Sequence record: PQ400055.1 | Reading direction: 5' to 3' (one strand) | DNA: 64,000 nucleotides | Origin: a phage | Shown: positions 1-64,000 of the stretch, one piece after another | How the letters are laid out: the number at the start of each line of letters is the position of its first letter | Numbering within the stretch: position 1 is the stretch's first letter | Made by a program: the position numbers and the translations under genes | Notes under the pieces: model-generated | Told to the model about the DNA's origin: nothing | The model's database searches: none | The model's input: the letters and a program-made list of their open reading frames with translations, nothing else

Positions 1-1391
1 AGCTCGTCGAGTTTTTCTCGTTTCTCGGCTTGCTGTGCGCTTTGTGGTTTAACTTGTGCATTCTCCTGATCTGCGATCTGGTTTGGGACTTCATACCAAC
101 GCTGATTGCCTTTTTTCACACCAACGTTAAACCGTGAATAATAGTTCTTATCACCGTAACGAGACTTGATCTGCTTCATGAGTTGGACGCCCATTTTAGC
201 CAGGTCTTCGGTTTCGATAACACCCAACATAAAGTCGGCAGTAGCCGGAAGACCTGCTGATTCAGCGGTATCACTCATGTTAAGGTCGGAAGCATCCCAA
301 CCAGCACGGGTAGTTTGTGCCGCAGTCCAACCAACAACATCCCACTTAACAAAAAATCCGCGAAGTTCTTCCGCAATCGCTTTAACGAGAGTGTAGCTAT
401 TCTCAGAGTATACACGCAAGCGAGACGATGCGCAAATCCCCAGATAGTCAACAATCACAACATCAGGTTTAAACTGTTTCTTGAGTCGCAATTCATTCAT
501 TAACGCCTCAAAGTGATTGGAGTTCGCGCCACCAGTCGGATACTGCTTGATCATCAATTTTCCAACCGGACGATCTCCGATCTTCTTATTCTTAACACGC
601 TTCATACGTGCGGAATATTCCGCAAAAGAAACATTACCATTATCCAATTCATCTAATGTAATGTCAAGCAAGTTTGCGTCGATACGTTTGGCTACGACAT
701 GCTCTGCCATCTCCATTGAGATATACAATACATCATAACCACATTCCATATAATCCGCAGCAAGAGAACATAATCCAAGCGATTTACCAACATTTACACC
801 AGCAAGCAACACATTTAGCGTTTTTCTTTCCGCACCTCCTTTCGTGATTTTATTCAACATCGGCAGCTTAAACGGGATCTTATTCGCCTTAGTCTGATAT
901 AGCAAGAATCGTTTTTCAAAGTCATTAAACCAGTCATGACCTACATCAGAATCAAACGTAATGGATAGTGCTTCCTGCATGATCTCAGGAATAGCACCCT
1001 CACTCGGCAATTTCTTATTCTGTTTCTCTTTTGGTAGTTGTGCGTTCGCCTGAATCTCTAGCGCCCGTGACATTGCATTATACATGGCACGGTCACGAAT
1101 AAATTTTTCGGTTTCCTTCATTAACCAATCAAGGTCTTCCGGTGTATTCTCAAGCGAATCAAGAAGAGTTTTAGCCCCTTCATATGTTGTCTGATTGCCT
1201 CTCTCCTTGTCTAAAGCAATCTGTAATGCAGTTGGCGTAGGAATGTTGGAATATTCGTCTACGTGCTTTTTAATCAGCTTATAAATCAGTTTTTCTTCGT
1301 CTTCGGTGAAGTAGTCCGCTTTAAGGTGAGGCCATACATTCGTAAAGAATGCGCCATTGTAAATCAACTGTGAAAAGATAGTTTTAATCAT
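1..1391 (-). CDS. 41: replicative DNA helicase gp41 (DnaB-like); 3' end runs off the window
   Basis: Minus-strand ORF from ATG near 1391 running past position 1 (absent from ORF track because it has no stop in the window); translation MIKTIFSQLIYNG... with Walker A GVNVGKS closely resembles T4 gp41; synteny 41-40-uvsX. Confidence 0.85.
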   Translation of the reverse strand, partial: MIKTIFSQLIYNGAFFTNVWPHLKADYFTEDEEKLIYKLIKKHVDEYSNIPTPTALQIALDKERGNQTTYEGAKTLLDSLENTPEDLDWLMKETEKFIRDRAMYNAMSRALEIQANAQLPKEKQNKKLPSEGAIPEIMQEALSITFDSDVGHDWFNDFEKRFLLYQTKANKIPFKLPMLNKITKGGAERKTLNVLLAGVNVGKSLGLCSLAADYMECGYDVLYISMEMAEHVVAKRIDANLLDITLDELDNGNVSFAEYSARMKRVKNKKIGDRPVGKLMIKQYPTGGANSNHFEALMNELRLKKQFKPDVVIVDYLGICASSRLRVYSENSYTLVKAIAEELRGFFVKWDVVGWTAAQTTRAGWDASDLNMSDTAESAGLPATADFMLGVIETEDLAKMGVQLMKQIKSRYGDKNYYSRFNVGVKKGNQRWYEVPNQIADQENAQVKPQSAQQAEKREKLDE

Positions 1392-1705
1392 ACATAGCCC
1401 CCAACTACACGCATAACAAAGGTCTTGAGTTTATACCAGAAAGTTTCTTTTTTCAACTTTTCTTCTGCTTCTTTGATCTGCGCGGTTAACGCCTTAATGA
1501 CGTGTGGATATACCACATCACGATCTGACGGCGTGGAGTAGTCGACCACAATACCTTTAGTGTCTGTATCGTATTCAACATTATGAATATAGACAATATG
1601 ATGTTCTCCCTCTTCATCAACAATTATCAGTTCCTGAATAACTGTCTTCATTGCTTCTTGAATCAAGCCGTGTGCTTCTTCTAAACTTGTTGGTTTCTTA
1701 TCCAT
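1388..1705 (-). CDS. small protein at the gene 40 position (function not verified)
   Basis: 105 aa ORF, ATG start, stop overlaps gp41 start; lies between uvsX and 41 as T4 gene 40 does. Confidence 0.5.
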   Translation of the reverse strand: MDKKPTSLEEAHGLIQEAMKTVIQELIIVDEEGEHHIVYIHNVEYDTDTKGIVVDYSTPSDRDVVYPHVIKALTAQIKEAEEKLKKETFWYKLKTFVMRVVGGYV

Positions 1706-1724
1706 AATATAATCCTCTCTAGAT

Positions 1725-1750
1725 ATGAAAAAGGGGCACGTAGCCCCTTT
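1725..1750 (-). terminator. rho-independent terminator downstream of uvsX (possibly bidirectional)
   Basis: GGGGC-acgta-GCCCC hairpin flanked by an A-run and a T-run. Confidence 0.45.
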
Positions 1751-1760
1751 ACTACCATTG

Positions 1761-2831
1761 TTATGCTAACATATCTTCGATTTCTTTGTCAACTGCTTCG
1801 TCGCTGATCACTTGCCCCAGCTTATAATGATCGTTGATTGCTTCGTTAAACTTATCGTTTGTCAGAAGTGGTTTCCAGAACTCAATGCTATTGGTTTCTT
1901 TAGCACGGAACTTGCGTTCTTCGGTTTCCATCTCTCCGGTCTCGGTATTTAGGATTGAACGAGAATACCAGCCGTTTGACGGTTTCACTACCCAGCCTAA
2001 ATCTACAGCCAATTCCAGCAACCCGGAATAAGGATCGATACCACCGCTAAATGTTACGCTAATCGGGAACTTAGATTTTTCTTTAACGGTTCGTGATTTT
2101 TCCGCATTCAGGATAAAATCATAACCAGTAATTTCGGTTCCTTCTTTCTGCTGACGACGACCAATAATGAAAACTTCATTGGCTGAATACATCGCGCCCG
2201 TACCGCCGGACATAACGGTCTTACTAAACATTTCTTGCGTTTCGTAAGTGTGGTTAATAGCGATGCACGGGATATCATTCATAGTCAGATACGGCGTAAC
2301 CATACGGAACAAGCCTTTAAGTGCTTTAGCTCGCGTCATATCCTGCGCTGATTTCTCATTAATCGCGTCTTCAACTTCTTTTTTGCTTGCTAAGTTACCG
2401 ATTGAGTCAATAAAGATGATCACTTTATCTTCACGGGTAATTTGCTCAAGCTGGTTCATGATTTCAAATTTCAGTTCTTCGATGTTCTTGATTGGAACAT
2501 GCACCACGCGATCAGGATCTACACCCATAGATTCAAGATAAGCGGACGTAATACCAAACTCAGAATCAAAGAACAAGCACGCCGCATCAGGATTCTGTTT
2601 CATGTATGCACTAACGCAAGTTAATCCCATGTTTGATTTAAAGTGCTTAGACGGACCAGCAAAGAAAATCAGACCAGATTGAAAGCCTTTTTTAAGATCA
2701 CCTGAAAACGCAATATTCAGCATCGGGATCTTAGTGCGAGTATTTGTTTTTTCGTTAAAGAAGCTGGATTTAGACAGTACCGCAGTAGTTTTCAGGGTAG
2801 AGTTCTTTTTCAGTTTTTCCAGTACAGACAT
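1761..2831 (-). CDS. uvsX: UvsX recombinase (RecA/Rad51-like)
   Basis: 356 aa; FAGPSKHFKS P-loop region; closely resembles T4 UvsX over most of its length (IPCIAINHTYETQEMFSKTVM). Confidence 0.93.
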   Translation of the reverse strand: MSVLEKLKKNSTLKTTAVLSKSSFFNEKTNTRTKIPMLNIAFSGDLKKGFQSGLIFFAGPSKHFKSNMGLTCVSAYMKQNPDAACLFFDSEFGITSAYLESMGVDPDRVVHVPIKNIEELKFEIMNQLEQITREDKVIIFIDSIGNLASKKEVEDAINEKSAQDMTRAKALKGLFRMVTPYLTMNDIPCIAINHTYETQEMFSKTVMSGGTGAMYSANEVFIIGRRQQKEGTEITGYDFILNAEKSRTVKEKSKFPISVTFSGGIDPYSGLLELAVDLGWVVKPSNGWYSRSILNTETGEMETEERKFRAKETNSIEFWKPLLTNDKFNEAINDHYKLGQVISDEAVDKEIEDMLA

Positions 2832-2842
2832 TATTAATACCT

Positions 2843-3070
2843 CTATTCAGTTAATCCGTAATACTTTAATTGCTTCATTGTTATTCGATCTTTGTAGTGC
2901 TCTTGAATTAACTTTTTCATCGCATCAACATCGATCGTCACAAATACTTCGTTGCTGTGATTTCCGTGAACTTTCTTGAAATGCTCTATGCCTTCCTCAC
3001 GTTCACGTTTAATCTTTTCAATGTCTCTCATCGTATATTTCTCACGTTGGCGGGTATCGTCACCCAACAC
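2843..3070 (-). CDS. hypothetical protein
   Basis: 75 aa ORF between uvsX and gene 43, minus strand, tight spacing. Confidence 0.45.
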   Translation of the reverse strand: MLGDDTRQREKYTMRDIEKIKREREEGIEHFKKVHGNHSNEVFVTIDVDAMKKLIQEHYKDRITMKQLKYYGLTE

Positions 3071-3092
3071 CCGCCATTATACACACTTTATC

Positions 3093-5771
3093 TTAAATGT
3101 CAAACAGGTCAGTCAGAGAAGCAACTTTCTCATATTGCAGCTTTGCAGCCGTGGTAATGTTCTCCAGTGGTTTGACGAAAGTCTTATTAAACAACAAAGG
3201 CCAGTCTAACCACTTTAACACCTCTGATTCAATTTCTGGAGGAATACGAGTACCGGACAACCAACCAAAACAGATTTCTCCAAACGGATTTCGATCTTTC
3301 AGCGGTACAATCATAACCTTCTCGCCCTCACGAATTGGATCTAGTCCGAATTTTCGAGCATTACGATTATAACACAATACACTCTTAACCGCATACGGAC
3401 AACCCTTAATCGGATACCCGTTTGAATCGCTGTATTTCTGTAGGTTGTTTGCAGATGATACCGCAGCAACCTCAAGATAATCAAGTTTTCTAAATTCTTG
3501 CTCAAAAATACCGTAGTATTCCTGCAATGACTCTTCACCTTCCTGCAACATACGGCGAATACATTCTTTCAGTGATTTCTGACATGCTTTAGGGGTGGAG
3601 CTACGTTGCGTTTCCAAGCCCATGATTTTTAGCTTAGGTTCAGCAAAGCGCGTTCCTTCCATATCCCAAACATTAAGAGCATAACGCTTTTTGCCAGTCC
3701 AGAATCCACCGATACCCGCAGATTTCAACGGAGGACCAGCAATTGCCTCACGGTCCATAAACATCAAGTGCTCATAGTTGTTCATGTACTCGCATAACTC
3801 GCGATATCCCTTGTCGATAATAGGTTCCATTCGATGTTTACCGAAATTATCAAGGAAGTCAACAAGTTTTTCGGTATCGTCGAAACGGTCTTCCCCGCCA
3901 ACCTTATCAACAACATTGTTAACCAGCACATAAACGGAGTCAGTATCACAATAACGAACATATGCAAAATCGGTTGTTCCGCAAAGCTCGTTTAAGTATT
4001 CGTTAATCTTACGCTCAATCCACTGAATTGCAAGCTGACCAAACAAGGTGATCGCACTAGCGTTACGGAGATCATAAAAACGGAATTTAGGATTCCCCAA
4101 CGCACCATAAAGGGAGTTGATCAAAACTTTTCGAGAAAGCTGGTTTGTATTGCACAAGATCGACTCGTCTTTACATTCTTCCAGCAATTTCTCTAAGGCA
4201 TCTTTACTTAATTCAGAAAGCATCGATTTAAACGCTTCATCAAAGTCGTGACGTACTTCAACGCTATAGCTAATGGTTCCCCCATAAACATGATTTTCAT
4301 CGTGTAGAATCGCTTTACAGAGTTCAGCATTGCGATCACATGCCAACATCATGTTTTTGTACTGCTTACGCTGATCGAATACCTTTTTAATCTCAATCGG
4401 TACGATACCGTGAATATCTTTTCTATACATCCATCCGTTAGGAGAGCAAGAATACTCATCACTCGGACGTGGTGCAGTTTTATTGATATACTCGTGCATC
4501 GGTGCAGCATCAAAAGATCCGGCGATTGTTTCCGGCGAAATGTTAACCTGTCGAATAATAGATGGGTACAGACTTGTTAAGTCAAAGCTCATCATCCAAC
4601 GGTAAGCATTCGGCACAGGTTCTTTTACGAATGCGCCTGGATACGTCTGCTTAGGCTGTATCTTATTTTCCGGTACTACTTTACCCTCAGCTTTCAGAGA
4701 TCCGAAGATAATAGCATCCCATACTTTCATCGGGTTATAAACATGGTTAAATTTAATCTTTGCATAGAAACATAGACTATACACAAGATCGATAAATCCA
4801 CGCTTTTTATCAATCGCCAGCACACGATCAACGTCGCCGATGTTATAATCGATGTAAAGTTGATGGTTGTCATCACGCAATTTCTTTAACGGACCATCAT
4901 AATCAACCTTACCGATTCCTGTCTCATATTCAGCAACATAATCTAACGCATATGTTGGTTGAGTCGTAAAGCTAAATTTCTTGTACAGGTCAATATAATC
5001 AAGGCTTTCGATCCCCATGATCGTAAATGCTTCACGCTCGTTGCCAAAATCATCCTGTGAGATTCGGGATTTAATCTTACCGCACGGGCTTAGACGGTTA
5101 GCGGTTCTACTTCCGAACTTATTACTGATACGTTTAATGATATATGGAATATCGAATGTTTCTGTGTTCCAGCCAGTGAAACCAACGGGTCGGTTTTCCT
5201 CAAAGAATCGGATGTATTCTAACAGCAATTCATCTTCTGTGTCATAGACGTTATAAACAACGCGCTCTACAATATCAGGTCGAAGAATAGACTTGCTTGC
5301 TTCCCAGATTTCACCGTTTTTTCCCTTCAAATCAAATACAAAGAAACGATCATGTACTGAATCATAATGCGTAATTGCATCGATAGGATATTTCGCTTCT
5401 TCTGGTTTAGGAAATTCTGGGGCAGTGACCTCGATATCAACCCATGCTACACGGATTTTATTTCGGTCATATCGAATCTCTCCTTTATACGTATCAGACA
5501 GATAGGAGATGATAAAATCATCCATCCCTAGCGCCTCTTGCCCCATTTCTCCCATCTTTTTACGCCATTTGTTGGCCTCGTTCATAGAGGGGAATTTTTT
5601 AGCAATGCAAGGCTTGCCATAGATATCTTTATAATTCGTAACCATACCAGGCGCGGCATGATGAAATAAAGTTGGCGTATATTCAACGTAACGCTCTTGT
5701 TCTTGTCCAGCATCATCAATATAACGCTCGTAGATCTTATCACCTACTCGCTCACATGACAGAAAATACAT
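3093..5771 (-). CDS. 43: DNA polymerase gp43 (family B)
   Basis: Track ORF 3093..5801 trimmed to in-frame ATG (M11) with GGAG Shine-Dalgarno; exo motif VDIEV, pol motifs KILINSLYG and YCDTDSVYV; T4 gp43-like throughout. Confidence 0.93.
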   Translation of the reverse strand: MYFLSCERVGDKIYERYIDDAGQEQERYVEYTPTLFHHAAPGMVTNYKDIYGKPCIAKKFPSMNEANKWRKKMGEMGQEALGMDDFIISYLSDTYKGEIRYDRNKIRVAWVDIEVTAPEFPKPEEAKYPIDAITHYDSVHDRFFVFDLKGKNGEIWEASKSILRPDIVERVVYNVYDTEDELLLEYIRFFEENRPVGFTGWNTETFDIPYIIKRISNKFGSRTANRLSPCGKIKSRISQDDFGNEREAFTIMGIESLDYIDLYKKFSFTTQPTYALDYVAEYETGIGKVDYDGPLKKLRDDNHQLYIDYNIGDVDRVLAIDKKRGFIDLVYSLCFYAKIKFNHVYNPMKVWDAIIFGSLKAEGKVVPENKIQPKQTYPGAFVKEPVPNAYRWMMSFDLTSLYPSIIRQVNISPETIAGSFDAAPMHEYINKTAPRPSDEYSCSPNGWMYRKDIHGIVPIEIKKVFDQRKQYKNMMLACDRNAELCKAILHDENHVYGGTISYSVEVRHDFDEAFKSMLSELSKDALEKLLEECKDESILCNTNQLSRKVLINSLYGALGNPKFRFYDLRNASAITLFGQLAIQWIERKINEYLNELCGTTDFAYVRYCDTDSVYVLVNNVVDKVGGEDRFDDTEKLVDFLDNFGKHRMEPIIDKGYRELCEYMNNYEHLMFMDREAIAGPPLKSAGIGGFWTGKKRYALNVWDMEGTRFAEPKLKIMGLETQRSSTPKACQKSLKECIRRMLQEGEESLQEYYGIFEQEFRKLDYLEVAAVSSANNLQKYSDSNGYPIKGCPYAVKSVLCYNRNARKFGLDPIREGEKVMIVPLKDRNPFGEICFGWLSGTRIPPEIESEVLKWLDWPLLFNKTFVKPLENITTAAKLQYEKVASLTDLFDI

Positions 5772-5803
5772 AATATAAACTCCTTCACTTACGAAAGACA
5801 CTC

Positions 5804-5832
5804 ATTATAGGGGAATCGACTTAGTTTGTCAA
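5804..5832 (-). promoter_or_regulatory. sigma70-type promoter upstream of gene 43 (TTGACA-17-TATAAT)
   Basis: Reverse complement reads TTGACA, 17 nt spacer, TATAAT; the spacer and leader lie within an AGGGG/CCCCT inverted repeat (T4 gene 43 has a translational operator here). Confidence 0.4.
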
Positions 5833-5853
5833 TACCCCTATCCCATCAGTATC

Positions 5854-6216
5854 TTATCGCCCGATCTGATATTTCTCGATCAGCGTCCACTCTTCTTTCT
5901 GTTTGAAAGACAATACACGGAAATTATTAACTTCGGTAGTTTCAAAATCACTATCAATCAGGGTACACAGATTCCACTGCGCCAGAAGTTTTGCAATGTT
6001 ATTACGGCGTAATTCATCTTCCCACGTCATTTTAACACTACGACCATCTAATTTCAACAACTCCTTGAAATGAACGATGTAATAGCGCCCTTTCTTCTGG
6101 AGAATATGACAAGACTGATACAGTGTCTTGTCTCGATTGTTGGCAATGCCGCAGCGGGTTAAAGTTTCCTTAATTTTAAGGAAGTTTTCAGGACTAATCA
6201 AATTAATTTCAATCAT
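5854..6216 (-). CDS. regA: RegA translational repressor
   Basis: 120 aa; MIEINL...YQSCHILQKKGRYYIVHFKE closely resembles T4 RegA; position between 43 and 62. Confidence 0.9.
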   Translation of the reverse strand: MIEINLISPENFLKIKETLTRCGIANNRDKTLYQSCHILQKKGRYYIVHFKELLKLDGRSVKMTWEDELRRNNIAKLLAQWNLCTLIDSDFETTEVNNFRVLSFKQKEEWTLIEKYQIGR

Positions 6217-6217
6217 T

Positions 6218-6796
6218 TTACCACCTTTCTATAATCTTTTTAAGTCGTTTCCTTTCTGTCTGATTCTTAGTAACACCCGCCAAAAGTTCATCGGTCGCAT
6301 ACGGTTTAATGTGCTTCAATAACTTGTCCATATATCCCTTTTCATTAGCCAAATCGAGATAAAACCGGGCGTCATCCATATTTACACAATATGCTTTCGC
6401 CACTGCCATTAAAACCAATTTTTGGTCCAATTCTTCTGTTAGTTTAGCCCATTTACCGTATCGTTTCCCCTTAGAAATACTCTGTAAGAGATAATCAAAA
6501 TGCATTTGATCTGGGAGGCCATGACCGATTAAATTCATCACATACGCGCTATATAGGCAATCTGCGTGCTGGGAAAGAGCGGTGTTAATCCATCTCTGGT
6601 TATATGCAGAATTGTTTCCCACATTAACGCGCTGTTTATCTAAGGTGATATGATCCATCAGAGCAAATAATGCATTGTCGGTTTTCTCGGTGAATGTGTC
6701 CGCTAATTCAGACACCTTTTCCCAATCACGAGAGCGCCATGCAATTTCATGCTCGTTTAATTGTGTATCATCTTCACCGAAAAATTGACCTAACAT
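6218..6796 (-). CDS. 62: clamp loader small subunit gp62
   Basis: 192 aa ORF between regA and gene 44; size and position match T4 gp62; start overlaps gene 44 stop. Confidence 0.7.
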   Translation of the reverse strand: MLGQFFGEDDTQLNEHEIAWRSRDWEKVSELADTFTEKTDNALFALMDHITLDKQRVNVGNNSAYNQRWINTALSQHADCLYSAYVMNLIGHGLPDQMHFDYLLQSISKGKRYGKWAKLTEELDQKLVLMAVAKAYCVNMDDARFYLDLANEKGYMDKLLKHIKPYATDELLAGVTKNQTERKRLKKIIERW

Positions 6797-7770
6797 TATA
6801 CGAACTCCAATTCAACCATTAATTGCATTAACAAAAAGACAATGTGAATCTCTTTATCAGCCGCGTGCGCAAACATCTGATTATTTTCACCAATAATCTC
6901 GGTCAGACGAATAATAGACGCTGGCTTAACTTGAGTATACAACTCATTATAAAGTTTCTTGACAAATTGAGCGTATGTATTGGTATAGCGTGGCGCGAGT
7001 TTACGCACATTAGCAAACTGTTTAGTTTTAAGTGCTTCCACCACATCGGTTACTTCGGTATTGCTACTTTCGATAACCATGCTCAATACGCCAGCATCAA
7101 TTTTACCATGTTTAGCGTAGCGGTCCAAAAGTTTCATTACGCGTCGGAAGTCTGGGAAGTTCTGCTTAACCAATTCCGCTAATACGCGCATTTCTTCTAC
7201 TGGTACACCTTCTTTATCAAGAATTGCTTTACACCGGACGATCATTTCTTTCATCATGCGAAGCTGATCATCTTTAGTCGGAGATCCAAACGTGATGGGG
7301 TCAAAACGAGATCGTAACGCTGGGATAATACCTTCTAGATCGTTTGCTGTGATAATGAATGTTACATTGTTTGAGTATGCCTCAGAGAAACTACGCAAGT
7401 GTCTTTGAGCATCAGCTAGCCCCGCTCGGTCATACTCATCGATAATAACAACTTTGCCTTTTTCTCGTTTTTCTTCATCGAGTGATACACTCTGCGCAAA
7501 GCGTGTAATCTCATCTCGGATAAAATCAATCTTACAATCTGCGCCGTTAACAAACAGATAATCAACACCCACATCTTCGCAAAGCGCCTTAGCAACGGTT
7601 GTTTTACCAGTACCCGGCGATGGGCTATGCAGAATCATTGAAGGGATTCGGCCTTGCTTAACAATCTGCGCGAAGATCTTTTTATCTGCTTCCGGCAGAA
7701 TACATTCAGAAATTGATTTCGGACGGTATTTCTGTTCCCACTGAAACTCATTTTCATTAACACTCAGCAT
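6796..7770 (-). CDS. 44: clamp loader ATPase gp44 (AAA+)
   Basis: Start trimmed to internal ATG (M6); Walker A SPSPGTGKTT, Walker B VVIIDEYD; resembles T4 gp44. Confidence 0.9.
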   Translation of the reverse strand: MLSVNENEFQWEQKYRPKSISECILPEADKKIFAQIVKQGRIPSMILHSPSPGTGKTTVAKALCEDVGVDYLFVNGADCKIDFIRDEITRFAQSVSLDEEKREKGKVVIIDEYDRAGLADAQRHLRSFSEAYSNNVTFIITANDLEGIIPALRSRFDPITFGSPTKDDQLRMMKEMIVRCKAILDKEGVPVEEMRVLAELVKQNFPDFRRVMKLLDRYAKHGKIDAGVLSMVIESSNTEVTDVVEALKTKQFANVRKLAPRYTNTYAQFVKKLYNELYTQVKPASIIRLTEIIGENNQMFAHAADKEIHIVFLLMQLMVELEFV

Positions 7771-7795
7771 ATAATCACCTCTCACAAATTACATC

Positions 7796-7824
7796 ATTAA
7801 AACGGGGAGTATTTTATACTCCCC
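7796..7824 (-). terminator. hairpin/terminator between genes 45 and 44
   Basis: GGGGAGTA-ttttA-TACTCCCC inverted repeat followed on the minus strand by GTTTTAAT. Confidence 0.4.
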
Positions 7825-7836
7825 ACAAACATTATA

Positions 7837-8523
7837 TTAGTCGGTGTAGCTGGAGTCAAGGTCACACGCGATCATATAAGATACGGTTTCACTTGCCAGC
7901 CATACAGCCTTACGGCGAGTGAAGCTCAGTTTGTAATCGCCGAAGTCAGTAGCAACCAGTTTCATGTTATCTTTACGAATAAAGAAATGGAAGTCTGCGG
8001 TTCCGGTATATTCGCCCATATCAAGACAAAACATCTCATTAGGATTATTTTTGTCAATCTCTTCCCAACCTTTGATCATCAGACGACCATCAATCGGAAG
8101 AAATTCAAGGCGGTCCACTTTAAGCTGATTGCTCATTTTCATAAGCTGTTTCAGATCGTCGTTGCTCAGTTCGTAATCTACATCGCTTGCAGGTGGAGTA
8201 ACTCGGCCTTTCGGTGATACGATAGCAGCAGCACTAGCACCAGGATAATTAATTTTCAGACGATCATTAGACACACGAATGTTTCCGGTGCGGTCATCAA
8301 CCGTAATATCTGCTTCATCGCCTACCAGATTCAGAATACCCAGGAAAGAGTTAAGATCATAGATCCCAATTTCGTGTTCCAGTTCTTGATTCAGAGTCGC
8401 TTCACCATATACAACGTTTGTCATGTTTTTGGTGATTAGGACGTTTCCTTTTTTCAGGATGATACCTGGGTTAATAGCGGAAAAGTTTTTCAGGGTAGCA
8501 ATGGTTTCTTTAGTCAGTTTCAT
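7837..8523 (-). CDS. 45: sliding clamp gp45
   Basis: 228 aa from internal ATG; MKLTKETIATLKNF... resembles T4 gp45; synteny. Confidence 0.9.
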   Translation of the reverse strand: MKLTKETIATLKNFSAINPGIILKKGNVLITKNMTNVVYGEATLNQELEHEIGIYDLNSFLGILNLVGDEADITVDDRTGNIRVSNDRLKINYPGASAAAIVSPKGRVTPPASDVDYELSNDDLKQLMKMSNQLKVDRLEFLPIDGRLMIKGWEEIDKNNPNEMFCLDMGEYTGTADFHFFIRKDNMKLVATDFGDYKLSFTRRKAVWLASETVSYMIACDLDSSYTD

Positions 8524-8553
8524 CAAATCACCTTTATCATGTTAATCAATTAA

Positions 8554-8931
8554 TTACGGGTTTACTTCGTGCTCATTTTGAATCTTTAGCATTCTTTCGA
8601 TAAATTTTTTCTCGGCTTCCTTGTCGGATGAGTGAGTATACTTCAATCCAATGTAAGCTGTCAAGTATTGTTGCAGAGCATAGACAGTAACAGGATTCTT
8701 TGCGGTCTTTTTGCCGTCGAGATATACCAGATCACCACGAACATCAAACGCAAGTTTACGACGAATCACATCATCAACAAATTTATCTAGAACAAAATAC
8801 CACTCAATACACTCTATCCCGTGACGGTAGTTCATTACATCATTATCTTTGATATAGTCAAACGGAATATGACATAATTTACTATTTTGTAGGATGAATA
8901 GCATTTGTTCTTTTAAGCTCATACGTTTCAT
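8554..8931 (-). CDS. hypothetical protein at the rpbA position
   Basis: ORF between 45 and 46; start set to internal ATG (M8) after the upstream stop; identity with RpbA not verified. Confidence 0.45.
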   Translation of the reverse strand: MKRMSLKEQMLFILQNSKLCHIPFDYIKDNDVMNYRHGIECIEWYFVLDKFVDDVIRRKLAFDVRGDLVYLDGKKTAKNPVTVYALQQYLTAYIGLKYTHSSDKEAEKKFIERMLKIQNEHEVNP

Positions 8932-8935
8932 TCTA

Positions 8936-9328
8936 TCACTTCCCATCAGCAATTGCGATCAGACGAGTTACTACTACGCTAGCGGCTTCAATCAGCAGTT
9001 CATCAGTGTCAATCTGATAACCCTTTTCGAGAATATCTTTACCTCGAATAGTTTTAGCGCCTTTAGCAATTGAATCATCGTAATACTTGCGCATTGCCGC
9101 GATCCATTCTTTTTGCACCATATCATCAATATGCGCGTACAGTTCAAAGCGTGCTTGCTGCGGGATAACCTTCATTTTAGCTTTCTCGCTTTCCGGCATT
9201 TGTAGTACCCACGCTTTACGGATCTTGTTCATTGCTCGGTCAAATTCGAGACTGGTTTTCTTGTTCTGAATGTCTGCTACAGTAATTTTAGCCAGGTTTG
9301 CGGAAGTAGTCATAATATTAATCTCCAA
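8936..9328 (-). CDS. hypothetical protein
   Basis: 130 aa minus-strand ORF in the 45-46 interval. Confidence 0.5.
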   Translation of the reverse strand: MEINIMTTSANLAKITVADIQNKKTSLEFDRAMNKIRKAWVLQMPESEKAKMKVIPQQARFELYAHIDDMVQKEWIAAMRKYYDDSIAKGAKTIRGKDILEKGYQIDTDELLIEAASVVVTRLIAIADGK

Positions 9329-9343
9329 AATAAAATCAGTATA

Positions 9344-9574
9344 TCACGTTCTAAAGTTTGTTGCAACCCCAGCATCAGGGTAATCGAGTTTATCAAAGTT
9401 GGGGACCAGCATAAACTCATGATGACGACAAGACAACATTTTTGTTATGTCTGCATCGCTGTATATGCTGTTTTTCATATCCCCCATACTAACTACATAT
9501 TCTTCACCGGAATATAGATTGATTAAGGTATACAATTCTAACTCCGGCTGCGTTACTCTGTCAAATGTTAACAT
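9344..9574 (-). CDS. hypothetical protein
   Basis: 76 aa ORF whose stop overlaps the start of gene 46. Confidence 0.45.
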   Translation of the reverse strand: MLTFDRVTQPELELYTLINLYSGEEYVVSMGDMKNSIYSDADITKMLSCRHHEFMLVPNFDKLDYPDAGVATNFRT

Positions 9575-11243
9575 TCATTTCAGTGAATCGCCCACGTTTA
9601 ACCATCTTGAGATGACGGCTAAAATCATCAGGGTTATGGTCACGATGGCTGATAATATACACGTTATCATCTAACTTGTCAATGATGGAATCAAGTGCTT
9701 TTACGCCTTGAACGTCCGTAGCCCCATCATAAATTTCGTCGAGTACCAACAAAGAAATGTTAGTACCAGATACTTTACCAGCAACATCACGCCATGTAAA
9801 GAGCATCGCAAGGTCAATACGTGCTTTTTCGCCTTGACTGAACGATGTATACGAAAACGATTCACGCCCCCGTGATTTGATTGTTTCGTTAAACTCTTCA
9901 TCTAGCGTAAAGATATAATCCGCTTCCATGATATCAAGATAATACGCAATCCGATCATTGAAATATGGAATATATTTCTTGACGATAGACGCCTTAACAC
10001 CGGAATCCTTCAACATTTCTGTTACAAATCCACGGTGATATTTTTCAAGAACTAGCTTTGATTTTTCATTAGTAATCTCTACCAGTTCGTGTTCCAGTTT
10101 AGCAAGTTCTTCGGAATTGTCAACCCTTTCTTTTTGTAATTCCTGAATTGCTTTCTGGATCTGTTTAGCCCGACCTACAGATGCCGTTAAATTCGCTCTC
10201 TGTGACTCTATAGCGCGTTTAATTTCCAAGACCTTAGTTTGTGCTGTCTGGAAAGAATTGGCTTTCTCTGCGTATTCTACGCGTTTCTCGTCAATAAGAG
10301 ACAGTTTATGTTCGGCTTGTGCTTTTTGTTCGCGTACAGCCTGATCATTACCCTGAATGATCGGTTGTGTGCACGTAGGACAGATCCCGCCTTTCTCGTG
10401 CATATGGATAACACGGTCAAAGTTCTGGATCTGCGCACCAATCTGTGCGATAGCAGTATTAATTTTAGCCAATGCTGCGCTAGGATCTTCCGGCATAACA
10501 ACAGCCAATAGCTCATCGGTCAAGCGCGTTTCTTCGGCTTTAAACGCTTTAGCTGATTCTACTTCTTTCTCGTACATATTCTGCAAACGCTGTAGATTCT
10601 CGGCACTCGCCTTGCTAGCGTCTTCTATGTACTTTTTATGAGTGTTGATTTGTTGCTGAACGTGATTAGCTTTCATTTCCTGCATTTGGATATTCTGGGT
10701 AATCTCTCGCACATACGCTTTATTCAGTTTATCCATTTCGCCTAGCGTAGCAATATCAAGCAAATCCTCGACCAGTTTACGGCGACCCGCTGCCGGAAGA
10801 CTCATAAACGGAACATAACCAGCAGTGCCTAAAACAACGATCTGTTTAAAGCTGGCTAGGTTCATGCCTATGATACCTTCAAAATATTCCTGAAAGTCTT
10901 TGGTGCTTGCGCTCTCGTCGATCTTTTGACCGTCGCGATGCACTTCGAATACTTCCGGTTTTTGACCACGTTTGATATAAAACTCTTTCCCGTCCAGTTC
11001 AAACCAGACTTCGACTAACAGTTTCTTTTTGTTGACGCTGTTAATCAATTGGCCTTTCTTGATACTACGAAACGGTTTACCGAACAACACAAAGCAAAGC
11101 GCCTCGATCATTGTTGATTTACCAGCACCGTTAACACCAGTGATTAGTGTCTTTTTGAATCCGTCTAGCTGAATCTCTACAGGTTCAGCACCCACGCTCA
11201 TTATATTTTGATAGCGCAAGGTTTTAAAATTTAACTTTGCCAT
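9561..11243 (-). CDS. 46: recombination endonuclease subunit gp46 (SbcC/Rad50-like)
   Basis: Start at internal ATG (M6); Walker A GVNGAGKST, coiled-coil middle, signature SQGEKARIDLAMLF and Walker B LLVLDE; T4 gp46-like. Confidence 0.9.
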   Translation of the reverse strand: MAKLNFKTLRYQNIMSVGAEPVEIQLDGFKKTLITGVNGAGKSTMIEALCFVLFGKPFRSIKKGQLINSVNKKKLLVEVWFELDGKEFYIKRGQKPEVFEVHRDGQKIDESASTKDFQEYFEGIIGMNLASFKQIVVLGTAGYVPFMSLPAAGRRKLVEDLLDIATLGEMDKLNKAYVREITQNIQMQEMKANHVQQQINTHKKYIEDASKASAENLQRLQNMYEKEVESAKAFKAEETRLTDELLAVVMPEDPSAALAKINTAIAQIGAQIQNFDRVIHMHEKGGICPTCTQPIIQGNDQAVREQKAQAEHKLSLIDEKRVEYAEKANSFQTAQTKVLEIKRAIESQRANLTASVGRAKQIQKAIQELQKERVDNSEELAKLEHELVEITNEKSKLVLEKYHRGFVTEMLKDSGVKASIVKKYIPYFNDRIAYYLDIMEADYIFTLDEEFNETIKSRGRESFSYTSFSQGEKARIDLAMLFTWRDVAGKVSGTNISLLVLDEIYDGATDVQGVKALDSIIDKLDDNVYIISHRDHNPDDFSRHLKMVKRGRFTEMNVNI

Positions 11244-11487
11244 TAATCCACTCCGCAATCACACATTCCATAATATTAAATGCTAACACATCTTCATCAA
11301 TGTTGTAAACACTTGCCGCCTTCACTTTAACTAATGTGTCTCTGCGATCTGGCAACATGATCACATAATCCAGTGTCGCAGGATCATATGTCATAAAGGG
11401 ATCAACATAAATCCCTTTATTCAATGCCAGATATTCGTGAAGACCTTCTATAACCCTGTGTCTAAGGTAGGTCATCGATAGAATCAT
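11224..11487 (-). CDS. hypothetical protein
   Basis: 87 aa ORF in the 46-47 interval. Confidence 0.45.
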   Translation of the reverse strand: MILSMTYLRHRVIEGLHEYLALNKGIYVDPFMTYDPATLDYVIMLPDRRDTLVKVKAASVYNIDEDVLAFNIMECVIAEWINGKVKF

Positions 11488-12080
11488 TTTAGTTTATGTT
11501 CCTCTAAAAATTCTTCAATTTCACCTTGCAGGTCTTCCGCTTGCTGTTCCAGAATATCGCGAAATTCACCTACAGTCAAGCGGTGATCACATTTCACCAG
11601 TCGATGCGGGAGAATATATCCCTTGTACATTGTCTCTGACGCTTCCAGGAATACACCGCTATGCATGACAGAGATCCAACCTGTTAGCGTCAATGGAGTA
11701 TTCGGAAAATAATACTTGCTGGATTGTATCCACTGGACGAAAGCACCATATACAATCGGATTATATTCACCAACCACACTCTTAATAATTGCTTCTACTT
11801 TGTCTTTTACAAAGTCGCCAATGTCCATAGTTACCATCAAATCCTGTGGATGAATAACTTTAAGGTAACGACGGTAGCCGTCATCATACCACATCTTAAC
11901 CACTGGCTGACCCCACATTTTAGCAATACGCGCTTTCAGATAGCCATAGATTGGATTCTTGTGATATGATTGTTTTATTGTGTATTTGTTCACCAATTCA
12001 ATAAAATGTTCAATTACCAGCGAATCAGAATCAGCCGCGACCATAGTCATATTCATAATATGTTCCTCGTTCAATCTCAT
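11484..12080 (-). CDS. hypothetical protein
   Basis: 198 aa ORF, 46-47 interval. Confidence 0.5.
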   Translation of the reverse strand: MRLNEEHIMNMTMVAADSDSLVIEHFIELVNKYTIKQSYHKNPIYGYLKARIAKMWGQPVVKMWYDDGYRRYLKVIHPQDLMVTMDIGDFVKDKVEAIIKSVVGEYNPIVYGAFVQWIQSSKYYFPNTPLTLTGWISVMHSGVFLEASETMYKGYILPHRLVKCDHRLTVGEFRDILEQQAEDLQGEIEEFLEEHKLK

Positions 12081-12348
12081 ATTGTTTCAGGTCTTCTAAA
12101 AGTTCATCCATTGCTTGTTTCAGCACATGACGCAGCGTAAAGTAATAGCTTTCATCAAATTCTATCTCCTCGCGAGGAATAGAACGAATCTTACACTTAA
12201 CGGTAGTGTCAGTGAGTCGCTTTTCTAGCATCATCCGAACTTCTTCATGCTCTTTGGAATACCATACGTCAACGGAGATCCCCTTACGGCGAGCGAACAT
12301 CGGCAACGCTGCATTAAATTCCATTACTTTTTGTGTAAGTGTTTTCAT
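12031..12348 (-). CDS. hypothetical protein
   Basis: 105 aa ORF; overlaps its neighbour so the true start may be downstream. Confidence 0.45.
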   Translation of the reverse strand: MKTLTQKVMEFNAALPMFARRKGISVDVWYSKEHEEVRMMLEKRLTDTTVKCKIRSIPREEIEFDESYYFTLRHVLKQAMDELLEDLKQYEIERGTYYEYDYGRG

Positions 12349-12596
12349 CGTACAGACTCCATAGATCCACGCGCAATAACATTCTGGGTAATATCAGCAA
12401 TCTTACGGGATACAATGGTTGCTAGTTCCAGTCTAGTGATATTGTCTCGGTCGAAAGGAATTTCGTCATGTGTCCACATCCCGTAGTTAGAACGGAAGGA
12501 TAGCATATGTTGACCATTCCGAACAACCTCAAAAACTCGGATCTTAGTAAACTTCTCTAAACTTGCGTTAAATTCTTTCAGTGCATCAGTAATCAT
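12345..12596 (-). CDS. hypothetical protein
   Basis: Start moved to internal ATG (M5) preceded by GGAGG; the track N-terminus covers the promoter region. Confidence 0.45.
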   Translation of the reverse strand: MITDALKEFNASLEKFTKIRVFEVVRNGQHMLSFRSNYGMWTHDEIPFDRDNITRLELATIVSRKIADITQNVIARGSMESVR

Positions 12597-12621
12597 AATA
12601 ACCTCCAATCAATTTTTAATG

Positions 12622-12650
12622 AGTATAACGGGGATTTCTCCCCGCGTCAA
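12622..12650 (-). promoter_or_regulatory. sigma70-type promoter (TTGACG-17-TATACT) with hairpin in spacer
   Basis: Reverse complement reads TTGACG, then CGGGGA-gaaa-TCCCCG palindrome, then TATACT; sits directly after the gene 47 stop. Confidence 0.4.
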
Positions 12651-13676
12651 CTAACTTTTTGCGCTATTTACTTCTGCTAAAAGTTCATCAGAGATACGCT
12701 TAACTGCCGCAAGTTCTTCCGGTTCTAGGTTTTGTTCTTCCAGATATTCATAGACCATCTGAATAGTGCTTTTAACTTCAATAACACCTGTTTCCTGTGA
12801 TGCGCTACTCTCCAGTTTATGGACCACTTTTAGCTTGTGTACAACGGCCTCTAACGCGCTTTCTAACTTAGTTAACCCATTATCAGCAACCGTTGCAATA
12901 AGACGCACACTAAGCCCCTTAAAGCGTTCTACATCGATTTTATCATCTGACGGGTAAGTGATACGCACATGATAAGTTTTGTCATTCTGGATAAACTCTT
13001 TTTTGTGTGTATCGGTATCGAATACCCAAAACCCACGCGGATCGTTTTCGTCACCCGCCGTTAGTGTGTATGGTGTACCGATATACGTTACATTACCGCC
13101 ATCGCTGATAGTATGAAAATGACCGGAAAACACTTCACGGTATTTCTTGAGGAAGTCCGCGCTATAACCTTCGGATTTTAGCCCTTTATAGAAATAGTAA
13201 CCGGACAATTCCCAATGGCCTACACAATATTCGCTGAATGAGTTTTGAATAAACTCTAAAATCTCTGATTTATTGTCATCACAAAACCACGGGAACAGAT
13301 CAAATGATACACCATCAAAGGTAACTGTTTCCGGTTTATCGATAACCTTAATGCAATCATACTGGCTTAACACTTCACGCGGTGCGTTAGGCTGGATCTT
13401 GTTTCGTTTAAACATATCATGGTTCCCGACCGTGATATAACAAGTAATTCCAGCCTCTTCCAGTAATGGGATGACCTTAGTACGGTTAAATTTCATGGTT
13501 TCATGGGTAATTGCTTTTCGGCAATCAAACCAATCCCCTGTTTGAATCCATGTCTTAATATTATGCTCTTTGGAGTATTCAACCGCCTTCTTGATGGTAT
13601 CAAGAATATACTCATGCACCCACGGATCATCGCCACCGATACCAGTATGCAGATCACCTAAAAGCAAAATTTTCAT
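12651..13676 (-). CDS. 47: recombination endonuclease subunit gp47 (Mre11/SbcD-like phosphoesterase)
   Basis: 341 aa; MKILLLGDLH, GDWFD, GNHD, GHWE, GHFH metallophosphatase motifs; T4 gp47-like. Confidence 0.9.
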   Translation of the reverse strand: MKILLLGDLHTGIGGDDPWVHEYILDTIKKAVEYSKEHNIKTWIQTGDWFDCRKAITHETMKFNRTKVIPLLEEAGITCYITVGNHDMFKRNKIQPNAPREVLSQYDCIKVIDKPETVTFDGVSFDLFPWFCDDNKSEILEFIQNSFSEYCVGHWELSGYYFYKGLKSEGYSADFLKKYREVFSGHFHTISDGGNVTYIGTPYTLTAGDENDPRGFWVFDTDTHKKEFIQNDKTYHVRITYPSDDKIDVERFKGLSVRLIATVADNGLTKLESALEAVVHKLKVVHKLESSASQETGVIEVKSTIQMVYEYLEEQNLEPEELAAVKRISDELLAEVNSAKS

Positions 13677-13766
13677 AGTCTCTTCCTCTCTTCGTTTTCG
13701 ATGCTCTCACTATATCACAGAAAAATAAAAAGGGAAACCCCTTTCAGAGTCTCCCTTATAAAGCCA

Positions 13767-14054
13767 TTACAGCATACTTAATACCGTTTGCCGTGTACTA
13801 ATCCACATAGCAGAAAGCAGTTCTGGCGTGTGTGGCTGTTTGTAGATATCACGTAACTTTCCGATAGCGTAGATATACGCATCACGGTTATCATCGATGA
13901 TAGCTTGTTCAGCCCACCGCTTAAGGCGTGCAATCTCTCGCGAGTTCTTACGCAAGATCTTTTCCGCTTTCTTAGCGGCTTTAGCCTCTAGTTCTGCTTG
14001 TACTTTGTCTACTTCATTCACTGCAATCTGGTCATGCTGTTCATTGCAAGTCAT
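13767..14054 (-). CDS. hypothetical protein
   Basis: 95 aa ORF between 47 and 55 (T4 has alpha-glucosyltransferase here; this ORF is too small to be one). Confidence 0.45.
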   Translation of the reverse strand: MTCNEQHDQIAVNEVDKVQAELEAKAAKKAEKILRKNSREIARLKRWAEQAIIDDNRDAYIYAIGKLRDIYKQPHTPELLSAMWISTRQTVLSML

Positions 14055-14055
14055 A

Positions 14056-14289
14056 TTATTTTACCTCTGGGATATAATCAATTATTAAAGAAAATTCATC
14101 TTCTGATACATTATAGCTATGTGAGATTGTACCCGTAAAGACCTCAAGATCCGGTGATTTGATATTGCACGGATCGATAATCACCGGAACGCCGCAATCT
14201 CTCAAAAATAATTTGGCGAAATACGGCACAAGGTCAGTTTCAAACTCTGCTTCTTCCAGCAAACGGGAAATGTTAATTTTCAATCTCAT
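14056..14289 (-). CDS. hypothetical protein
   Basis: 77 aa ORF overlapping the 3' end of gene 55. Confidence 0.45.
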
Positions 14290-14806
14290 AAAATTGGTCC
14301 AAGCTAGGCAATTCCTCGGTCAATACATCTTCAACCTTTGGCGCTTTCGGTTTATTGACCGATTCCTCGTAGTTGTTGATTTTATCGTAAATGTCCTGTA
14401 TGAATGCCTCATCAGCAATCTGGCACATATCAGCGTCGCGTTCGTCATATACATGATGCACAAAATATTTGTATTTTGCGGCTGTCGCTGTTCTCTCTTT
14501 TTTAATGCGCTGTACAAAAGCATTAAAGCACGCTTGCGTGATGTAAGCATGAGGATTTTTATACTTTGTCTCGTCAAAATTAATCAAACCCTTGACCGCC
14601 GCTTCGATTCCGTCGTCGATCATTTCTTCGCGCCACGTTTGACTATAACCAGAAAAGTTAAAACGACGTGATAGATTTTTAGAGATTTGCATAATTGCTA
14701 GGCCGATTTGATCGCTCATTGGAACTTGCCGACCTTCTGCTGCAATTTGTTGTTTCCAACGGCAAATTTCTTCGTAAAGCTCTTTATTGTTTACATAATC
14801 AGACAC
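14273..14806 (-). CDS. 55: late-transcription sigma factor gp55
   Basis: 177 aa; YVNNKEL...RFNFSGY...[29 protein letters not shown] nearly matches T4 gp55; the start codon appears to be GTG. Confidence 0.85.
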
Positions 14807-14846
14807 TTCGCACCCTCGCTATTATTTAGGAAATAACCCTTTCGGG

Positions 14847-16316
14847 CTATTCCCCATTACCATTATACTTTCTTTGCTTAGTTATCCACACTCTAACCAT
14901 CTCTACAGATTCGCCGTCAGACGGATCAAGAGTTTTTCCTTTTTTCTTCATGCGGTACTTAAATCCGTTAAATCTTGCATTCTCTTGCTCGTTAAAGTCG
15001 AACATCTTTTTAAATGATTTTCGCCCTTTACGTTCACCACATTCTAGCGGAATCATTCGATCTGTTATTACATTGGCATTAGGCAGAAACGTTTTTAGAT
15101 AATCCACCAACGCCCAATCAGGAACATATAGATTAACATTCTCCTTGCTCTCGTTGTCTCTCAGGTTACAACGCAAACATAATTGAAATGCTGGTTCCAG
15201 ATAATCAGACACATGACGCGCTTTCAAAAACTCGTTTGTCGGGAGATCACAACTATTAGCAAGACCTTTTAAAATATCAATCTCCCATCGTTGAGGGTTA
15301 AAGCTGAACATCACAGCAACATTTTTATGATGAATGTAAGAGTTAAGACCATAAGACCCGTAAGGTATCCGCTCACCAATACCATTTGTACACGCTTCAC
15401 GGTCCCGATTCACGGTATAAATGAAGTCATCGCCACATTCATTTTTAACCATATCAACAAGACGTTCAAAGGTATTGTTTGTTTCTGACTGGTGACGCGA
15501 CCATCGTTCAGAGTCCGTCATAAGGATGATATTAACTCTATCTGTATTTTTATACTCTTTGAAATATAGTCTGGATTCTAGCGCACTCGGAACAAAATCG
15601 CAATTTGCATAGTATCGTAGATACTTCCCACTATATGTATCAAAGAGATTTGCACATGCTATCGTAACCTTTTTAAAGTCTCCCCACGTACCGTGTTTGT
15701 TATCGTTCAAGAAAACAATTTTCGACCCATTCTTCCGGTGTCCTTCGTTATGTTTTACCATAACGTTGATTTTCTTCTCTAATAACGCCTCATAAAGCCC
15801 TCTAAGAGAAGAATCGATCATATCAGTACCATCCTTCGCACTTTCTATCTTTTCTTTGATAGCGGCCTTCTCAGAGTCTTTTAGAACTAAGTTCTGTAGG
15901 CATTCCGATTCGTCGGCGATTGGTTCGCAATGCTTCGTGATAAGTTCAAGATTAGACTTAAACGGATACTCATTAAATTCAACCAGTTGAGGAACTTCAT
16001 CAATGTAAAGAGCATAATCACCAAACATTTTTGAACGTTCCATATTAGATAACGCTGTATGTGTAATGAATATCACATCAGCACCATCTTTAACTGATTG
16101 CATTATCGACGCTTGCACTGTCTTAAGGCTTCTTAGTCTTGTGCTATCAATCAAGACAGCACGACCGCCCATTCTTTTAAACTTATTGTAAGATTGTTCA
16201 CTTAAAACACGAGATGGCGAAGCAATAACCGCTTTTTCTTTTGTCTCTAGGACGTGGGAAAGTATAGCATCAGTTTTCCCCGCCGCTGGCAATGCGATTA
16301 ATGTTTCAATCTTCAT
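14847..16316 (-). CDS. uncharacterised P-loop NTPase with helicase-like N-terminal domain
   Basis: 489 aa; motif I ALPAAGKT, Ia-like ASPSRVLSEQ, DExx-like LYIDEVPQ; lysine/arginine-rich C-terminus; no T4 core counterpart recognised. Confidence 0.6.
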   Translation of the reverse strand: MKIETLIALPAAGKTDAILSHVLETKEKAVIASPSRVLSEQSYNKFKRMGGRAVLIDSTRLRSLKTVQASIMQSVKDGADVIFITHTALSNMERSKMFGDYALYIDEVPQLVEFNEYPFKSNLELITKHCEPIADESECLQNLVLKDSEKAAIKEKIESAKDGTDMIDSSLRGLYEALLEKKINVMVKHNEGHRKNGSKIVFLNDNKHGTWGDFKKVTIACANLFDTYSGKYLRYYANCDFVPSALESRLYFKEYKNTDRVNIILMTDSERWSRHQSETNNTFERLVDMVKNECGDDFIYTVNRDREACTNGIGERIPYGSYGLNSYIHHKNVAVMFSFNPQRWEIDILKGLANSCDLPTNEFLKARHVSDYLEPAFQLCLRCNLRDNESKENVNLYVPDWALVDYLKTFLPNANVITDRMIPLECGERKGRKSFKKMFDFNEQENARFNGFKYRMKKKGKTLDPSDGESVEMVRVWITKQRKYNGNGE

Positions 16317-16603
16317 TAGAAACCCTTACGTCGTGCTTTCTGGCATTTCTTGATCATTTTATCAGAAATTTCGCGCTTAGGTGCAATCTCTTTCACACCG
16401 AAAGCACTAATGCCAAATTCAGAGAGAATATATTCAACAAACAATTCACGCACACGCGCTTTACCGATATTCACGCCGTTATTTTTCAGATATGTCTGGC
16501 CTTCGACTTGCATCAGATCTAAATCTGCGTCGGTAATATTGATTTCTTCCATGCGCCCAAATCGAGAATAAACCATGTGTGCGATTGCATTGTGTACTAA
16601 CAT
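16316..16603 (-). CDS. hypothetical protein
   Basis: Start set to internal ATG (M7) with upstream GAGG; basic C-terminus. Confidence 0.45.
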   Translation of the reverse strand: MLVHNAIAHMVYSRFGRMEEINITDADLDLMQVEGQTYLKNNGVNIGKARVRELFVEYILSEFGISAFGVKEIAPKREISDKMIKKCQKARRKGF

Positions 16604-16624
16604 AATATATTCCTCACTCAAGAA

Positions 16625-16783
16625 TTACTTAATGATACTTACTTTACCAGATCCATGACAATGAGCGCAACACCCATCACCACGCAATCCTGTTCCGTTA
16701 CAGTGTTTACACTTCTTCAACGGTAAAGCCATTATAGCAAATAAAGCAATAATGAATACCGAAACTAAATTCTCAATAATCAT
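16625..16783 (-). CDS. small membrane/Cys-rich peptide (52 aa)
   Basis: Below track cutoff; hydrophobic N-terminal segment then CKHCNGTG...GCCAHCHGSG zinc-ribbon-like motif. Confidence 0.3.
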   Translation of the reverse strand: MIIENLVSVFIIALFAIMALPLKKCKHCNGTGLRGDGCCAHCHGSGKVSIIK

Positions 16784-17042
16784 AAATCGCCCTCAGTTCT
16801 TTATAGCCTCCAATGTGCTCGTTGTCAATGAATATCTGGGGGTATACAAACCGGAGGCTCTTTGAGTTTAGCCTCCCCGCCAGTTCTTCAATCATATCAC
16901 GGTCGGGAATAATGTCAACCCCGACCTGCTTGAATACTGGTTTAAGTGTATACGGAATACCCAGATCATCCAGTAGCTTCATTGCACTAATACAACCATA
17001 ACAATGATAAGCCTCTTTCGGTATACCGTATATCTCGATCAT
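16773..17042 (-). CDS. nrdH: glutaredoxin-like protein (NrdH-like)
   Basis: 89 aa; active site CYGC; C-terminal YPQIFIDNEHIGGYKEL glutaredoxin signature; lies near nrdG as in T4. Confidence 0.65.
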   Translation of the reverse strand: MIEIYGIPKEAYHCYGCISAMKLLDDLGIPYTLKPVFKQVGVDIIPDRDMIEELAGRLNSKSLRFVYPQIFIDNEHIGGYKELRAIYDY

Positions 17043-17560
17043 TTCTCAGCCTTTAATCTTTCTAGTTCTTCTTCCAGTTCCTTGATCCGTTGGTCACGTT
17101 CAAAGTCACGCTGTAGCTTAGTGGCAAATACTCGCTTAAACTGATTGTAATCATCGATTTTAAACACTTCTTCTTCGCCATAGCGACGTACAGAAACTTC
17201 GTAGTTGTTGAAAAATTGTTCCAACATTGCATCAGTAGTCAGTTCTGACGACACCACTTTAAAATAACGTTCTTCTGATTGCAAAAACCAGTTGTGCGCG
17301 TATTCCCGTACATCATCAACATCTCGACAGGTGTATGTTTTTCCATCAATTTCAATCGCAGAAACATATTCGATATCTGACGCAATTTTTTCAAAAGCGA
17401 TAACTTTAAATGTACGGTCACCGATAAAGTCTGCTATTGCATCATTTGCAACACTGGTTGCAAATGCTTTCCGCGCTCGCTCGTTTTTCCACTGATAGGT
17501 CATACCAACAACAAACATATTACCATCAACAAACATATTACCAACCTCGCTCTTTACCAA
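17039..17560 (-). CDS. hypothetical protein, member of local paralog family (coiled-coil C-terminus)
   Basis: 173 aa; shares GxTYxWK...IEIDGKTY...F pattern with neighbouring ORFs; C-terminal KELEEELERLKAEK. Confidence 0.5.
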   Translation of the reverse strand: MVKSEVGNMFVDGNMFVVGMTYQWKNERARKAFATSVANDAIADFIGDRTFKVIAFEKIASDIEYVSAIEIDGKTYTCRDVDDVREYAHNWFLQSEERYFKVVSSELTTDAMLEQFFNNYEVSVRRYGEEEVFKIDDYNQFKRVFATKLQRDFERDQRIKELEEELERLKAEK

Positions 17561-18362
17561 TCAAAAATTCAACTTCACGACGTTTAATGTCTTCTTGAAG
17601 GTCTTTAATCTTCTGGCGATCTTGCATGATTTCATCCATCTTGTCAAGTGCCGCAATGAAATCATCGAAACGTTCAAAGGTTTTACCTTCATTTGCTTCG
17701 CCAAATTTAACCATTGTCAGGCCGTAACGACTACTAAACAGACGTTTCAACTGTCCAACGATCTTAGAATCAGTGGTTATAACTTCCAATTCTTCTACTT
17801 CACGAAAGAATTTTCTATCAGAATCAATAAACCAGCTAGTTCCTTTATGGTCTCTATCTTCGGTTGCGCTCATTAGAGTATGGTCTTTACCATCAATTTC
17901 AATTACATCAATTTGCCCACATGGACTAACATTTTTAACAGTAAAAGGTCTATAATTTATTGCTCGTGCAATAACATAATTAAGGTTAGATACGTTTTCA
18001 GCATAATGGCAGAAGTCGGTCATAGCATTCGCATCTTTCCAAGTATAAGTTTTACCAACTTCCCATTTCTGGGGAACTTCTTCAACTTCACGAAAGAATT
18101 TTCTATCGAATGGACTAAAGAAATATGTGGCAGTCCAAATGTCTTTTCCTGTAGCAGTTTTCGCCGTATGATAAACACCGTCTAGCTCTATTGCATCAAT
18201 CCAACCGTTACCATCGATCTCGATGATGGTAAATGGCTTGTCACCAATAGCTGCACTAATATCGCTGTTAAGTGGAGAAAGAACACCTTCTCCGTTAGTA
18301 ATAAACTCAGTTTTAGCGTTTTCATCTTTCCAGGTGTAGGTTTTACCAATTTCCCATTTCAT
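17538..18362 (-). CDS. hypothetical protein with tandemly duplicated ~95 aa domain (paralog family)
   Basis: 274 aa; two copies of MKWE(I/V)GKTYTWKD...IEIDG...DRKFFREVEE followed by a coiled-coil tail. Confidence 0.55.
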   Translation of the reverse strand: MKWEIGKTYTWKDENAKTEFITNGEGVLSPLNSDISAAIGDKPFTIIEIDGNGWIDAIELDGVYHTAKTATGKDIWTATYFFSPFDRKFFREVEEVPQKWEVGKTYTWKDANAMTDFCHYAENVSNLNYVIARAINYRPFTVKNVSPCGQIDVIEIDGKDHTLMSATEDRDHKGTSWFIDSDRKFFREVEELEVITTDSKIVGQLKRLFSSRYGLTMVKFGEANEGKTFERFDDFIAALDKMDEIMQDRQKIKDLQEDIKRREVEFLIGKERGW

Positions 18363-18374
18363 AATATATTCCCC

Positions 18375-18875
18375 TTAACCGATTTTATCAAGTTCGTTTA
18401 ATGCTTTCTCTGCTTCCTGTATAGCTTGCACTCTTTCCGGCATTTTGTCAAGAAAATCTTTCAACTCTTCAAAACTGGAGATATGACGCAAGGCATTAGC
18501 ACCGATAGCCGCATGTGATTTGCATTCAAAGCGAATTTTATAATTATCCATCGCCAATTTGAGAAGGTCTATTAGATCATATTCATGACCAGGCAATAAA
18601 ACTTCTTTGAAGCACGCTCGGTCGCCATCGGAAAACCATATATTATCACCAACATCGATAGAACTAATATAATCCCCTTCGTGATTATAGATTGAACGTA
18701 CATTACCCCAACGGTCTACCGTAGCGACAGTAAATGGTTTATCTAGATATGTAAACACACCATCAATATTAGGTTTTTGTTCGTAACGCCAACAATCACG
18801 CAAAATGCGCTTTTCGTCCTCACCAACCAACTTATATGTCTTCCCTTCTTCCCATTTCATAATATCATCTCTCAT
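18375..18875 (-). CDS. hypothetical protein (paralog family)
   Basis: 166 aa; N-terminus MKWEEGKTYKL..., same domain then helical C-terminus. Confidence 0.55.
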   Translation of the reverse strand: MRDDIMKWEEGKTYKLVGEDEKRILRDCWRYEQKPNIDGVFTYLDKPFTVATVDRWGNVRSIYNHEGDYISSIDVGDNIWFSDGDRACFKEVLLPGHEYDLIDLLKLAMDNYKIRFECKSHAAIGANALRHISSFEELKDFLDKMPERVQAIQEAEKALNELDKIG

Positions 18876-19402
18876 TTTTTGATACGTGATTCTAATTGGA
18901 TCATACGGTCGCGCGTTTGCTTGTATTCGCGGATAGCACCGATCCGGCTAGGCATACCATCAAGCACGCTCTTAATCCCTTCTAGGGTAGTGATTTTAGC
19001 AATGCTATTATGTAACCCCATCTTATCGATCAACTGAATGTCGTAGGCTTCCATAAGCAGACCCAGACGTTCTAAAGTTAGGTCTTCTTCTTTTTCTTCC
19101 GATTCTGGAATCTTAGGTTCAATAATAACTTCGGTAAAGAAACGACGCTCACCCGACCAAAACCACACACCGGAACAGCCAATAGGGGATTCTTTTAACG
19201 TCATAGAGTCGAAATCACTACCGATAATAGTAATTTCTCTAACATCACCATCATCGTCAATGTCTTCTACCCTAAACGGGCGACCAGCCAACAAGTCAAC
19301 AATACATCTGTTAATAGACGACGAAAATTTAGTCAGTTCGGCTTTCGACGCTTCGCATTCAATCTTGTAAGTTTTACCAACTTCCCATTCCATAATAATC
19401 AC
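18872..19402 (-). CDS. hypothetical protein (paralog family)
   Basis: 176 aa; N-terminus MEWEVGKTYKI..., ...GERRFFTEV, helical C-terminus. Confidence 0.55.
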   Translation of the reverse strand: MIIMEWEVGKTYKIECEASKAELTKFSSSINRCIVDLLAGRPFRVEDIDDDGDVREITIIGSDFDSMTLKESPIGCSGVWFWSGERRFFTEVIIEPKIPESEEKEEDLTLERLGLLMEAYDIQLIDKMGLHNSIAKITTLEGIKSVLDGMPSRIGAIREYKQTRDRMIQLESRIKK

Positions 19403-19403
19403 C

Positions 19404-19913
19404 TCAAATAATTTTCACTGGAATACTATTAACAATCTTGTATTGTACTTGATTGTCAGACCCCCGCCACGGCTTCTTCGTTGGCATATCTTTAATATAA
19501 CGCCCATCGATGAACATGTCAACTGATTCTACAATTTTTCTTTGCTCATCATTCAATTGGTCAAGGGTATAACCGGACCATAGCCAAATATCTTTATTTG
19601 GCATCCATGATTTTACTTCATCGATGATCCGCTGTACACCCTTTAAATTGCGTTTATACAGTGGATCGCCACCTAAGAATGTTAGCCCCTGAATAAAATC
19701 AGGTCTAAGCAGGTCCAGAATCAATCCCATTGTATCATCGGTGAATGGTTCCCCGTTCTTAGGATTGAGTAGGCTAGCATTAAAGCAACCATCACATGCG
19801 TGTGAACATCCGGTAACGTAAAGGGAGACTCTCACTCCCTCACCGTTAACCATATCACAATCTTTAATATCGGCATAGCGTAGTTTGCCGTATGTATCAG
19901 AACTCATATTCAA
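19404..19913 (-). CDS. nrdG: anaerobic ribonucleotide reductase activating protein NrdG (radical SAM)
   Basis: 169 aa; CSHACDGC (CxxxCxxC) cluster; adjacent to nrdD region as in T4. Confidence 0.85.
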   Translation of the reverse strand: MNMSSDTYGKLRYADIKDCDMVNGEGVRVSLYVTGCSHACDGCFNASLLNPKNGEPFTDDTMGLILDLLRPDFIQGLTFLGGDPLYKRNLKGVQRIIDEVKSWMPNKDIWLWSGYTLDQLNDEQRKIVESVDMFIDGRYIKDMPTKKPWRGSDNQVQYKIVNSIPVKII

Positions 19914-20049
19914 TTACCCCGAACTCGTTTACAATCTGCGCTTTATAGTAACCACCGCGAGATGCTAATAGATAAGCTGGGCTTAGGTATTCGTATTCAC
20001 GGATTTCTACTTGTGCGTTTTCAGTTTCCCAAATCAGTAAAGTCCACAT
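19897..20049 (-). CDS. small hypothetical protein (50 aa)
   Basis: Track ORF 19897..20124 trimmed to internal ATG (M26) because the promoter lies in the track N-terminus; AGGAG upstream. Confidence 0.35.
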   Translation of the reverse strand: MWTLLIWETENAQVEIREYEYLSPAYLLASRGGYYKAQIVNEFGVIEYEF

Positions 20050-20091
20050 ATTTGATTCTCCTGTAAAGTTGTATCTCGTCTTGATGAATAT

Positions 20092-20120
20092 AGTATAGGG
20101 GATCTCGCGATCCCCGTCAA
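20092..20120 (-). promoter_or_regulatory. sigma70-type promoter (TTGACG-17-TATACT) with GATC-containing palindromic spacer
   Basis: Spacer GGGGATCGCGAGATCCCC carries two Dam sites; followed by leader and AGGAGAATCAAA Shine-Dalgarno. Confidence 0.45.
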
Positions 20121-20124
20121 GCAT

Positions 20125-20673
20125 TTATTTTAAATTTTTTCGAATGTAGTCAGACCATTCCTTCCCTGTCAGTTCGGTCCCATTCTGGAAACTGAAATAT
20201 TCATACGGCATCGAGTCAAGATAAAACAGGATCATACATCGCGCCATATAATACCAATCACGATTAAAGTAAACTACGTTATCGCCAGTACCATCAGCAC
20301 CTTTATCATAACCATCGCGGGTACGGGCGACCCATTGAATAGTATCATTTTTCTCACGGATCGTAACAGGTTCCCAATATCCAGCACATCCAGCATGACC
20401 ACACGAACAAGTAATGAAATATTGTCCTTTTGCTTTGTTGTCATCCCATTCACGATGGATTGGTTCGATCTCGTGAAACAGTGCTAAGCAATCATGATTA
20501 TGCAACACTGGCTTACCATCAATCAATGCATGGAATGTATACAAACGACCCGTAGACAAATAGCTATCCTCACGCTCAACCAGTTCAATAGCAATCTTTT
20601 TAGCTCGTTCTTTGTGTCGTTGTGCTTTACGCTTACGGTTTAATGATTTCATATTCACCTCACACATTATCAA
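20125..20673 (-). CDS. hypothetical protein
   Basis: 182 aa; basic N-terminus, CSCGHAGCAGY cysteine cluster. Confidence 0.5.
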   Translation of the reverse strand: MIMCEVNMKSLNRKRKAQRHKERAKKIAIELVEREDSYLSTGRLYTFHALIDGKPVLHNHDCLALFHEIEPIHREWDDNKAKGQYFITCSCGHAGCAGYWEPVTIREKNDTIQWVARTRDGYDKGADGTGDNVVYFNRDWYYMARCMILFYLDSMPYEYFSFQNGTELTGKEWSDYIRKNLK

Positions 20674-21209
20674 AGGTCGCGATATAGTACATTATGAAAA
20701 TGAGAACTTGCATTACCAATATTGTAGATAATAAATTCTTCATCCGGCGCTTGCGCTACAAATTGAGTATGAGCAACCGCCACAACCTTAAAAATACGAT
20801 CCGTGATCTTGTGTTTAATTTCTGCCCCTACTTCCATAGGAACATATTCATTTGTTTCTGTTTCAGTCGCAAAACAGCCATCTTCTTCATAAGCACGAAC
20901 AAATCGATCGCAATCAGTACGCTTAACAAATTCAAGAGTATACAATTCTCGTGAATTGTCGGTATAGACCAATACAGAATTATTATGATAGCGAATCACA
21001 TACAGGTTATTATCATCGTCAATTACGCAAAAGCTACGGATTCCTTCGCCTTTACTCCAGCAGATATTAACCACCGTTCCTCTAATAAAAAAACTTTCCT
21101 TTAAATTAAAACTAGTCAATGTGCTAGCGTGCATTTTAACAACAACACCATCGCCAATTTCCAGTTTACGAAGTTTAACTTCTTTGTTCAGTACACAAAA
21201 CATCATCAT
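20670..21209 (-). CDS. hypothetical protein
   Basis: 179 aa ORF immediately downstream of a promoter; start overlaps stop of next gene. Confidence 0.5.
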   Translation of the reverse strand: MMMFCVLNKEVKLRKLEIGDGVVVKMHASTLTSFNLKESFFIRGTVVNICWSKGEGIRSFCVIDDDNNLYVIRYHNNSVLVYTDNSRELYTLEFVKRTDCDRFVRAYEEDGCFATETETNEYVPMEVGAEIKHKITDRIFKVVAVAHTQFVAQAPDEEFIIYNIGNASSHFHNVLYRDL

Positions 21210-21238
21210 GTTGTCCTCTCGTTGTTTTCGATGTGAGC

Positions 21239-21266
21239 ATTATACATTAGCTAATCATGTTGTCAA
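21239..21266 (-). promoter_or_regulatory. sigma70-type promoter (TTGACA-16-TATAAT)
   Basis: Exact -35 and -10 hexamers on the minus strand; leader GCTCACATCGAAAACAACGAGAGGA. Confidence 0.5.
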
Positions 21267-21270
21267 CACC

Positions 21271-21305
21271 CCAAAACGAAAAAGCCGACCCTTTCGGATC
21301 GGCTG
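21271..21305 (-). terminator. rho-independent terminator after nrdD
   Basis: AGCCGATCC-gaaa-GGGTCGGCT hairpin followed by TTTTTCGTTTT on the minus strand. Confidence 0.55.
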
Positions 21306-21309
21306 AAAT

Positions 21310-23172
21310 TTACATGTGCTTAACGCGGTTTACCATCTCGGAGTGTTTCCCGTGGTTGAATGGACGCAGATCAACAGATCCAAGATATCCACTAACGCGA
21401 CGGATAACATTCATCTTTTCCAGATTGTCATTACCGCAATCAGGACAAACAAAACCAGACTCGGTCGCTCTCATTTCCTTAGTAGATCCGCATACATGAC
21501 ATACATCAGAAGGAGTATTAACACCGAAGTAGTGCAATTTATCCATTGCATAGTCTACTACAGTTTCAAGACCTTTCAGGTTGTTTTTCATGTCTGGGAA
21601 CTCAACATAAGAGATCATGCCACCGGACGCCAGCCAGTGATAATCTTTCTCAAAGTCAATTTTCTCAAATGGAGTGACTTTCCGGTCTACGTCAAGGTGG
21701 AATGAGTTGGTGTACCAGTCTTTATCGGTAGCACCCTTAACAATACCAAATTGCTCTCGGTCCAGTCGATTAAATCGATAGCAAAGGCTCTCGGCTGGAG
21801 TACCGTAAAGACTAAACCCAAGTCCGGTTTCGTCCTTCCATTTTTCAGTATAATGACGCAAGATCTTAAGAATATGTTTACCGTATCGCTGCGCATCTTC
21901 CGAATCAAACGGATGAACACCAAACAGGACGCTCAATACCTCATGTAAACCAATATATCCAAGAGAGATACTAGCGCGACCATCTTTCAACACTTCCAAA
22001 ATTTCATCGTTTTGATGAATACGGAAAAACGCACCTTCGGTATACAGCACCGGAGCAACATTGGCTTTAGCCCCTTTTAAAGCGTCTACGCGACTCATGA
22101 GCGCATCAAAGCAAATAGGCATACGATTGGCTAGCTCTTGTTCGAATAGCTCAATTCTGCGCATTACAGACGCTTTACCAGCACGACGCGCGGCAATAAG
22201 GGCAATACGCGGAAGATTCAGGGTCACAACACCCAAGTTATTACGTCCGTCTAATACTTCTTCTCCTTTCTCATTATGCCACACACCCAGGAAGCTACGA
22301 CAACCCATCGGGCTAACCGGAACACTAGATCCGGTGATACTACGGTTATTCTTCGCAGAGATATAATCAGGGTAAAGACGCTTACTAGAACATTCCAATG
22401 CAAGTTGCTTAATGTCGTAGTTCGGATCTTCCGGTTTAAGGTTTAATCCTTCTTCTAAGAACATCACCAGCTTAGGAAACACCGGAGTGATACCATCTTT
22501 ACCTAAACCTTTAGTTCGAACGTTCAGGATCGCTTTCTGAATCAGTTTTTCTTCCCAGCTAGTACCCATACCAAAGGTTAAAGTCACAAAAGGCGTTTGA
22601 CCGTTGGTGGAGAACAAAGTGTTGATTTCATATTCCAACGCCTGATATCCGTCTAACGTTTCTTTTTCTGTTTTCTCTTGTGCATAGAGAGTATCAGCTT
22701 TGATTCCGTAGGTTTCGGCATCAGCAAGGTGTTTATAATATGTTTTCTCAACATACGGTGCTAACACCTGATCGATGTTTGCGATTGTGGTCCCGCCATA
22801 TTGATGACTTGCCACCTGTGCGATAATTTGAGCGGTTACAGCACAAGCAACGCCGATTGATTTCGGACTTTCGATTTGTGCGCTACCCAATTTAAAACCA
22901 TTCTCTAACATGTCTTTGAGATTAACAAGACAGCAGTTAGTAAACGGCATAGCGGGTGCATAATCCATATCATGATAATGAATGTCACCGTCTACATGCG
23001 CTTTATAGATGTGCTCAGGTAACACGGTTTTAGCAATCTGTTTAGACACAGCACCAGCAATCAGATCTCGACGTGTCGGGAATGTTCGCGCGTCTTTGTT
23101 CGCGTTCTCTTTGCTTACTTCGTTTTCTTTACCCGTTGCGATCTCTGTAATGTCTTTGATTAGTTTTTCCAT
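21310..23172 (-). CDS. nrdD: anaerobic ribonucleoside-triphosphate reductase NrdD (class III, glycyl radical)
   Basis: 620 aa; C-terminal zinc ribbon CxxC...CxxC and glycyl radical motif RVSGYLG; uninterrupted (no intron evident). Confidence 0.93.
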   Translation of the reverse strand: MEKLIKDITEIATGKENEVSKENANKDARTFPTRRDLIAGAVSKQIAKTVLPEHIYKAHVDGDIHYHDMDYAPAMPFTNCCLVNLKDMLENGFKLGSAQIESPKSIGVACAVTAQIIAQVASHQYGGTTIANIDQVLAPYVEKTYYKHLADAETYGIKADTLYAQEKTEKETLDGYQALEYEINTLFSTNGQTPFVTLTFGMGTSWEEKLIQKAILNVRTKGLGKDGITPVFPKLVMFLEEGLNLKPEDPNYDIKQLALECSSKRLYPDYISAKNNRSITGSSVPVSPMGCRSFLGVWHNEKGEEVLDGRNNLGVVTLNLPRIALIAARRAGKASVMRRIELFEQELANRMPICFDALMSRVDALKGAKANVAPVLYTEGAFFRIHQNDEILEVLKDGRASISLGYIGLHEVLSVLFGVHPFDSEDAQRYGKHILKILRHYTEKWKDETGLGFSLYGTPAESLCYRFNRLDREQFGIVKGATDKDWYTNSFHLDVDRKVTPFEKIDFEKDYHWLASGGMISYVEFPDMKNNLKGLETVVDYAMDKLHYFGVNTPSDVCHVCGSTKEMRATESGFVCPDCGNDNLEKMNVIRRVSGYLGSVDLRPFNHGKHSEMVNRVKHM

Positions 23173-23183
23173 TGTATCACCTA

Positions 23184-23206
23184 TGAAAAAGCGGGATTTC
23201 TCCCGC
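23184..23206 (-). terminator. terminator-like hairpin upstream of nrdD
   Basis: GCGGGA-tttc-TCCCGC followed by TTTTTC on the minus strand. Confidence 0.45.
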
Positions 23207-23216
23207 TCGTTGATAG

Positions 23217-23711
23217 TTATTTTACCAGTTCTGCTAATTCTTTTTCTTTAGCTTCTAGTTCAGCTTTAAGCTGTTTAATCTCTTGTCGCTTCTTATTAGC
23301 GGCTTCCTGCTTACTATTTCGGATAACCTGATCTAGATACAACTCCCAATCCTGAATATTTTTGATAATGTATCCGTCAACATTAATTGGTCGGAGATTC
23401 AGTACAGCTTCCAGTTTAGTCGCAAAAACTTTAATTGCTGGCGTGAAGTATTCATATTCGTTATCTTCAAACCAATAACCTAGACTTGCATTATCAATAC
23501 GAAGACGAAGTTCAAGATCAAGGTCTTTATCTTCGGTGTAAAGATCTTTCACCTGACCCAGCGAACTAACAACAACTTTAAAACGAATTTTATCTACACC
23601 ACCAAACACATCAGTAAGTATACCAGCAATTGAGCTATTAGCGCAAGATTGGTCGCTGAATGCGTCAAGGTTTTCTTTAGTTACAGTATACCAAACATCT
23701 TGTACCCACAT
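23217..23711 (-). CDS. hypothetical protein with coiled-coil C-terminus
   Basis: 164 aa; C-terminal KKRQEIKQLKAELEAKEKELAELVK. Confidence 0.5.
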   Translation of the reverse strand: MWVQDVWYTVTKENLDAFSDQSCANSSIAGILTDVFGGVDKIRFKVVVSSLGQVKDLYTEDKDLDLELRLRIDNASLGYWFEDNEYEYFTPAIKVFATKLEAVLNLRPINVDGYIIKNIQDWELYLDQVIRNSKQEAANKKRQEIKQLKAELEAKEKELAELVK

Positions 23712-23741
23712 AATATAATCCTCTCGTTGTTAAGTGGGAGT

Positions 23742-23769
23742 ATTATAGCATACTCCCTTCGCATGTCAA
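23742..23769 (-). promoter_or_regulatory. sigma70-type promoter (TTGACA-16-TATAAT) with -10 inside GGGAGTA/TACTCCC palindrome
   Basis: Reverse complement TTGACA..GGGAGTAtgcTATAATACTCCC; -35 overlaps the upstream stop codon. Confidence 0.5.
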
Positions 23770-24944
23770 GCACTAACTTTTTTCTTTACTGCTTTCACCT
23801 TCTGGCGAATTGCTCGAATCTCTTCGATCTCTTTTTCAGTCTCTTTAACAATTTCTTTGCGATTCTGAATATCTGTATCTAGATTATCATCAAGTTTAGG
23901 CAGCATGTCAATCAAGAACTTTTTAAAGTCTTTCAGGTTTCGGATAACAGCACCTTCACCCATTACCGCCACGCCTACACCATCCGGCAGATCACCAAAC
24001 AGCTTAACCAGTTCAGACAGATGATCATGATCTTCTAGTGCTTCTTCCGGTTCAGATGGCAGTTCAACAAAGTTATAACGTTCATCATTGCTGATCAAGT
24101 GATACCAGCAAAGACCGAAAGATTTCGGTGTATATTCTACACCATCAATTTCAACCGCGTCAACACTTCCATAATCATCTACTTTAGTTACCTTAAATCC
24201 TTGTCCCAGCTTTTGAACAATTTCAACAACATGACTTGATACAGTTTCAGCGGTAAACCAATATGGCAAATTATGCTGATTTGGTTTGTAGCGTTCACCT
24301 ACTTTAAATCTCTGACCATCCGCTTGCATAGAATGAAATTGTTGTTTCGTGATTTCCGCGAAGTATTCAAATTCGCTACCGTCAAACAAGCAATTCCATT
24401 GATCACAAAAACGGTCCGCCTTGACGGTTTCACCTTTCGCGGTGATCATGGTAGCTGATCCGTGCAATTCTTCTTCAACTAAAAAGCCATATTCGACAAA
24501 ATCAACAAGTTTCATGGCTTCTTTGTGCTCTGGGTCATGCTCTCCCCAGAATCGCTTAAATTCTTGCAAACCTTCTGGGGTAAACGAATAACATTTACCT
24601 TTTTCAAAGTAAGTCGGCATTGCATCCTCTTTCTTGTTCATCGCTTCGTATGCCTCTTTTGAGATACGTTTAAAGTATTTGCGCTCATTGTGCATAATCA
24701 TAGTAGACCAATAATAAACGATATCCTCAGCGGAATAAACTACATCTCCAGCTTCAATAGTAATAACATGACCGTGGTCATCTTTTTCTAATACTTTAAA
24801 GCCCTTTTCTACGATTTCAGCAACCCGAATATGACCACGGCGCGAAGCATCGGTCAGAATAATTGAATAGCGAGAAAAGTCTAGAAACTCATCTTTACCG
24901 CCTTCACGGAATGCATAGTAATGACCTTCAAAGAATTTAGCCAT
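23766..24944 (-). CDS. hypothetical protein (paralog family, two domain copies plus coiled coil)
   Basis: 392 aa; repeated RKYFKRISKEAYE-type elements shared with 25001..25585; C-terminal charged helix. Confidence 0.55.
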   Translation of the reverse strand: MAKFFEGHYYAFREGGKDEFLDFSRYSIILTDASRRGHIRVAEIVEKGFKVLEKDDHGHVITIEAGDVVYSAEDIVYYWSTMIMHNERKYFKRISKEAYEAMNKKEDAMPTYFEKGKCYSFTPEGLQEFKRFWGEHDPEHKEAMKLVDFVEYGFLVEEELHGSATMITAKGETVKADRFCDQWNCLFDGSEFEYFAEITKQQFHSMQADGQRFKVGERYKPNQHNLPYWFTAETVSSHVVEIVQKLGQGFKVTKVDDYGSVDAVEIDGVEYTPKSFGLCWYHLISNDERYNFVELPSEPEEALEDHDHLSELVKLFGDLPDGVGVAVMGEGAVIRNLKDFKKFLIDMLPKLDDNLDTDIQNRKEIVKETEKEIEEIRAIRQKVKAVKKKVSA

Positions 24945-24975
24945 AATATAATCCTCTCGTTGTTTAGATGGGAGT

Positions 24976-25004
24976 ATCTTACTACTCCCGTTTCATCATG
25001 TCAA
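24976..25004 (-). promoter_or_regulatory. sigma70-type promoter (TTGACA-17-TAAGAT) in palindrome
   Basis: GGGAGTAgTAAGATACTCCC with -10 in the loop; 17 nt spacer. Confidence 0.45.
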
Positions 25005-25585
25005 GCGTTAAATGACTTTTGGATCTCTTTCAGTTCTTCCACTTTCTCGGCGCTGAATTTAGCGTAGGTATCATGTCGAATAATTTCACTTTCAAGAAAG
25101 GTTTCCAGTCGAGATCTATTTTCAATAAGGAACTCTTTCAGGTCTTCCGCGTTCTTGATAAAGATTTTATTGTCGGTAATGTCATCTTCAATCGCAAAGG
25201 AGATAGAGCGAACTTTACCAAACAAGTTAATCAGATCTTCCAGAGATTCTTCTTTCTTAACTGGTTTCATTTCTTCAAACTGCTTTTTAGTGATGCGTTT
25301 AAAGTATTTGCGCTCGCTTGCATCAATCATGATTGACGCACCCTCATAATCATGAGTTTCTACCAAATACACTTTACCCATAACATTAACCGTAAGAACT
25401 TTAAAGCCCCTGTGAAGCACACCATACAGGAACTTGTTATGTTGTGGGTAGCGTTTAACAAATTCCTCTGCGGACTCAGCATTACGGAAAGTGTAATAAC
25501 GACCTCGTTCAAAAACAGCATCATTTGAAGACTTAGCCGGATACAATTTATACGTTTTCTGTACCATAATATAATCCTCTATCAT
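25001..25585 (-). CDS. hypothetical protein (paralog family)
   Basis: 194 aa; shares ERKYFKRITKKQFEEM with 23766..24944. Confidence 0.5.
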   Translation of the reverse strand: MIEDYIMVQKTYKLYPAKSSNDAVFERGRYYTFRNAESAEEFVKRYPQHNKFLYGVLHRGFKVLTVNVMGKVYLVETHDYEGASIMIDASERKYFKRITKKQFEEMKPVKKEESLEDLINLFGKVRSISFAIEDDITDNKIFIKNAEDLKEFLIENRSRLETFLESEIIRHDTYAKFSAEKVEELKEIQKSFNA

Positions 25586-25854
25586 TTCACTAATTGAACA
25601 GCACGGAACAGAATGCGCTCACACGGAAGCAGCATAAATTCCCAACGCGGATCAAAGTCTTTAGCGGTGTACGTTTTCCCATCAACCGAGATTTCACTTA
25701 CATAACCAACAGGTGACACTTTAAGAACAGTAAACCCATTCTTGATGACTTCGTAGGTATCTTTCACCCCTTCGTATTCATCATCTAAGAAGTCTTTATG
25801 TGCTTGCTCAGATTTAAAAACATAGGCCACACCGGATTTAAACATCTTACGCAT
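25582..25854 (-). CDS. hypothetical protein (paralog family, single domain)
   Basis: Start at internal ATG (M21); MRKMFKSGVAYVFK...ISVDGKTYTAKDF. Confidence 0.45.
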   Translation of the reverse strand: MRKMFKSGVAYVFKSEQAHKDFLDDEYEGVKDTYEVIKNGFTVLKVSPVGYVSEISVDGKTYTAKDFDPRWEFMLLPCERILFRAVQLVK

Positions 25855-25885
25855 TGTTGATTCTCCTTCTTGATTAGATGGGAGT

Positions 25886-25914
25886 ATTTTACTACTCCCA
25901 TTTCTTATTGTCAA
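25886..25914 (-). promoter_or_regulatory. sigma70-type promoter (TTGACA-17-TAAAAT) in palindrome
   Basis: GGGAGTAgTAAAATACTCCC; immediately downstream of the endonuclease VII stop. Confidence 0.45.
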
Positions 25915-25917
25915 CTA

Positions 25918-26391
25918 CTATCTTAATCTTTGTATGAATTGTTTCTTATACTTCTTCGTGATCTCTTCTCTTGTATCAGCGTCGCAGTAATCGAAACCTT
26001 CTGCGTCCATAATAGCAACCATCTCCGCGCGTGTCAAGCGTGAAAATCGTTTTACTTTATCAACAGCATATTGAGGATGTAAATGATTGTTGGTGTAGTC
26101 TCCTTTGATGTAATTAACATAGTTTGTAGCCCAAACAACGAAATCAGCACCTAAAGCACCAACACCAAACCGTTTAAAGTCTCCGGTCAACGATCCTTCT
26201 AGGCGGTTGCAACACGAATGAAGCAATCCCCTTACGCGGCCTTGCCCTTTACCATCTAGATCGTGGTCGTGGTCAAGATGGTTTTTGCTCATATCCTCAA
26301 AAAGTGGCAATTGACAAAGGGGGCAAATGCCCCCCTGTTTTTCGAATAGTTCTTGTTTGTACTCTTTAGCACTCTTAGCAGTCAGTAACAT
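25918..26391 (-). CDS. 49: recombination endonuclease VII (Holliday junction resolvase gp49)
   Basis: Start at internal ATG (M6); GGICPLCQ...HLDHDHDL...GLLHSCCN zinc/His motifs closely match T4 endo VII. Confidence 0.85.
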   Translation of the reverse strand: MLLTAKSAKEYKQELFEKQGGICPLCQLPLFEDMSKNHLDHDHDLDGKGQGRVRGLLHSCCNRLEGSLTGDFKRFGVGALGADFVVWATNYVNYIKGDYTNNHLHPQYAVDKVKRFSRLTRAEMVAIMDAEGFDYCDADTREEITKKYKKQFIQRLR

Positions 26392-26415
26392 AAATTCACC
26401 CTCCAAAGAAGGTAT

Positions 26416-26697
26416 TTAACCATTAATCTTGTTTTTGACTACAAAGGATCGGAACTCATCAAAACCACCGATATAATCACCATCATAGAAAATCTGCGGC
26501 ATGGTGGCAATAACTTCTACCCCTGCGCGATCCTGAATATCGGCAATGATAGAATCAATCTTTACCGGGCGACCGTTTTCGTCCACACCATCATTAACCG
26601 GAATGTAGATGTAAGGGATCTTACGCGCTTCACAAAGGCGCTTTGCATTCTGGCAATACTTACAGTTGTAACCTTCAAAACCAAAAATTTCTACCAT
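26416..26697 (-). CDS. nrdC: NrdC thioredoxin
   Basis: Start at internal ATG (M5); active site CKYC, NAKRL, MPQIF...GDYIGGFDEF like T4 NrdC. Confidence 0.8.
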   Translation of the reverse strand: MVEIFGFEGYNCKYCQNAKRLCEARKIPYIYIPVNDGVDENGRPVKIDSIIADIQDRAGVEVIATMPQIFYDGDYIGGFDEFRSFVVKNKING

Positions 26698-26705
26698 GTT
26701 ATACC

Positions 26706-27518
26706 TCAATCTACGTTAGTTACATAAACTTCTTGCGTATCAGAAGACTTGCCACCTGAACGATCTAGGCAATAGGTCTTATTCAACAAGACGCAGTTTA
26801 AATCATTCCGCTTGATAAAGTCAAGAAGATGATCATTTGCCTTTCCCTTATGATGCGTGACATTACTTATACCAAACTGAAAACCACGCGCCATAATAGA
26901 TTCTACCCACTGATAGAATTTAATCTCTTCCTCGTCACTCCAGAACTTATTGTATTCCGCAGAAGTGATAAGGTACGGCGGGTCCAAATAAACGAAATCA
27001 CCTGGCAAGATCTCGATCTCGTCATAACGACCAGAAGTAAAACTGATTCGACCGTCTTTGTTTTCTTCCTTAAAATTCAGGACGCGCTCTACCGCGTTTT
27101 CGTTAAAAGTCCGTCGGCCAAAATTAGCATTAAATTCTCCCTTCCTGTTATGGCGGTTAATGTTGCTAAAACTGTGCTGAATCAACACAAACAGAGATAG
27201 AGGGTCTGGATTCTCGTTATACTTCTTACGGAATGTCATGTAAGCGTCTTTATCTTCGCGAGACAAACCATTTTCGGCAATAATACGCTTGATCGTAGAA
27301 ACCGGATCAGGACACTCATCAATGGCCTTGTAAGCGTCAATTAAGCGATGATCATAGTCATTAGCCAGTACATCACCTTCAACATACAGAGACACGCTCA
27401 AGCCACCACAAAAGGCATCAACAAAGCGGTTATAGTGCTTAGGGAAATATTTACTAACACCGGGCAATAACTTTTCCTTATTGCCCGTATAGGGAATTAA
27501 ACCTAATGCTTTCTTCAT
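26706..27518 (-). CDS. dam: Dam DNA N6-adenine methyltransferase
   Basis: 270 aa; PYTGNK, NRFVDAFCGGLSVSL, DPPYLITSAEYNKFWSDEEE almost identical to the T4 Dam motifs. Confidence 0.88.
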   Translation of the reverse strand: MKKALGLIPYTGNKEKLLPGVSKYFPKHYNRFVDAFCGGLSVSLYVEGDVLANDYDHRLIDAYKAIDECPDPVSTIKRIIAENGLSREDKDAYMTFRKKYNENPDPLSLFVLIQHSFSNINRHNRKGEFNANFGRRTFNENAVERVLNFKEENKDGRISFTSGRYDEIEILPGDFVYLDPPYLITSAEYNKFWSDEEEIKFYQWVESIMARGFQFGISNVTHHKGKANDHLLDFIKRNDLNCVLLNKTYCLDRSGGKSSDTQEVYVTNVD

Positions 27519-27949
27519 TATCCCTTCCTCAAATAAGTTCGCTCAATCTCTACCAGTTCGAAAAATTCATCCCAATCACACGGAAAGTTGCAGTTTCCGA
27601 AATGATCCTCTTTGTAAAGTTCTTTACCGGATGGCAGCTTAATATCTGTTACGCTGTAGTATCCACAACAATCGCAATCACCCTCTGTATATTCTGTTTT
27701 AGTCGGAATATCCATCATTGCCAGATACAAAGGTACATCGTCTTGCTCAAAGTTCATGTAACCTTCATGGTCAAACGAGACAAAATTGTCATCACCCAAA
27801 AAAGGGATATAATGGTCATAATCGGTTACAGGTTGACCGTGTAATTCCCATTCTACAATTTTAACATTACCACTAAATTTTATACCCATAATTTCAACAA
27901 GAAAATGAGTATCGTCAATGTAAATCTTACTAGGGGTTGGATAAACCAT
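27518..27949 (-). CDS. hypothetical protein
   Basis: 143 aa minus-strand ORF, stop/start overlap with dam. Confidence 0.5.
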   Translation of the reverse strand: MVYPTPSKIYIDDTHFLVEIMGIKFSGNVKIVEWELHGQPVTDYDHYIPFLGDDNFVSFDHEGYMNFEQDDVPLYLAMMDIPTKTEYTEGDCDCCGYYSVTDIKLPSGKELYKEDHFGNCNFPCDWDEFFELVEIERTYLRKG

Positions 27950-27959
27950 TATATAATCC

Positions 27960-28256
27960 TCATATATCAGAGAATAGAATCTCTGTTAGCTTCACTGACT
28001 GCTCTCTGAATGTTAGCGTATACTCGAAAGGAAAGTCAACACCTAATTTCAGAAGAGAATAGCCTACCGCCTCTTTATGCTTATCGGTTAGGGCGATCCT
28101 AACCAATTCCCGTTGAATCTCTTTAGGCGGTGAATGGATAGTAACACGGGTATCATGCAATGTCCAGTCACCATTTCGAATTAAGATTAACGGTTTATCA
28201 TCATTGAAGATCACCGACCCCTTTCCGGTCGGTGAGTGTTTTATACTAATCATCAA
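27960..28256 (-). CDS. hypothetical protein
   Basis: 98 aa ORF. Confidence 0.45.
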   Translation of the reverse strand: MMISIKHSPTGKGSVIFNDDKPLILIRNGDWTLHDTRVTIHSPPKEIQRELVRIALTDKHKEAVGYSLLKLGVDFPFEYTLTFREQSVKLTEILFSDI

Positions 28257-28467
28257 ATTCTAAGAAATATTCTGGAACGATATAACCGTTAAAGTCATTA
28301 CACTTATAAAAATGTGGTGCATTTAATGCTGGATGAGCATTAGTAAAGAGTTTACCCTCTAGAAACAGAATGTAATTAATAGGTCTAATACCTACAGAAT
28401 CAGGGTCTAAACCTTTTTCTTTCAGTTCAGCCAGCGTTAAAACTCGTCCAGATCGTAACTTAGCCAT
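28246..28467 (-). CDS. hypothetical protein
   Basis: 73 aa ORF. Confidence 0.4.
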   Translation of the reverse strand: MAKLRSGRVLTLAELKEKGLDPDSVGIRPINYILFLEGKLFTNAHPALNAPHFYKCNDFNGYIVPEYFLEFDD

Positions 28468-28753
28468 GATTTACCCCTAATTCATCAAGATTATGTCGCA
28501 GCATTTCAGAGTATTTTTCTACTTCCTTGATCTTAGTGTGGATCTCCACGATCTCATCTTCACTATCAGATAGTTTAATGGCAATAGCGAGCGTGCTTTT
28601 ACCAGCTTTCATAGTCTCTTTCCGTTCAACCAATAGATCCGCGTGTTTCAATAGCAATTCTTCACGTCGAACATAAGCGACGGTCAAAGCCTCATCAGCG
28701 ATTTCTAAAGCATTTTCAGCGACACCAACAACCATTTTACGAGTAGACAGCAT
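28460..28753 (-). CDS. hypothetical protein
   Basis: 97 aa ORF, helical/charged. Confidence 0.45.
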   Translation of the reverse strand: MLSTRKMVVGVAENALEIADEALTVAYVRREELLLKHADLLVERKETMKAGKSTLAIAIKLSDSEDEIVEIHTKIKEVEKYSEMLRHNLDELGVNHG

Positions 28754-28767
28754 AAATTCACCTCACA

Positions 28768-29112
28768 TTATTTCACGTTAACGCCGTTATCAATCCAGCC
28801 GACGCTATTTGGTTTAACAGTTTTACCATAGGATGCATACTTAATCAAGCATGGTTTAACATCATTATCAAATCTTCCTAAACGTACTCCCAAATCAGGA
28901 ATATCCATGTATGCGGCTTTATATCCCCATGTACCGTATTCAGAATCAATCTCAACCGGACGGCCTTTAAAAGCATACACTACACCGTGACGGTCAACGA
29001 TAACATAGCGATAGCCAGCCGGAAGATACACAGTTTCGCCGTAAACTTTAACTGGAGTAGCAGAAGAGATAAACATAATATAATCCTCACATCGTTCATT
29101 TGATGCGGTCAT
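28768..29112 (-). CDS. hypothetical protein
   Basis: 114 aa ORF. Confidence 0.45.
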   Translation of the reverse strand: MTASNERCEDYIMFISSATPVKVYGETVYLPAGYRYVIVDRHGVVYAFKGRPVEIDSEYGTWGYKAAYMDIPDLGVRLGRFDNDVKPCLIKYASYGKTVKPNSVGWIDNGVNVK

Positions 29113-29146
29113 TATATGATAACCGCATTTTCATGTCAACAGTTTT

Positions 29147-29521
29147 TTAAAAATCTTCTTCCGGTTTATATCGACCGTCATCGACTGGTTTTGGACTGAA
29201 TCCTTTATGCGTGCGCGGCTTCGCTTCCGGTTTACCAGCAATCATCAAACCAAAACATTTCAGCCCCTTATAACACATAACAATATCAACCACGGTCCAC
29301 GTTATAGGCCAGACGATTGCAGCAATACAAAATGCTCCTGTATCGACCTCTTTGGTGTCCTTGTCGAATCTGGCATACAAGCAGAATACTAGATACGAGA
29401 TCATTGCACCAGTAATCCAGATATAAAGTACATTAACAATATCTTGTGTTGTCAAATTGTCCTCCTTACATGTCTTGCAGTGCATAAAAGCATTTTTCTT
29501 CGTAGTCATAGAAAATGTCAA
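29147..29521 (-). CDS. predicted membrane protein
   Basis: Track start is a non-ATG codon (true start probably at internal M5 or M13); two hydrophobic segments. Confidence 0.45.
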   Translation of the reverse strand: MTFSMTTKKNAFMHCKTCKEDNLTTQDIVNVLYIWITGAMISYLVFCLYARFDKDTKEVDTGAFCIAAIVWPITWTVVDIVMCYKGLKCFGLMIAGKPEAKPRTHKGFSPKPVDDGRYKPEEDF

Positions 29522-29744
29522 AGTATGCTTTTTCTACATACTCGCCATTGATCCAAGCGGCAGTAACAATCAGAGTGGTCCAGGTAGATCCGCTCTCAAC
29601 GGTAAAGGTTTTAATACCCAGCTTCGCTGCCAAGTCGAACGCAAACCGGACGCAACCACGGCAGGAAGTGATATTGGAAGTTTTGATTTTAAAGCCACCG
29701 CGAGTTTTAGAAATTTCTACTTTAGCGAAAGACAGGTTGCTCAT
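29466..29744 (-). CDS. hypothetical protein
   Basis: Start at internal ATG (M20) directly after the conserved leader and AAGGAG. Confidence 0.45.
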   Translation of the reverse strand: MSNLSFAKVEISKTRGGFKIKTSNITSCRGCVRFAFDLAAKLGIKTFTVESGSTWTTLIVTAAWINGEYVEKAYFDIFYDYEEKCFYALQDM

Positions 29745-29786
29745 TTTGATTCTCCTTAAGAAAGTGTGTTTCGTTTTGATGTGTGT

Positions 29787-29815
29787 AGTATAGGGGATCA
29801 CCGATCCCCTGTCAA
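29787..29815 (-). promoter_or_regulatory. sigma70-type promoter (TTGACA-17-TATACT) with GATC palindrome spacer
   Basis: Spacer GGGGATCGGTGATCCCC (two GATC sites); conserved leader ACATCAAAACGAAACACACTTTCTTAAGGAG. Confidence 0.45.
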
Positions 29816-29831
29816 CAACTTTTTTATGATT

Positions 29832-30152
29832 TTAGTGAATTAACTCTACACCAAAATGAGGCACAGAGAACGCCTTACAAAACACATATTCATCATGTTT
29901 AGGAATCGCCCCTAACCGCTCTATTTCGCTCGCTAACACTATAAACTGTTTATCTGGTGCATATGCCTTGCGTGCTTCAACAACGCACGGAAAACGCGTT
30001 TTAGAGAGTTCTGGATAGTTTTCCGAATCCAACAGGACAATGAATACCCTGTTACATTGATTGTAGAATCCTGTTTTTGATTTCATCAAGTTTTCTTCTC
30101 TGTACAATTCGTGCAATCTTCCTTTCATGATTTCGTTGGTTCTTGTCTTCAC
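29832..30152 (-). CDS. hypothetical protein
   Basis: 106 aa ORF; overlaps next ORF so the start is probably internal. Confidence 0.4.
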   Translation of the reverse strand: MKTRTNEIMKGRLHELYREENLMKSKTGFYNQCNRVFIVLLDSENYPELSKTRFPCVVEARKAYAPDKQFIVLASEIERLGAIPKHDEYVFCKAFSVPHFGVELIH

Positions 30153-30369
30153 AGTTTACCCATTCAACAAGGTCTTTACCTAACTCGAAAGCCCATTCTC
30201 GGTCCTGCTTTACGTTTTGTAGGTATGGACTTTCTGACACTCTACGAAGTGATGTTGTCGTAACAAGAATGATCTCAGGAATGGTCGGATGTTCTTTTCC
30301 ATATACAATAGGACGCGAGTCACTATCAATACCTTGTAAGAAGGTGTATCCTGAATCACTTAGAATCAT
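30052..30369 (-). CDS. hypothetical protein
   Basis: 105 aa ORF. Confidence 0.4.
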   Translation of the reverse strand: MILSDSGYTFLQGIDSDSRPIVYGKEHPTIPEIILVTTTSLRRVSESPYLQNVKQDREWAFELGKDLVEWVNCEDKNQRNHERKIARIVQRRKLDEIKNRILQSM

Positions 30370-30388
30370 ATACTTTTCATTTCACACA

Positions 30389-30646
30389 TCACAGTTTCCT
30401 CAACCAGTTATTCAAGCGAGTAAACCATGATGCTTTTCGTGCTTCTTTTACTTTATGTGCACGTAAACCACTGAAACACCATTCATAATCATCACTGAAA
30501 CATGATTCAACAGGAACACCCGCATTTCGTAGTTCTCTGGTCTTTATCATGAATCCTTGACATAAGGGGCGACCTTCAACAATGATAGGAAGTTTAACTT
30601 TTTCCATGAAAGTATACCCAGCACGGTCAATAATTTCAATTTTCAT
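30389..30646 (-). CDS. hypothetical protein
   Basis: 85 aa ORF. Confidence 0.45.
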   Translation of the reverse strand: MKIEIIDRAGYTFMEKVKLPIIVEGRPLCQGFMIKTRELRNAGVPVESCFSDDYEWCFSGLRAHKVKEARKASWFTRLNNWLRKL

Positions 30647-30890
30647 TTACATTGTCTCCATAGATCTTTCCAGCAATATCAATTTCACCAGCGCGAACAT
30701 CTAGGATAAGATGCGGTAGGTGTATGCAGTTTTCCCACCCCACTCGCTTCATTTCTTCTACGGTAATATAAGCCCACCCGTTCGCTGTAATAAAGTCTAC
30801 TTCAACCTTGAGAGGAAAGCAAGACTTTTCTATGTCTTCGAATCCGATAATGTGTTTTGTCGTTGAATATGGAATATATCCGGTGATCAT
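30636..30890 (-). CDS. hypothetical protein
   Basis: 84 aa ORF. Confidence 0.45.
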   Translation of the reverse strand: MITGYIPYSTTKHIIGFEDIEKSCFPLKVEVDFITANGWAYITVEEMKRVGWENCIHLPHLILDVRAGEIDIAGKIYGDNVNEN

Positions 30891-31348
30891 TTTGTGATCT
30901 CCTTATACTCAACACACCATAAGCGGGTAGCCCATGATAAACACTCATAACGCTGGCAGAAATCGGACCATAGATATTGTGCACCGTTCGGCATAGTTGA
31001 AATATGCGTTTTCTCTCCAACTTTCACGAAAGAAGTATTCGATTTTGTGATCTCGACCGGAGTATATCCGAAAGCGGGTTCCAAGCCAACATCTGAACTA
31101 AATGCCAATTTAACAGAATTTGTTTTTCTGACCGCTGTCCGGTTTCCTTCTGGGTATAGTACAGCAGGTTTAGCGCCTAAGCGGATAAACTCAGTGTTTT
31201 TAATAAACAGAATATCATGATAACCGTCATATTCCGACACTTCCATAGTAACAGGAAAATCGACATGTGCTAAACCTGGTAGATCTCGCATATCATGAAA
31301 GGTCGCCATCAACTTTTTCATTCTATATTCCTCACTCTTCTGTTTCAT
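30887..31348 (-). CDS. hypothetical protein
   Basis: 153 aa ORF. Confidence 0.5.
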   Translation of the reverse strand: MKQKSEEYRMKKLMATFHDMRDLPGLAHVDFPVTMEVSEYDGYHDILFIKNTEFIRLGAKPAVLYPEGNRTAVRKTNSVKLAFSSDVGLEPAFGYTPVEITKSNTSFVKVGEKTHISTMPNGAQYLWSDFCQRYECLSWATRLWCVEYKEITK

Positions 31349-31568
31349 TTCTTTTATATGGTACTATAACAGGATTAATACAGCAAGCACCAATTACGTT
31401 ATGAGCACCACAATTTAAGCATTTATAATCATGGAACTTATTAAGGAATCGCCCGAACTCATAACCGACTAGCGCAGCATGTACTTGAGTCTCGATCTCA
31501 TCCATATCAGCCAATGTTTTAACCTTCATAATATAATCCTCAAATTGTAGTTTTGCGAAGATGGTCAT
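31332..31568 (-). CDS. hypothetical protein (CxxC pair)
   Basis: 78 aa; CLNCGAHNVIGACC. Confidence 0.4.
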   Translation of the reverse strand: MTIFAKLQFEDYIMKVKTLADMDEIETQVHAALVGYEFGRFLNKFHDYKCLNCGAHNVIGACCINPVIVPYKRNETEE

Positions 31569-31830
31569 TACATGCTTTTAATGCATCGGTCGCGGTGTCA
31601 TAGCGAGTATTATCATAGCACCAATAACCATCTGTCAACTGATAAATTAATCCATCCTTTTTAGCTTCGATGAAAGATAACTCTTTGAAAGTTTCTACTT
31701 TCTTTGCTGATAATCCACGGTCACGGCGTTTATAGAGTTTAGCTAAAATGCGTTCAGCTTGTTCCTCTTTATCGCCAGACAGATCCCAGATGATGTTTCT
31801 TATATGCTTGATTAATTGTTCAGTGGTCAT
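31540..31830 (-). CDS. hypothetical protein
   Basis: 96 aa ORF downstream of a promoter. Confidence 0.45.
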   Translation of the reverse strand: MTTEQLIKHIRNIIWDLSGDKEEQAERILAKLYKRRDRGLSAKKVETFKELSFIEAKKDGLIYQLTDGYWCYDNTRYDTATDALKACNDHLRKTTI

Positions 31831-31859
31831 CTTTGATTCTCCTTAGTTGGTATGCGTGC

Positions 31860-31887
31860 ATTATAGCATTGTGATTATCTTTGTCAA
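31860..31887 (-). promoter_or_regulatory. sigma70-type promoter (TTGACA-16-TATAAT)
   Basis: Exact hexamers; conserved leader and AGGAGAATCAAA. Confidence 0.5.
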
Positions 31888-31891
31888 CACC

Positions 31892-31925
31892 CAAAAACAA
31901 AAAAGGCTATCCCGAAGGATAGCCC
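31892..31925 (-). terminator. rho-independent terminator after glycine-rich gene
   Basis: GGCTATCC-ttcg-GGATAGCC hairpin plus T-run on the minus strand. Confidence 0.55.
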
Positions 31926-31931
31926 ATAAAA

Positions 31932-32717
31932 TTACACACGAGCGCCGTAGATCGTGCCTACTTTATCCCAGCGTGGGGCATTACCAGTAACAGCTTTACC
32001 CGCAGCACCACCCGAGTGAACAGTTACACCAGTACCACCTTTAATATATGAAGATTTGCCAGCAGCTCCCAAATCTCCACCATCTCCTCCATAATGAACC
32101 CCAGAAACAGTGCCTTTACCTGGGGCAGAAATTGTACCAGCAGATGCTGCCGCTGCGCCGCCTCCTGCCGCACCCGCAGCACCAAATGGACGGCCTCCAC
32201 CGCCGCCAAATTTCATATCCATTTGAGGGAAAGGATTGTATCTAGCACCAGCACCGCCACCACCGCCACCACCAATAATACCATTATTGTTTATTCTTAA
32301 ACGAGTTCCAATTCCGTTATTTATTGCATTTCCTCCTGCTCCACCAGCAGAGTTACTTCCGCCATTTCCTCCACGACCTAATACATGAACACCAGAGTTA
32401 ATAATGAGTGTTACATATTCGTTTGTCAGTGAGCTAGGGAAATCAAGACAAGGAACGCCAGTAGATTGGGAAACAATATTACCCGTGATAGTAATTACTA
32501 CCGGAGTAGATCCTTGTGCTTTCATCCAGTTAATAAGAGTGTCTTTATTGTAAGAGTTACTAGCACCAATGCTATAATGAATCTCTTTAGAGCGTCCGAC
32601 CATTGCCGACATATACGCCGGACGACCTAAGCGAACAGCTTGCATTGCGGCGCTCATCCACCGTTGACCAGTCTCGGACACAGCAGATGATCCTACCCAT
32701 CCAGAAGATATTGCCAT
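31932..32717 (-). CDS. glycine-rich protein (globular N-terminal domain plus Gly/Ala low-complexity region)
   Basis: 261 aa; ATG with GAGG upstream; GGGGGGGAGA, FGGGGGRPFGAAGAAGGGAAAA tracts; flanked by terminator hairpins on both sides. Confidence 0.55.
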   Translation of the reverse strand: MAISSGWVGSSAVSETGQRWMSAAMQAVRLGRPAYMSAMVGRSKEIHYSIGASNSYNKDTLINWMKAQGSTPVVITITGNIVSQSTGVPCLDFPSSLTNEYVTLIINSGVHVLGRGGNGGSNSAGGAGGNAINNGIGTRLRINNNGIIGGGGGGGAGARYNPFPQMDMKFGGGGGRPFGAAGAAGGGAAAASAGTISAPGKGTVSGVHYGGDGGDLGAAGKSSYIKGGTGVTVHSGGAAGKAVTGNAPRWDKVGTIYGARV

Positions 32718-32728
32718 AAAATTTCCTC

Positions 32729-32753
32729 ACAAGAAAAGCCCCAATTAAGGGGC
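32729..32753 (-). terminator. terminator-like hairpin
   Basis: GCCCC-ttaatt-GGGGC followed by TTTTCTT on the minus strand. Confidence 0.4.
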
Positions 32754-32771
32754 ATTGATTGATAATATTAC

Positions 32772-32993
32772 TTAGATGACCTCTGCTTCACCATTCAGGA
32801 AGAAAGACCATGTTTTGTTAGGATAGCGAAGCGCCCATGATTCAGCGGTTTTAACACCAGCTTCGAACAATTGACGGCTGGTTACTTTAGCCATACCATC
32901 TTCGATGGCAACGTTTTCAATAATCATCGGGTACTTAGCGCCACGCATGAAACCGAAGCCAGCGGAAGATTTGATAATTTTAACCGTTGCCAT
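32772..32993 (-). CDS. hypothetical protein
   Basis: 73 aa ORF downstream of a promoter. Confidence 0.45.
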   Translation of the reverse strand: MATVKIIKSSAGFGFMRGAKYPMIIENVAIEDGMAKVTSRQLFEAGVKTAESWALRYPNKTWSFFLNGEAEVI

Positions 32994-33034
32994 TTTTGAT
33001 TCTCCTAGAAAGTGTATCTCGTTTCGATGTGTGT

Positions 33035-33063
33035 ATTATGCAATAACACCGGATCGCTGTCAA
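33035..33063 (-). promoter_or_regulatory. sigma70-type promoter (TTGACA-17-CATAAT)
   Basis: Conserved leader ACACACATCGAAACGAGATACACTTTCTAGGAGAATCAAA. Confidence 0.45.
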
Positions 33064-33081
33064 CACTTTCTAAGAAAAATT

Positions 33082-33366
33082 TTAAATTAATCTAATATAG
33101 CCCAGAATTTCAGCACTTTTAGCCAGTCCTAAAACTTCCCATTCAAGGTCGCCGTAGTCATAATTTGCAACCATCAACTGACCATTTTTCATGCAGCATT
33201 CATGAGAGAAAATTTGCCCCGCATAAACTACGATAGTAATAAACTTTCCTGATTCTGGCGGTGTGGAAGACAAAGCGACCATATGACCATTCAGCTTAGT
33301 CACCAGTGATGGAACAATAAAATTCGGGCTTACCTGAATACCGTTAAATTCGTTTGTGTCTTTCAT
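33082..33366 (-). CDS. hypothetical protein
   Basis: 94 aa ORF. Confidence 0.45.
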   Translation of the reverse strand: MKDTNEFNGIQVSPNFIVPSLVTKLNGHMVALSSTPPESGKFITIVVYAGQIFSHECCMKNGQLMVANYDYGDLEWEVLGLAKSAEILGYIRLI

Positions 33367-33713
33367 GCCAGACCTCGCAAAACACTAATAGCATAATCAT
33401 GCTGGTTATTCATAATATCGATTGCATTGTGATAACGAGCTAAACCATCAAGGATAAATTCTTGTTTATCCTGTTTCAGTTTGGTATCACGCGCAGCCAT
33501 AAGAGCATCAAGAACAGGTCCAAAGTGATTATCTAATTCATCTTCGGTTGCAATGTTTCCTATTGCCTCGTCGATCCGTGATTCTAATGCTTGCTTTTCG
33601 TTGATCACTTGCTGGGTATATTCCAACACATCAAGAATATCGCGGGTAACGTCGCCATGATAAGGTATTCCCGCATGAAGATGATCAATTAGTCGTTGAA
33701 TGTCAATGTTCAT
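33363..33713 (-). CDS. hypothetical protein
   Basis: 116 aa ORF. Confidence 0.45.
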   Translation of the reverse strand: MNIDIQRLIDHLHAGIPYHGDVTRDILDVLEYTQQVINEKQALESRIDEAIGNIATEDELDNHFGPVLDALMAARDTKLKQDKQEFILDGLARYHNAIDIMNNQHDYAISVLRGLA

Positions 33714-34048
33714 TTGTAACCCTCCTCTGAAAGCACATCCCAGATCGTTGAGTCAAGGTGCATTAAATTCCACATAATAGAGTCATAACTACCGAAGCCA
33801 GAAGTAAAAATTACATCACACTGGCGATAGGTCTTATGAAAATCGGTGGCTGTCTCTGCATCAATAGGCATATCGTCACCGGAAAGCACCAGACATTTAA
33901 GAATCATAACTCTGTTAGCCGTTGGCGCTTGCTTAGTCTTTTCAGCATATTTTTCGATGATCCGTTTTGCCTTTTCTTCTTTGATACGTCCAGACCAAAT
34001 CCGGTTTCGGTATTGATTCATAATAATTTCAATCACATCATTTTGCAT
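33710..34048 (-). CDS. hypothetical protein
   Basis: 112 aa ORF. Confidence 0.45.
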   Translation of the reverse strand: MQNDVIEIIMNQYRNRIWSGRIKEEKAKRIIEKYAEKTKQAPTANRVMILKCLVLSGDDMPIDAETATDFHKTYRQCDVIFTSGFGSYDSIMWNLMHLDSTIWDVLSEEGYK

Positions 34049-34247
34049 TCTTCACGGTCTCCATAATTGTTTTGTAAGCCAGTTTAAGATGATCACCGAA
34101 AAACTTTGCGGTGTTACCCTTCGGATCGCGGAGCATGGTTTCTACGATCTCATCGGCAGTAACAATTTCTCCTTTCTTTGCTGCATGTTCTACCATATAC
34201 TTCAAAGTTTCTTCGGAAGCAAGTGCTGCCGCTACTGGATTAATCAT
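34038..34247 (-). CDS. hypothetical protein
   Basis: 69 aa ORF downstream of a promoter. Confidence 0.45.
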   Translation of the reverse strand: MINPVAAALASEETLKYMVEHAAKKGEIVTADEIVETMLRDPKGNTAKFFGDHLKLAYKTIMETVKNAK

Positions 34248-34277
34248 TTTTGATTCTCCTTTGTTGTCGATGTGTGC

Positions 34278-34306
34278 ATTATGCTATACCCTATTCCGGT
34301 TGTCAA
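34278..34306 (-). promoter_or_regulatory. sigma70-type promoter (TTGACA-17-CATAAT)
   Basis: Same architecture and leader as other copies. Confidence 0.45.
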
Positions 34307-34310
34307 CACC

Positions 34311-34342
34311 TAAAAACGAAAAAGCCACCCTTTCGGATGGCT
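34311..34342 (-). terminator. rho-independent terminator
   Basis: GCCATCC-gaaa-GGGTGGC hairpin plus TTTTTCGTTTTT on the minus strand. Confidence 0.5.
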
Positions 34343-34575
34343 TTTGATTATATTTTATTCACGTCCATTTGTATAGTAGTGTTTGAATCGACCTTTGCTA
34401 AACTAGTTAAACATAGTAACCAATTCACCATCCCTTTCCAATGATAACCCTTCCTCGTCTTAGACGGGTCTTCCGATTCGGCAGTAATTGAACACGCGAA
34501 AGTATGAGGAAGCCAAATAGTTGTGTTAATGCTAGTATTCTTTTACTTCTGGTATGCATCCCACGGTGACTAACA

Positions 34576-34974
34576 TTAAGACAGTCGAGTGAGTTTATAA
34601 ATTGTTTTAAAACATAGAGCTTTGATATCGTCTAAAACGCTCTGTAACGAGCTATCAACATCATTATAAATCTCACTAGCCATTTGCGTTAACTCTTGCA
34701 AATAGGCAATTTCGCTAATCTCCTTGCGGACGACCAACGTTGGCTGATAACGACCAGTGATCCCAATATTGGTTTCAGTGAAATCATCAACCAATTCTTG
34801 CATTTCAAGATAGAACTCTTCTAGAGCCTTATGTTTTGCATAAGATCCAGGACCAGTTACTCCAAAATGCGCAGAATGCATATAAGTAACACTCATCAGA
34901 CATTCACCGATAAAGCGGTCAACTTTATTAGCTTTCCCCTCTTCGGACGTCTTTCGAAAATCACTGAATTTCAT
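34576..34974 (-). CDS. ferritin/Dps-like four-helix-bundle protein (tentative)
   Basis: Start at internal ATG (M34); HSAHFGVTGPGSYAKHKALEEFY pattern resembles the Dps HWNxxGxxFxxxHE motif; assignment by memory only. Confidence 0.4.
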   Translation of the reverse strand: MKFSDFRKTSEEGKANKVDRFIGECLMSVTYMHSAHFGVTGPGSYAKHKALEEFYLEMQELVDDFTETNIGITGRYQPTLVVRKEISEIAYLQELTQMASEIYNDVDSSLQSVLDDIKALCFKTIYKLTRLS

Positions 34975-35263
34975 GTTCTCGATTCTCCATATTATGCAAC
35001 ATAACAAACTGTTGTGCGGCATATTCCCCCATAATAAAACACTGCTTAGAATCCATACATTTACTACGAGCATACATCTTCATAATATGGGCATGAAATT
35101 TCTGGCTGGTTTCAATGGAAGGAGATATTTTGTTTACATATACTATCATTGCACCGTCGAAATAATCAGTAAAATCACCAGTTGGATCATATTGATCAGC
35201 ACTGACACTTCCGACCGCAGTCAAGCATATTGCCGCTGTTAGAGTTTTACGAATAAATGACAT
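34961..35263 (-). CDS. secreted/periplasmic protein with signal peptide
   Basis: 100 aa; N-terminus MSFIRKTLTAAICLTAVGSVSA-DQ is a typical Sec signal peptide. Confidence 0.5.
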   Translation of the reverse strand: MSFIRKTLTAAICLTAVGSVSADQYDPTGDFTDYFDGAMIVYVNKISPSIETSQKFHAHIMKMYARSKCMDSKQCFIMGEYAAQQFVMLHNMENREHEIQ

Positions 35264-35331
35264 AAGTCATTCCCCCAGATTAAAAATATTCAGTTATATT
35301 TATAATCTGGGGCTTTATTTATGATTAACTC

Positions 35332-35928
35332 TTATTTGGTAGTACCGTCAATAAAATGTTTACGGCACACAGAGACATATTTATCCTCTGCACCAACTTC
35401 TATTTGAGCACCATCGCGAATAACATTACCCTCTTTATCTACACGAAGGACCATTGTTGCTTTCTTGCCACAATGACAAATACCCTTCATTTCGACCAGT
35501 TTATCAGCAAATGCCATTAATGCCGCAGATCCTTCAAATAGATTGCCCTGAAAGTCGGTGCGAAGGCCATAGCACAGTACAGGGATATTTGCATCATCGA
35601 CAAGCGCACACAAGCCTAAAACATGCTCTTTAGTCATAAATTGGGCTTCATCTACAAATACAGCATCAGGACGCCATCGATCCGGTCTACGCTTACCTAA
35701 CGATTCACGATAAACCAAATCGAAAAGATCATCCGATTTAGTGAAGGTGATCGCTGGAGCACTTAGACCAATTCGGGAAACAACTTCACTTTCTGAATCT
35801 CGATTATCAATCGCTGGCTTAAGAATTAATACTCGCATATCACGTTCGGTATAGTTATAAGCACTTTGTAACAGAGAAGTTGATTTGCCAGCGTTCATAG
35901 ATGCATAGTAGAAATATAGTTGCGCCAT
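35332..35928 (-). CDS. tk: thymidine kinase
   Basis: 198 aa; P-loop ASMNAGKST, VFVDEAQF, CYGLRTDF, zinc ribbon CHCGKKAT...VCRKH; T4 Tk-like. Confidence 0.9.
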   Translation of the reverse strand: MAQLYFYYASMNAGKSTSLLQSAYNYTERDMRVLILKPAIDNRDSESEVVSRIGLSAPAITFTKSDDLFDLVYRESLGKRRPDRWRPDAVFVDEAQFMTKEHVLGLCALVDDANIPVLCYGLRTDFQGNLFEGSAALMAFADKLVEMKGICHCGKKATMVLRVDKEGNVIRDGAQIEVGAEDKYVSVCRKHFIDGTTK

Positions 35929-36221
35929 TAATTAATCTCCAAAAATCCAGCAAGACCTAAACCGATATAAGTCCAGATACAAAGGAAAAAGAAGCAAACA
36001 CCCATAGCAAAGATAAATCCTCGTAGTGTCTTTGGATAACCTACCCAATATTCCCGACCATCTTCTAACCGGATCAGCTTATTTCCTTGAGAGTCCATAT
36101 CAATTACAACATGTTTATTTCTGGATTGTAACAGATATTGCTTGACAATCTCAATACCCGCCATAATAACAATAACGAAATTGAAAGTCCACATAACAAG
36201 GTTAATGGTAGTCTCAAGCAT
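35928..36221 (-). CDS. predicted membrane protein
   Basis: 97 aa; hydrophobic segments. Confidence 0.45.
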   Translation of the reverse strand: MLETTINLVMWTFNFVIVIMAGIEIVKQYLLQSRNKHVVIDMDSQGNKLIRLEDGREYWVGYPKTLRGFIFAMGVCFFFLCIWTYIGLGLAGFLEIN

Positions 36222-36456
36222 TTTCTATCACCTCCACCCAATCAGGCGTTTCCTGAAATACTCCTTCGCCTTCGTGGTGGATGCATCCTTTATTGCTACA
36301 ATACATCCACCAATCCCACATTCCCCACGGTAAACGCTGCATATCGTCGTTACAGCAAGTGAAGACAATAGGCAAACCACATCTAACACATCGGCAGTTT
36401 TCCTTCATGTGAGCGGTATTAGGCTTCTTCATAGATGACTCCAATATAATCGACAT
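36214..36456 (-). CDS. Cys-rich small protein
   Basis: 80 aa; CRCVRCGLPIVFTCCN ... CSNKGC. Confidence 0.4.
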   Translation of the reverse strand: MSIILESSMKKPNTAHMKENCRCVRCGLPIVFTCCNDDMQRLPWGMWDWWMYCSNKGCIHHEGEGVFQETPDWVEVIENA

Positions 36457-36659
36457 TTACATTTAGGGCAATGCGGTTCTTTAATATAATACCCGTCTGT
36501 CTTTGGAACACTAACAGGAGCGGTTTTTATATTGTATTCCGTGAAACAACGAAAACAAGTTACGTTTTCCACAGACTGACGTTTCACCCAATAACCGGAA
36601 TAGAGGTCATTTTTATTTGTCATATTCCACCACCACAATGTTAATGTCTGGAGTAGCAA
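36429..36659 (-). CDS. zinc-ribbon small protein
   Basis: 76 aa; CFRCF ... CPKCKC. Confidence 0.4.
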   Translation of the reverse strand: MLLQTLTLWWWNMTNKNDLYSGYWVKRQSVENVTCFRCFTEYNIKTAPVSVPKTDGYYIKEPHCPKCKCRLYWSHL

Positions 36660-37068
36660 TATTAATGATTTCTTCTACACATTCCCACTCAAGGCCACCG
36701 ATACCGCAACCGATTTTAGGGATATAGAAAGGCTGTATAGCACCTTCAAAAACATCATTGAGAGTCTCAAATCCTTTCAGGATAGCACCATATTCAGCAT
36801 TTGGACCCGGTCGGAATTGGGTATAGAGATTCACCCCGCACCAGTTATAACCATTAACTTGATGCGTCCAGACACTAAACCCACCCAACTTTTCTACCTT
36901 ACCGCGAGAAGTTTGCTTGTCAATCTCTAACGCTTGCGGGAACTCTTTCGCGATATCCGCAGCAATACCAGCGCCCATAGTATGAAAACAATTACAACCA
37001 TGAATTAAATGACCGTTTCCTTGTTTAAACAGGGCGATGAGATCGCCCTTTACAGTATCAATAATCAT
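36613..37068 (-). CDS. macro domain protein (ADP-ribose binding/processing)
   Basis: 151 aa; HGCNCFHTMGAGIAADIAKEF and IPKIGCGIGGLEW fit the macrodomain glycine-rich loops. Confidence 0.65.
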   Translation of the reverse strand: MIIDTVKGDLIALFKQGNGHLIHGCNCFHTMGAGIAADIAKEFPQALEIDKQTSRGKVEKLGGFSVWTHQVNGYNWCGVNLYTQFRPGPNAEYGAILKGFETLNDVFEGAIQPFYIPKIGCGIGGLEWECVEEIINIATPDINIVVVEYDK

Positions 37069-37083
37069 AATATAAACCTCTCA

Positions 37084-37443
37084 TTAGTCACGGGAAGACA
37101 ACCCAGCCATAAAACGGCTTAACAGTGTGTCGCGATAAGCAAAGCATAATTGCTTATCAGGGGCAGTATCACACAGGTTACGTTTTGTTTTAGCAAAGCT
37201 GGCAATACTCAGATCCCACGCTCGATTTTTTCGTTTTTCGTCTCGACCTTGTTTGTATGCCTCGTCAAGTTCAAGCGCGATAAAATCGCTACACATGTTA
37301 TCATCATCACAGAAGGTTTTAATGATCTTTTTGTTGATCTCAAATCCTTTGTATTCGAACTTTGGATAAGGGCGCTCATTACTAGCAAGCGCACCAGCCG
37401 AGAACATCATAGCAATCATAGCAACTATTGTCAACTTTTTCAT
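37084..37443 (-). CDS. periplasmic protein with signal peptide
   Basis: 119 aa; MKKLTIVAMIAMMFSAGALA-SN signal peptide; several Cys. Confidence 0.5.
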   Translation of the reverse strand: MKKLTIVAMIAMMFSAGALASNERPYPKFEYKGFEINKKIIKTFCDDDNMCSDFIALELDEAYKQGRDEKRKNRAWDLSIASFAKTKRNLCDTAPDKQLCFAYRDTLLSRFMAGLSSRD

Positions 37444-37450
37444 ATATTCC

Positions 37451-45466: not shown

Positions 45467-45685
45467 TTATTTATATCGCTTTCTCTCGCGACGTTTTTGA
45501 TCTTCTTCCTTGATAGAGTCAAATGCATCAAAAAGGCACATGAGACTGATAATGAACATAACCGTATTTTCTACGATATCCCACGTCTTCGCATCAGTAC
45601 AGATCCCCCAAACGGTAAGAAATGCAAATAGTGCAGAAGAGATCACAAGCATGATACTTGCTAAGATATAAAAAGTCATTTTCAT
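45467..45685 (-). CDS. small membrane protein
   Basis: 72 aa, hydrophobic N-terminus, basic C-terminus. Confidence 0.4.
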   Translation of the reverse strand: MKMTFYILASIMLVISSALFAFLTVWGICTDAKTWDIVENTVMFIISLMCLFDAFDSIKEEDQKRRERKRYK

Positions 45686-45876
45686 GGTTTTACCTCAATT
45701 TTTCGATATTCATCACACATCCACGCAGTAAGCAAGAATCCCAGCACATAAGCAACAAAATACGTTAATGCTTCTTCTGGTTTCGTGCTATGTATCATCA
45801 GTAAACCAGCGAGAAAGGTCTTAACAATTACATTTAAAATAATTAGCCACGCAAATAATTTCATCGTTTGCCCCAT
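45682..45876 (-). CDS. small membrane protein
   Basis: 64 aa hydrophobic. Confidence 0.4.
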   Translation of the reverse strand: MGQTMKLFAWLIILNVIVKTFLAGLLMIHSTKPEEALTYFVAYVLGFLLTAWMCDEYRKIEVKP

Positions 45877-46100
45877 TTCGGTCGAGTCTTTTCAAACTTA
45901 TACATTCCGTAACAATCTCGAATCATCCACGTAACAAGAGCACCAGTCAACACAGACAATACACAGAAGAAGTAAAACGGTCCGGTTGCATTATCAACAT
46001 GAGCAAGCCATGTAAAGAAAACACATGCAAGGAACGTGAAGAACATCATAAAGCACAAGAAAGCAAAATATTTTATACTACTCATAGCGCCACCATACAA
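45861..46100 (-). CDS. small membrane protein
   Basis: 79 aa hydrophobic. Confidence 0.4.
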   Translation of the reverse strand: MYGGAMSSIKYFAFLCFMMFFTFLACVFFTWLAHVDNATGPFYFFCVLSVLTGALVTWMIRDCYGMYKFEKTRPKWGKR

Positions 46101-46188
46101 CAGATCACAAGAAACCCCAACGCAATAAGAATTGCATCAAATTTAGTGAACTCCGGTCCACCTATCAACATCATTCGTTCCTGTTCAT

Positions 46189-46386
46189 TCATAGATCACA
46201 GAGCCATCTGAAAGCACCACATAAAGCGAGCAGAATACTAGGTATAAACGAGACTAAAACAAGACTACAAAAATCATCTAAGGTAACGCCGGAATAACTA
46301 CCTACTGTAACAACACCGATTATCAGACACAGAAAGAAAACAAATGCAACCAGAAACAAAGTATTGCTAAACAGTTTAGTGATCAT
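46189..46386 (-). CDS. small membrane protein
   Basis: Track ORF 46189..46431 trimmed to internal ATG (M16). Confidence 0.35.
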   Translation of the reverse strand: MITKLFSNTLFLVAFVFFLCLIIGVVTVGSYSGVTLDDFCSLVLVSFIPSILLALCGAFRWLCDL

Positions 46387-46579
46387 TAGACACCCCACGA
46401 CGATCAATTTCAAAAACTTTTTTACCATCAACGAAGCATGTCACAACTGCCTCGTTGACTTCCGCAAATTGTTGTGTTACCCACTTAAGGTCAGAGCGAA
46501 ACAATGTTCTATTAATAACAAATGTTTTACCGCTCTTATCCTTACCCATAAATTTTGCTTTAACCATATCCAATTCCAT
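46376..46579 (-). CDS. hypothetical protein
   Basis: 67 aa ORF. Confidence 0.4.
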   Translation of the reverse strand: MELDMVKAKFMGKDKSGKTFVINRTLFRSDLKWVTQQFAEVNEAVVTCFVDGKKVFEIDRRGVSNDH

Positions 46580-46588
46580 ATTATCACC

Positions 46589-46747
46589 TTATTTGCCAAT
46601 CGCTAAACCCAATCCGAAGAGAGCACCCGATGCTACAGTATACCCGAAAGTTTCAAATGCAGTAAAGATATCTAAGCCACCAGCTAACAGAGTTGCAGTA
46701 AACAGAGTACCAGCTACGAACATAAAAGTTTTACCGATGAATTTCAT
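46589..46747 (-). CDS. small membrane peptide (52 aa)
   Basis: Below track cutoff; ATG directly after conserved leader and AAGGAGAATCAAA; glycine-zipper-like hydrophobic sequence. Confidence 0.3.
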   Translation of the reverse strand: MKFIGKTFMFVAGTLFTATLLAGGLDIFTAFETFGYTVASGALFGLGLAIGK

Positions 46748-46778
46748 TTTGATTCTCCTTTCGTTTGTTTGTGGGGGT

Positions 46779-46807
46779 ATCTTACTACCCCCGTTTCATG
46801 TTGTCAA
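46779..46807 (-). promoter_or_regulatory. sigma70-type promoter (TTGACA-17-TAAGAT) in GGGGGTA/TACCCCC palindrome
   Basis: Same architecture as the 38918 and 24976 copies. Confidence 0.45.
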
Positions 46808-46813
46808 CTATTT

Positions 46814-47188
46814 TTAAGAATATTTTACTTCGTCTACAATGTCTTTCATGACATTGATTTCCATTCCGGTCAGAACACGTTGGAACATGTGCTGCACATA
46901 CGCTTTCAGGTATTCATTTGATGGCTTACTATCGAAAGTCTTTTTAGTGTAGTAGTCATCACCGAAAGCTACTGTAATTACATTTTCGTCGTCGCTCCAA
47001 GCGATATAAGCAAATTTGCCGTTATCCCAGAAGCGAGCACTAATTGCTACTTTTGTTGAATCGAATCCTACTTCGCTGTGAGATTCAAGAACTACTTGTG
47101 TGCCAGTTTCTTTATGAATGTAGTAGCGGGATACTAAGTCAAAGTTACGGGTGTAGTGACATTCGAATTTATCTTTAAACATCATCAT
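46814..47188 (-). CDS. hypothetical protein
   Basis: Start at internal ATG (M23) preceded by AGGAGAATCAAA; the track N-terminus covers the promoter/leader. Confidence 0.45.
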   Translation of the reverse strand: MMMFKDKFECHYTRNFDLVSRYYIHKETGTQVVLESHSEVGFDSTKVAISARFWDNGKFAYIAWSDDENVITVAFGDDYYTKKTFDSKPSNEYLKAYVQHMFQRVLTGMEINVMKDIVDEVKYS

Positions 47189-47225
47189 TTTGATTCTCCT
47201 AAGTGTGTTTCGTTTCGATATGTGC

Positions 47226-47254
47226 ATTATGCTATAGTCGTTTATGGTTGTCAA
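47226..47254 (-). promoter_or_regulatory. sigma70-type promoter (TTGACA-17-CATAAT)
   Basis: Leader GCACATATCGAAACGAAACACACTTAGGAGAATCAAA. Confidence 0.45.
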
Positions 47255-47258
47255 TACC

Positions 47259-47291
47259 TAAAAACAAAAAACCCCGAAAAATTTTCGGGGT
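47259..47291 (-). terminator. rho-independent terminator
   Basis: CCCCGAAAA-t-TTTTCGGGG hairpin plus TTTTTTGTTTTT on the minus strand. Confidence 0.55.
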
Positions 47292-47297
47292 ATAAAA

Positions 47298-47762
47298 TTA
47301 CAGTTTGGTCGTCCACTCCAAGTCTAGATCTTCGACATACTCATGAGATCGGACAATCTCTAAATCGAACTCTAGGTCAGTGCCAAATTTACGCGCACCA
47401 ACATCATAAGAAAGCGTGATATGCGGTACATATTCAGGATAATCCCACGTCGCGCCTAAAGCAGTTCCGATATCGTGTCTGAATTGCATGTAGTCGCTTT
47501 CAAATGCCAGCACAAGTGCATTAGTACCGGATTGAGTTTCAAACACTTTCAGATGACACAGAGAGCCTAAGAACTTTTCCCCTTCTTCTGGGATAAACGG
47601 AACATATACACGAGAATATAAGATAGTGCTATGCAGTTTATCACGAGGAACGGCATTAGGCAGATCGTAGAACTCCTGCAATTTTTCAATGCGGTCTAGT
47701 GTATCCTCAGTGAATTTAACCGCCGCATATGTACCTTTAACGGATTCTCTAAACGGGGTCAT
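47298..47762 (-). CDS. 2H phosphoesterase (LigT-like), candidate Acb1/57B-type cyclic-nucleotide phosphodiesterase
   Basis: Start at internal ATG (M3); two H-x-T/S motifs (LHSTILYS and PHITLSYD); lies immediately beside the 57A-like gene as T4 57B does. Confidence 0.55.
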   Translation of the reverse strand: MTPFRESVKGTYAAVKFTEDTLDRIEKLQEFYDLPNAVPRDKLHSTILYSRVYVPFIPEEGEKFLGSLCHLKVFETQSGTNALVLAFESDYMQFRHDIGTALGATWDYPEYVPHITLSYDVGARKFGTDLEFDLEIVRSHEYVEDLDLEWTTKL

Positions 47763-47764
47763 AA

Positions 47765-48043
47765 TCAAGCCTCCGTGATCAGTTCTACTTCCTCTTCTGC
47801 TTCTTCTGCGGCTTCTTCTGCGGCTTCGTCTTTAGGGAGAAGTGCTTTCACTTCTTCGACGATAGCATCAAGGGAAACAGTGCCGTTTTCGTCTGGCTGA
47901 ATACCCAGAATGCGTACCAGTTCCATCAATACACGCTCACGATCTTTCAGTTGGCCTTCTAAGAATGCGGCCTTTTCTTGAGTGTCAAACAGACGCACTT
48001 TCAGGACATTAATCATTTGTTCATGCTGATTGGACATATTCAC
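47765..48043 (-). CDS. 57A: tail fibre assembly chaperone gp57A-like
   Basis: 92 aa, coiled-coil N-terminus and acidic C-terminus (EAAEEAEEEVEL); position between the 57B-like gene and gene 1. Confidence 0.55.
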   Translation of the reverse strand: MNMSNQHEQMINVLKVRLFDTQEKAAFLEGQLKDRERVLMELVRILGIQPDENGTVSLDAIVEEVKALLPKDEAAEEAAEEAEEEVELITEA

Positions 48044-48069
48044 ATCTCCTACTTGTTGATAACTTTTTA

Positions 48070-48726
48070 TTAAATGTTCGCGAGAATCTCGCTTTCAAAT
48101 TCTTCTAATGTGCCATTATTTATGATAACTGTTTCACCGTCAATAGGCAAAATTCCTTTTTCGGTGGAGTGAGTCGATACAATACCAGTATCACGCTGAA
48201 TATGCAACACCTTAGCACCCATAGCACGCATAAGAGCAATTTCAATAGGCTGACGCACATCAACCACTACAAAATACCCTTCTTCATTTTTTCGCTTCAT
48301 AAACTCATTCACGAAGAGATTACACCAATAAAGCGGATTGATCAAGTTAACCATTATATCAGTACCGAGAGTGGTTAACATGAGACGAATAGACCAGACG
48401 TTATTATGTTTTTCGCCAATCTCATTAACGACCTTGTAAATCTCAGCCAGACGATCACAAGTAAAGGAACTACCGCCATACTTCGAATCTAGCATAAGCA
48501 GACACTGAATAAACCACTTATGCGCGGTATAGGTATCAATACCTAGATCGGCTTCTCTGTCACGCCCTAACCCGTCAAAGTCAAGATAAGTCAGACCTAA
48601 GTCTGGTTGACATTCGCACAATATTTCTTTGATCGGTGCTGCCAGTTGATAACTATGTCCATCAATGATTAACGCGGCAGTGTCTTTTCCTACTCGCTTT
48701 TTACCACAAAGTGCAATCAATTTCAT
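48070..48726 (-). CDS. 1: deoxynucleoside monophosphate kinase gp1
   Basis: 218 aa; P-loop CGKKRVGKDT; ...GTDIMVNLINPLYW... resembles T4 gp1. Confidence 0.8.
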   Translation of the reverse strand: MKLIALCGKKRVGKDTAALIIDGHSYQLAAPIKEILCECQPDLGLTYLDFDGLGRDREADLGIDTYTAHKWFIQCLLMLDSKYGGSSFTCDRLAEIYKVVNEIGEKHNNVWSIRLMLTTLGTDIMVNLINPLYWCNLFVNEFMKRKNEEGYFVVVDVRQPIEIALMRAMGAKVLHIQRDTGIVSTHSTEKGILPIDGETVIINNGTLEEFESEILANI

Positions 48727-48741
48727 TATATAAGCCTCTTA

Positions 48742-49332
48742 TTACTTTCTAAAAGCAGGGTGCATAGCTTTAATACCTTCCACCCTCTGACGATCCGCCG
48801 CCTGAATTGCTGGGCGAGGAACGATCAGTTGACCATCACGTTCAATGCTCATTGTTTTAAAGGGAAGAATTGCAGTACACACCAGAGATTCATGCATATC
48901 ATCGGTGTATGTTAACTCAAGTTCCCCCAATTGTGAACACCAACAACCATAAAAGTTAAAAGTGCACACAATGTTACGTCGTTCGTTGTCCATCATGTGA
49001 ACTTGAACGGCTTCCGGCATTGAATCCTTCCACGATGTGGAGTTACCGTTATTGTAGTCTACTATAGAAAGCATCCATGTGTAAAGGTTTAGATAGCTTT
49101 CCAAATGCTCATCAACGATAAACCGGACTACCAACGGGTCAAACTCCACATGACTAGACGGATAATCAGCGACCGCCAAACCATATTGACCAGCAACTTG
49201 CTTAGTCGGTGGAATGGTTATAGCCGGAAGTGTAACACCTTGACAGTTTAAAGTAAAGCCTTTTGTTAGTTGACCATCTGGAATGGCAATCTGCCAGTTG
49301 CTAGGGTTAGCATAGTTAAAGAGATTGGACAT
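48742..49332 (-). CDS. 3: tail completion/sheath stabiliser gp3-like
   Basis: 196 aa ORF in the gene 3 position between 1 and 2; assignment by synteny and size. Confidence 0.5.
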   Translation of the reverse strand: MSNLFNYANPSNWQIAIPDGQLTKGFTLNCQGVTLPAITIPPTKQVAGQYGLAVADYPSSHVEFDPLVVRFIVDEHLESYLNLYTWMLSIVDYNNGNSTSWKDSMPEAVQVHMMDNERRNIVCTFNFYGCWCSQLGELELTYTDDMHESLVCTAILPFKTMSIERDGQLIVPRPAIQAADRQRVEGIKAMHPAFRK

Positions 49333-49362
49333 TACGATTCCTTAAATGAAAATATTTATCAA

Positions 49363-49896
49363 CTAAAAATTTAAACTAGCATAATCTCCAAAATGTTCCT
49401 TTGCTGCTTCGTCATAAGCCTTTGCAGCATCAACTTCGTCAAGAAAGACGCCCAAATGGACCTTTCTACGATTGATTGATATCTGAGCACACCATTTGTT
49501 ATTCTGTGTTCTAATCACTCCTTTATACTTACTCTTACAACCATCAAGTTTTCCGCGATTGAACGCATTTTCCTGAGAAGTGGATTCTCTCAAGTTATCC
49601 GGTGCATTATTTTCTCGGTTTCTATCTACATGGTCGATCATTTTAACTTGCGTACCATGTTCAAGATACCAAACAACCCTATGAACTTTAATGACCAAAG
49701 AATAGCCATCACTGCGCCAAAACTTAAAACATAGATAACCTCGACTATTTTTATAAACTTTAACCGGGTCTCCTGCCTTATACCATCGACCATTCTTTCC
49801 ACTATCTTTCAAATGATACAATATACCATTAACGTGTTTATACTTATCTCTAATTTCTTTTTGTGTAAAATCATCCCACATCTTAAAACCAGACAT
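49363..49896 (-). CDS. HNH homing endonuclease with AP2 DNA-binding domain
   Basis: 177 aa; HNH core IDHVDRNRENNAPDNLRESTSQENAFN; C-terminal AP2-like KYKGVIRTQNNKWCAQISINRRKVHLGVFLDEVDAAKAYDEAA. Confidence 0.75.
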   Translation of the reverse strand: MSGFKMWDDFTQKEIRDKYKHVNGILYHLKDSGKNGRWYKAGDPVKVYKNSRGYLCFKFWRSDGYSLVIKVHRVVWYLEHGTQVKMIDHVDRNRENNAPDNLRESTSQENAFNRGKLDGCKSKYKGVIRTQNNKWCAQISINRRKVHLGVFLDEVDAAKAYDEAAKEHFGDYASLNF

Positions 49897-49929
49897 ACAT
49901 TTTCTCCTGATATTATTAATAACAACATC

Positions 49930-49958
49930 AATCTAACACATCCAGTATATAATGTCAA
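49930..49958 (-). promoter_or_regulatory. possible sigma70 promoter for the HNH gene (TTGACA-17-TAGATT)
   Basis: Good -35, weak -10; adjacent short hairpins GTCGC-aaa-GCGAC and GTGCC-tac-GGCAC. Confidence 0.25.
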
Positions 49959-50113
49959 TTGTCGCTTTGCGACGTGCCGTAGGCACTGACTACTTTTTAA
50001 CCGAAACAAATTTTTATTATTCTAAAGATCTTTCTTCGTTTTGGTTATGTTTTAACCAATAACTATATTTTTATACAGTAATAAATAAAACTGGTACTAT
50101 ACGAGGACTTCTT

Positions 50114-50368
50114 ATGACAGAAGACATTTTGTTAAAACTCTATGATCGTCTGGATAACGAATTAGCAACATTGCGGGGTGAAGTTCTCTATTTGTCTAAA
50201 TGCAATACAGATCTGCTTAAGCAGATTGCAGAAAGGGATGATCAAATAAAATCCCTTTCAGGTGCATTACGTGATCGCGACAAGGCATTAGAGATTTTAC
50301 AGCGTGTTACCAATAAGGAAGAATTAAAAGACTTCTTACATGGTTATGCTCATGCCATCGATCTATAA
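50114..50368 (+). CDS. hypothetical coiled-coil protein
   Basis: 84 aa plus-strand ORF with ATG and GAGGA upstream, followed by a bidirectional terminator. Confidence 0.45.
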   Translation: MTEDILLKLYDRLDNELATLRGEVLYLSKCNTDLLKQIAERDDQIKSLSGALRDRDKALEILQRVTNKEELKDFLHGYAHAIDL

Positions 50369-50369
50369 T

Positions 50370-50398
50370 AAAAAAGCCCGTCAATGACGGGCTTAATT
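50370..50398. terminator. bidirectional rho-independent terminator
   Basis: GCCCGTC-aat-GACGGGC hairpin flanked by an A-run and a T-run between convergent ORFs. Confidence 0.6.
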
Positions 50399-51430
50399 TT
50401 AATATGTATCAGCTAATTTAATTATGTTATCAAGTTCCGTGATTGTTAAAGTTTCTGTGTATCCATCTTTCAACATGGATTTATCAACAACGCCACAATG
50501 ATAAGTTCTCTTTATTTCCTTTTCAAGTTCCCACGGAATCCAGCCATCAACACTTTGTTTGACGTAAACAAGTTTGTGAACAAACTTAGATTTCTGCATA
50601 TGTTGTTTCATTCTGGTTTCCGGTAATTCATTGGTTACACCAAACTTTATAAATTTATCATCTAACGTCTGGATATAAAAATATCCCATCTCAGATGGAC
50701 GATAGCCAGAAGAACTACATTTCGGACACCCTTTAGATCTATGGCCATCAAAAGTACAAAATCTAACAGAAAACTCCTGATTGTGTTTATTGCACTTCAT
50801 TTTCAACCATGATTTATCAGATCCTATCCATCCACCATCAAATTCAATAAAACTATAATTTAATTGGTCGCATCTTTCAATTATTCGTTTAATAGCCACA
50901 CTTTCTGGTAACAAGTGTGTTGTCTTTTTACTTTCGTTTACACATTTCTTACAACCACATGTTCCACACTTCGTGAAGTTAAAGAATTGTGTGTTCTTCC
51001 AAATATGGTTATGTTTCTTACATTTTAATATCATTTTAGTAGTGACGTGCTTCCACGCACCAACAAAACCTAAAAATTCATAGTTTAATTCCTCACATCT
51101 TTCTTTTGCTATTTTAATAGCGTCTTCTTCTAGTAAAGACCCGTTACACTGCGGACAGCCTACTATAACCTTTTTACCATAGAAACTATTGCTAGAAACA
51201 TCATAGACAGACCCATGCTTATTGCATTGGATAACAGATCTAGTCAATTTTCCTTTCCATTCTCCAGAAAATCCTAAGAATGTATGGTCGACAAGTTTAC
51301 ACCTTTCAATAACTTTATCCGCAAATTCTCTAGGAGATTTTGTTACTTTGTTTACTCTATATTCTATTTCTTCCGGTTGACGAAGATCATAAACGTGGGG
51401 ATTGCTCCCCACGGAATTAATATTACGCAT
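50399..51430 (-). CDS. putative GIY-YIG/T5orf172-like endonuclease with three tandem zinc-finger-like repeats
   Basis: Start at internal ATG (M35); three repeats of IERC..LNY.F.GF.G.W.G...KC.KH with CxxC pairs; C-terminal GYFYIQTLDDKFIKFGVTNELPETR..H resembles the GIY-YIG superfamily. Confidence 0.5.
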   Translation of the reverse strand: MRNINSVGSNPHVYDLRQPEEIEYRVNKVTKSPREFADKVIERCKLVDHTFLGFSGEWKGKLTRSVIQCNKHGSVYDVSSNSFYGKKVIVGCPQCNGSLLEEDAIKIAKERCEELNYEFLGFVGAWKHVTTKMILKCKKHNHIWKNTQFFNFTKCGTCGCKKCVNESKKTTHLLPESVAIKRIIERCDQLNYSFIEFDGGWIGSDKSWLKMKCNKHNQEFSVRFCTFDGHRSKGCPKCSSSGYRPSEMGYFYIQTLDDKFIKFGVTNELPETRMKQHMQKSKFVHKLVYVKQSVDGWIPWELEKEIKRTYHCGVVDKSMLKDGYTETLTITELDNIIKLADTY

Positions 51431-52244
51431 CTTTCCACACCTTCCTTGCATCGTAATTTTTGCCCTTTGACAAGAAACGGAACGTTGGCATGAATATGAC
51501 ATTCCCCCAGTCTTTCGGGCTAATCTCAACAAGTTTTGTTTTAATGTGTCCCGGTAGATATGCTTTGATCATGTGATCACTTCCACGCATACCTTTTACA
51601 TCGCTCCATTTGATTTTTAAGCGTGTTTTATTGCTCAAGGTAGGAGTAGATGCATATTGCTTTAAAAGTGCCTCTAAAAACTGCTGACGGGCTTTAGGAG
51701 TTACATAGTGTAAGTTAAGACCCAACATTACAGTATTACCCGCCTTTGTCTTAGAATCACCCAGACAAATGATCAGCGGGAAAACATCCCAATATGGCAA
51801 AGTGTCTTTATACTTCGCATCATACATAAAGGTATAGATTCGACCTACTTGCGGTTTTACAATCTGGTGTCCCTTTATTCCCGCTTTTATTGTTTTAGTA
51901 AACCACTCCTGTGATTTTTCTTTAGGACGACTCTTTGATACAGCACGCATAGACGCACGAAAATCATTAATCATCATCATTGCGCGTTGCTGCTTATTGA
52001 GACCCTTTGCGCCTTTCCCTTTTAGTTTTTCAACTTCTATTGCTGTTTTAATTTCGCTGGCATAACGAGACATACTTTTAGTGAAAGTCGCATAGGCTAT
52101 TCCCTTAGAATCTGCAAATGCTTTAGCTGTCATTCCTTTGGCTTTTGCTTTCGCAAATTCTACACCCAATTCGACCCACTGTTTAGACTTTCGTTTTTGG
52201 GGAGACGGCTTTTCGTCTTCTGTGATTATTTCAAATACGCTCAT
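51423..52244 (-). CDS. 2: DNA end-protector protein gp2-like
   Basis: 273 aa ORF at the gene 2 position with matching size; basic. Confidence 0.6.
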   Translation of the reverse strand: MSVFEIITEDEKPSPQKRKSKQWVELGVEFAKAKAKGMTAKAFADSKGIAYATFTKSMSRYASEIKTAIEVEKLKGKGAKGLNKQQRAMMMINDFRASMRAVSKSRPKEKSQEWFTKTIKAGIKGHQIVKPQVGRIYTFMYDAKYKDTLPYWDVFPLIICLGDSKTKAGNTVMLGLNLHYVTPKARQQFLEALLKQYASTPTLSNKTRLKIKWSDVKGMRGSDHMIKAYLPGHIKTKLVEISPKDWGNVIFMPTFRFLSKGKNYDARKVWKDA

Positions 52245-52255
52245 AATATTATCCT

Positions 52256-52729
52256 CTATTTGTTAAGCCCTTTAAAGCCAAACACTTTCTTTAATGCATG
52301 TTCGGTGATGATCTTAAACTCCATGTTATGCTTTTGGCATAATTTCACGGCAGCTAACCATTTTTCAGTATTTTTTGTGTACGTCCACACTTCATGCATA
52401 TATCGTTGCTTTGTCTTTGCGGTCATTCTTTTTGGCTTTTCCGGTGGCCTTGTCTCTTTAGCTGGTTTAACTTCCCATAAATGCTCCTTGCCATCATCAA
52501 ACTTAACGTAAAAATCCATAAAGTATCTGTGTCTTTTCCCGTCTGTTGATGACTCATAAGGAATTACTACGGTCTCAGATCCCCATTTTGCAACTCTAGG
52601 ATTGCGGTCTAGCCACTGCATGATCCATCTTTCCCAGCTTGAACGGTATGTGATCTTACGTATATCCCCTTTATACTTTTCCTTATTCTCAGGAACATAC
52701 TTGCCCTTATAAGTGTTAGATCCTCCCAT
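52256..52729 (-). CDS. 4: head completion protein gp4-like
   Basis: 157 aa ORF divergent from gene 53; synteny and size. Confidence 0.6.
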   Translation of the reverse strand: MGGSNTYKGKYVPENKEKYKGDIRKITYRSSWERWIMQWLDRNPRVAKWGSETVVIPYESSTDGKRHRYFMDFYVKFDDGKEHLWEVKPAKETRPPEKPKRMTAKTKQRYMHEVWTYTKNTEKWLAAVKLCQKHNMEFKIITEHALKKVFGFKGLNK

Positions 52730-52744
52730 TTTAGCACCCTTTAT

Positions 52745-52752
52745 TATAAATA
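52745..52752 (+). promoter_or_regulatory. T4-type late promoter TATAAATA upstream of gene 53
   Basis: Exact TATAAATA about 33 nt upstream of the gene 53 ATG, inside a GCACCCT...AGGGTGC inverted repeat. Confidence 0.5.
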
Positions 52753-52784
52753 CATAATACTATTTATCAATTGAGGGTGCTAAA

Positions 52785-53339
52785 ATGCTCTTTTCTTTCT
52801 TCCCTGCCATTGAATACAACGGCAAGATGATTACTGACATTGTGCGCAATTACCGCGCATATTTCAACGCAATAATTTCTGATTATAACATACAAACATA
52901 TTACATTCAAGGTAGTCCACGACCGGAACAAGTTGCATATGAAGTATACGGAAACCAACAACTTTATTGGATCTTGCTGATGCTTAATGACGTATACGAC
53001 CCGTTCCATGACTGGATCACCGATCAAGAGACAGCATATGAATCAGCCGAACAACGATATGCAAACGTAGGAGGAAATCAAGTATTATACCACGTTGATA
53101 TTGACGGAAACAAGTATTGGAATCTTACCGAATATCCGAAAGGATCAAGCAATTGGTATGATAAAGGGGATATTCATCACCGTCATTTGCAGTTTCAGGG
53201 TGCATTATCGGCAGTAGACACACTGGAAGATGCGATCCTCCGTAATGAGGAACGACGCAAGATCAAGATCATAGATCCTACACAAATTAAACAATTTATT
53301 AACGCATTCATTCGAGAAATGGAAAAGGCTGATGTGTAA
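52785..53339 (+). CDS. 53: baseplate wedge subunit gp53
   Basis: 184 aa; MLFSFF...YYIQGSPRPE...YWILLMLNDVYDP...KIKIIDP closely resembles T4 gp53. Confidence 0.9.
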   Translation: MLFSFFPAIEYNGKMITDIVRNYRAYFNAIISDYNIQTYYIQGSPRPEQVAYEVYGNQQLYWILLMLNDVYDPFHDWITDQETAYESAEQRYANVGGNQVLYHVDIDGNKYWNLTEYPKGSSNWYDKGDIHHRHLQFQGALSAVDTLEDAILRNEERRKIKIIDPTQIKQFINAFIREMEKADV

Positions 53340-53350
53340 GGTGATTAATT

Positions 53351-55150
53351 ATGCTAATGTTTAATAACTCCGTTAAATGGTTTACCGGAATTGTAGAAAA
53401 CAGGGAAGACCCATTAATGCTGGGGCGTGTTCAGGTTAGGATTCATGGTATACATCCCTCGCTATCCGCACACGGTGACATTCAAGGTCTTCCAACCGAA
53501 GATCTATTATGGATTACGCCAGTACAAGATATTACAAGCGCGGCGATCTCCGGTATAGGTCAAAGCCCTACTGGTATTGTTGAAGGTTCAATGGTATTTG
53601 GTTTGGCTTTAGATGAACGTTATTTAAACTGCGTTATTCTGGGTACTATTGCCGGACAATATACAGAGAAACCACTCACTACAGAGGGTTTTTGTGACCC
53701 TTCTGGTGCATATCCTCGTTATATTGGTAATGATGTTAATATTCTTGCTCGTGGCGGTATTAACCCAGAAACCGGACAAACAACAAAACCTGATAGTGTC
53801 TATATTAGAGATGAAAACACTGGAGTTGCAGTAAATCCAGACGACGAGCCATTAGACCAAATTCCGGTTGATGATAATCCTGATTTTACAATAGAAAAAA
53901 TGCTGCGGGGCGATGAGGGATATCGCGAGAAATGGTATCTTGATTCAGAAGGATATCCGACAATAGGCATCGGGCATTTGATCATTTATAAGAAAACCAG
54001 TGATCTTGGTATTATCAATAATGAACTTTCTAAGCTGGTAGGGCGTGAAGTTACAAACGGAAGACTTACCGCCGAAGAAGTTAGTAAAGTATTTGCCGAC
54101 GATATAGAAAAGACTCGTCGTGATATGCGCAAACATCCACGAATTGCACCTGTCTATAATAAATGTAATGCCTCACGTCGTATGGCATTAGAAAATATGG
54201 CGTTTCAAATGGGTGTTGGAGGATTGGGTAAATTTAAGAATAGTCTTGCTGCGATGTTAGCGGAAGAATGGAAACAAGCCTATGATGGATTACGTCAATC
54301 GGTATGGGCTAACCAAACTCCAGGACGCTCCAGCCGTGTTTCTAAAATTATTTTAACTGGTAACTTAGAATCATATGGCGTAATTGCTCCAAAGAAAGAG
54401 GAATCAATTTCGGATGATCCGCGAGCACGTTTGAGAAATGCCCGTATTGCTGCCTATAAGACGCAGAGAGCAGAAGAAGACCCAGAAGCACCGTTTACCC
54501 CACAAGACACACGAATCATGTTTAAAGAGCCTAAGAGTTCGTATTCTGCAAGGTATCCATATAACCATGTGTACGAGTCAGAGAGCGGTCATATTATCGA
54601 GATTGATGATACTCCTTCTCATGAGCGATATCATCGTAAACATCCTTCTGGTACATTTGAAGAAACCAGACCGGACGGAACGAGGGTAGAAAAGATTGAA
54701 GGTGATGATTATCTGATCGTTAAACAAGGCCGGAAAGTAAACGTCAAGGGTAATTTGCAAGTTGTTGTTGAAGGTGACGCGCAAGTTTATTATATGGGTA
54801 ATGTGATGCAAACCGTTGATGGTAACGTCACTGAATTTATTCGTGGCAATGTTAATCAGACCGTTGAAGGTGCTGCTAACATGCATGTTGTTGGTGATGT
54901 TATCGCACAGCTTGACGCTAATTTGACGGCTAACGTCAAGGGTAATGCTGAATTAATGATCGATGGTAACACTACCGAAACAATTAAAGGTAACTATGAT
55001 TTAACCGTTGAGGGTAATTTTAATATGACAGTCAATGGCACTAAATCAGATCAGGTTAATGGTGACTGGTCCCGTAATTGTGGTGCAAGCGTTAAAGATA
55101 TTGCATCTGGTACAGTTAAAATTGATGGTAGCCGTATTGATCTTGGGTGA
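53351..55150 (+). CDS. 5: baseplate hub subunit and tail lysozyme gp5
   Basis: 599 aa; N-terminal OB domain, lysozyme domain (DSEGYPTIGIGHLI), C-terminal beta-helix repeats (VKGN..VVVEGD). Confidence 0.93.
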   Translation: MLMFNNSVKWFTGIVENREDPLMLGRVQVRIHGIHPSLSAHGDIQGLPTEDLLWITPVQDITSAAISGIGQSPTGIVEGSMVFGLALDERYLNCVILGTIAGQYTEKPLTTEGFCDPSGAYPRYIGNDVNILARGGINPETGQTTKPDSVYIRDENTGVAVNPDDEPLDQIPVDDNPDFTIEKMLRGDEGYREKWYLDSEGYPTIGIGHLIIYKKTSDLGIINNELSKLVGREVTNGRLTAEEVSKVFADDIEKTRRDMRKHPRIAPVYNKCNASRRMALENMAFQMGVGGLGKFKNSLAAMLAEEWKQAYDGLRQSVWANQTPGRSSRVSKIILTGNLESYGVIAPKKEESISDDPRARLRNARIAAYKTQRAEEDPEAPFTPQDTRIMFKEPKSSYSARYPYNHVYESESGHIIEIDDTPSHERYHRKHPSGTFEETRPDGTRVEKIEGDDYLIVKQGRKVNVKGNLQVVVEGDAQVYYMGNVMQTVDGNVTEFIRGNVNQTVEGAANMHVVGDVIAQLDANLTANVKGNAELMIDGNTTETIKGNYDLTVEGNFNMTVNGTKSDQVNGDWSRNCGASVKDIASGTVKIDGSRIDLG

Positions 55151-55158
55151 GGTAACTA

Positions 55159-55725
55159 ATGGTTGAAATTCTTCCGATGAGTTCAAAATTGGAGGATATC
55201 AGCGAGCGAGAAATCTTTGAGGTGGTGTTCTCTTATAAAGCAACGCCACCGGATGCAAATACCACATACACGATTAAAGAGTTTAAGATCAGCGAGTATC
55301 GCCCTAATAAGGGCGTTACCGTTGAAGAAACTAAAATATCTGGTGAGTATCGGGATAGTTTTTCGCTTGGCGCGGATTCTCTTAAATATATAACGAAAGA
55401 TAGAATTAAAAAATCTGCCGGAAGTTTTGATGATTTACCAGATCCAACTACCGCAGATCTATATTATTTTAACGCTCCTACACGTCTACAGGAGGTTTAT
55501 ACTTATAAAGTAACCCTAACCTATATCCAATCTGTTTCAGAGTCTTCTGGCGGTTCTGGTGAAGGAAATAGTGGTGGTTCCAATAGCCGAGAGGGTGCTG
55601 GTGAAACTAATCCGCCTCCGGTAGTAACAGAACACACAATAGAGAAAGTTTATACTCAAACCGTTTTTGGAAATTGGGATGTGTGGAGTAAACAGTTAAG
55701 AGATTATGTACATAGGGGTGTTTAA
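55159..55725 (+). CDS. gp5.1-like baseplate-associated protein
   Basis: 188 aa ORF between 5 and the PAAR gene; Gly/Ser-rich linker. Confidence 0.5.
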
Positions 55726-56018
55726 TGGCTGGATTATCCTACGATAAAGCTAAAACTACAGGGCACGGAAACTACCCACCTACGGTAATTAATGCAACTC
55801 AATCTAAGGTATTTGTTGAGGGTATCCCTGTATTAGTCGAAGGAGACCCAATTACACCACATACAAAAACAACAAAGCCTTATGATACACACGGGGGAAC
55901 TACGGTCGCCAGTACCCCGAAAGTATTTGTTACCGGAAAGAAAGCAATTCAAATGGCAGATCGTATTAGCTGTGGCGATACCGTCGCTATGGCATCACCG
56001 AAGGTATTCATAAAATGA
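55725..56018 (+). CDS. 5.4: PAAR-repeat spike tip protein gp5.4
   Basis: 97 aa; size and sequence pattern (GHGNYPPT...EGDPITPH...CGD) fit the T4 gp5.4 PAAR protein. Confidence 0.8.
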
Positions 56019-57919
56019 CAAAGCAAAAGATTACACAAATTCCTGATATTTTTAATGCTGCTACGTTTGATGAAATTAAAAGCGCATTAACAGACTGGAT
56101 GAGAAACCAGGAAGAATTTAAAGATTTTGATTTTAATGGTGCTGGTATTAACGTATTGATGGACTTGCTCGCATATAATACCCTTTATATTCAGCAATTC
56201 GCTAACGCCGCGCTATATGAATCTTTTATCAGAACGGCAATTAAGCGTAGTTCAGTTGTTCAAGCCGCGCAAGATTTAGGATATTTGCCAGCAAGTAAAA
56301 CTAGTGCATCGACTACAATTATGTTGCACGTAACACATCCGCGAAATCCGGCAAGTATTCGAATCCCACGAGGAACTAAATTTATTGCAAGTGTGGATCG
56401 CCAGACGTCTTATCCGTTTGTGACTACAGAAGACGTTGTGAGTGTTTTAGGTTCAAATGGTTTATATACGCCTATGCTTAAAGTCGCACAAGGTCGTATT
56501 GTTCGTACAGAAATGTTATTTGATCCGAAGAAACAAATTCTGATCCGCGATCCTGATATTGACCGCGCTCAGGTTAAGTTGTGGGTAGATGGTGCTGAAT
56601 GGAAAGACTGGACGCGAGAAAGTATTGTTAATGCAACTGGCGCTAGTAATATTTTCTATATGCGTGAAACCGTAGACGGACATACTGAAATTTTCTTTGG
56701 TGAGGGTGAATCAACTTTATCTGCCGCTGGCGGTGCACTGGAAGCAAATTATATTGGTGGACTTAAGCCGTCAACTGGTGCTAATATTGTTATCGAATAT
56801 ATCAGCACTAAAGGCGCGGAAGCAAACGGTTCAGTTAATTTCACATACGCGGATACATTGGCATCAATTTCTATTGTTAAAATTATTGAGAATCCGACAA
56901 ATGATCGTGATTATGTCGGTGCAGATGGTGGTGGTGATCCTGAATCAATCGAACGTATCCGTGAACTTGCTCCGGTAATGCGTGAATCTCAGCGTCGTTG
57001 TGTGACTGCTTCCGACTATGAGGCTTTTGTGTCTAGCCGTTTTGGTAGTATTGTTCAGGCGGTACAATGTTTCACCGACCGAGAAAAACCGGGTTATGCT
57101 TTTGTTGCTGTTAAGCCTAAATCTGGCTTGCGCTTGACAACCGTTCAAAAAGAAGATATGCGGGATTATCTGGCAAAATATAACCTTGCCCCTATCACGC
57201 CGAGCATCATTGACCCTAACTATCTGTATATTAAACAGAATATTAAAGTTTCCTATTCAATCAACGACTTGTCAGAATCAGAGCAGTGGTTGCGCGGTGC
57301 GGTTATTGATCAGATTGATGCATATTATACCGACGAAGTGGAAATTTTTAACCAGACATTTAGTAAGTCTAAAATGCTTGCTCGTATTGACAAAGCTGAT
57401 GTATCTGTGATAGGTTCTAGTGCAGAAATCGAGATGGTGCGAGAGATCGACAACTTCTATAAAGCACCGATGGCGGGAATCAAGTTTTTAAACCAGTATA
57501 AGAGCGGAATCAAGTCTAGTTCATTCAACTTCGAAAAGGACGACAAGCAATATCCGATCCATTATGTAAGTACAGAAATGAACAAAGAATCCGGTTTAGC
57601 TAAATTGCTGGTTGGACCTTTCCCTGTTGATTCTACAATCGCTTTACCGCACTATTCCGGCACTGATTTTGATAAAGAGGTTATTGACGGTGCGGACCTA
57701 TACTTTGAGGTTGGAGAGGTTCAGCATTATGACGACCTTATTTCATGGGATCTGGGTAAACTGAATATCAATAGCGATCGCTTTACTGGTTCATATATTG
57801 AGTTGACAGCTAAACCGATTGCTGATAACATCTTTACTAAAGACGGTTCTTTGATCGTGTTTGAAAACGATCTCCGTCCTCAGTACACAACTATTAGTCT
57901 GGAGGCAATTGCTCAATGA
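56015..57919 (+). CDS. 6: baseplate wedge subunit gp6
   Basis: 634 aa ORF, synteny and size. Confidence 0.85.
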
Positions 57920-60900
57920 TTAAAGCGCCTAGTGTAACTAGCTTGACAATAGAAAAATTGTCTGCTAATCAGGCGTATATCACATGGGATGACGTAGGCG
58001 AAAACTTCTTTTATTTTGTGGAGTTAGCCGAAACCAGAACACGAGACGGGGAGATCATCCCCGTCGATGAGTTAAGCTGGGTAAACCTGGGATATACTGC
58101 CGAACAAAACTGGTTTGAGGATAAAAACCTTTTTCCAGAATATTATTACAAGTTTCGTGTAGCAGTAGCCGCAGAAGGATTTGAACAAAGTAAATGGGTT
58201 GAGACAGAAGAGTTTCAGACATTTAAAACAAACGCATATAATTTTTCTATGATGCGAGAGTTCAACCTTGCAAACGAGTTTATAAAGGAAAAATTTACAT
58301 ACGATAATCGAGAGTATGTCAAGTTTAATACCGACCTTATTCAAGCATCATTGATGAAGGAAGATTTTGTCTTTAGTCCTGAATATGCAAACATGACAAA
58401 TATCTCAAACTACATTGTAGTTGATGAGAACTTTCATGAAATACAGGACCACATAGAAAAAGTTTGTACTGATATAAACCGCACTATGTTAGCGGAAATG
58501 AACGGTGTTTTGTACCTTTTCGAACGGTTCCAGCCGATCGTGAAAGTGTCAAATGATAAAGGTCAATCATGGAAAGCATACAAGGCTTTTAATGACCGTG
58601 TAGGTAATCCGGTTTCCCGTACATGCGTTTATCAGTCTAAAACCACTACTTACGTTTTAGGATATGACCGAATCTTTTACGGACGACAAGCGAGCGATAC
58701 TCGATGGAGCGCGGACGATGTTCGATTTAGTGATGATACGATCACTTTTGCAAAGGTCGGTGACGAAAACGATTTAGGCTTTGACGTTGAGGTCTTTGGT
58801 GTATTTTCCAGATTAACAGGTGATACCACAAAATACGCCGAAGCTATGGCGTGTAGTGATGACTATTTGTGGGTTGGTGCTAAAGATGTTATTCGCCGGA
58901 TTCGTCTTAAGAATACTCCTGTTGATACCGTACAGGGTTCGCCTACGTTTGGAGAAAAAATATTCGATCCTGATGTTATCCGAGTAACAGGAAATGATAA
59001 AGCTGTCATTCAGAAAATGGATGTGATCGACGGTAAATTGCTTGTATTTGTTACGGGTGAAGTTAAACAGCGTTATCAAGATCCAACTAAACCAGAAAAC
59101 GTTGTTCCGTCAGATGATGCGGGTGTATACTTAATAGGGAGTGATGGTCTGTCTTTTCAGAGAGTATTTGGCAACACTCCGCAGGAAAGGGAATATATTC
59201 AGCATGGGTTCAGTAATATGTCAACCAATGGTGATGAGGTGTTCATAAGCCATTATAATCATCACTTCGAAAGCATTTTACCTGATCCAGAAACTGCCGA
59301 GAAATATGAATTGGGCGAAGCTGTAAAATATTCTCAGGAGCCAACTTATCTAACTGATAAGAAAATACATCAAACTACTTTCAGAGCAAGTTATGATGAT
59401 TTGCGTATTTGGGAGTTAGGACCGCAAGCGTATTATAACGAGGCTGATTATACATGGATGCGTCGAAACGGTGTCCGTGTGTGGATCACAAATGATAATC
59501 GCCCGTTGGTTGTTTATCCAGAGGTTATCTATACTCAAGAAGTTGATACGTCTGGCATTCTTGACCAAAATAGGGTCAACCGAGAAGTTTATGATAAAGG
59601 GACCGTGACCTGTTATCTTAACAATGTTAAATTTGAAGGATTCAAACAATATGCATCCGGTGTAATGTTCCATAAAAACACAGGAGAGATCATAGGATTC
59701 TATCAATTTAATTATCGTGTTCGTGATCAGGTTGGTGTATATTGGAAACCTACAAATGTAGCATTTGTTGCTGAATTGCAAAATCAGGTTCGAGAGGTTC
59801 CCTGGGTTCCGGTTCACTACGATCGAGAGCAAGATCCAGATTTGCGGCCTTTACTGAATAAGATGACCCCTGATAGCTTTTTACTTGAGAACGAAAATTT
59901 CAGAAAATTCTCTGAATATTATCTGCAATTCTTAAGCGATGGTTCAGGAACATATTATAATAAACTAAAAAATCTGATTAAAAACAAATATCCACGCGAG
60001 AAAGATGCATATGAGTATCTTTGGTCAGAGATGAACAAACGAAACATCTATGCAGATAAAAACAAGCGAGATGCGGTAGTAAGATTCTTTGAATCCCGCA
60101 AATCAGATTTTTATTCCACTAAGGGCGTGGAGGCTTCTTATAAGTTCTTGTTTAAGTTACTTTATAATGAAGATGTGGAAATTGAGGTTGAATCACAAGC
60201 CGGACTAGAGTATGATATTGTTGTTAGTTCAACGAACATTGACGAGGATATCGTAGGTCGCACGATTTATACTCCAACCGGACGGGCTAACGTGACGTAT
60301 CTTGAAAGGGAATATGAAGGTGGTCGCCTACGCTGGCGAGTAACCATTCATAACCTGATCGGGCGGTTCGAAGAAGGTCAAGTGATCAAATCAGAGAAAA
60401 CAGCGTTTGAAGGGATGATCCTTGTTGGTGTACGTGGTAAAGAGTTGTTGAGTAGTTCAATCGACTATATCAACCGCTCACGAAGCCAATACACCATGAA
60501 GATTAAAAGTGCATTGCCAGTTTCGCGCTATGCAAATGATGTAATGCGATTCGTTCATCCTGTCGGCTTTGGGTTTATCGGTGTTACCCTGCTTACAATG
60601 TTCATTAACAGCGGGTTAAGCATGAAGCACACCGAGACTATAATTCAATCTCTGAAAAATTATAAGTTTGACAGCGGATTGCCTAGCGTGTATCCTGATC
60701 GGGTGGCAGACCTTGACGTTGACGGAAACATTAAGAAAGACCCGCTTACCGGAAAAGCATTATATTTGACTTCACCTTTAATTGGTGAAGAATTTCCGGT
60801 TCCTCCTGAATATGATCAGGAGAACAGCGAATTGTTCCACGGACTTAAAGCAAGCGAACGAAGATTTGCAATGAGTCCACTGTTTGACCAGTCGGCGGTA

Positions 60901-61002
60901 ACATTCTCTATGTTCCGTGAACTTGTAGATAAACGGTTGAAGGATAATATAGGGAATCCACGCGATCCGAAGAATCCGACACAGAGGAAAATTAATGGCT
61001 AA
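57916..61002 (+). CDS. 7: baseplate wedge initiator gp7
   Basis: 1028 aa ORF, synteny and size. Confidence 0.85.
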   Translation: MIKAPSVTSLTIEKLSANQAYITWDDVGENFFYFVELAETRTRDGEIIPVDELSWVNLGYTAEQNWFEDKNLFPEYYYKFRVAVAAEGFEQSKWVETEEFQTFKTNAYNFSMMREFNLANEFIKEKFTYDNREYVKFNTDLIQASLMKEDFVFSPEYANMTNISNYIVVDENFHEIQDHIEKVCTDINRTMLAEMNGVLYLFERFQPIVKVSNDKGQSWKAYKAFNDRVGNPVSRTCVYQSKTTTYVLGYDRIFYGRQASDTRWSADDVRFSDDTITFAKVGDENDLGFDVEVFGVFSRLTGDTTKYAEAMACSDDYLWVGAKDVIRRIRLKNTPVDTVQGSPTFGEKIFDPDVIRVTGNDKAVIQKMDVIDGKLLVFVTGEVKQRYQDPTKPENVVPSDDAGVYLIGSDGLSFQRVFGNTPQEREYIQHGFSNMSTNGDEVFISHYNHHFESILPDPETAEKYELGEAVKYSQEPTYLTDKKIHQTTFRASYDDLRIWELGPQAYYNEADYTWMRRNGVRVWITNDNRPLVVYPEVIYTQEVDTSGILDQNRVNREVYDKGTVTCYLNNVKFEGFKQYASGVMFHKNTGEIIGFYQFNYRVRDQVGVYWKPTNVAFVAELQNQVREVPWVPVHYDREQDPDLRPLLNKMTPDSFLLENENFRKFSEYYLQFLSDGSGTYYNKLKNLIKNKYPREKDAYEYLWSEMNKRNIYADKNKRDAVVRFFESRKSDFYSTKGVEASYKFLFKLLYNEDVEIEVESQAGLEYDIVVSSTNIDEDIVGRTIYTPTGRANVTYLEREYEGGRLRWRVTIHNLIGRFEEGQVIKSEKTAFEGMILVGVRGKELLSSSIDYINRSRSQYTMKIKSALPVSRYANDVMRFVHPVGFGFIGVTLLTMFINSGLSMKHTETIIQSLKNYKFDSGLPSVYPDRVADLDVDGNIKKDPLTGKALYLTSPLIGEEFPVPPEYDQENSELFHGLKASERRFAMSPLFDQSAVTFSMFRELVDKRLKDNIGNPRDPKNPTQRKING

Positions 61003-61990
61003 TGAAAATAGTGTGATCTATCGCTCAATCATTACTAGCAAATTCAGAACAGAAAAACTTCTGAACTTCTATAATTCTGTAGGCGATGGAGCAAATCAAA
61101 TTACAATTTATGGAACGTTTGGACGTTCGGAGCCGTGGTCAGAAAACGAAAAAGAGGTGGGCTTTGCCCCACCTTATCCGACCGATTCAACGGCTGGTGT
61201 TGTTGACATGTGGACCCATATGATGGGGGCGGTTAAGATTAACAAATCACTTCTTGATGCGGTTATCCCTCGTAAAGATTGGGGTGATACCGGACAGGAT
61301 AACCCGCGCACGTTCTTTATCAATGACATTGTTGTCGTAAACTCAGCACCATATAACCGTACAGATGTTGGTAGCGGCTGGATGGTTTACCGTGTAACCG
61401 ATGTTCCTGATCGCGGTTACTGCTCTATTTCAAGCATTGACGCTAAAGTAGAGTGTTTGAAGCTGGGCGGAAAGTGGACACCTACCCATGAATCAATTGC
61501 GCCACCTGTAGGAAAGGGCGATTCTATTGATATGGGTGATGGATATCGTTGGGAATATCTGTACACAATTCCACCTGATGCGGCGATCAACCGTTGCACC
61601 AATGAACATATTGTTGTACCGTTCCCCGATGAACTGCGACAAGATCCGGCGCGTTGGGGCTATGACAATGTGATCACCTGGTATAATGACTATAATCTGC
61701 TTTATCGGCTGAAAGTAGTAACTTTGCGTTTTCAGGCTTATATGGACTCTGCGCAATTCCCAACTACCGCGTTAGTGGGTAATACTGGTTTCCGTCAGTT
61801 AAGCATTATCCTTAACCCATTGGAAAAGAAAGCACGCCCTAGCGATCCAGACGTTAAAGCGGTTGAAGATAAGTACCGACCGCAAGACTTAGAGCCACAC
61901 TCAGGCGAAATGATCTACATGGAAAACCGACAACCTATCGTTCGGTCATTAGATCAAACAGAACTTGTTTCTGTATTGTTTGAGTTCTAA
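60995..61990 (+). CDS. 8: baseplate wedge subunit gp8
   Basis: 331 aa ORF, synteny and size. Confidence 0.8.
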   Translation: MANENSVIYRSIITSKFRTEKLLNFYNSVGDGANQITIYGTFGRSEPWSENEKEVGFAPPYPTDSTAGVVDMWTHMMGAVKINKSLLDAVIPRKDWGDTGQDNPRTFFINDIVVVNSAPYNRTDVGSGWMVYRVTDVPDRGYCSISSIDAKVECLKLGGKWTPTHESIAPPVGKGDSIDMGDGYRWEYLYTIPPDAAINRCTNEHIVVPFPDELRQDPARWGYDNVITWYNDYNLLYRLKVVTLRFQAYMDSAQFPTTALVGNTGFRQLSIILNPLEKKARPSDPDVKAVEDKYRPQDLEPHSGEMIYMENRQPIVRSLDQTELVSVLFEF

Positions 61991-62004
61991 GTGTATGATT
62001 TAAA

Positions 62005-62038
62005 AGCCAATTCGAGAGAGTTGGCTTTTTCTGTTTTT
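62005..62038 (+). terminator. rho-independent terminator after gene 8
   Basis: AGCCAA-ttcgagagag-TTGGCT hairpin then TTTTTCTGTTTTT. Confidence 0.6.
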
Positions 62039-62042
62039 GGTG

Positions 62043-62070
62043 TTGACAATCTTGTCTGGTAAGGTATAAT
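62043..62070 (+). promoter_or_regulatory. sigma70-type promoter (TTGACA-16-TATAAT) on the plus strand
   Basis: Exact hexamers; leader GCTCACATCTAAACAACGGAGGA resembles the minus-strand early leaders. Confidence 0.55.
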
Positions 62071-62099
62071 GCTCACATCTAAACAACGGAGGATAAATT

Positions 62100-62357
62100 A
62101 TGGCACGTCGTAAATTTACAGATAATTGTGAAGCAATTCAGGTATCCCCTTGCGGTTGGGATGTGATCGCGAACGGTGAAAAGATCGGAGAGATCATCGA
62201 TCATACTCATTCATCACTAGCCGATTACACCGATGAACTATGGGAGGGTATCAACTTCATGAATGACACTAAACGATTCAAGACTATCGACGAAGCTATC
62301 TATTTTGTGTATAATCCAACTTTCGGTATGTGGGGAACTAGAAAATGGCACGCGTAA
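62100..62357 (+). CDS. hypothetical protein (cassette gene 1)
   Basis: 85 aa; ATG with GGAGGA Shine-Dalgarno; first ORF after the promoter. Confidence 0.5.
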   Translation: MARRKFTDNCEAIQVSPCGWDVIANGEKIGEIIDHTHSSLADYTDELWEGINFMNDTKRFKTIDEAIYFVYNPTFGMWGTRKWHA

Positions 62358-62677
62358 ACATTAAACTACACTACACAATGGGTAAAGCTAAGTTCCCAAT
62401 GCAAAAGCATTACTATGGTCTACGTGCACAAGATCCAAAACTCTATGGTACTCATTGGTTTTGTAAACATGATAACCAATGGCACACATACGAAGAAATG
62501 CACGAGATGATGAAACAGGGTATTGAATTGAGTTATTCTAATTATGACCATCGTATAACTTGCATTCGAAAATTGAAACGATGGATTCGTAAGAATCCGC
62601 AATTTAAAAACTTTGTGTTCTTTATGTCTCATGTTTATTTGGGACATAGCGTTACCGTCACAGCAAAGGTTAAATAA
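62345..62677 (+). CDS. hypothetical His/Cys-rich protein (cassette gene 2)
   Basis: 110 aa; overlaps gene 1 by 13 nt; HWFCKHDNQWH...H..M. Confidence 0.5.
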   Translation: MARVNIKLHYTMGKAKFPMQKHYYGLRAQDPKLYGTHWFCKHDNQWHTYEEMHEMMKQGIELSYSNYDHRITCIRKLKRWIRKNPQFKNFVFFMSHVYLGHSVTVTAKVK

Positions 62678-63516
62678 TGGCACGACTTTCTAAACAAGAA
62701 CAAAAATTACACGATCGGGTGATGGAGTTGATTAATTCAGATCGCCCATTGACATATGAAGAAAAAGAATTTTGCTATAATAACTATCATGGCGATGGTC
62801 TAGGCGGTTCAGGTGCATTCTTTACCCCAGAAGGGCTTGCATGGGATTTTACCATCGATGCACATTGCACAGGAAAAGTATTAGATCTTTGTGCTGGGAT
62901 CGGTCTCTTATCTTTTTGTATGTTACATCGTTGTAAGCCAGAAAAGATCGTATGCGTCGAACTCAATCCAGAATTTGCGCGGATTGGCAAGCGACTATTA
63001 CCGGAGGCAGAATGGATCACCAGCGATGTATTCGAATTTGAGTCAAACGAAAAATTCGATGTGGTGATCAGCAATCCACCTTTCGGGAAAATCAATACAA
63101 CCAACACAAAGGATGTATTTGAGTACACTGGCGGCGAATTTGAATTTAAGGTTATGACATTAGGCCAGAAGTTTGCCGATGTTGGCTATTTTATTGTTCC
63201 TGTGGGTTCCGCTGGTTTTGCTTATTCCGGCAGACCTTATTATGACGGGACCATGAAGTCTAATAAATATCTAAAATGGAGCAAACAAACTGGTTTGGTG
63301 ACTTATGCCGGATGTGGGATCGATACATCAATCTATCGCGATGAATGGCACAGTACCAACGTTTTAACAGAAGTGGTTGAGGTTCGGTATTACGAGAAAG
63401 AAGCCGTAGAAGCGCCTAAATCACGCCCTAACGAACAAATAGAAGAAAGTAAGGAGATTACCTTACCGAAACAGGAAAGCGAGTCTGGGACGCTCTCAGA
63501 TTTGTTTGACATTTAA
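62677..63516 (+). CDS. N6-adenine DNA methyltransferase, gamma-class (HsdM/M.TaqI-like), orphan
   Basis: 279 aa; FFTPEGLAWDF, motif I VLDLCAGIGLLS, motif IV DVVISNPPFG; start overlaps the gene 2 stop (TAATG). Confidence 0.7.
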   Translation: MARLSKQEQKLHDRVMELINSDRPLTYEEKEFCYNNYHGDGLGGSGAFFTPEGLAWDFTIDAHCTGKVLDLCAGIGLLSFCMLHRCKPEKIVCVELNPEFARIGKRLLPEAEWITSDVFEFESNEKFDVVISNPPFGKINTTNTKDVFEYTGGEFEFKVMTLGQKFADVGYFIVPVGSAGFAYSGRPYYDGTMKSNKYLKWSKQTGLVTYAGCGIDTSIYRDEWHSTNVLTEVVEVRYYEKEAVEAPKSRPNEQIEESKEITLPKQESESGTLSDLFDI

Positions 63517-63520
63517 TTAT

Positions 63521-63547
63521 AAGCCGTCCTCGTGGGCGGCTTTTTTG
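63521..63547 (+). terminator. rho-independent terminator after the methyltransferase
   Basis: GCCGTCC-tcgt-GGGCGGC hairpin followed by TTTTTTGT. Confidence 0.6.
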
Positions 63548-63556
63548 TATGTATTT

Positions 63557-63564
63557 TATAAATA
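63557..63564 (+). promoter_or_regulatory. T4-type late promoter TATAAATA upstream of gene 9
   Basis: Exact TATAAATA about 28 nt upstream of the gene 9 ATG. Confidence 0.5.
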
Positions 63565-63591
63565 ATACATCATAACATGAGGAATTAAACA

Positions 63592-64000
63592 ATGGCACAA
63601 GTTCCAAAGAAAAGAATAGACACAGGTACTGTCGGCAATCCATCGACTGGCGATATCTTATATGATGGCGGTAATAAAATTAACGATAACTTTGATTCAA
63701 TATATGACGCATTTGCTGATCAGCGGTTTAAAGACGTAGACCACGGCGTGGGAAGAATGGTTATTCATGCAACCGGATACTATCAGAAGCATCCACGTCA
63801 AAGCTACGCTGGTTCTGCTGTTGAGATTGGGAGTCTACACGATATCGATACAACTCAAGGCGCACTTATTGCTATTCTACCTAAAGCAAAGGTCGGTGAG
63901 GGTGTTGTATTCATAAATAGTAACGGTAGCCTTTCAACGACGACACCGCTCAATATTCGAACTCAAGCAGGTGATTCTATTAGCGGTTATTCCGGTGATG
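63592..64000 (+). CDS. 9: baseplate wedge tail fibre connector gp9 (5' part; continues beyond window)
   Basis: Open frame from ATG near 63592 to the window end; MAQVPKKRIDTGTVGNPSTGDILYDGGNKIN... closely matches the T4 gp9 N-terminus. Confidence 0.85.
   Translation, partial: MAQVPKKRIDTGTVGNPSTGDILYDGGNKINDNFDSIYDAFADQRFKDVDHGVGRMVIHATGYYQKHPRQSYAGSAVEIGSLHDIDTTQGALIAILPKAKVGEGVVFINSNGSLSTTTPLNIRTQAGDSISGYSGD

Follow-up and report, generated by a model that had tools for sequence, protein, structure and literature searches.

The closest described relatives of the gene reported here are the Acb1 nucleases of phages T4 and FBB1. Both 3'3'-cGAMP and cAAA are substrates of T4 Acb1 and of all nine further homologues assayed, and a T4 mutant deleted of acb1 shows a plating defect of more than 300-fold on CBASS hosts (PMC9117128). 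The reaction is metal-independent and takes place in two steps, the cut being made 3' of adenosine via a cyclic phosphate intermediate; 3'3'-cGAMP, cUA, cAAA and cAAG are cleaved, whereas cGG, cA4 and 3'2'-cGAMP are not (PMC9117128). The active site of the T4 enzyme is an HxT/HxT tetrad (H44, T46, H113 and T115), the nucleobases are stacked by Y12, W74, F107 and W147, and E141 contacts the adenine N6 (PMC9117128); therefore, Acb1 needs an adenosine in its substrate. A lid formed by the C-terminal residues 145-152 shuts over the ligand and is required for catalysis (PMC9117128; 10.1101/2025.08.21.671373), being disordered when no ligand is bound (PMC9117128). Through the translated 152-aa T4 gene (NP_049750), we confirmed that the residue numbers of PMC9117128 follow T4 numbering. 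In addition, a crystal structure of FBB1 Acb1 contains hydrolysed 3'3'-cGAMP in its active site, and the RB49-type phage vB_EcoM-G2494 was among the phages of the infected-lysate screen (PMC9117128, Supplementary Table 1).

Few viral 2H phosphodiesterases are as promiscuous as T4 Acb1, and its cleavage of 2'3'-c-di-AMP triggers the Panoptes decoy system (10.1101/2025.08.21.671373). Selectivity varies inside structural group 3, as seen for T4 Acb1 and PDE-9 on 2'3'-c-di-AMP, with specificity set by the enzyme core; 2H PDE-9 of Burkholderia phage BCSR5 degrades 3'3'-cGAMP and cleaves 2'3'-c-di-AMP poorly (10.1101/2025.08.21.671373). In the literature searched, we found no paper naming Acb1 together with RB49 or Krischvirus, nor an assay of the RB49-type protein.

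Here we analyse the gene at 47298..47762 in a 64,000-nucleotide stretch of phage DNA from record PQ400055.1, hereafter the window. The gene is very probably the 57B of a Krischvirus, an Acb1-family 2H phosphodiesterase that, by analogy with its assayed relatives, would degrade CBASS signals.

The 57B gene and its source phage

The coding sequence occupies 47298..47762 of the minus strand, inside an open reading frame spanning 47298..47768 in the ORF list, and translation from the ATG at 47762 yields 154 aa followed by a TAA stop. The earlier note had placed the gene at exactly these coordinates, with the strand, which is minus, left unstated. A Shine-Dalgarno GGAGG (CACGGAGGCTTGATTATGACC; 47770..47774, minus strand) is located 7 nt 5' of the ATG, within the end of the upstream gene 57A, whose TGA stop (47767..47765) lies 2 nt ahead of the 57B ATG. 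This proximity of stop and start codons suggests that the translation of 57A and 57B is coupled.

Among the records that match the 1.95 kb around 57B, the 25 listed come from Escherichia and Shigella phages, including RB49, JSE, Phi1, GEC-3S and W115, and share 97.3-98.7% identity with this region; all 59 matching records fall within 95-99% identity. Because of this identity to RB49-type phages, we assign the window to Krischvirus (Straboviridae, RB49-like); as judged from nucleotide identity, then, PQ400055.1 is an RB49-like E. coli phage. The 57B gene was found in 59 of 59 Krischvirus-type records, with nucleotide identities of 96.4-99.8%.

The differences between these copies are almost entirely silent. 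With respect to the 57B of the window, that of RB49 differs at 10 nucleotides, that of vB_Eco_SAP at 14 and that of Ec_Makalu_001 at 15, all of them synonymous (10, 14 and 15, respectively, with 0 non-synonymous in each), and that of vB_EcoM_G2494 differs at 10, with 9 synonymous and 1 non-synonymous change (D129N). Altogether, 48 synonymous changes against 1 non-synonymous, in four relatives whose shared ancestry makes the comparisons not independent, indicate strong purifying selection on the 57B protein.

The reading frame of 57B is shifted in two Krischvirus records: the gene of Cognac (MZ504877, 601..1064) is short by 1 nt, with two ORFs annotated in its place, and that of vB_Eco_TB34 (OX001802, 601..1067) has 2 nt more. 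Either these frameshifts stem from sequencing errors or the two genes are natural acb1 pseudogenes.

Family assignment and database labels

The 57B product matches the Pfam family Acb1 (PF23474) with E=1.5e-51; the score of 174.4 bits lies above the cut-off of 27, and the match covers positions 1-143 of the 144 of the profile; the same family is carried by all the homologues retrieved (64/64). When all PDB sequences were searched with phmmer, the sole protein matched was Acb1 of Erwinia phage FBB1 (7T26/7T27); the match has E=1.8e-43 and spans residues 10-153. Since the whole protein matches both Pfam Acb1 and PDB 7T26 at these E-values, a chance pair of HxT motifs in a non-gene can be ruled out; the predominance of synonymous changes led us to reject it as well.

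In a four-way MAFFT alignment, the 154-aa protein shares 53% identity with FBB1 Acb1, 48% with T4 gp57B and 100% with RB49 gp57B (NP_891697.1). The value against T4 57B by tblastn is 46.8%, and the alignment to T4 Acb1, being full-length, extends well past the two His motifs. Relatives of 57B were found by tblastn in 1,476 phage records, and the exact protein sequence is present on 316 contigs.

As to its name, the gene is already known: it has been called 57B since the deposition of the RB49 genome, it falls within the Pfam Acb1 family, and the UniRef entry for the exact protein reads 'Anti-CBASS protein Acb1 n=16 Tax=Krischvirus RepID=Q7Y455_BPRB4'. The Acb1 finding is not new, therefore, given that an identical protein already bears this name in UniRef. 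Most GenBank records of 57B read 'hypothetical protein', and 'anti-CBASS protein' appears in UniRef and a few recent records alone.

A different label, 'RNA ligase', is attached to 57B in PHROG 755 and in many RefSeq records, and would make the protein a general LigT-type 2H enzyme, that is, a 2'-5' RNA ligase or RNA 2',3'-cyclic phosphodiesterase devoted to RNA or tRNA repair and no nuclease of cyclic oligonucleotides. Weak Pfam matches to generic 2H families point in the same direction, but with 19.4 bits for 2_5_RNA_ligase2 and 14.1 bits for LigT_PEase they stay below the gathering cut-offs of 27 and 23.3 bits, as compared to 174 bits for Acb1. In this regard, a search of NCBIfam and PADLOC with the 57B product returned no matching model, and in particular no NCBIfam RNA-ligase model.

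Predicted structure

The AlphaFold2 model of the 57B product built from an alignment of 62 sequences reached a pLDDT of 91.6 and a pTM of 0.84, and is uncertain only at the termini, residues 1-5 and 151-154; it was retained in place of a single-sequence model with a pLDDT of 37.5, which was discarded. At residues 151-154, the end of the lid, the pLDDT falls below 50, a low confidence that fits with a lid being disordered in the unliganded state.

Foldseek against the PDB gave 7T26 as the best match of the model, with a TM of 0.97 by target length, an rmsd of 0.9 A over 138 columns and 52% identity, followed by 7T27. The next best match was the phosphodiesterase of Burkholderia phage BCSR5, with a TM of about 0.7, an rmsd of 3.2-4.1 A and 16-18% identity. 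E. coli LigT is also found among the matches, which could be taken in favour of an RNA-ligase-type enzyme; however, its chains align with a TM of only 0.46-0.58, an rmsd of 4.5-7.7 A (mostly 6-7 A) and 10-13% identity, as opposed to the close superposition on Acb1, so that the likeness of the predicted model to LigT is at the superfamily level only. On the basis of these TM values (0.97 for 7T26, about 0.5 for LigT), the 57B product is an Acb1 in the narrow sense, beyond mere membership of the 2H superfamily.

Catalytic and ligand-contact residues

The two motifs from which the earlier note had proposed an Acb1-type nuclease, HSTI and HITL, can both be read in the sequence, at residues 44-47 and 114-117. 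The first, H44-S45-T46-I47 (47633..47622, minus strand), aligns with T4 H44/T46, and the second, H114-I115-T116-L117 (47423..47412, minus strand), aligns with T4 H113/T115. All four residues of this tetrad, H44, T46, H114 and T116, are kept without exception (62/62) in an alignment of 62 diverse Acb1 family members that share 31-79% identity with the 57B product.

The residues that contact the ligand are conserved as well. The base-stacking aromatics of the 57B product are Y12, F74, Y108 and W150, the T4 counterparts being Y12, W74, F107 and W147. The column of Y12 holds Y in 61 of the 62 family members, and that of W150 holds W in 47 of 62; position 74 is occupied by F in 41 members and W in 21, and position 108 by F in 42, Y in 15, H in 4 and W in 1. 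E144, the aligned counterpart of T4 E141, is E in 56/62. The C-terminal lid, residues 148-154 (L148-L154; 47301..47321, minus strand), aligns with the T4 and FBB1 lids and includes W150, equivalent to T4 W147. The candidate Acb1-type function put forward by the earlier note is thus supported by a full-length alignment to Acb1 that includes the substrate-binding residues, and by a fold model that superposes on 7T26.

The conservation of the residues stacking cyclic nucleotides and of the lid Trp also argues against a LigT-type RNA repair enzyme, as does the cleavage of cGAMP and cAAA by the T4 orthologue and nine other family members (PMC9117128). We consider such an enzyme a most improbable identity for 57B, and the label 'RNA ligase' is misleading.

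Within the Acb1 family, the 57B product departs from the T4 and FBB1 proteins in a two-residue insertion, E131-F132, and in W106, where those have H/Y; on account of these differences, its kinetics or substrate range could differ. In this regard, one could think of a true Acb1-family enzyme with shifted substrates, for instance one that spares 2'3'-c-di-AMP and so avoids Panoptes, or that acts mainly on the cA3 of type III CRISPR, with a role partly unlike that of T4 Acb1. Such a shift would be in agreement with the differences in selectivity known within structural group 3 (10.1101/2025.08.21.671373), and with F74 and Y108, both unlike T4, together with W106 and the insertion at 131-132. Nevertheless, F74 and Y108 are also the residues of FBB1 Acb1, an enzyme with hydrolysed 3'3'-cGAMP in its crystal structure, F is the majority residue of the family at position 74, and nine of nine extra homologues cleaved both cGAMP and cAAA (PMC9117128). 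No particular shift is indicated by the present evidence, and we regard a shifted range as very unlikely. The reading that we retain is that of an Acb1 that would act on the substrates of its assayed relatives.

Gene block and transcription signals

In the window, 57B closes a tightly packed block of minus-strand genes in the order 3-1-57A-57B, common to the window, RB49 and T4. The block is headed by gene 3 (48742..49332), followed by gene 1 (48070..48726), encoding a dNMP kinase (Pfam DNMK, E=2.9e-68) and placed as in RB49 and T4, and by 57A (47765..48037), encoding the tail-fibre assembly chaperone and lying directly 5' of 57B. The 57A product matches Pfam GP57 with E=2.7e-6 and 27.5 bits, against a cut-off of 27, and PHROG 1002, 'tail fiber chaperone', with E=1.2e-25; it shares 98% identity with RB49 57A and 43% with T4 gp57A. 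Because these Pfam, PHROG and T4 matches make the 5' neighbour a gp57A homologue, the adjacency of 57A and 57B is real, and the T4-like arrangement anticipated by the earlier note is borne out, with the whole T4 order of the block kept. A position at the end of 3-1-57A-57B is typical of the Straboviridae members of Acb1, and it does not define the family.

The 3' end of 57A (47780..47830, minus strand) encodes a Glu/Ala-rich, acidic tail of gp57A that is 4 residues (12 nt) longer than that of RB49, reading …DEAAEEAAEEAEEEVE… in the window and …DEAAEDAKEEVE… in RB49. This difference in length suggests a variation in the copy number of a short GCGGCTTCTTCT-type repeat.

At the upstream side of the block, an ORF of 177 aa (49363..49896, minus strand) is found between genes 3 and 2, with an HNH_3 domain (PF13392, E=2.8e-13) and a weak AP2 domain. 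By megablast, the 618-bp stretch that contains HNH_3 is present in only two phage records, AV108 (100%) and phiS (98.9%), and the flanking genes in about 59 Krischvirus records; in RB49, this site is taken by another small ORF, on the plus strand. From its distribution and domains, the ORF looks like a sporadically distributed homing endonuclease.

As in T4, a terminator and a promoter follow the block. The terminator scan detected a strong intrinsic terminator, ACCCCGAAAATTTTTCGGGGT followed by a T-run (47261..47291, stem 47291..47271, minus strand), beginning 7 nt past the 57B stop and annotated likewise in the G2494 and Makalu_001 records. The promoter scan detected a sigma-70-type promoter, TTGACA-17-CATAAT (11/12; 47226..47254, minus strand), which lies ahead of the next gene and delimits the 57B transcription unit at its end. 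The equivalent site of T4 holds a stem-loop and then the early promoter PE2 ahead of ipI. From 46500 to 50000, the minus strand was found to contain neither a T4-type late promoter (TATAAATA) nor a MotA box, save for one TGCTTTA within 57B, and the promoter of the block was not located. We propose that 57B is probably co-transcribed with 57A and translationally coupled to it within the 3-1-57A-57B block, and that the transcript would end at the adjacent intrinsic terminator.

Neighbouring genes

Directly downstream of acb1 lies a gene for a protein of 125 aa (46814..47191, minus strand) that matches phrog_15253 (E=1.1e-86) and, below threshold, the Pfam family of T4 Gp30.7 (E=0.0037), and is preceded by the strong promoter described above. 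From its place, where T4 has the anti-restriction gene ipI, it may be considered an anti-defence candidate. About 0.7 kb downstream of acb1, the minus-strand gene at 46376..46579 encodes Dmd (Pfam PF17587, E=7.8e-15), an antitoxin against the RnlA/LsoA toxins; in the T4 stretch examined, ipI comes directly after 57B and dmd is absent. The Krischvirus genes for Acb1 and Dmd may belong together in a small anti-defence cluster.

A run of small, packed or overlapping minus-strand ORFs of 36-80 aa, mostly strongly hydrophobic, extends over 45467..46747, with 45467..45685, 45682..45876, 45861..46100, 46189..46431 and 46589..46747 as examples. A Pfam search of five ORFs from this run gave no match, and the RB49 annotation lists their equivalents as hypothetical proteins.

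No homologue of T4 Vs.4 (Acb2, a cyclic-nucleotide sponge) or of IpI was found by tblastn in the 64-kb window (best E about 2-4). The RB49 annotation of this region lists vs, vs.1, vs.6 and vs.8, with no vs.4. If Acb2 were missing from the rest of the genome too, Acb1 may be the sole anti-CBASS factor of the phage.

Proposed mechanism and implications

The findings presented here allow a model for Krischvirus Acb1, whose catalytic activity, substrate range and anti-CBASS effect in vivo we infer by analogy with the T4 and FBB1 enzymes. A U-shaped pocket would take cyclic di- or trinucleotides with at least one adenosine, namely 3'3'-cGAMP, cUA, cAA, cAAA and cAAG. Y12, F74, Y108 and W150 would stack on the bases and E144 would read the adenine N6, with the C-terminal lid closing over the ligand. 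H44, T46, H114 and T116 would then catalyse, with no need for a metal, an attack by the 2'-OH on the 3'-5' bond located 3' of adenosine. A 2',3'-cyclic phosphate would form as the intermediate, and the product would be linear, with a 3'-phosphate. As a consequence of the proposed degradation of their cyclic-nucleotide signals, CBASS effectors would stay inactive, and the phage would escape abortive infection.

In practical terms, RB49-type coliphages, several of which are under study for phage therapy, have a conserved, selected gene for a predicted anti-CBASS nuclease, and its presence is relevant when predicting which E. coli hosts with CBASS or Panoptes they can infect. The Panoptes liability of T4 Acb1 probably applies to Krischvirus Acb1 too. 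Conceptually, the present findings do not go beyond the knowledge gained with T4 and FBB1. One could think of a functional difference from T4 Acb1, either through shifted substrates (W106/F74/Y108 and E131-F132) that would change the set of CBASS types defeated or whether Panoptes is tripped, or because the protein, were Acb2 missing from the rest of the genome too, would be the sole anti-CBASS factor and clustered with Dmd; this seems unlikely to us.

Comparison with known systems

With its T4 counterpart (gp57B, NP_049750.1), Krischvirus Acb1 shares the location at the end of the 3-1-57A-57B block, with a stem-loop and a promoter after it, as well as the catalytic tetrad, Y12, the lid Trp and the adenine-contacting Glu, at 47-48% identity over the full length. 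Both proteins differ, however, in the stacking residues, W74/F107 in T4 and F74/Y108 in Krischvirus, and their alignment has two indels, one of a single residue near position 81 and one of two residues at 131-132. The loci differ as well: 57A overlaps 57B in T4, whereas a 2-nt gap separates them in the window, and the next downstream gene is ipI in T4 and that of the 125-aa protein here, with Dmd about 0.7 kb off.

FBB1 Acb1, available as the apo enzyme (PDB 7T26) and with 3'3'-cGAMP (7T27), resembles the Krischvirus protein in having F74 and Y108, at 53% identity, although it belongs to another phage lineage with another host (Erwinia). In addition, the Krischvirus protein has the E131-F132 insertion and 9 extra N-terminal residues with respect to the crystallised construct.

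The remaining comparisons are more distant. The 2H phosphodiesterase of Burkholderia phage BCSR5 ('2H PDE-9', PDB 9Q2G/9Q2Y) belongs to the same structural group of 2H phosphodiesterases, but its lid is N-terminal, in contrast to the C-terminal lid of Acb1, and the identity is 16-18%. E. coli LigT and the 2'-5' RNA ligase family (PF02834, PF13563; PDB 5LDI and others) have in common with Acb1 the 2H superfamily fold and two HxT/S motifs; unlike Acb1, however, LigT is larger (about 170 aa), is devoid of the C-terminal Trp lid and acts on RNA ends instead of cyclic oligonucleotides.

Follow-up and report, generated by a model that had tools for sequence, protein, structure and literature searches.

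Two unrelated endonuclease genes of homing families flank a resident gene between genes 3 and 2 of a Krischvirus phage

How did two endonuclease genes come to lie between genes 3 and 2 of a T4-type phage, and did their arrival disrupt that junction? The window analyzed here, 64,000 nucleotides of phage DNA (PQ400055.1), derives from a Krischvirus, a T4-type coliphage similar to RB49 and Phi1. The first-pass annotation had read the junction as a homing endonuclease hotspot disrupted by three inserted genes, namely an HNH-AP2 endonuclease gene, a small plus-strand ORF, and the gene for a large protein with three repeats and a GIY-YIG-like domain. All three ORFs are present. We consider it likely that a W115-like Krischvirus backbone acquired two free-standing homing endonuclease genes (HEGs), unrelated to each other, separately and via homing, in the interval between genes 3 and 2. 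They flank a resident 84-amino-acid gene on either side. The features of the locus are as follows.

48742-49332, minus strand: gene 3, encoding gp3 (tail completion/sheath stabiliser); from the ORF list; resident flank of the HNH insertion
49363-49896, minus strand: gene for a 177-aa free-standing HNH-AP2 homing endonuclease; from the ORF list and profile searches
49364-49955, minus strand: HNH insertion, 592 bp; from BLAST breakpoints and junction sequences
49930-49958, minus strand: sigma-70-like promoter match TTGACA-17-TG-TAGATT; consensus match only
50114-50368, plus strand: resident 84-aa ORF (ORF84; Phi1 ORF130, PHROG 17832), predicted coiled-coil, outside both insertions
50374-50394, no strand assigned: bidirectional intrinsic-terminator hairpin AAGCCCGTCAATGACGGGCTT, common to ORF84 (plus strand) and gene 2 or the CapR gene (minus strand)
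50399-51430, minus strand: gene for a 343-aa homing endonuclease with three CapR repeats and a T5orf172/GIY-YIG domain, counted from the ATG at 51430
50402-51425, minus strand: CapR-T5orf172 insertion, ~1024 bp, lying after the gene 2 stop codon and before the terminator
51394-51413, minus strand: GC-rich hairpin CGTGGGGAGCAATCCCCACG, then TTTAT
51423-52244, minus strand: gene 2, encoding gp2 (DNA end protector); from the ORF list and Pfam Phage_T4_gp2; resident flank

Resident genes and insertion boundaries

The names of genes 3 and 2 were taken from the annotation of near-identical phages, and gp3 is annotated at the homologous place in Phi1, W115, phiS, and AV108. Both genes are full length in the window and both endonuclease inserts are intergenic, so the junction is not disrupted. 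Likewise, the small plus-strand ORF is not an insertion. ORF84 was found in 59/59 Krischvirus records at 95% identity or higher, including genomes that carry neither endonuclease gene, and had no match beyond the genus. It matches PHROG 17832 (2e-57), and its amino acid sequence is identical in six of the seven loci compared, with a single D-to-E change in phiS. The annotation of GEC-3S places a terminator on both strands at the position equivalent to 50374-50394. Late promoters for gene 3 and ORF84 are weakly suggested by 7-of-8 look-alikes (AATAAATA/GATAAATA); exact copies of the T4 late-promoter box TATAAATA show no enrichment (4 observed in the window versus 5.5 expected).

Comparison with the gene 3–gene 2 junctions of related phages, which the first-pass annotation had proposed, yielded the boundaries of both inserts. 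The HNH insertion is not present in Phi1, W115, ECD7, FL37, or GEC-3S, as judged by BLAST and junction comparison. It sits upstream of gene 3, 31 bp from the ATG and adjoining the late-promoter-like box, and its right end carries a degenerate second copy of the target, 13 nt long. The −35 hexamer of the sigma-70-like match straddles this right junction, and by its consensus the match could be the promoter from which the HNH gene is expressed.

An imperfect TTAATnTTA repeat marks the limits of the CapR insertion, whose junction can therefore be placed only within ~10 nt. The ATG of the CapR gene overlaps the end of gene 2 (GATGCGTAA). The GC-rich hairpin begins 17 nt into the endonuclease ORF and 10 nt past the gene 2 stop, is identical in the ECD7/FL37 allele, and may attenuate read-through from gene 2. 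A start for the CapR gene downstream of this hairpin was rejected because there is no in-frame start codon there. The gene 2/HEG junction contains a 19-nt motif similar to the ERC-coding motif inside the CapR gene. Searches of the 64-kb window with the proteins of all three ORFs (tblastn) revealed no paralogues.

Domain make-up of the two endonucleases

The two proteins divide into the following parts.

49366-49536, minus strand: AP2 DNA-binding domain of the 177-aa protein
49552-49698, minus strand: HNH domain of the 177-aa protein
50402-50698, minus strand: nuclease domain of the 343-aa protein
50708-50917, minus strand: CapR repeat 3
50918-51139, minus strand: CapR repeat 2
51140-51340, minus strand: CapR repeat 1
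51341-51430, minus strand: N-terminal extension of the 343-aa protein

The 177-aa protein matches Pfam HNH_3 (PF13392) at 2.8e-13 and has the catalytic His/Asn residues and the beta-beta-alpha-metal fold. Its match to AP2 (PF00847; E=8e-4, 20.1 bits) lies under the Pfam gathering score of 33.3; the AP2 fold, a three-stranded sheet plus a helix, is present, as is the signature motif. Homologues contain both PF13392 and PF00847, and conservation extends to the HNH residues and to the AP2 motif YKGV..LG.F..E.DAAKAYDEAA. These observations bear out the earlier assignment of an HNH-AP2 endonuclease. A protein of AV108 annotated as a “homing endonuclease” (WPK33562.1) has 100% amino acid identity to it and occupies the same genomic position.

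In the 343-aa protein, Pfam CapR (PF21817) is matched over three stretches (2.4e-10, 40.9 bits versus a gathering cut-off of 24.2), and the same family is matched by 17/17 homologues. The repeats are ~70 aa each, have a mutual identity of 31-36%, and all carry the pattern ERC...F.GF.G.W...CxxH...GCxxC. Their metal motifs (C69xxH72...C92xxC95, C137xxH140...C160xxC163, and C213xxH216...C235xxC238, first residues 22-23 apart) are a variant of the paired motifs of the CapR reference, which are CxxC...CxC and 24-26 residues apart: His is the second ligand and CxxC forms the second pair. Three tandem repeats had thus been counted correctly, whereas the metal site that goes with them is CxxH plus CxxC rather than two CxxC. 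A phmmer search with this protein returned 2010 cluster representatives at E<=0.001, and among the matches listed many span most of the query. Homologues contain CapR, DUF723, and DUF4379 repeats.

The evidence for a C-terminal GIY-YIG-like domain is indirect and comes from homologues and conserved residues. The protein scores under the cut-off for PF01541 (E=0.042, 14.6 bits, cut-off 22.6), and the T5orf172 profile has no match in the protein itself. Among full-length homologues, 11 of 17 match T5orf172 (best 7.7e-5) and 7 of 17 match MUG113 (best 2.7e-6), and the AV108 gene at the same site matches T5orf172 at 0.0075. The nuclease domain has the GIY-YIG fold, and Y252, R273, and E303 are almost invariant across the aligned family. 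Phe263, within K-F-G, takes the place of the second GIY-YIG Tyr, as is usual for T5orf172. The spacing Y-11-F-10-R equals that of Y6-Y17-R27 in I-TevI.

Phi1 ORF130.1 (YP_001469475.1, annotated “endonuclease”) has 99.4% amino acid identity to the 343-aa protein and lies at the same position. Purifying selection is strong over the whole CapR gene (dN/dS 0.07-0.16). Searches of the PDB by sequence, with the 343-aa protein and with its family profile, gave nothing meaningful, and Foldseek with the whole model gave nothing at E<=0.001 and no solved structure matching a CapR repeat. The only PDB matches from Foldseek were weak, to tandem dsRBDs with the same alpha-beta-beta-beta-alpha topology per repeat. 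NCBIfam holds a model for neither endonuclease.

Occupancy, flank tracts, and alleles among relatives

Occupancy was counted in 59 Krischvirus records of the phage collection, with GenBank/RefSeq duplicates included. Neither endonuclease gene is present in W115, GEC-3S, or RB49; phiS has only the HNH gene; Phi1, ECD7, and others have only a CapR gene; and AV108 has the HNH gene with a different CapR-T5orf172 gene, one that has four CapR stretches. The HNH gene occurs in 2 of the 59 records. In ~43 records nothing occupies the site after gene 2, and in the others it holds one of three different CapR-T5orf172 lineages: Phi1-type (2 records), ECD7-type (9 records), and JSE/AV108-type (5 records). 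The window carries the HNH gene together with a Phi1-type CapR gene, a pairing for which the phage collection holds no record. The window is a new combination of both endonuclease genes on a W115-like backbone. In 300-nt bins, it is nearest to W115 in many bins, AV108-like over 48500-50300 (~3 differences in 1800 nt), and Phi1-like over the CapR gene.

Each insert is bordered by a short diverged tract with donor-like sequence.

49215-49363, no strand assigned: diverged tract, 5' end of gene 3 plus leader, common to all HNH-carrying genomes
51423-51506, minus strand: diverged tract, last 84 nt of gene 2, which travels with the CapR gene

On the gene 3 side, the window and W115 differ at 20 places in 1164 nt, and 14 of these are concentrated in the last ~150 nt (binomial P ~6e-9). 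The variants of this tract are common to the window, phiS, and AV108 (GAATGGCAATC versus GAATATTGATC and others), and the tract changes one gp3 residue (N16A). We interpret it as a tract of co-conversion or of target immunity, the latter by inference. In gene 2 (822 nt), 23 of 28 window-W115 differences lie within the last 84 nt (P ~1e-18) and result in seven amino acid changes. The same haplotype, the Phi1-type gene 2 end, is native in L012, a relative that is ~15% diverged and has the CapR gene at the same site. Hence, we interpret the 84-nt tract as an imported donor flank, and it probably provides target-site immunity as well. Short diverged patches bordering both inserts are the signature of homing with co-conversion. 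Together with the varied occupancy in near-identical phages, they uphold the first-pass view of the locus as a homing endonuclease hotspot.

The site after gene 2 also holds an allelic series. The ECD7-type allele nearly matches the Phi1-type one over the N-terminus and repeat 1, and the nuclease domains of the two are identical at synonymous sites (dS = 0), whereas repeats 2-3 differ at saturation (dS ~2.1). Each allele is tied to its own gene 2 flank haplotype. The third lineage is 28% identical and has four repeats. A swap of repeats 2-3 could conceivably retarget DNA recognition, such that, for example, one allele cuts the flank of the other, although we regard this as rather unlikely. If true, the locus would offer a compact natural model from which to learn the recognition rules of CapR zinc-finger arrays, for which we found neither a recognition code nor a solved structure.

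Homing, rival explanations, and known systems

In the proposed mechanism, a cell would be co-infected with a phage that lacks the endonuclease gene. Each enzyme would recognise a sequence within or beside its empty site. For the HNH enzyme this would lie around the 5' end or leader of gene 3 and be contacted by the AP2 domain; for the T5orf172/GIY-YIG enzyme it would lie around the 3' end of gene 2 and be contacted by the three CapR zinc-finger repeats. The bound enzyme would nick or cut there, and T4-type recombination-dependent repair would then copy the endonuclease gene plus a short donor flank into the broken genome. The carrier genome would be protected by its own diverged flank. Two features expected of free-standing HEGs are seen here: close relatives are polymorphic for presence or absence of the gene at one exact site, and the flank beside the insert is diverged. 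Several points count against homing. The 343-aa protein itself is under the Pfam thresholds for T5orf172 and GIY-YIG; its second GIY-YIG Tyr is Phe263, though this is usual for T5orf172; and the diverged flanks may stem from ordinary mosaic recombination with an endpoint at the insert, not from repair initiated by an endonuclease.

A single three-gene insertion disrupting the junction, as first pictured, would fit the drop in GC content to 0.31-0.35 over 49800-51200 versus ~0.40 in the flanks. However, relatives refute this picture, and we give it almost no credence: ORF84 and the terminator occur in every relative, empty loci included, the two endonuclease genes occur independently, and genes 2 and 3 are full length. 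It is also unlikely that one or both proteins have been domesticated to the benefit of the phage, either as a repressor like PLE CapR (PMC8096241) or as an anti-satellite or anti-competitor weapon like ICP1 Odn (PMC8263062). These cases document domestication in the family, and strong purifying selection on the CapR gene would suit it, but such selection is also expected for an actively homing gene. Furthermore, most close relatives lack the genes, which are placed exactly at sites with diverged flank tracts, and three lineages alternate at one site. Sparse presence, diverged flanks, and alternating lineages are typical of selfish HEGs.

The genes might instead be passive cargo of recombination at short repeats or stem-loops (PeSL-type shuffling or illegitimate recombination), with their own nucleases uninvolved. 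PeSL recombination explains most phi1/RB49 indels according to Arbiol et al. 2010 (PMC2839356), a comparison that does not mention ORF130.1 or the gene 3-2 locus by name. The TTAATnTTA repeat, the 13-nt target duplicate, the 19-nt junction motif, and the hairpins at the two ends of the CapR insert (GGGG..CCCC at the gene 2-proximal end, the terminator at the other) are of the sort that this explanation calls for. Yet neither insert has a complete PeSL (sigma-70 promoter plus stem-loop) on both sides; we found single hairpins at 51394-51413 and 50374-50394, one promoter match at 49930-49958, and no paired PeSLs. The GGGG..CCCC hairpin was rejected as the mark of a PeSL cassette because an adjoining promoter and a second copy are both absent. 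In addition, the locus lies in a conserved structural module rather than a hyperplastic region, both cargo genes appear to encode intact site-specific nucleases, and highly diverged flank tracts are the product of double-strand-break repair from a diverged donor. We consider passive transfer quite improbable and favor separate entry of the two HEGs by homing.

Both genes are probably an ordinary, well-documented example of homing by described families rather than a new kind of element, and both endonucleases are already deposited and annotated as such at 99-100% identity. HNH-AP2 enzymes, T5orf172 nucleases with repeated CapR fingers, and placement by essential genes have been published. So has modular target recognition, which Barth, Dunham and Seed 2023 (PMC10448857) proposed when describing the repeated Zn-finger domains of T5orf172 HEGs as “beads on a string”. 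The triple-repeat architecture is thus the family norm and not unusual, and a modular DNA-recognition array, though reasonable here, is a proposal there too. The locus matters little as a discovery. It is useful as a clean worked example, with exact boundaries, 84-nt and ~150-nt flank tracts, a plausible donor lineage, and three lineages competing for one site. According to the same authors, an experimental homing test of the T5orf172 family has not yet been done, and the W115-type, Phi1-type, and ECD7-type gene 2 ends are ready-made substrates for the first.

Activity of a T5orf172 nuclease has been demonstrated for ICP1 Odn, whose E180A mutant is inactive (PMC8263062); Odn retains the Arg and Glu matching R273 and E303. 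PLE CapR binds DNA in a cysteine-dependent manner (PMC8096241) and is the one CapR protein for which sequence-specific binding is demonstrated; the repeats of the 343-aa protein may bind DNA in this way. The closest parallels are T5orf172 HEGs with repeated CapR/DUF723/DUF4379 zinc-finger domains, among them ICP1 gp174, gp165, and gp121 (Barth 2023; Netter et al. 2021), which share the N-terminal CapR-type array and C-terminal T5orf172/GIY-YIG-superfamily nuclease, are free-standing beside essential genes, vary in presence among near-identical phages, and have alleles whose DNA-binding regions were exchanged in mosaic fashion. The CapR gene of the window differs in its host lineage (a Krischvirus T4-type coliphage), in its CxxH...CxxC metal site in place of CxxC...CxC, and in scoring under the Pfam T5orf172 threshold. 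Unlike Phi1 and AV108, the window holds these two endonuclease genes together.

As in T4 SegA-G and I-TevI, the catalytic domain belongs to the GIY-YIG superfamily, with Tyr...Arg...Glu at I-TevI-like spacing, and like the seg genes the CapR gene is free-standing, intergenic, and probably co-transcribed with its neighbors. For SegF and SegG, the mechanism is established as marker exclusion, in which polymorphisms in the flanks are co-converted (Liu et al. 2003). The nuclease is C-terminal in the 343-aa protein and N-terminal in Seg proteins and I-TevI, and DNA would be bound by a zinc-finger repeat array instead of their NUMOD/helix-turn-helix module. The 177-aa protein resembles phage and cyanobacterial HNH-AP2 homing endonucleases (cited in Barth 2023) and I-HmuI in having an HNH_3 nuclease followed by a C-terminal AP2 domain. 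Unlike I-HmuI, which is intron encoded, its gene is free-standing.

Organization of the gene 3-gene 2 locus

The phage is a T4-type member of the genus Krischvirus (RB49/Phi1/JSE group), and by megablast positions 48700-52300 match 59 phage records, all from Krischvirus, at 90-99% identity. Our ORF calls agree exactly with the coordinates of the three ORFs that the first-pass annotation had assigned to a homing endonuclease hotspot.

Genes at the locus (gp names from annotated relatives; others are ORF calls)
48070-48726, minus strand: gp1
48742-49332, minus strand: gp3
49363-49896, minus strand: 177-aa ORF (HNH-AP2; HNH gene)
50114-50368, plus strand: 84-aa ORF (ORF84)
50399-51430, minus strand: 343-aa ORF (CapR gene)
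51423-52244, minus strand: gp2
52256-52729, minus strand: gp4

Breakpoints were placed by comparison with relatives. The HNH insert occupies 49364-49955 (592 bp), with the gene 3 ATG 31 bp downstream. The CapR insert (~50402-51425, 1,024 bp), bordered by an imperfect TTAATnTTA repeat, separates the gene 2 stop from a shared bidirectional terminator. The endonuclease ATG and the 3' end of gene 2 overlap (GATGCGTAA). Neither insert interrupts a gene, and thus the 3-2 junction is not disrupted as had been proposed. Likewise, the small plus-strand ORF had been listed as inserted, but ORF84 is a resident gene and no part of the insertion, because it is found in 59/59 Krischvirus records (at least 95% identity), including empty loci such as W115. 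Its predicted coiled-coil product of 84 aa is almost invariant (amino-acid identity of at least 99% in 53/59 records) and has no match outside the genus. ORF84 is transcribed in opposition to its neighbors, and TAATAAATA precedes it.

Several small elements were also observed at the junctions. A perfect -35 hexamer, TTGACA, arises across the right HNH-insert junction (the flank supplying TTG and the insert ACA) as part of a candidate promoter at 49930-49958 (minus strand; 17-nt spacer, TG-extended TAGATT), recognized by consensus match only. A GC-rich hairpin of 8 bp (51394-51413, minus strand; GGGG..CCCC core, then TTTAT) is located 10 nt past the gene 2 stop, within the first endonuclease codons. 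The diverged ECD7/FL37 allele carries this hairpin unchanged. It is similar to stem-loops reported for the PeSL elements of phi1/RB49, and it may attenuate read-through into the CapR gene. Finally, a 19-nt direct-repeat family is present at 50860-50878, 51085-51103, and 51417-51435. Two copies code for 'ERCxxLN', with which CapR repeats 3 and 2 begin, and the third (15/19) forms the gene 2-stop/endonuclease-start junction, where the empty site of W115 scores 14/19 by hand count. The motif at this junction could be a coincidence, a patch of microhomology exploited at first entry, or the vestige of a fourth repeat.

Occupancy and flanking sequences

The locus is indeed a hotspot, since every occupancy state is seen among relatives. 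W115, GEC-3S, and RB49 have gp3, ORF84, and gp2 with nothing more; to this arrangement phiS adds solely the HNH gene, and Phi1 and ECD7 each add a CapR gene. AV108 combines the HNH gene with a distinct gene following gp2, whose 380-aa product has four CapR stretches and T5orf172 and shares just 28% identity with the 343-aa protein. When records in the phage collection were tallied (GenBank/RefSeq duplicates counted), the HNH gene was present in 2, and the CapR gene in 2 (Phi1-type), 9 (ECD7-type), and 5 (JSE/AV108-type). The combination of HNH gene and Phi1-type CapR gene was found by megablast in none of the 59 Krischvirus records.

Differences from W115 are concentrated beside the inserts. 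In gene 2 (822 nt), 23 of 28 fall in the last 84 nt (P ~1e-18), causing seven amino-acid changes; on the HNH side, 14 of 20 over 1,164 nt lie within ~150 nt of the insert (P ~6e-9), and the variants in this tract are common to all three HNH-carrying genomes. Over 22 kb compared in 300-nt bins, the window is nearest W115 in many bins, turning AV108-like over 48500-50300 and, in the CapR gene, Phi1-like. A metagenomic relative that is ~15% diverged throughout carries the same CapR gene in the same place. Because the Phi1-type gene 2 end is native sequence in that relative, the 84-nt tract looks like an imported donor flank. We count the clustered flank differences, mosaic backbone, and donor-like flank as a putative signature of homing. 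In gene 2 of AV108 (L004, its locus, 3400-4221), the tract beside the JSE/AV108-type gene is diverged over ~480 nt (12-25 differences per 60 nt), far longer than the 84 nt adjoining the Phi1-type gene.

A second endonuclease-linked polymorphic site is the gp5.1/gp5.4 junction. W115 has a 741-bp HNH homing endonuclease gene there (L010, its locus, 14477-15217), whereas the two ORFs abut at 55725 in the window; divergence between these phages reaches 18 per 300 nt exactly at this junction (bin 55700). Short bins at 40100-40400, 43400-43700, and 44600-44900, among the small ORFs that lie upstream of gene 57B, show 25-85 differences per 300 nt or are unmatched relative to Phi1, AV108, W115, or phiS, and are probably additional indel or mosaic hotspots.

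The two endonucleases and their known relatives

The prediction of an HNH-AP2 endonuclease is upheld for the 177-aa protein, which matches HNH_3 (Pfam, 2.8e-13) and PHROG 99 'HNH endonuclease' (6e-46). Its AP2 match (8e-4) is under the Pfam cut-off; homologues have both domains, and H72, R73, D88, H89, N97, N101, N110, and the AP2 signature are conserved.

The proposed three tandem repeats with a C-terminal GIY-YIG-like domain were likewise recovered in the 343-aa protein (PHROG 681 'endonuclease', 5e-77), predicted to have three CapR-type zinc-finger repeats and a T5orf172/GIY-YIG nuclease domain. Pfam detects three stretches of the CapR homology domain (2.4e-10), and the ~70-aa repeats, 31-36% identical to one another, each bear ERC...F.GF.G.W...CxxH...GCxxC. 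The C-terminal 100 residues alone are below Pfam thresholds (GIY-YIG E=0.042). We assign the nuclease domain because T5orf172 and MUG113 match 11 and 7, respectively, of 17 full-length homologues, and because Y252, R273, and E303 are almost invariant in the family alignment with the expected spacing. A dN/dS of 0.07-0.16, alike in repeat and nuclease parts, argues for maintenance of the gene and against its decay. CapR itself is a PLE satellite repressor, recognized as a DNA-binding domain domesticated from ICP1 T5orf172 endonucleases, and its DNA binding requires the cysteines (PMC8096241). T5orf172 nuclease activity has been demonstrated for ICP1 Odn (PMC8263062).

The triple-repeat architecture had been called unusual, but phmmer retrieved 2,010 cluster representatives at E<=0.001 (513 at <=1e-10), and T5orf172 homing endonuclease genes with repeated CapR/DUF723/DUF4379 zinc fingers have been published, along with a 'beads on a string' idea for these fingers, their location adjoining essential genes, recombination between repeats and between genes, and HNH-AP2 counterparts (Barth, Dunham and Seed 2023, PMC10448857). 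Both window endonucleases are also 99-100% identical to deposited, annotated proteins. Therefore, the finding is real but ordinary.

The Phi1-type and ECD7-type genes, each with its own gene 2 end, show near identity over nt 1-240 and 720-1038 and differ by ~33% over nt 240-720 (repeats 2-3), with dS ~2.1 in the center and 0 in the nuclease domain. This mosaic agrees with published domain shuffling in the T5orf172 family (PMC10448857).

Follow-up and report, generated by a model that had tools for sequence, protein, structure and literature searches.

A PeSL-headed early unit with a putative clamp-recruited DNA methyltransferase between baseplate genes 8 and 9 of a Krischvirus

The junction of genes 8 and 9

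The window analysed here is a stretch of 64,000 nucleotides (PQ400055.1) from a phage that belongs to Krischvirus, the RB49/phi1/JSE group. Near its end, on the plus strand, late gene 8, which encodes a baseplate wedge subunit (60995..61990; Pfam Phage-Gp8, E 1.4e-143; PHROG 977), is separated by three open reading frames from gene 9, which encodes the baseplate wedge tail-fibre connector (63592..64000, continuing past the window end; Pfam T4_gp9_10_N, E 1e-35). In T4 the distance between these genes is 63 bp. The intervening segment opens with a terminator, a stem-loop and T-run at 62002..62039 (+), which a scan detected as a 12-pair stem (hairpin 62002-62029) and which is annotated as a terminator in G37-3. 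It is followed by a sigma-70 early promoter (62043..62070, +), TTGACA-16 nt-TATAAT, that matches the consensus at 12/12 positions; I estimate that about 0.02 such perfect matches would be expected by chance in 128 kb, both strands included. An AT/T-rich stretch, TTTTTCTGTTTTTGGTG, lies upstream of the promoter, and a Shine-Dalgarno sequence, GGAGG, lies at 62088-62092 (+).

All three reading frames are on the plus strand. ORF1 (62100..62357; phi1 ORF140; phrog_16603) is an acidic ORFan of 85 aa, ORF2 (62345..62677; phi1 ORF142; phrog_12630) is a basic ORFan of 110 aa (pI 9.9) with conserved Cys/His residues, and ORF3 (62677-63516) is a methyltransferase (MTase) of 279 aa. ORF1 and ORF2 overlap by 13 nt, and ORF2 and ORF3 overlap at TAATG. 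A second terminator follows at 63521..63548 (+), a 9-pair GC-rich stem (63521-63542) with a T-run, found by the scan and also annotated in G37-3, and then a T4-type late promoter for gene 9, TATAAATA, read from the sequence at 63557..63564 (+); the same late-promoter arrangement precedes gene 9 in the metagenomic relative L019. ORF1, ORF2 and ORF3 all begin with MAR, as do 4/119 coding-strand ORFs of the window in total. Three MAR starts in a row are a peculiarity of this locus, not of the family, because the rV5-like homologues of ORF1 and ORF2 begin MSLRK and MAHVN.

Promoter and leader can be aligned with early promoter elements on the minus strand of the window; the closest have -35 boxes beginning at 21266, 31887, 34306 and 47254. 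The first terminator aligns with the stem-loops of such elements. The head of the cassette aligns with eight minus-strand elements in all, and GGTGTTGACAA...TATAATGCnCACATC...GGAG is common to them. This terminator-promoter head is a PeSL, the promoter-early stem-loop already described in RB49 and phi1 (Arbiol et al., 2010; PMC2839356). Like the published PeSL cassettes, it has a terminator stem-loop beside a consensus sigma-70 promoter within about 100 bp, AT/T-rich sequence upstream of the boxes, some 100 bp of similarity to other copies in the genome, and an ORFan downstream (ORF1). A few PeSLs are known to sit in the virion module beside genes of unknown function (PMC2839356). Unlike the published cassettes, however, this one ends at a plain terminator and late promoter, where neither a sigma-70 promoter nor a second flanking PeSL for mini-circle excision was found, and its locus is fixed across the genus instead of varying between phi1 and RB49. 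ORF140, ORF142 and ORF143 of phi1 are not mentioned in PMC2839356.

The original prediction had read this succession (terminator, sigma-70 promoter with a leader like those of the minus-strand early elements, three coupled MAR ORFs, second terminator, late promoter) as a self-contained early-type unit between late genes, and every element was recovered at or near the position given. The analysis supports an early-type transcription unit that is complete in itself and lies within the late baseplate operon. In the arrangement that I propose, the stem-loop would block read-through out of that operon, the promoter would drive early expression of the cassette, and gene 9, with its own late promoter, would be insulated by the second terminator.

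The suggestion that the cassette was inserted recently, as a mobile module, did not hold. The cassette occupies the same site in 59/59 matching Krischvirus-group records, 58 of which match over 80% or more of the query. Because all 59 carry it, the cassette is, on this comparison of records, a fixed trait of the genus and no recent insertion; the MTase is found at the 8-9 junction in more divergent metagenomic relatives as well.

The methyltransferase and its C-terminal tail

The catalytic domain of the MTase spans residues 1-238 (62677..63390, +), is acidic (pI 5.2) and contains FFTP at aa 48-51 (62818-62829; motif X, FxTP), LDLCAGIG at aa 69-76 (62881-62904; motif I) and NPPF at aa 133-136 (63073-63084; motif IV), all three invariant in the family (33-34 homologues). 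Among Pfam models, Eco57I (27.5 bits against a cut-off of 25.3) and MTS score above their cut-offs and N6_Mtase scores below (17.2 against 20.4), and the protein also matches PADLOC mad2 (1.4e-16) and models of Type II or orphan DNA MTases. This evidence supports an adenine-N6-type, M.TaqI/HsdM-like methyltransferase, the class originally proposed. No PF02086 match places ORF3 in the Dam class, and it is indeed additional to Dam: a D12-class adenine methyltransferase with DPPY is encoded at 26706..27518 on the minus strand (Pfam PF02086, E 3.6e-30; annotated dam in phi1). No target-recognition domain or specificity subunit was recognised, the approximately 100 aa after NPPF completing the Rossmann fold, and no conserved partner gene was seen across the genomic contexts compared. 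An Agrobacterium plasmid homologue adjoins a restriction endonuclease, an arrangement that I judged uninformative.

Beyond the catalytic domain lies a disordered acidic linker (aa 239-272; 63391..63492, +; pLDDT 52-62; pI 4.3), missing from the chromosomal homologues of about 238 aa, and then a terminal motif, LSDLFDI, with the stop codon (63493..63516, +). The motif is a putative gp45-binding peptide. The DNA polymerase of gene 43 (3093..5801, -; Pfam DNA_pol_B) has LTDLFDI as its last seven codons (3096-3116), and when the two ends are compared (...GTLSDLFDI for the MTase, ...ASLTDLFDI for gp43) the last seven residues differ at one position. T4 gp43 ends in ...ASLDFLFG, and this homologous position is the site of its epitope for binding the gp45 clamp. 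In T4, gp43, gp55 and gp33 bind gp45 through hydrophobic-acidic C-termini that can replace one another and are carried on divergent flexible linkers (PMC2988020), and the MTase has both features of such ligands, a gp43-like hydrophobic-acidic C-terminus and a variable unstructured linker. Among 292 ORFs of one Krischvirus genome, a loose version of the C-terminal pattern was found only in gp43, gp55, the MTase and one ORF that is likely spurious. The presumed docking partner, the sliding clamp of gene 45, is encoded at 7837..8526 (-; Pfam gp45-slide_C, 3.5e-14, and DNA_PPF). This match between the tail and the clamp-binding end of the polymerase had been missed in the original prediction, and it is the best indicator of mechanism.

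The tail varies in type across the family. A relative with 68% identity has a diverged linker and retains the motif (TLTDLFDI). Against the clamp-binding reading, the tail of the RB43 and KP15 enzymes, LFTFTIE, shares only a DLF/NLF core with the gp43 tails of these phages, LNTLFGDDW and LNDLFGDW. Where the replicon relies on the clamp of its host (plasmids, a non-T4 phage), homologues terminate in the bacterial beta-clamp motif, for which I took the consensus QL[S/D]LF from PMC9690074: QLSLFGDAA in a Rhizobium phage, QLSLFDAA in Pseudomonas megaplasmids, QLDLFAMAA in Paraburkholderia, QLALF in Rhizobium p8, QLAFL in Agrobacterium, QLALL in Labrenzia and QLDLFGEAA in the homologue P0117. The tail types fall in separate clades, and of the 120 closest among roughly 1,700 homologues, 104, mostly chromosomal, have no tail.

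The reading that I favour, with modest confidence and from sequence comparison, is that the locus is a PeSL-headed early unit with a clamp-recruited, replication-coupled DNA methyltransferase, probably serving anti-restriction. An ordinary orphan DNA adenine MTase that diffuses freely, its likeness to gp43 having arisen incidentally when PeSL or promoter sequences recombined and being of no consequence for the clamp, is the strongest competitor and yet unlikely. A recombinational origin of the tail is possible because the final 14 nt of the MTase gene are identical to the 3' end of gene 43 and include, within the LFDI codons, TTGACA, which at gene 43 serves a perfect promoter as its -35 box; PeSLs, moreover, lie on either side of gene 43 and bring about recombination (PMC2839356), and many homologues work without a tail. 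Such a by-product sits poorly with two homologues, L019 (LDFVDFSEI) and P0004 (SLSMFDI), that keep a hydrophobic-acidic end despite different DNA without TTGACA, with conservation of the motif while the linker diverges, and with the appearance of the bacterial beta-clamp motif instead in independent clades.

Substrate and gene partners

It is improbable, in my view, that the MTase serves host takeover by acting on RNA (rRNA or tRNA m6A, as METTL5, Erm or TrmN6 do) or on protein glutamine (as PrmC, according to some GenBank annotations), but its fold matches rRNA m6A enzymes (METTL5, PH1948, Erm/KsgA) as strongly as it does DNA enzymes. The PrmC/HemK annotation used in ECD7, kvi and others was rejected, the NCBIfam equivalog cut-off not being reached. 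Krischvirus TB34, which carries the cassette, is reported to give no detectable modified nucleosides by HPLC-MS and to have canonical cytosines (PMC13390438); this excludes dense methylation, and sparse m6A apparently lay outside that analysis. For the MTase gene itself the literature located was limited to work without a description of it: PMC13390438, which deals with DNA modifications in Krischvirus, and PMC8056088, on Tevenvirinae. The cassette MTase may plausibly have an anti-restriction role.

ORF1 and ORF2 belong to no recognisable family, as predicted: no match was found in Pfam, NCBIfam or PADLOC except a sub-threshold WWE hit (E 0.06). Homologue searches returned five clusters for ORF2 and one for ORF1, and four representatives came from an exhaustive profile search for ORF2 with HMMER. 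The AF2 model of ORF2 (pLDDT 61) was too poor to justify a fold search.

It had been suggested that these two proteins could supply target recognition, and they are tied to the MTase by translational coupling, a single promoter and joint conservation in 59 records. That the three proteins function as a single unit, in which ORF1 and ORF2 give target recognition or a joint anti-restriction activity, is nevertheless very unlikely. Comparison of the 8-9 junction across relatives bore out the MTase as a shared gene there but did not extend to ORF1 and ORF2, which are absent from three relatives: L019 and L020 have the order gp8-PeSL-MTase-gp9, and L021 has gp8-PeSL-154-aa ORF-MTase-gp9, its 154-aa ORF being unrelated to either. 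In RB43 and KP15 the MTase sits beside other, unrelated neighbours, and a BLASTP comparison of ORF1 and ORF2 with the genes that precede the MTase in RB43 gave no similarity. Conversely, both occur without the MTase in Vequintavirus (rV5-like) phages, ORF1 being found only in Krischvirus and three Vequintavirus records (about 70% identity), and ORF2 exists in two alleles within the genus that adjoin a nearly invariant MTase. Because the MTase and ORF1/ORF2 each occur without the other, the three genes do not form one unit, and ORF1 and ORF2 were rejected as MTase specificity factors on their distribution. They are better read as exchangeable passengers that share the promoter of the MTase, the conserved core gene.

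Finally, that the tail binds the clamp mainly for regulation, gp45 occupancy tuning replication (gp43) against late transcription (gp55, gp33) with methylation secondary, agrees with the small number of gp45 sites common to these three proteins (PMC2988020) and with a position among late genes, but it is very unlikely given catalytic motifs that are invariant across the family and plasmid homologues that carry beta-clamp motifs and have no late-transcription system to regulate.

Replication-coupled methylation and its counterparts

Under the favoured reading, a clamp-recruited DNA methyltransferase, LSDLFDI would copy the clamp-binding end of the polymerase on a disordered linker and dock the MTase on the gp45 sliding clamp. 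Docking would couple methylation to replication of the phage DNA, at the same pace, and methylation, adding to that by Dam, would shield the DNA of these phages, reported for TB34 to have canonical cytosines (PMC13390438), against restriction by the host.

T4 DNA is shielded by cytosine modification. TB34 was reported to have canonical cytosines, so phages of this kind are without the shielding modification of T4, and they replicate very fast; a clamp-docked MTase, if real, would account for protective methylation that is not outrun by replication. The phage and bacterial clamp "tool-belt" would gain a ligand of a new class, and the C-terminal clamp motif would be a simple sequence signature by which similar plasmid and phage enzymes could be recognised. 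The question is relevant to host range because phi1, another Krischvirus, was isolated with phage therapy in view (PMC2839356).

The distribution of tails suggests a broader proposal, about evenly poised between right and wrong: small orphan adenine MTases of phages and plasmids, a widespread family, may repeatedly have gained C-terminal clamp peptides matched to the clamp of their replicon, gp43-like in T4-type phages and QL[S/D]LF where the host beta clamp is used. This would be the first clamp-coupled DNA methylation in a prokaryote or virus, by which protective methylation would keep pace with, or be limited to, the element's own new DNA. No clamp-binding bacterial or phage methyltransferase was found in the literature searched.

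The known systems each resemble the cassette in part. The tail is like the T4 gp43, gp55 and gp33 epitopes in forming the very end of its protein, in its hydrophobic and acidic character and in following a divergent flexible linker; the known T4 gp45 ligands, however, are replication and transcription proteins, and the reviews PMC2988020 and PMC9690074 name no methyltransferase as a gp45 ligand. Unlike the gamma-type N6-adenine DNA MTases (M.TaqI, HsdM, Eco57I/MmeI, MAD2 of MADS), ORF3 has no recognisable TRD, S subunit or nuclease partner, and its domain is only about 240 aa with a fold equally near the rRNA m6A enzymes. It resembles T4 Dam and other anti-restriction orphan MTases of phages in being a phage-encoded orphan expressed before or during replication, whereas Dam is a D12 enzyme with DPPY and without a clamp-binding tail. 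The logic proposed for the phage MTase is that of the eukaryotic maintenance methyltransferase DNMT1 and its sliding clamp PCNA, in which a short clamp-binding peptide couples a DNA MTase to newly replicated DNA (PMC9690074). DNMT1, however, is a large, multidomain, unrelated C5-cytosine enzyme with a PIP box and a role in epigenetic inheritance, whereas the phage protein would bring an adenine-N6-type domain to replicating DNA through a C-terminal motif of phage or bacterial clamp type.

The gene 8-9 locus and its PeSL head

Downstream of gene 8 (60995-61990; Pfam Phage-Gp8, E 1e-143) lie a hairpin of 12 pairs plus T-run (62002-62039), a sigma-70 promoter that matches the consensus perfectly (TTGACA-16-TATAAT, 62043-62070) and a ribosome-binding site, GGAGG. 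Then come ORF1 (62100-62357, 85 aa), ORF2 (62345-62677, 110 aa, overlapping ORF1 by 13 nt) and ORF3, the methyltransferase (MTase; 62677-63516, 279 aa, overlapping ORF2 by 1 nt), a GC-rich terminator (63521-63548), the T4-type late promoter TATAAATA (63557-63564) and gene 9 (ATG at 63592; Pfam T4_gp9_10_N). In T4, by contrast, genes 8 and 9 are only 63 bp apart. The original prediction had described this layout correctly, including the MAR start of all three ORFs (ATGGCACG at 62100, 62345 and 62677). Such starts occur in 4 of the 119 coding-strand ORFs of the window, cassette ORFs included, and the FV3 homologues of ORF1 and ORF2 begin MSLRK and MAHVN instead; the shared starts could reflect microhomology from passenger-gene insertion or selection on start context.

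The regulatory head of the cassette is the promoter-early stem-loop (PeSL) of RB49 and phi1, for which promoter and terminator activity have both been demonstrated (Arbiol et al., 2010, PMC2839356). A promoter scan found about 30 near-consensus sigma-70 promoters in the window, of which nearly all lie on the early (minus) strand. The element between genes 8 and 9 aligns with these (closest -35 boxes starting at 21266, 31887, 34306 and 47254), sharing hairpin, T-run, GGTGTTGACAA, TATAATGCnCACATC and GGAG site, which bears out the predicted likeness to minus-strand early leaders. A few PeSLs are noted to lie in the virion module beside genes of unknown function (PMC2839356), and Arbiol et al. 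do not mention ORF140-143, the phi1 cassette genes (ORF1, ORF2 and ORF3 are there named ORF140, ORF142 and ORF143). Unlike their PeSL cassettes, the downstream boundary here is not a second PeSL, so the mini-circle excision they proposed lacks direct support at this locus.

Megablast assigned the window to the genus Krischvirus (RB49, phi1, JSE, ECD7 and others) and matched the 1.75-kb region to 59 phage records at 90-99% identity, with at least 80% covered in 58 of them. In GenBank ORF3 is labelled 'DNA methyltransferase', 'putative methyltransferase' or 'release factor glutamine methyltransferase', and ORF1 and ORF2 are hypothetical. Because of these matching, annotated records, the cassette is a genus-wide fixed trait that had been annotated before, and the mobile module first proposed is not supported in the sense of a recent insertion in this genome. 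In the RB49 record AY343333.1 (about 73902-74145, annotated as three hypothetical proteins) the ORF1 match is split in two, which points to a possible frameshift or sequencing error there.

Two metagenomic phages (L019, L020; MTase 64% identical) have gp8-PeSL-MTase-gp9 with no other gene, and a third (L021) has an unrelated 154-aa ORF between PeSL and MTase; in all three, the two terminators and the early and late promoters follow the order seen in the window. RB43 and KP15 carry a homologous MTase (about 48% identity) between genes 41 and 61.1, with upstream genes unrelated to ORF1 and ORF2. Relatives of ORF2 occur in about 30 rV5-like (Vequintavirus) records (57-59% identity) and of ORF1 in three (about 70%); the two adjoin in FV3, and no methyltransferase lies beside the Vequintavirus copies. 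The suggestion that ORF1 and ORF2 supply target recognition is therefore not supported: the MTase occurs at the junction without them, and both occur in Vequintavirus without it. They are swappable passengers, with the MTase and its PeSL as the conserved core. As predicted, neither has a recognisable family; homologue searches (exhaustive HMMER for ORF2) found essentially no relatives outside Krischvirus and Vequintavirus. ORF1 is acidic; ORF2, with a pI of 9.9, is basic and has conserved Cys and His residues. ORF2 exists in Krischvirus as two alleles (39 records at at least 95% identity; 20 at about 72%, including RB49 NC_005066) that diverge mostly in aa 13-62 between nearly identical flanking genes. 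The second allele is nearer the FV3 copy (72% versus 59%), suggesting exchange across phage families.

Enzyme class and family

The MTase has 1,725 homologues (E <1e-5) in T4-type and other phages, Pseudomonas megaplasmids, alpha- and beta-proteobacterial and Streptomyces plasmids, and enterobacterial chromosomes. In 33-34 homologues FFTP, NPPF and the glycine loop of motif I are invariant. ORF3 exceeds the Pfam cut-offs for MTS and Eco57I, and its top profile match is MAD2, the MADS-system DNA methyltransferase (1.4e-16), with Type II and orphan DNA MTase models ranking next. Its AlphaFold model (pLDDT 86) superposes best on lmo1582, METTL5/PH1948, Type I HsdM, MmeI, M.BseCI, M.TaqI and Erm/KsgA. 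The release factor (PrmC) label fails, at 38.6 bits against an equivalog cut-off of 199 and a structural rank of 52nd. From these motifs, profiles and fold matches ORF3 is predicted to be an adenine-N6-type amino-methyltransferase, the HsdM/M.TaqI-like class originally proposed; the phage also has the separate Dam noted then (D12-class, 26706-27518, minus strand).

A less probable rival reading is that ORF3 acts on rRNA: the modelled fold alone does not discriminate, rRNA m6A enzymes matching as well as DNA enzymes, and the catalytic domain is acidic with no visible target-recognition domain. The leading profile matches are to DNA methyltransferases.

The nearest non-phage homologues (Citrobacter freundii chromosome, L005-L008, 8001-8717; 53-61% identity) are tail-less and lie at the edge of an island that carries IS elements, an HNH endonuclease and numerous uncharacterised small ORFs; the protein is present on 887 contigs. 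Vibrio phage 13VV501A, a 60-kb non-T4 phage, has a tail-less homologue (L011, 601-1329) on the opposite strand between tail-completion and neck genes, a second case within a structural module. The 389-aa homologue of Dickeya phage JA11 (L017, 601-1770) lacks a clamp-type tail and carries instead a further C-terminal domain of about 150 aa with VLDPYMLRGYTG, which looks like the AdoMet-binding loop of beta-class methyltransferases in degenerate form.

Putative clamp-matched tails

Phage MTase copies extend about 40 residues beyond the chromosomal ones (about 238 aa). In ORF3 this stretch is acidic, modelled with low confidence (pLDDT 52-62), and ends ...ESGTLSDLFDI, compared with ...KVASLTDLFDI in the polymerase gp43 of the window (3093-5801, minus strand) and ...EKASLDFLFG at the homologous position of T4 gp43. 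The clamp-binding C-termini of T4 gp43, gp55 and gp33 are hydrophobic and acidic, sit on flexible linkers that diverge, and are freely interchangeable (PMC2988020). The window encodes the clamp, gp45, at 7837-8526. When the 292 non-overlapping ORFs of one complete Krischvirus genome were scanned, a loose pattern for the C-terminus recovered only gp43, gp55, the MTase and one likely spurious ORF; gp33 ends NTLDI.

The Krischvirus tail could have arisen by recombination, because the MTase and gene 43 share their last 14 nt exactly (TGTTTGACATTTAA). The gene 43 end (cTG TTT GAC ATT TAA; 3093-3116, minus strand) contains TTGACA, the -35 box of the next gene's perfect sigma-70 promoter (TTGACA-16-TATAAT), so tail and early promoter there use the same bases; the MTase end (63500-63516, plus strand) has the same 14 nt and no -10 box. 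Nevertheless, the motif is kept with other codons in relatives and thus appears selected. A 68%-identical relative with a different linker ends TLTDLFDI; in more remote relatives with the gene at the 8-9 junction, the ends are SLSMFDI and LDFVDFSEI.

Homologues on replicons needing the host clamp end instead in the bacterial beta-clamp motif (C-terminal consensus QL(S/D)LF; PMC9690074), each behind a low-complexity linker: SPQLSLFGDAA (Rhizobium phage TM3_3_14B), FAQLSLFDAA (Pseudomonas megaplasmids), SQLDLFAMAA (Paraburkholderia pI), QQLALF (Rhizobium p8), EQLAFL (Agrobacterium plasmid), EQLALL (Labrenzia pBCL1), QQLDLFGEAA (metagenomic protein P0117) and DGFLF (Streptomyces plasmid). The QLSLF-tailed homologue of Rhizobium phage RHph_TM3_3_14B (L012, 1-1440) overlaps a preceding 'modification DNA methylase' by one base, placing two methyltransferases in tandem. 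A rough neighbour-joining tree of catalytic domains sets the Krischvirus clade beside tail-less enterobacterial copies and apart from the RB43/KP15 (tails LFTF[R/T]IE) and QLxLF clades, which suggests that tails were acquired independently. The RB43/KP15 case is weaker, since only the DLF/NLF core matches their own gp43 tails (LNTLFGDDW, LNDLFGDW).

A proposed replication-coupled methyltransferase

I infer clamp binding, DNA as substrate and an anti-restriction role as follows. PeSL-driven early transcription would supply the MTase ahead of replication onset, its tail would dock on gp45 loaded at forks, and nascent phage DNA would be methylated during synthesis. This would close the restriction-open period of new DNA in a fast-replicating phage with possibly canonical cytosines (as reported for TB34); on plasmids, a beta-clamp tail would give equivalent protection during establishment. 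As a whole, a clamp-docked, replication-coupled, anti-restriction DNA MTase seems to me somewhat more likely than not.

Krischvirus TB34, which has the cassette at 98.8% identity, showed no detectable modified nucleosides by HPLC-MS (PMC13390438). The result speaks against adenine methylation of a dense or non-specific kind; sparse m6A at specific sites would be compatible with it. Only cytosine derivatives were reported among modified phages (PMC13390438). SAP (OZ034687.1) and TB34 (OX001802.1), both Krischvirus with the cassette, are 99.96% identical, yet their cytosine modification is reportedly wholly different: SAP has glucosyl-hydroxymethyl-type bases and TB34 none, known pathway genes are absent, and the authors give no explanation (PMC13390438).

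Databases and literature already cover the cassette, its PeSL head and the label 'DNA methyltransferase'. In the literature searched I found neither its composite nature nor the clamp-matched tails across the family; the latter above all are new here. I rate ORF3 a putative mobile-element orphan methyltransferase with a replisome-tethering peptide. Its proposed docking on gp45 follows the same logic as that of DNMT1 on PCNA, the sole methyltransferase-clamp case named in a clamp review (PMC9690074).
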